Shown here piece after piece: positions 1 to 14,920 of a stretch of 14,920 nt of DNA. The stretch's first letter is position 1, and the number at the start of each line of letters is the position of its first letter. Origin of the DNA: Candidatus Heimdallarchaeota archaeon. Its GTDB lineage: Archaea; Asgardarchaeota; Heimdallarchaeia; Heimdallarchaeales; Heimdallarchaeaceae. Both the position numbers and the translations under genes were made by a program. Under the pieces are notes generated by a model that had not been told where the DNA came from, ran no database searches, and saw only the letters and a program-made list of their open reading frames with translations. The stretch is from assembly GCA_030668825.1 (NCBI GenBank), contig DAOVET010000060.1, positions 1 through 14,920 of the forward strand, read 5' to 3'.

Positions 1-206
1 TAGGCTCCCCATTTCATGGTACGTTTACTGAGGGACAACCACCTGTGTAGTTGCGAAACAGGTGAGTGCTGAAGAGCACACCATCTATCTTTCTATATTT
101 ACTTTCATATATAAACCCGGATAAAAAACGTTCATACTTACCCGCCCCCACATCTCCTCTTAGTTAGGTAGAGAGCATATGGTAAGATTAGTCAACTTTC
201 CTACAT
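1..206. mobile_element. Probable end of an insertion (IS-like) interrupting the CLC gene; family not determined
   Basis: CLC-like reading (S-V-V-Y-G-L-L-L-A-L) starts abruptly near 207 and the frame is closed by TAG at 189-191. Upstream sequence is non-coding and structured. No transposase is visible inside the window, so an assembly join cannot be excluded. Confidence 0.45.
16..204 (-). ncRNA. Putative structured RNA at the end of an inserted element (three stem-loop domains)
   Basis: No CLC-like coding on the plus strand. Read on the minus strand, D1 is GTAGGAAAGTT (204-194) pairing with AACGTTTTTTAT (132-121), enclosing CTTACC/GGTAAG (186-181/142-137) and an inner CTCTCT/AGAGGAG hairpin. 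D2 is the hairpin TTTATATATG-AAAG-TAAATATAGA (115-92). D3 is ATGGTGTG (84-77) pairing with CGTACCAT (23-16), enclosing a 12+16-nt internal loop and a perfect 7-bp CACCTGT/ACAGGTG hairpin (64-58/46-40). All three domains contain G-U pairs that work only on the minus strand. Folded by hand. Confidence 0.5.
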
Positions 207-227
207 TCAGTTGTTTACGGTCTTCTA

Positions 228-1397
228 TTGGCTCTACAGAAAATACCTTTTCTTTCGGAAGCTCCAGTGCTTTTGTCTCCTGTAACAACTAGTTTTACCA
301 TAACTTTTGTTAATTCTCTTCAGTTTCTCTTGTTTGGAATAATCGCCGGATTTCTTGGTATAGGATTTTCTCTGCTTTTTAGATATTTATCAAAAGGATT
401 TGACAGATACATCAAGAATCACTTTTTACCTTTAATAGGCATGGCAATCACTGCTATTATTGTGTTTTTAGTAGATGACTTTTGGTTACCTGAAGGCGTA
501 AAACTGTCGGGTACGGGGTTTAGATCTATAAATAACTTACTTGCAAATGAATCCATTGAACTAGGTATTTTGTTTGTATTGTTATTGGGGAAAATTATAG
601 TAACTTCAACATGTGTTGGTTTTGGAAATAGTGCGGGAGTTATGGGCCCAACCTTAGTAACAGGGGCAGCTTTAGGGTTGTTATATTCACGATTATTTCC
701 TTCCTTAGAAGCAACTGCATTAATGGTTGTAGGGATGTCAGCAATGCATACTTCAACAACAAAAACACCTATCGCTTCAATGATCCTTGTTCTTGAAATG
801 GTAGGGTTTCCAAATTTAATAATACCAATTATTCTAACTAACGCGATGGCTTTCATCATTTCAATGGACTTTAGTCTCTACAAAGGTCAAATCAGAAGCA
901 AAGAAGTTATTCTAAGAAGAACAATTCAACATACTGATGTTCTTGAGACACTTACTGTAAAATCAGCAATGGAGGATTCTTTTGCTTCACTCAAAAAACA
1001 TGATTTGTTGGAAGAAACCTTTCCACTTTTATACTTAGAGAAGAGAAGTTCGTTACCTGTTGTTGATGACAATGATTTTTTAGTAGGAATTATTAGTGCC
1101 ATTGATTACCAAGAAGGTTTCTCAAAAAGTAAAAGTACTGTTGGTGAATGTATGACATCTGAAGTTATTGTAGCTTATCCTGATGAAACACTTACGGCAG
1201 TTTTTGATCGACTAACTACTCATAGAATAGAATGTCTTCCAGTTGTTGATAGAACAGATCAAAAGACAATTGTTGGTTTCTTAACATTTAGAGATATAGA
1301 AGCACGCTATGAATCAGAGCTTACTCGTATTCACAGTAAAAGGTCATTAACAATTGAAGAATTAGAAAGTGATGAAGGAGATTTAAATGATTTTTGA
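228..1397 (+). CDS. CLC-family chloride channel/transporter with C-terminal CBS pair, 5'-truncated (likely disrupted gene)
   Basis: Second half of the CLC membrane domain is present: LSGTGF, GKIIVTSTCVGFGNSAGVMGPTLVTGAALG (GxFxP-equivalent), TKTPIASMILVLEMVG and FSLY (central Tyr). Two CBS domains follow (SSLPVVDDNDFLVGIIS; CLPVVDRTDQKTIVGFLT). The N-terminal half with the GSGIP/GREGP motifs is absent. The frame is open from 192 and TTG at 228 is probably not the native start. Confidence 0.9.
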   Translation: MALQKIPFLSEAPVLLSPVTTSFTITFVNSLQFLLFGIIAGFLGIGFSLLFRYLSKGFDRYIKNHFLPLIGMAITAIIVFLVDDFWLPEGVKLSGTGFRSINNLLANESIELGILFVLLLGKIIVTSTCVGFGNSAGVMGPTLVTGAALGLLYSRLFPSLEATALMVVGMSAMHTSTTKTPIASMILVLEMVGFPNLIIPIILTNAMAFIISMDFSLYKGQIRSKEVILRRTIQHTDVLETLTVKSAMEDSFASLKKHDLLEETFPLLYLEKRSSLPVVDDNDFLVGIISAIDYQEGFSKSKSTVGECMTSEVIVAYPDETLTAVFDRLTTHRIECLPVVDRTDQKTIVGFLTFRDIEARYESELTRIHSKRSLTIEELESDEGDLNDF

Positions 1398-2148
1398 CAC
1401 AGTTGAATCTTCTTTCTATGGCTTGGAGAAACTTAAATTTTCTTTGCAAATATGGAATGAACATTGGTATCCAAAGATTTGCGAATTTCTAAATATTGAT
1501 GATAATGAAGACCTAAAAGCACTTCAACAAATTATACATTCCCATCCAAGTAATTATTCTGAAATTAAATTGCGAAACATGCTTGAAGAAAAATTGGTTT
1601 ATGCAATCGCTCCTGGTATCCATTTGGAAGAAGACTTTTCTGAATATCTCGAAAAACATGCTAAGGCTTCAGATGTCTTAATATCAGCTGATGGGGCTAC
1701 TTCTTTTCTTATTTCCCAAGGAATTATTCCAAATTTCATAGTTACTGATTTAGATGGGGTAATTGGTGATCAACTAACTGCTCAACTAAAAGGATCTGTA
1801 CCTATTGTTCATGTACATGGAGATAACTTAGACGCAGTTAAGGCCAATATTACTCAAATTTCTAAAGGGTCTTTCATAATTTCCACACAGACAACTCCTT
1901 TACCTGGTTCATTTAACTTCTTTGGATTTACTGATGGGGACAGAATAATTTGTTTATCCACTTTTATGTCGGCATCAAAAATTGGCTTAATTGGGTTTGA
2001 TTTTGGGACAAAAATAGGTAAGTATTCTAAAATGTCAGAATTGAACAAAGATGCCAAAGAACGAAAACTGAAGAAATTTATTGTTGCTAAGTCTATTATC
2101 AATTGGTGTTCCAACACTGGTCAAGATATTTTTTTGGTTAAAAAATAG
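1387..2148 (+). CDS. mptE: Archaeal 6-hydroxymethyl-7,8-dihydropterin pyrophosphokinase (MptE/DUF115 family)
   Basis: Motifs ISADGAT, IVTDLDG, VHVHGDN, NFFGFTDGDR, GFDFGxxIGKYSK and KLKK. The start overlaps the CLC stop by 11 nt. Confidence 0.9.
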   Translation: MIFDTVESSFYGLEKLKFSLQIWNEHWYPKICEFLNIDDNEDLKALQQIIHSHPSNYSEIKLRNMLEEKLVYAIAPGIHLEEDFSEYLEKHAKASDVLISADGATSFLISQGIIPNFIVTDLDGVIGDQLTAQLKGSVPIVHVHGDNLDAVKANITQISKGSFIISTQTTPLPGSFNFFGFTDGDRIICLSTFMSASKIGLIGFDFGTKIGKYSKMSELNKDAKERKLKKFIVAKSIINWCSNTGQDIFLVKK

Positions 2149-2149
2149 A

Positions 2150-2644
2150 TTAATCCTTATGAACCGGAAATAATTCAGTTGTTACTCCTTGCCCTTCATA
2201 CTCATAAACAGTAACTGTAACTTGGCTTATGTTTTCTCTTTTGATTTCATCACTTTGTGCTAAGAGTTGAACAAAATAATGGCTCATCTCTTCTACAGTT
2301 GTGTTTTCAATAGGGAGTAAAACAACATCTGATTTAGGAAGTTCATATTCTTTATCGAGGTGAGGAATTTTGATTATCACTTGTCCATCTTTTTCTGTAA
2401 TTTCTAGAAACTTATTTTTAGATGGAACAAGAACATAATGATCCAGAGAATCAACAAAAGGCTTTAAGATTTTTTTAATGTCATGGAAATCAATGACCAT
2501 GTTATCTTTTCCCTGTGTTCCATAAACATTAATTAAGATCTTATAATTATGTCCATGAAGTGGCTCATAGAAGTTTTCTCCAATTACAAAATGTGCACTA
2601 GAGAAAGTTAAGTAATCCCTATTTAGAAACAAATTATAAGTCAT
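2150..2644 (-). CDS. 6-pyruvoyl-tetrahydropterin synthase family (COG0720), PTPS-III-type motif
   Basis: Motifs FSSAHF, EPLHGHNY, MVIDF, LDH and NTTVEE, plus a C-terminal VYE. The active-site motif is E-x2-HGH and the protein contains no Cys at all. Confidence 0.9.
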   Translation of the reverse strand: MTYNLFLNRDYLTFSSAHFVIGENFYEPLHGHNYKILINVYGTQGKDNMVIDFHDIKKILKPFVDSLDHYVLVPSKNKFLEITEKDGQVIIKIPHLDKEYELPKSDVVLLPIENTTVEEMSHYFVQLLAQSDEIKRENISQVTVTVYEYEGQGVTTELFPVHKD

Positions 2645-2693
2645 TAGTATATGATTCTTCGATTTTAATAAAAATCCTTCTTTTTGGCATATG

Positions 2694-3629
2694 CTATTCT
2701 GAACTCTCTAAAATAAAAGATTCAAGCTCTTGAATGCCCAGATCAATATCAACCAAATATACCAGAAATTCCGAAAGCAAAGCAGCATATTCATTTCTTA
2801 ATTCTTTTCCTAGATTGATAAGATCATCAAAACTGCTGATATCATCTAATCCCCAGGAAAGAACATCACACAACTTTCCTATTTCATCCTCACTTAGAAC
2901 ATCTTTAGATTTTGATTCAAGCATCTGAATCTGAGATAAGATTTTTTCTGCACTCAAGGATTCATCATCATAGATTGATACTAGTGGCAATATGCAGATA
3001 TCAAGCAACTCATGCAAAGTCATTTGTGCTTTGTCCCCAAGGTCAATTGCCTGGTATGATAAATCTGTTATTTGTTTTATCAAATCTTTTTGTACTTCTT
3101 GACTTTCTAATCCTGTTATATTTGATTTATGCAGTGTTATATATTCATCTTGTTTCTCCATTACTAAGGATAGGTTATTTCGAAGATTTTCCTCCGCTGA
3201 GGATTCTGGTGAAGTCCTGTAATAAATATCTTGCCAAGTGTTGTTGATAACCTCTTTTAATTCCAGTAGCTCCCCTCCTCTAACTAGCGTATTTTCAATT
3301 TTCTGAATGATTATCTCACGTTCATTCATTCCCTTCAAATAAGCTCTTTCTACCTCTTCTTCAAATTCTGTAGCTGTTCTTCCTCCTGAACGAAGATAAT
3401 CAACTAATGAGCTTTGATAAAAGGTTCGTGCAAGCATAGACATTGAAGACAAAAGGGTTGTTCTTAATGTATAAATGCTATCTTCATTTGAACTTAGAAA
3501 GCGATCAATAGAGGTTAGCATTTTATTCATCAATGTATATATGTGGCGGAGTGTCCGATAGTTTAACCTATCGAGAAATTTACCTAAGACTGTTTGCCTT
3601 TCCAGAACCGCCTCTATGTCTTCTTGCAT
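2694..3629 (-). CDS. Hypothetical acidic alpha-helical protein
   Basis: 311-aa ORF rich in L/E/S with no obvious TM segment. A TATA-like TTTATTTAAG lies about 25 nt upstream. No motif recognised. Confidence 0.75.
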   Translation of the reverse strand: MQEDIEAVLERQTVLGKFLDRLNYRTLRHIYTLMNKMLTSIDRFLSSNEDSIYTLRTTLLSSMSMLARTFYQSSLVDYLRSGGRTATEFEEEVERAYLKGMNEREIIIQKIENTLVRGGELLELKEVINNTWQDIYYRTSPESSAEENLRNNLSLVMEKQDEYITLHKSNITGLESQEVQKDLIKQITDLSYQAIDLGDKAQMTLHELLDICILPLVSIYDDESLSAEKILSQIQMLESKSKDVLSEDEIGKLCDVLSWGLDDISSFDDLINLGKELRNEYAALLSEFLVYLVDIDLGIQELESFILESSE

Positions 3630-3752
3630 TAGTAATAATGTGATTGTTAAGCTTAAATAAAAGCCTTATCTTCTGTAATATTCGAACTGAATAGATTTTT
3701 ACAACTTTGAAGAAGAAAAAATTTCTAGTAAAAAATAATAACACAATGGAAT

Positions 3753-3767
3753 AAAAAAACAAAGAAA
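3753..3767 (-). terminator. Oligo-T archaeal-type terminator after the Nudix gene
   Basis: Minus strand reads TTTCTTTGTTTTTTT immediately after the stop codon. Confidence 0.35.
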
Positions 3768-4280
3768 TTAGCCATATAATTCGTAATTATGGACATTTAA
3801 TTGCTTTTTAATTTCTAGGTCAGGAACATAACTTAATAGAGGAAACCCCTTTTTTCCTATTTTATATTCAATTATATATCTGCTTAAACTTGATAGTTCA
3901 TGTTTTTTAATTTCTTCAAAAGGAATAAATTCGGCTTCTGTAATTTCTACATTATCTGCTATAGGTTCTCCTCCTTTAAATTGAAGATTGAAGACAATGT
4001 ACACGTCTGAAATTAACCCCTTGTCGTTCTTCTCATCATTCATGTGTCGTATCGCTATCAAATCAATAGTTTGTGTGTGCACCCCAGTTTCTTCTAGAAC
4101 TTCACGTTCAATTGCAGATGAAAGTGTTTCCCCTAAATCGACATAACCGCCAGGTAAATTCCATTTTCCCTTATTGATTCCATATTTATATTTGATCAAT
4201 AGAATTCTCCCATCATGATAGCATAAGCCACCAACACCAACCTTATGGAGACTATGACGAGAAACATAATCACTATACAT
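3768..4280 (-). CDS. Nudix hydrolase (NUDT6/ADP-ribose pyrophosphatase-like)
   Basis: Complete Nudix box GGYVDLGETLSSAIEREVLEETGV. The flanking HKVGVGG, WNLPGG, RH and SDVYIVF resemble the NUDT6-type subfamily. Confidence 0.9.
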   Translation of the reverse strand: MYSDYVSRHSLHKVGVGGLCYHDGRILLIKYKYGINKGKWNLPGGYVDLGETLSSAIEREVLEETGVHTQTIDLIAIRHMNDEKNDKGLISDVYIVFNLQFKGGEPIADNVEITEAEFIPFEEIKKHELSSLSRYIIEYKIGKKGFPLLSYVPDLEIKKQLNVHNYELYG

Positions 4281-4285
4281 GTGTA

Positions 4286-4459
4286 CTAATTGCTTCTATG
4301 TGTTAAAAATATTAAGGAAACTGTCGAATCTTTTAGAGTATTTGGAATCAAAAAAGGTGCTCCTGGAGTTATTGATTTTCTTGAAACTCTCAAATTCCTC
4401 CCCTAATCTCTTTTTCTTTCTTTAAAACTGGGTCTTTGATTTTCTTTTATCTTTTTCAT
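4286..4459 (-). pseudogene. Possible decayed remnant of an archaeal prepilin/preflagellin peptidase (A24) C-terminal domain
   Basis: Manual translation gives MKKIKENQRPSFKERKRD*GRNLRVSRKSITPGAPFLIPNTLKDSTVSLIFLTHRSN*. The segment ITPGAPFLIPNTL...VSLIF resembles the A24 C-terminal W[VI]TPGxPFLxPITLG motif. Internal TAG at 4405-4403. Confidence 0.3.
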
Positions 4460-4472
4460 TCTTTTTTGTATT

Positions 4473-4488
4473 CCCGTCCTATGACGGG
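4473..4488. promoter_or_regulatory. GC-rich palindromic operator CCCGTC-N4-GACGGG upstream of a TATA-like box of the EamA gene
   Basis: Perfect 6-bp inverted repeat in a very AT-rich intergenic region, followed directly by TAAAATTTAATT. EamA ATG is at 4544. Confidence 0.55.
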
Positions 4489-4543
4489 TAAAATTTAATT
4501 TAGTTGTAATCTCTTAATTGTTTGTGGATAGTTGTAAACAAAT

Positions 4544-5551
4544 ATGCATCGAATATCTAAATTGACAAATAAGCGGGGATTTACAGTCTTTCAAGCATTT
4601 TTTGTTACATTCCTATGGTCATCATCTTGGCCAATAATAAAATTCGGTCTTGAGGAGATTCCTCCCCTAATTTTTGCGGGTATGAGATATATTATCGCAT
4701 CAGCTATCCTTCTTATCTATGTGTTTTCTTTTTCAAAATATAGACATGAAATTAAGAATCTGTCCGTGAGATGGTGGTCAAAATTAGTATTTTATGGGGT
4801 TATTTTTTATTCTATAACTCAAGGTGCGCAATTTCTTGGTTTACAGTATCTTCCTGCTATCACTGTAAGTCTCTTACTTAGTTTTACTCCCATTATTGTC
4901 CTCTTTTTTGCGAACACACTACTAAAGGAGAAGTCAAACGTAGTACAAATTCTATTAGTTATTGTCGCTTTGGGAGGAGCTTTACTTTACTTTCTTTTAA
5001 GTCCTGAATTAGTCAGTACTCAATTTAACATGGTCTCAGGATATATGCAACTTTTCTTACACTCTTCTGGTTCAATTCCACTTAATTTGAGAATTTTAGG
5101 CCTTATAATTGTCATTGTGGGGGTTTTAGCAAATGCGTTTTCGGCAATTATTGGAAGATCGATAAACCAATCTAAAGAAGTAAGTTCAGTTGTTATCACT
5201 TCAGTTAGCATGTTTATAGGATCTGTGATTTTGCTAATCTCTGGTCTTATTGTAGAAGGAATACCTAGGCTATCCCCCGTCTCAGTAGGATATATACTCT
5301 GGTTAAGCATTGTAAATACTGCTTTAGCTTTTACACTTTGGAACCATGCTATGCAGAAACTGAGAGCTGTTGAAATCTCAATTATCAATAATACTATGTT
5401 GTTTCAAATAACAATACTGGCGGTGATTTTTCTCGCTGAGAGACCTTCAGGAATCCAGTGGATTGGATTAATTATAGTAGCTATTTCTGGATTACTTTTA
5501 CCTTTATTTAAAACGAAAAAGGACGAAACTTTTACTGTTGTTCAGGAGTAA
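4544..5551 (+). CDS. EamA/DMT-family transporter
   Basis: Two EamA repeats and about 10 hydrophobic segments. Motifs LWSSSWPIIKFGLEEIPPLIFAGMRY, LLKEK, TALAFTLWNHA and FLAERP..QWIG. Confidence 0.93.
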   Translation: MHRISKLTNKRGFTVFQAFFVTFLWSSSWPIIKFGLEEIPPLIFAGMRYIIASAILLIYVFSFSKYRHEIKNLSVRWWSKLVFYGVIFYSITQGAQFLGLQYLPAITVSLLLSFTPIIVLFFANTLLKEKSNVVQILLVIVALGGALLYFLLSPELVSTQFNMVSGYMQLFLHSSGSIPLNLRILGLIIVIVGVLANAFSAIIGRSINQSKEVSSVVITSVSMFIGSVILLISGLIVEGIPRLSPVSVGYILWLSIVNTALAFTLWNHAMQKLRAVEISIINNTMLFQITILAVIFLAERPSGIQWIGLIIVAISGLLLPLFKTKKDETFTVVQE

Positions 5552-6180
5552 ACAAGCTGATTTTCCACAATCCTTTGTTCAGCTCTTCTTATTCTCTCTT
5601 GTAAAGCCACTCGTTTTATGCCTAGTATAGGAGCTAGTTCCTCCAAAGTACATTTCCTAGGGATTTCATAGTATCCCTTTTGAAAAGCAAGTGCAATCGC
5701 TTCATACTGTTTATCTGTTAACAGCTCTTGTAGCGTATCAGTAGGTTTTGATGAAAGAGCCCTCAGATTGATTGTGGAAAATCTCTCTTTGAGCTGTTTC
5801 AATAGTTTTCTAAAGGCATCAGGTGTAGGAGAAAGAATAGTATGATACTGTACTCCATTTTCAATAACAATTGGAAGAATTGTCATACTTCCACTTTCCA
5901 AAATGGTTTCATGAATGGAGGGAAAATCTAGTTTATGAGTTACTCTAGTCCAATATCTAGATGGGGACTTATGAGTAATTTTTATATTAACAACCTGCAT
6001 CGATTTTCTCATTTGTTCAACGTATTTTTCTAATGATTCATTTCTATTATCTACCGCCTCATAAAAGCCTAATCCTTCTGCACCATTGATTGCGAGAATC
6101 GACACTCTAACAGGAATTTTCTTTGTTAATTCACAAGAGTAATAATCTTCTGAACTAATAGCAATTTTACTTCTTATCAC
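5542..6180 (-). CDS. HTH-10 (bacterio-opsin activator-type) transcriptional regulator
   Basis: C-terminal LTDKQYEAIALAFQKGYYEIPRKCTLEELAPILGIKRVALQERIRRAEQRI is the classic archaeal HTH-10 signature. GTG start. Overlaps the 3' end of EamA by 10 nt. Confidence 0.9.
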   Translation of the reverse strand: MIRSKIAISSEDYYSCELTKKIPVRVSILAINGAEGLGFYEAVDNRNESLEKYVEQMRKSMQVVNIKITHKSPSRYWTRVTHKLDFPSIHETILESGSMTILPIVIENGVQYHTILSPTPDAFRKLLKQLKERFSTINLRALSSKPTDTLQELLTDKQYEAIALAFQKGYYEIPRKCTLEELAPILGIKRVALQERIRRAEQRIVENQLVYS

Positions 6181-6228
6181 ATTTACTAGAAGAATTCAGA
6201 ATTTAAAAAAGTAGTTAAAAAGAAGAAA

Positions 6229-7137
6229 TTATCTTCTTTTTCGTTTATAAACAATTAAACTTACTAGAGCCAAGCCAATAACAGAATATGCCCAATCAAA
6301 AGGTGCACCTATAGGAAGGGTTGTGCTTTTGATAAGAAGATTAATTGAGTTATCAGTAATATCTAGTGATCCTTCTACAGTTCTTTCACGATGGAAAGCA
6401 TAGTCATAATCTACGTAGGTTAGTAAACCTGTTTTAACATTGAATCTAATCTCAATATATCTGTTTATTGTCTCATATGTTTTTTCCCAATCCTCAGGAT
6501 CAACCAAATCGTCCTCAGTTTCTTTTTCTTCGACTTGTAATTTTACAGTCCATACTTTTGAGCTCAGTTTGGATGACTGAGAGATTTTTGCAAAATACTT
6601 GTTTAAATATCCATGACTGGACAATTCCTCCTCAATTGTTGCAGTTACTTGTGGAAATTCTGCATTCAAAATTTCAAAGTAATTGTAAACTCCAGTTACA
6701 TTTTCATATGTTGTTGGTTGTAAGAAGAAATCATCCATACCTATAGACATTAATCCTAACCAATTAAGATCCAATAATCCTATCTGATCTGTTTCATTAG
6801 TTTTGAATTCACCGTTAAGATAAAATTCTGCCCAGATATTTTCAGGATCCAATAATTCAGATGTAGTTCCGTTTGTAACGTTATTAATGCTGTCTAGAAG
6901 TGTTATAGAGAATTTATCTCCTTTCTTGAGTGTATCATCGCCAAAGTTTAGAAAATTTGTATTTACTGACCCCAATGTACTTAATTCTACAACTTCCCAT
7001 TCATAAGAAGCTCCCACTGTCAGCTCTGAAGGATAGGAATATTCTTGGCCTTGAACTGTATTTGTTTTAGAAATACTAGTTAAAACTAATAGTCCTAAAA
7101 CCATCACTATGGTTAGTTTGATTTTTGTTCTTTTCAT
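6229..7137 (-). CDS. Secreted/surface protein with signal peptide and C-terminal membrane anchor
   Basis: The probable start is MKRTKIKLTIVMVLGLLVL at 7137, with GGTGA RBS upstream, rather than 7185. The body is acidic and beta-rich with four N-x-T sequons (NVT, NGT, NET, NVT). The C-terminus GAPFDWAYSVIGLALVSLIVYKRKRR is motif + TM helix + basic tail. Confidence 0.8.
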   Translation of the reverse strand: MKRTKIKLTIVMVLGLLVLTSISKTNTVQGQEYSYPSELTVGASYEWEVVELSTLGSVNTNFLNFGDDTLKKGDKFSITLLDSINNVTNGTTSELLDPENIWAEFYLNGEFKTNETDQIGLLDLNWLGLMSIGMDDFFLQPTTYENVTGVYNYFEILNAEFPQVTATIEEELSSHGYLNKYFAKISQSSKLSSKVWTVKLQVEEKETEDDLVDPEDWEKTYETINRYIEIRFNVKTGLLTYVDYDYAFHRERTVEGSLDITDNSINLLIKSTTLPIGAPFDWAYSVIGLALVSLIVYKRKRR

Positions 7138-7307
7138 TTTCTTTTCACCAAATAATCGAAAACGCGATATATTTAATTCACACAATGCATTTTCCGAAAT
7201 ATAAACCTTTGGAGATTCATCACACGATTTTCCCCGAATCCTTATTAAACTACAAATAAACTAATTGAAGAAAGTAGTTTCCATCCAAATCTAGAAAAAC
7301 AACTCTT

Positions 7308-7314
7308 GAGGTGA
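7308..7314 (+). promoter_or_regulatory. Shine-Dalgarno site GAGGTGA
   Basis: Ends 4 nt before the ATG at 7319. Confidence 0.6.
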
Positions 7315-7318
7315 AAGA

Positions 7319-9061
7319 ATGGTTCAAGAAAAGAGAAAAAAGCTATTCAAACAAGTTTTTGGATCTTTTAATAGATTAGGAAAAAGAGTACTCAAATTCT
7401 TTGTAAACCGAAAGGAATTGAGTTTTGTACTCCTTTTGACAATTATTTCAGCTGCTATGCAAATCTCCTTTTCTCTCAATACTTGGGGTACAATTCACCC
7501 AGATGAAATTTTTCAGAGTTTAGAAATAGCACATGATATTGTATATGGTTATGGAACCATTCCCCCTGAATTTCAAGAATCAAATCCAGTTATTCCAAGC
7601 TATGCAAAGGCTCGATCGTTTCTGTTTCCTATAATTTTCACTGTTCCTATGTACTTGGGTAAGCTGTTCGGGTGGAATTACTGGCGATTCACGATACCAT
7701 TAATCCGAATTCTACTTGGAATCAATGGTTCTTTACTTGCACCCTCCACTTATGTGTTTGTAAAAAGATACACTAAAGGAAAAAAAGCTTTTGCTGGTGC
7801 ATCTGCGTTTATTATGGTTTTTTCCCCCATTCTTATGTTTAGTTCCTTTAGGTCTGTGTCAAACATCTTTTTTATACCTTGGTTTTTCTTTATAATAAAC
7901 TCATTCTGGAAAACATTGGAAAAGCTTCAAAATGAGAATGGAGACGAAAATCAAAGAAAACTCATAATGAGAAGATCCTTTGGATCTTATCTGAAAATCA
8001 TTGTACTTTCATTCTTTATTGGTTTAATTATCTACATTCGAATTGATTTTATCATTGGTTTGATAGCTACACTTGTTTTCAAGTTTCCTTATAAGAAAAT
8101 AAAAGTAATAGCATGTAATTTTCTTGGTTTGGGTTTGGCTGCACTTTTTGGTGGATTGGTTGATTTTATAACTTATGGAGATTTTCTCATTTCACCTATT
8201 CAGTGGTTCAGATATAATGTATTAGAGGGTTTGAGTTCAATACATGGTGTTCAACCAGTAACCTTCTATCTAGATATTTTATTTAGTTATATACCGTTGT
8301 TAATCGCTCTAGTCTTTTGTGTTTTAGTTATGTTGGGTACAATAGTATATACAATATACAAGTTTGTTAAAAGCAAAGAAAAGAATTGGATTTTACTCCG
8401 AAATATATGTGGTTTTCCAATAGCTTCAATTATTATAATAACTCTTTTTTCAATCCCTAGCCATAAGGAATTCCGCTTTGTTTATCTAGGTTTCATTTAT
8501 TTACATGCAACTTTAGCAATTTCTCTTTCATTATTATTTCAAGTATTTTCTCCCAAGATAAGTGCATATAGCACAAAACTCTTCTCAAAAATAACCAGAA
8601 AAACAGAATCAGCGAAAATCAATAGAATATTTAATATTACATATTCAACACTTGTTTTGCTGTTGATTGTGTCAGGGGGAGCAATATCCTCATATCAGGG
8701 ATCACAGATGTATGATTGGAAAGCTTATGATTCATTGGCGAGAAGTCTATGTTATGTGGGACAAATGGAAGATTCTACTGGTGTTCTATTGTTTACTCAA
8801 GGATCACTAATGAATTCCTATTTTTATCTCCACAAAGACATTCCAATGGATGAACTTGTTAATTTTTGGAAATCATTTCGAATTAGGATAATCATAAGAG
8901 ATTACGCGAAAGAAAATGAAACGTTTAACTATGTCATCTTTTCCATCTACCAAATAGCTGCAACTCCCTATATCGTTGATGCTCTTATTGAATATAATTA
9001 TGTTCTTAACCATTCAATAAATGAAATAGCGTTTATCTACAAATTTAATCAAACTGCATAA
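7319..9061 (+). CDS. GT22 (PIG-B/Alg9-like) polyprenyl-phosphate-sugar-dependent mannosyltransferase, GT-C fold
   Basis: N-terminal HPDEIFQSLEIAHDIVYGYG and C-terminal SHKEFRFV match the two hallmark PIG-B/GPI10 motifs. Also has FRYNVLEGLSSIHGVQPVTFY and many TM segments. Confidence 0.85.
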   Translation: MVQEKRKKLFKQVFGSFNRLGKRVLKFFVNRKELSFVLLLTIISAAMQISFSLNTWGTIHPDEIFQSLEIAHDIVYGYGTIPPEFQESNPVIPSYAKARSFLFPIIFTVPMYLGKLFGWNYWRFTIPLIRILLGINGSLLAPSTYVFVKRYTKGKKAFAGASAFIMVFSPILMFSSFRSVSNIFFIPWFFFIINSFWKTLEKLQNENGDENQRKLIMRRSFGSYLKIIVLSFFIGLIIYIRIDFIIGLIATLVFKFPYKKIKVIACNFLGLGLAALFGGLVDFITYGDFLISPIQWFRYNVLEGLSSIHGVQPVTFYLDILFSYIPLLIALVFCVLVMLGTIVYTIYKFVKSKEKNWILLRNICGFPIASIIIITLFSIPSHKEFRFVYLGFIYLHATLAISLSLLFQVFSPKISAYSTKLFSKITRKTESAKINRIFNITYSTLVLLLIVSGGAISSYQGSQMYDWKAYDSLARSLCYVGQMEDSTGVLLFTQGSLMNSYFYLHKDIPMDELVNFWKSFRIRIIIRDYAKENETFNYVIFSIYQIAATPYIVDALIEYNYVLNHSINEIAFIYKFNQTA

Positions 9062-9136
9062 ACCACTGATTAAAATAGTGTTGCAATAAAACTCTTATTA
9101 AGTACGATTAAACTAAAAAGTATCAAGAGGGTTCTG

Positions 9137-10216
9137 ATGATTGGAATTAGCTTAAAGGAATGGTTGAAGCTATTATATGACAATAAGTTCAACGTAAAGC
9201 TAAGATTTCTACCAAAGATATTCGGTATAACTGTAATCAATATTGTCCTTAGTCCTTTCATCATTTATGAACGTCTCAGATATAGAAAGAAAATACAGAA
9301 TACAGAAATAATAAAAGAACCAGTTTTTATTGTGGGACACTGGCGAAGTGGAACTACTCATTTACACAGAATGTTAGCATTTGATGAGCAGTTTGGTTAT
9401 ATTACTCTAACAGAAACAAATCTTCCTCATTTGTTTTTAACTAGTTCTAAACTGATTCATACAATTATGAAACCTTTAACTCCTAAGAAAAGACCAACCG
9501 ATAAAGTTGATATGTTTCCCGAAATGCCGCATGAGCATGAATTTGCACTAATGTCTCTTTCAATGCATTCTCCAATAATGATGTTTGCATTTCCTAATAA
9601 TATTAATTATTATAGAAAGTATGTTTCTCTAGAAAATGTTTCACAGAAGCATATTGAAGAATGGAAGAGATGTTTTATGTACTTAATAAAGAAACTCACC
9701 TTAAAAGAAAAAGGCAAACAGCTCATACTGAAAAATCCAATAGATACCTGTCGCATTAACCTAATTCTAGAACTCTTTCCTAATGCTAAATTCATTCATA
9801 CATATCGCAACCCCTATGATCTTTTCTTTTCTACATTAAAACTGCACAAACATAACGCTGGAATGTATGCTATGCAAAAACAAGACTATGATGTGCGTCA
9901 GCTGATATTCGAAACCCATGTTGAGATGTATGAAAAATACTATGAGGATATCAAGTTGATTCCAAAAGGTAATCTAGTAGAAGTGCAATTTGAGCAACTA
10001 AACAATAATCCTTACTCTGAGTTAGAAAGGATCTATACAAGTTTAGGGTTAGAGGGGTATGCTCTTCTGAAGGATCGAGTTAAACCATATCTTGAATCAG
10101 TTGCTGGATATAAGCCTAGCCAATATGAGATGTCTATCGCAGATAAGCAAATGATTTATTCTGTATGGCAAAAGACAATTGATAAGTGGGGTTATGAAAA
10201 AGCTCCTAGAATCTAA
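9137..10216 (+). CDS. PAPS-dependent sulfotransferase (Sulfotransfer_3/Stf3-like)
   Basis: PVFIVGHWRSGTTHLH (5'-phosphosulfate-binding loop), RPTD...PHEHEF, LILKNP, FPNAKFIHTYRNPY (3'-phosphate-binding) and a terminal WGY. Confidence 0.9.
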   Translation: MIGISLKEWLKLLYDNKFNVKLRFLPKIFGITVINIVLSPFIIYERLRYRKKIQNTEIIKEPVFIVGHWRSGTTHLHRMLAFDEQFGYITLTETNLPHLFLTSSKLIHTIMKPLTPKKRPTDKVDMFPEMPHEHEFALMSLSMHSPIMMFAFPNNINYYRKYVSLENVSQKHIEEWKRCFMYLIKKLTLKEKGKQLILKNPIDTCRINLILELFPNAKFIHTYRNPYDLFFSTLKLHKHNAGMYAMQKQDYDVRQLIFETHVEMYEKYYEDIKLIPKGNLVEVQFEQLNNNPYSELERIYTSLGLEGYALLKDRVKPYLESVAGYKPSQYEMSIADKQMIYSVWQKTIDKWGYEKAPRI

Positions 10217-10241
10217 ATTCTAGGAATGAAATAAACAATTA

Positions 10242-11456
10242 TTACTTTATATTTTTAGTTTGTTCCTCTTTAACTATTTTTACAAACTCGGGGATAATCT
10301 CGAAGATATCACCAACAATTCCAAAATCTGCAACCTCAAAGATTGGAGCTTCTTTATCTTTATTTATTGCAACTATTGTATCTGAAGAAGTCATTCCTAC
10401 AAGATGTTGTACTGCACCTGAAATTCCTAACGCTATGTATAAGGTGGGGGCGACAGTTTTTCCAGATTGCCCTACTTGTTGTGGATGCGGTAACCAGCCT
10501 AAATCAACTAGTGGCCTTGAACCAGATACTGTTCCATTTACAGCTTCAGCTAGTTCTTCTATATATTGTAAATTATCCTTAGAACCTACTCCTCTACCTG
10601 CAGAAACCAAAATATTTGCTTCTTCTATATTGATACTTTCTTCATGAGAAACGATTTCTTCTATGATTTTAGTTCTTATACTCACTGGTTTAAGAGTAAC
10701 TTCAACTTCTTCAAGAACTCCTTTTTTGGATACATCTGCTTCTGGTTTAGGAAATACATTTGGTCTAACAGATGACATTTGAGGTCTGGTATAAGGCGAT
10801 AATATTGATGCCATAATGTTCCCACCAAAAGCTGGACGGGTTTGAACTAATTGCTTTGAATCATTTATGTCTAAACCTGTACAATCAGCAGTTAAGCCTA
10901 AAGCTAATCTTCCTGCGATTCTAGGAGCTAAATCTCTACCATTAGGTGTTGCTCCATAAAGAACAATAGATGGCTTTTCAGACGCGATAACGCTTGCAAT
11001 TACGCTTGTGTATCCATCAGTTGAATAATTTTCTAAGAGTTCATGTTCACAGAGATATACTTTATCCGCTCCATGATGAAAAAGTTCTGGTACTAAATGT
11101 CCAACTTCATTTCCGGGAAGAACAACTGCTAAGGACTCATCAAGTTTTTCTGCAAGTTCCTTACCTTTACCAAGTAGTTCAATAACCACATTTTTAATGA
11201 CTTTTTTCTCCTCTTTTTTCTCCCATTCTCCCCAGATGAAGACGTTTTTGTATAATGCAATTTCTTCTTCTGAAACAGCTTTTCGTTCGATACTTAATGC
11301 ATTTACAGGACAAGCTCCCACGCATGTTCCACAAAGTGTACATCCTTCAAGAACCTTGGCTTTTTTTGTTTCTGGTTCCACAATTATTGCTGCAAAAGGA
11401 CATACTCTTTCACATATTTTGCAACCAATACATGTTTCAATATCTACGTTCAACAT
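10242..11456 (-). CDS. etfA: Electron transfer flavoprotein alpha subunit with N-terminal 2x[4Fe-4S] ferredoxin domain
   Basis: CIGCKICERVCP and CTLCGTCVGACP ferredoxin motifs. ETF-alpha motifs GRDLAPR, GLTADCT, QTRPAFGGN, QVGQSGKTV and GISGAVQHLVGM. Confidence 0.96.
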   Translation of the reverse strand: MLNVDIETCIGCKICERVCPFAAIIVEPETKKAKVLEGCTLCGTCVGACPVNALSIERKAVSEEEIALYKNVFIWGEWEKKEEKKVIKNVVIELLGKGKELAEKLDESLAVVLPGNEVGHLVPELFHHGADKVYLCEHELLENYSTDGYTSVIASVIASEKPSIVLYGATPNGRDLAPRIAGRLALGLTADCTGLDINDSKQLVQTRPAFGGNIMASILSPYTRPQMSSVRPNVFPKPEADVSKKGVLEEVEVTLKPVSIRTKIIEEIVSHEESINIEEANILVSAGRGVGSKDNLQYIEELAEAVNGTVSGSRPLVDLGWLPHPQQVGQSGKTVAPTLYIALGISGAVQHLVGMTSSDTIVAINKDKEAPIFEVADFGIVGDIFEIIPEFVKIVKEEQTKNIK

Positions 11457-11461
11457 TCATA

Positions 11462-12265
11462 TCACACTCTCAGAAACTTGTTCTCCTTTAGGTAATCAAA
11501 TAATTTCCTTGCTGCTGCTTTCGGATCACTACCATCTATAATCTGTCCGCCTGACTTAGATGGAGGTGCAAAAATCTTATCCACTTGAGTGGGTGATGCA
11601 CTCAATCCAACTTTGCTCTCTTCGATATTCAAATCATTAGCTGAGACTACTTTCAGAAGTTTTTTTCTTGCCTCTAAAACATCTTGCATTGAGGGAATCC
11701 TTCTGATGTTAGACCCTTTGCTCATGGTTACTAGAGCTGGCATTTTTGTTGAAAGAATCTGATATCCTGTTTCTGTCTCTCGTTTTACTTCAACCCTCTT
11801 GTTGTTGATTACCACATCAACACCATAAGTAATCTGAGGTACTCCAAGTTGCTCAGCTGTTTCAGCTGGTACTTGAGCTGTATCTCCATCAATTGCTTGC
11901 TTTCCAGCAAGAATCAAATCAAAATTAGGCTCTAAACCCACAATACCTTCCTTAATAGCAGTAGATGTAGCCCAAACATCTGAACCTGCAAATTTCCTGT
12001 CAGATAACAGATAAGCTTTATCCGCACCCAATTCTAAACATCGTAACAAAGCTATTTTTGCTTGAGGTGGTCCCATACTTATTGCTGTAACCTCGATGTT
12101 TAATTCAGGATTGTCTTCCTTTAATTTAGCAGCTTGGTCCAAGGCATATTCACAATATGGATTTAAAATGGAAGCAACACCTTCTCGAATAAGTGTGCCT
12201 GTTTCAGGATCAACAGCGACCTTATCAGCTTCTGGAACTTGTTTAACTAGTATTATTATTCTCAA
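11462..12265 (-). CDS. etfB: Electron transfer flavoprotein beta subunit
   Basis: Motifs VKQVP, TLIREGV, NPYCEYA, SMGPPQA, DRKFAGSDVWAT, GKQAIDGDTAQV and GLSASPTQV. The TTG start overlaps the upstream TGA stop (TTGA). Confidence 0.96.
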   Translation of the reverse strand: MRIIILVKQVPEADKVAVDPETGTLIREGVASILNPYCEYALDQAAKLKEDNPELNIEVTAISMGPPQAKIALLRCLELGADKAYLLSDRKFAGSDVWATSTAIKEGIVGLEPNFDLILAGKQAIDGDTAQVPAETAEQLGVPQITYGVDVVINNKRVEVKRETETGYQILSTKMPALVTMSKGSNIRRIPSMQDVLEARKKLLKVVSANDLNIEESKVGLSASPTQVDKIFAPPSKSGGQIIDGSDPKAAARKLFDYLKENKFLRV

Positions 12266-13899
12266 CTTTTAGCACCTCTACCAAAAATATTACCACAATT
12301 AAAAACACAATTTGGATCTAATGAGAACTTAATTTCTCTCATTTGAAGAACTCCTTCTTCCCCATACATGATTTGAAGATACTCGTGCTTGATTTTTCCA
12401 ATTCCATGCTCTGCAGAAACTGATCCCCCAAATTGAACAGCTTTCTTTGCAAATTTTTTGTAGATTTGCTTTCCTAATTCCAAATCACTAATGTTTCGTG
12501 GGAGAATATTTACATGAACATGATTGTCGCCAATATGACCCCACATTACATACTCTAATCCTGCTTCTTTGAGAGTATCATAGTAGAACCTCATTATCTC
12601 TTTCAAGTACTTGTCTTCAACGGACATGTCTGTTCCTAGCTTATGAATCTCTGGATATTCTTTTTTACGCTCAGCAATAATATTGTTTACAATTTCAGGA
12701 ACTGCATGTCTAAAGTGTTTAACTCGTGCTATTTCCCTGTATTCGTATGCACTCCAGGTGTTGCTCAATGAGGAATTACTTTCTACTAGCATGCTGGAAA
12801 TTTCACTGAAATATTCATCTAGGGTTTCCTCAGAGTAAGGTAGATCAAAAGAAATTGCCGTTGTTATATCTTCAGCTATTATTGGCATATCAACAAACTT
12901 AGGATCCTCTTTTTGTTTATTTCTCAATAAGGTGAGAGCATGGTCTTCAAAAAATTCAATAAATTCTGGTTTTATTTTTTCACTTGTTCTAAGTTTAGCT
13001 ACGAAGTCTAGAGCATCATTTTCATTTTTGAAAAATGCTACATTGGACATCTGGGGTGTATGTTCTTTCAACCAAACATCAGCTTCAGTAATCGCACCAA
13101 ATACCCCTTCTGAACCAATAAAAAGATCAATTAGATCCATGTCTGGTTTAGTATATAGTCCGGCGGCATTCTTTGCTCCAGGCATTTTATAAGTTGGTAA
13201 TTTTAATTCATAGTCTCCTTTAGAGGTTTTTATAATGAATTTTCCATCTATTGCCTTGTATTTTCCTCTAGGGATAACCAATACTTCTCCTGTACCTATA
13301 ATTACCCTAATTCTTTTTATCCACTCTCTTGTGGCACCATATTTGAAAGAACGTGCGCCACTAGCATTTGCTCCAATAGTACCACCAATAGATGCGGTCA
13401 TTTCAGTAGGATCTACAGGATAATAATGGATATGTTCTTCTTCAAATTTCTGGACCCAATTCCCTTCTTGAGGAATACTTTGATCAAGTTCAAGTTTTTT
13501 CAATTTTACTATGTGATTTATTTCATCCAAAGAAATCGCTGGTTGCACTCGTAGAAACCATTTCTTAACATCTTCATCATAACCTAAGCCAATGACACTA
13601 TCCATCCTCTCTAAAGAAAGAACAGCCCCACCAAAAGGAACTGCGCTACCGACAATTCCAGTTCGTGCAGCTGATATTGTGATCATAAGCTCCTCTTCTT
13701 TCATCTTTTTAATGAGAGAAACTATTTCCTCCTCGGTATTTGGAAAAAATAAATATTCAGCATGCCCTCCACTTATCTTAGATTCATCTACTAGATAACT
13801 TGGAAAGTCTTCTGAAATAATCATCTCACCTTTAACTGAACGAATATTTTCAAAAGGTACATCTTCAAGTTGTTGAGCTATTATAACATTGTTAGACAA
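12262..13899 (-). CDS. FAD-linked D-2-hydroxyacid (D-lactate/glycolate-type) dehydrogenase, VAO/PCMH family
   Basis: PCMH-type FAD-binding motifs ARTGIVGSAVP, YPVDPTEMTASIGGTIGANASGARSFKYGATR and LFIGSEGVFG. Metal/catalytic motifs GHIGDNHVH and SAEHGIGKIK. AGGAG RBS at 13914-13910. Confidence 0.92.
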   Translation of the reverse strand: MSNNVIIAQQLEDVPFENIRSVKGEMIISEDFPSYLVDESKISGGHAEYLFFPNTEEEIVSLIKKMKEEELMITISAARTGIVGSAVPFGGAVLSLERMDSVIGLGYDEDVKKWFLRVQPAISLDEINHIVKLKKLELDQSIPQEGNWVQKFEEEHIHYYPVDPTEMTASIGGTIGANASGARSFKYGATREWIKRIRVIIGTGEVLVIPRGKYKAIDGKFIIKTSKGDYELKLPTYKMPGAKNAAGLYTKPDMDLIDLFIGSEGVFGAITEADVWLKEHTPQMSNVAFFKNENDALDFVAKLRTSEKIKPEFIEFFEDHALTLLRNKQKEDPKFVDMPIIAEDITTAISFDLPYSEETLDEYFSEISSMLVESNSSLSNTWSAYEYREIARVKHFRHAVPEIVNNIIAERKKEYPEIHKLGTDMSVEDKYLKEIMRFYYDTLKEAGLEYVMWGHIGDNHVHVNILPRNISDLELGKQIYKKFAKKAVQFGGSVSAEHGIGKIKHEYLQIMYGEEGVLQMREIKFSLDPNCVFNCGNIFGRGAKS

Positions 13900-13967
13900 T
13901 AATGTGCTACTCCTAATGCATTTTTCACTTAATCGAGCGTGGACAATAAGTGTATAAAAAAGTAATT

Positions 13968-13979
13968 AATTGTACAATT
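13968..13979. promoter_or_regulatory. Palindrome AATTGTACAATT in the divergent promoter region
   Basis: Perfect 12-bp palindrome between a minus-strand TTTATA box (about 13958-13953) and a plus-strand TTTAAAT box (14002-14008). Confidence 0.35.
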
Positions 13980-14034
13980 TAATTAATATAAATGCAATAT
14001 CTTTAAATGAGCGTTTTTCAGATGACTTGGCAGA

Positions 14035-14277
14035 ATGACCAAAATTAAGGTAATATACGGAACTGAATGGTGTGGCGATTGTACAAGAACAAAAAAATAA
14101 CTTGATGAAAGAGGTATACCTTATGCTTGGATAGATACCGATTCAAGTGCAGAAGGGGCAAAGAAGATAGAAGAGTTAAACAGAGGTGGGGGAAGAGTTC
14201 CAACAATAGTATTTGAAGATGGTTCGATTCTTATAGAACCCACAAAAAAAGAATTAAAGAAGAAACTGAAAGAATAG
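14035..14277 (+). pseudogene. Glutaredoxin-like (mycoredoxin/NrdH-type) protein with an in-frame TAA
   Basis: Manual translation: MTKIKVIYGTEWCGDCTRTKK*LDERGIPYAWIDTDSSAEGAKKIEELNRGGGRVPTIVFEDGSILIEPTKKELKKKLKE*. It has the WCGDC redox motif, cis-Pro VPT and FEDGS..EP. TAA is at 14098-14100. Confidence 0.88.
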
Positions 14278-14293
14278 GCAGAAAATGTTTACT

Positions 14294-14719
14294 TTACTTT
14301 GTTGTTTCAACAAGTGATTCTTCTATTTGTTTTGTAGTTTTTGTACTCTCTTTTTTGGAAGAAGTTATACTTGGACTAGTTTTAGCAGGAATGGGTTCAA
14401 CACCAAGCCTTTGCAACGCTTTAGTGTATTCATCAGTGAGAAAGAAATTTTTCAAAATGACCCAGTTTGTAAGAATGATAACAGGGAGTTTATCAATGCC
14501 AGATGCACAATGATGATTGCTAGTAGTAAGACTCTCTTTTTTATCAATAGTTCCACACTTTAAACAAATTCGCAAACGGGAAGAACGATCATGGAGCTTT
14601 GAGATGGTTTCACTATATAATTCTAAACCAGAACTTAAGGGAGCATCAGCTAAATCTTGAGCATATCTACGGGCTCTGGATTTAATATGTGTTTTTTCAG
14701 CATCTTTAATTACAGGCAA
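14294..14719 (-). CDS. Hypothetical protein, possible Zn-binding (CLKC...HHC), with K/T/S-rich tail
   Basis: 141-aa ORF with a TTG start and a strong AGGAGGT RBS at 14732-14726. C-x2-C followed by a downstream H-H-C. Confidence 0.7.
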   Translation of the reverse strand: MPVIKDAEKTHIKSRARRYAQDLADAPLSSGLELYSETISKLHDRSSRLRICLKCGTIDKKESLTTSNHHCASGIDKLPVIILTNWVILKNFFLTDEYTKALQRLGVEPIPAKTSPSITSSKKESTKTTKQIEESLVETTK

Positions 14720-14876
14720 GATTTTACCTCCTAATGTTTTTCTATGTTATATTTATGCAGTAATGAACTAGTTTCACACAAGTACTTATTTTGATAGAGA
14801 TAAGACAACAAATACAGAGTTTAAAAGAACAAAACAGACTCAAAAAGTTTAATTTCTATAAAACCATGTTAAAACA

Positions 14877-14920
14877 ATGAGAGAATATTCAGCAGAAGAG
14901 CTACAAGAACTATCAGGACA
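14877..14920 (+). CDS. Start of an ORF running off the window (MREYSAEELQELSG...)
   Basis: ATG at 14877 is open to the window end, with an AT-rich TATA-like sequence upstream. Too short to assign a family. Confidence 0.4.
   Translation, partial: MREYSAEELQELSG

Follow-up and report, generated by a model that had tools for sequence, protein, structure and literature searches.

The window analysed here is a stretch of 14,920 nt from a Candidatus Heimdallarchaeota archaeon, and its position 1 is the exact start of contig C15 in the source assembly (G000; 2.76 Mb in 138 contigs, 90.6% complete). Positions 217–1397 of the plus strand hold the 3′ portion of a gene for a CLC chloride channel, read as a 389-aa ORF from position 228 (228–1397), which matches the Pfam Voltage_CLC profile only from profile position 154 of 346 and then carries two CBS domains. 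Beyond this ORF, no other CLC fragment was found in the G000 assembly (one match in all). The intact CLC gene of the same-genus genome G013 is a 606-aa open frame with 96% amino acid identity to the window ORF, and the G006 gene shows 80% identity, so that the first ~217 codons of the window's gene are seen to have been severed by an insertion. The nucleotide alignment of the window to the G013 gene begins at position 217, placing the boundary between the inserted element and the gene at 216/217. A preliminary description of this DNA had correctly recognized an insertion boundary in the CLC gene, but had set it at about 206, roughly 10 nt to the left of its actual position. The proposed reconstruction of the empty site could be carried out with the G013 CLC gene, giving TTTACA/ACGGTC for the empty site and GTTGTTT/ACGGTC for the filled site in the window. 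The rest of the window consists of ordinary chromosomal genes, i.e., PTPS, NUDIX, EamA, an Alg9-like glycosyltransferase, a sulfotransferase, ETF alpha and beta, and an FAD-linked oxidase.

The left end of the window is repeated elsewhere in the same assembly. Window 1–221 recurs at the start of contig C138 (C138:1–233) with 98% identity, and window 1–62 recurs with 100% identity at the end of contig C127, an end that overlaps both C15 and C138. Such overlapping contig ends are typical of a repeat at which an assembly breaks. In Logan contigs, the depth of the repeat is 1.8–3.8 times that of its flank, with at least four different continuations beyond 218/221, and none of the contigs represents the uninterrupted allele. 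A misassembly near position 206 had been named as a possible artefact; however, window 192–900 is covered by one Logan contig piece in each of three DNA runs (X1, X2 and X8), showing that the junction is not a misassembly. In the other direction, the Logan contig reaches only 135 nt past window position 1, where 137 nt are expected, and neither the RE half of this copy nor the 5′ half of the CLC gene has been assembled.

Window 1–216 is probably the LE, the internal promoter and the 5′ RNA domain, all on the minus strand, of a MITE-like element of 353 nt that encodes no protein and derives from an IS607-family insertion sequence of Heimdall-group archaea. The assignment of these 216 nt to the LE side of a non-autonomous mini-element builds on the empty-site boundary and on complete copies in relatives. 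The full 353-nt unit, which has no ORF, is obtained by joining C127:11501–11699 to window 63–216, and the 137 nt that remain on the RE side of the window's copy, outside the window, are represented by the identical sequence at the end of C127, so that the element is expected to end in ACGTGCGT. In the genus set (n = 25 genomes, 72–92% complete), eight complete copies of 351–360 nt were found in seven other genomes, all without an ORF, with unrelated flanks and sharp ends; together with the copies on C138 and C127 of G000, these supply the extra copies and exact ends that the preliminary description had proposed to look for. Related gene-less subtypes measure 251, 318, 391–395 and 406 nt. The mini-element accounts for one contig break and one broken chloride-channel gene in G000.

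The mobility of the element is seen in its different flanks, its sharp ends and two filled/empty pairs, one provided by the CLC gene in G013 and the other by the flanks on C127 and C138, which are contiguous in G012 and G013. In both pairs, the plus-strand dinucleotide AC is present once in the empty site and once at each junction of the filled site, with no other duplication, and the presumed crossover dinucleotide is therefore AC on the plus strand (GT on the minus strand) at window 217–218. On the minus strand, 14 of 17 small copies have ACCGT as their LE-side flank, and the other three have ACAGT, ACTGT and ACCTT; the ACCGT sequence, a target or TAM-like motif, lies at 217–221 (ACGGT on the plus strand) and is also present in the uninterrupted CLC gene of G013. 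Inside the boundary, a conserved LE block (180–211, minus strand) comprises ACTG at 211–208 and AAAGTTGACTAATCTTACCA at 199–180, both made up of invariant columns of the copy alignment A1, and the same block opens the full-length TnpA/TnpB elements. AAAGTTGACTAATCTTACCA forms one arm of a 20-nt, 80% identical subterminal inverted repeat with the RE and is a candidate TnpA binding site. It is followed by a variable spacer (127–179, minus strand) that has no conserved structure and is deleted in the copy G013_C81. On the minus strand, the layout of the element thus reads LE block, spacer, a T-run with TTTATATA, a ~130-nt non-coding stretch, and the last ~10 tnpB codons with the RE. The element has no coding capacity, shares both ends with an autonomous element and occupies several sites, as non-autonomous mini-elements do. 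The inverted repeat is subterminal only and a target-site duplication is absent, and the label MITE-like is used because these classical MITE features are missing. With these data, the ends, the target motif and the crossover dinucleotide of an IS607-type family are now set to the base.

The parent family was reached through the RE. An 86-nt RE module gave ~175 matches in 22 of the 25 genus genomes, and on contig C133 of G000 it overlaps the last ~10 codons of tnpB-like ORFs of 642 and 647 aa (two copies); it abuts a homologue of these ORFs in 9 of the 28 loci fetched. Complete elements, in G001 and others, run from ACYGT through an LE with an ACTG...CAATCTTRCCA block (as in window 211–180), tnpA and tnpB to the RE module. 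The mini-element matches the full-length element in four parts, namely the LE, the tnpB promoter block, the short mid-tnpB motif GTCCCTCAGTTAGT and the 86-nt RE module. The TnpA of the G001 element L094 scores 158.1 bits against NF033518, with a cut-off of 110, and combines a MerR (N-terminal HTH) domain with a Resolvase domain. The parent therefore shows a serine-recombinase TnpA with tnpB downstream, no target-site duplication, and a dinucleotide shared by junctions and target, as IS607 elements do. A TnpA above the NF033518 cut-off is encoded in 9 of the 25 genus genomes. In G000, 90.6% complete, no intact IS607 TnpA was found, only a C-terminal remnant at C133:4774–4887, which leaves the mini-element without a visible mobilizer in that genome. 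Three resolvase-domain ORFs of G000 (on C90, C80 and C29; 252–257 aa) were considered as TnpA and rejected, being far below the IS607 cut-off and not adjoining tnpB. A flank conserved over 5 nt on one side only counts against the IS607 assignment, such a flank being more typical of IS200/IS605 than of IS607.

The large ORF of the parent elements matches TnpB/Cas12f-like proteins at the level of sequence and of predicted structure. The ORFs, of 620–685 aa, match the Cas12f1-like_TNB zinc-ribbon domain, and a profile of 15 homologues matches Cas12f and TnpB chains with E values of 1e-5 to 1e-3. In an AlphaFold model (mean pLDDT 67.5, RuvC core below 50), the top Foldseek matches were all Cas12f/TnpB, with E values from 6.6e-6 to 1e-3 and TM scores of only 0.15–0.24. 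The proteins score under the curated NCBIfam TnpB cut-offs, and an invariant His replaces the third RuvC Asp of the solved Cas12f/TnpB chains, making their nuclease activity uncertain. Because the full-length relatives carry this TnpB/Cas12f-like gene, the element belongs to an RNA-guided lineage. The preliminary description was right in this respect, as it was in reading the sequence as the non-coding terminus of a mobile element that had inserted into the clc gene of an archaeon.

A promoter-like block lies on the minus strand at 101–128, consisting of a T-run followed by TTTATATA at 115–108, and is homologous to the block upstream of tnpB in the full-length elements. This TATA block sits 102–109 nt inside the element from the LE. 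The same box is found 94–98 nt upstream of the conserved MRSYQ start codon of tnpB in 7 of 8 TnpB-bearing elements, and the block is kept in every mini-element subtype, including the one of 251 nt. From the usual archaeal TATA-to-start spacing, an RNA is predicted to start near window 86–84 and would extend ~222 nt to the RE and onward into the flank. The RNA had previously been thought to start at the insertion boundary; that boundary is instead the LE, with the TATA block 102–109 nt inward, and the guide end would be at the RE, outside the window.

The RE module, also outside the window, occupies the position expected of an omega-RNA or reRNA scaffold, i.e., at the tnpB 3′ end and the RE in the sense of tnpB (the 86-nt module with the last ~10 codons). 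Within it, six base pairs join the loop (CGCACG) of a hairpin with a 7-bp stem to CGTGCG, the final nucleotides of the element. Over 44 distinct modules, this pairing is kept at 98.5%, with compensatory changes in three of the six pairs (6 cells), and none of 500 shuffles reached this value. The predicted pairing is pseudoknot-like and adjoins the flank, and it parallels the pseudoknot position of omega-RNAs. In the portion of PMC10097598 that treats the ISDra2 omega-RNA, nucleotides −5 to −3 are paired with −103 to −105, and the corresponding account in PMC10711439 gives the reRNA pseudoknot as conserved among TnpBs and Fanzor2s. Inverted DNA half-sites could also give rise to the RE pairing signal. 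Other helices of the RE (TTAAAC/GTTTAA and CGG/CTG) are broken by variants in alignment A4, as judged by eye, and are not claimed for this reason.

Between the predicted start and the RE module, a covarying two-helix domain (Pa/Pb; 8–62, minus strand) was detected, in which Pa pairs 62–55 with 15–8 and the stacked Pb pairs 54–47 with 42–35. Its 19-nt 3′-side internal loop (34–16, minus strand) opens with the near-invariant CCCTCAGT. In alignment A3, which contains 18 copies of two subtypes, 96.9% of the cells are paired and 7 of 16 pairs are compensatory (36 cells); none of 500 shuffles reached 96.9% pairing, and slid controls gave 32–51%. The two subtypes share only ~60% of the Pa/Pb columns, yet the pairing is kept through 36 double changes, and 94.1% of cells are paired in the model-built alignment A6 with 12 further copies. 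As 35 of the 288 cells are G–U, the fold is that of the minus (tnpB-sense) strand; the same cells would be A–C mismatches on the plus strand, in agreement with the strand specificity claimed in the preliminary description. Inverted DNA half-sites that change in a compensatory way could produce the same signal as RNA pairing, and G–T wobbles form in single-stranded DNA too. A small hairpin, GTGC/GCAC, lies at 66–79 on the minus strand (RNAalifold, A1 columns 216–219 with 226–229), and its GTGA/TCAC variants in G008 and G022 preserve the pairing. By eye, the middle arm of this hairpin could pair instead with GTGCTG further 3′, outside the window.

A covariance model of Pa/Pb (R1) gave 55 matches in 16 of the 25 genus genomes. 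Matches were present in 9 of 9 genomes with an IS607 TnpA above the cut-off vs. 7 of 16 without, counts in which related genomes are not independent. In the TnpB-bearing loci, nothing reached E ≤ 0.001 with R1; the weak matches that were obtained (E 0.3–8) fell in the middle of the gene and left the 3′ 250 nt of tnpB without a match. Membership of Pa/Pb in the cognate omega-RNA is unsupported, because its counterpart is absent from the last 250 nt of tnpB. Its sole resemblance is to a hairpin with GTCCCTCAGTTAGT in the middle of the tnpB ORF, whose hairpin potential is kept in 41–43%-identical paralogues despite different residues. This likeness could arise because Pa/Pb descends from that segment, because the two have an RNA function in common, or through a coding constraint. 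The domain is most likely an extra, putative protein-binding module of the mini-element RNA.

The region had first been drawn as a structured RNA of ~190 nt with three consecutive stem-loop domains. Compared with dinucleotide shuffles, the whole-region fold of the minus strand (−52.9 kcal/mol) is no better than the mean (−51.5 kcal/mol; z −0.28), a fold at least as stable being reached by 78 of 200 shuffles, and the plus strand gives z +0.61. The proposed domain 1 (204–121) has the variable LE spacer at its core; the variable segment gives z values from −2.35 to +1.55 in 15 copies, shares no common register and is deleted in G013_C81. Domain 2 (115–92) overlaps the sequence-conserved, tnpB-type TATA block containing TTTATATA. 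For domain 3 (84–16), real covarying structure does exist in the stretch, but not in the register drawn, which is 77.7% paired with one compensatory pair and is equalled by 47 of 500 shuffles; its inner hairpin alone is 72.8% paired over 18 copies. The alternative pairing in the same stretch, that of Pa/Pb, reaches 98.4% in alignment A1, with 0 of 500 shuffles. Searches of Rfam, with its group II intron and RAGATH-type RNAs, gave no match above the gathering scores in the window, no relevant one with E ≤ 1 on two halves of the element from G000 (L002/L003) and none at E ≤ 5 on a complete copy. A group II intron had been considered from the AC at the end of the element; at 353 nt and with no Rfam match, it was rejected.

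The element is most likely a non-autonomous IS607 derivative carrying a predicted stand-alone omega-RNA-like gene, and not a bridge RNA; as such, it would most likely make a stand-alone omega-RNA-like transcript. In the proposed mechanism, TnpA supplied in trans would excise and integrate the mini-element by crossover at GT, beside the preferred ACCGT. From the retained TATA block, a minus-strand RNA of ~222 nt would then be transcribed, beginning at about window 85 and crossing the RE into the flank. Its 3′ part may serve as the omega-RNA/reRNA scaffold, with its pseudoknot beside the guide, and the RNA could be used in trans by TnpB-like proteins encoded elsewhere in G000, such as the two copies on C133. 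The retention of promoter and scaffold in gene-less elements means that trans use of omega-RNAs, as described for IS200/IS605 elements of bacteria, may extend to serine-recombinase elements in Asgard archaea.

Several other explanations were weighed against this one. In the preliminary description, the window was read as the end of a full-length RNA-guided element, with an IS110 bridge RNA or an IS200/IS605 omega-RNA and the enzyme just left of the window. This reading draws on the facts that the window opens at a contig start, leaving the left side of its copy unassembled, and that stem, internal loop and hairpin shapes can indeed be drawn; it is nevertheless extremely unlikely. There is no room for an enzyme in an ORF-less element of 353 nt in total, all eight complete copies of the subtype being of 351–360 nt, and the 135 nt by which the Logan contig extends beyond window position 1 fit the 137 nt of the RE side. 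Nor does the R1 model match any TnpB-bearing locus at E ≤ 0.001, its matches there being weak, mid-gene ones of E 0.3–8. The IS110 variant finds no DEDD_Tnp_IS110 (PF01548) match in G000. A bridge RNA was also expected to show loop strands matching target and ends; over 14 copies, the longest complements were 3–6 nt to the target, 4–6 nt to the LE and 3–6 nt to the RE, and loop-to-target complementarity of 3–6 nt compares with shuffled means of 3.3–4.5 nt (p ≤ 0.05 in 1 of 14 copies). The mini-element does share with IS110/IS1111 bridge (seeker) RNAs a non-coding RNA in a transposon end and modules of stem, internal loop and hairpin. In contrast to that family, which has an adjacent DEDD recombinase, this one carries a serine-recombinase TnpA and TnpB, and its internal loop is nearly invariant, tracking neither target nor donor; a bridge-RNA-like role is thus unsupported. 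A match between ACTGA of the LE and TCAGT of the loop showed no covariation by eye and was rejected.

The IS200/IS605 variant returns in another form, in which the element is a PATE-type derivative moved as single-stranded DNA by a Y1 HUH TnpA and its helices are DNA hairpins. A conserved pentanucleotide on the LE side only, the lack of a target duplication, the strand specificity of the conserved helices and the existence of TnpB-only relatives all agree with such an origin. However, Y1_Tnp (PF01797) has no match in any of the 25 genus genomes (72–92% complete), while the control search was positive in 6 of 14 known genomes, and in the autonomous relatives, whose LE and RE are the same, the transposase is an IS607-family serine recombinase. 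In addition, the same dinucleotide at both junctions fits a crossover of double-stranded DNA, and the strongest helices lie 150–200 nt from either end rather than subterminally, making this origin highly improbable. The element could also be a decaying internal-deletion relic without RNA function, in which the conserved blocks are binding or accessory DNA sites for TnpA and the likeness among copies stems from recent spread. Serine recombinases often use accessory sites, in many of the blocks it is the sequence and not the structure that is conserved, and the whole-region fold is no better than shuffles, as a relic would have it. This is improbable, however, in view of the 96.9% pairing kept through 36 double changes by two subtypes at ~60% shared Pa/Pb columns, the 35 strand-specific G–U cells, the promoter block present in all subtypes down to 251 nt, and the pairing of loop to 3′ end exactly at the omega-RNA pseudoknot site.

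A bolder reading goes beyond IS607 parasites and takes the mini-elements as guide-RNA genes that bring their own promoter and belong to a distinct RNA-guided system of Asgard archaea. The RNA would combine two protein-binding parts, the usual pseudoknotted 3′ scaffold and the 5′ Pa/Pb domain, and its partner would be the large TnpB-like protein with a D–E–H instead of a D–E–D RuvC site, binding DNA without cutting it or cutting it differently. In such a system, the Pa/Pb domain with its invariant CCCUCAGU loop may copy the hairpin-plus-motif of the mid-tnpB mRNA. We regard this possibility as rather unlikely; if true, it would add a new architecture to those of omega-RNAs and possibly reveal that TnpB is put to a non-nuclease use in the closest archaeal relatives of eukaryotes. 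The family in any case offers a compact, covariation-supported RNA together with a large divergent TnpB-like protein, and could inform TnpB diversification near the origin of the eukaryotic Fanzor lineage.

The mini-element joins known kinds, i.e., IS607 derivatives and mobilized omega-RNAs, with one unexplained conserved RNA domain. In the literature searched, no description of IS607-derived gene-less elements or of Heimdall TnpB elements was found; supplementary lists may contain some. The sections of PMC10711439 on IS607 elements describe recombination at matching dinucleotides and an reRNA that extends past the RE, with GG as the dinucleotide of ISXfa1. As far as these sections go, the Heimdall family resembles IS607 elements with TnpB and reRNA (ISXfa1; ISFba1 TnpB–reRNA, PDB 8iaz) in having a MerR-HTH serine TnpA with tnpB behind it and a guide-RNA scaffold that overlaps the tnpB 3′ end and the RE, and in inserting without target duplication, with one dinucleotide shared by the two junctions and present a single time in the empty site. 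It differs from them in using GT rather than the GG of ISXfa1, in its conserved 5-nt LE-side flank ACCGT and Heimdall-group host, and in a TnpB-like protein of 620–685 aa that falls below the cut-offs and whose third RuvC residue is His; the window's element has, moreover, lost both genes.

For IS200/IS605 systems, the relevant part of PMC10691335 describes mobilized omega-RNAs that stand alone and serve in trans, and PATEs are presented in that of PMC10055086 as gene-less IS200/IS605 elements encoding omega-RNAs. To the extent covered by these accounts, the mini-element is like them in being gene-less, in keeping both ends and the scaffold, and in needing a transposase and a nuclease in trans. 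Unlike PATEs, it has a parent with an IS607-type serine recombinase rather than a Y1 enzyme, keeps an archaeal TATA-type promoter block, and has an additional covarying domain on the 5′ side for which the tnpB 3′ region has no equivalent. The closest structural parallel is the ISDra2 omega-RNA, in which, according to the portion cited above, the nucleotides just 5′ of the guide likewise pair with a distant upstream loop. The two RNAs have no sequence or Rfam similarity, and the ISDra2 omega-RNA measures 116 nt vs. ~222 nt for the predicted scaffold of the mini-element, where the corresponding pairing comprises 6 bp and reaches a loop closed by a 7-bp stem ~65 nt upstream.

Solved Cas12f/TnpB chains carry the motif NADxNAAxNI, whereas the TnpB-like proteins encoded by the full-length relatives of the mini-element show NTHxNAAxNI at the same place. 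The latter motif is found in all 15 of the aligned TnpB-like proteins, including paralogues at 40–42% identity. Because NTH replaces the NAD of the solved chains, the third RuvC acid in these proteins is a His (D-E-H), i.e., H597 in the numbering of the protein alignment A5, as seen in the TnpB-like ORF at L046:1017-2882 (a stretch of contig C133 in the source assembly, G000). With His at the third RuvC position, the nuclease activity of the TnpB-like proteins is uncertain.

The middle of tnpB also contains, on the plus strand, a hairpin ACACTCT...AGAGTGT followed by CCCTCAGTTAGT, which encodes FTLFDHYMQSVPQL (e.g., L046:1794-1872). This hairpin and CCCTCAGTTAGT are similar to the Pb hairpin and loop of the mini-element, and in the divergent paralogues at L082 and L083 the hairpin potential is kept despite different residues.

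A TnpB-only element of ~2.1 kb was observed in another genome of the same genus, G013 (C21:9113-11194), ~58 nt from the site that holds the second mini-element copy in G000. The corresponding G000 sequence, ..AATCGT|GTTGATT.. at C138:~290, is the empty site of this G013 element. Thus, the intergenic stretch that separates the ABCE1-like gene from the E2/UBC-like gene has been targeted repeatedly. The second mini-element copy adjoins a gene (L002:473-1126, on G000 C138) whose 218-aa product shows the signature of a ubiquitin-conjugating (UQ_con/UEV/RWD-like) fold; this gene is eukaryote-like and of a kind typical of Asgard genomes.

The mini-element copies on G012:C41 and G013:C65, which come from different species-level genomes, are 99% identical (358/359 nt aligned) and have different flanks, a near-identity that suggests recent activity or transfer; divergence among the other copies is 15–25%. 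In the 251-nt copy of G020:C11 (L065), the 10 nt that flank the RE are identical to those with which its own LE opens (AGACTTCTGT), an identity whose length rules out chance and which could reflect a nested or tandem insertion, or a guide region matching itself. The G017:C105 copy (L059:1278-1683) is 406 nt long and includes an internal duplication of ~75 nt, through which the 5′ arm of the Pa/Pb region is present a second time.

Outside the window, a second abundant repeat of ~150–170 nt lies at G000 C127:11341-11470, directly left of the mini-element, with 22 further BLAST matches within G000. An Rfam search of the fetched locus L003 returned no match for this repeat. The repeat has the appearance of a further family of structured RNAs or mini-elements. 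It contains two hairpins, GGATAC/GTATCC and CACACTTC/GAAGTGC, the latter with compensatory variants, and a conserved terminus ...AAAATATTGTATGCWG.
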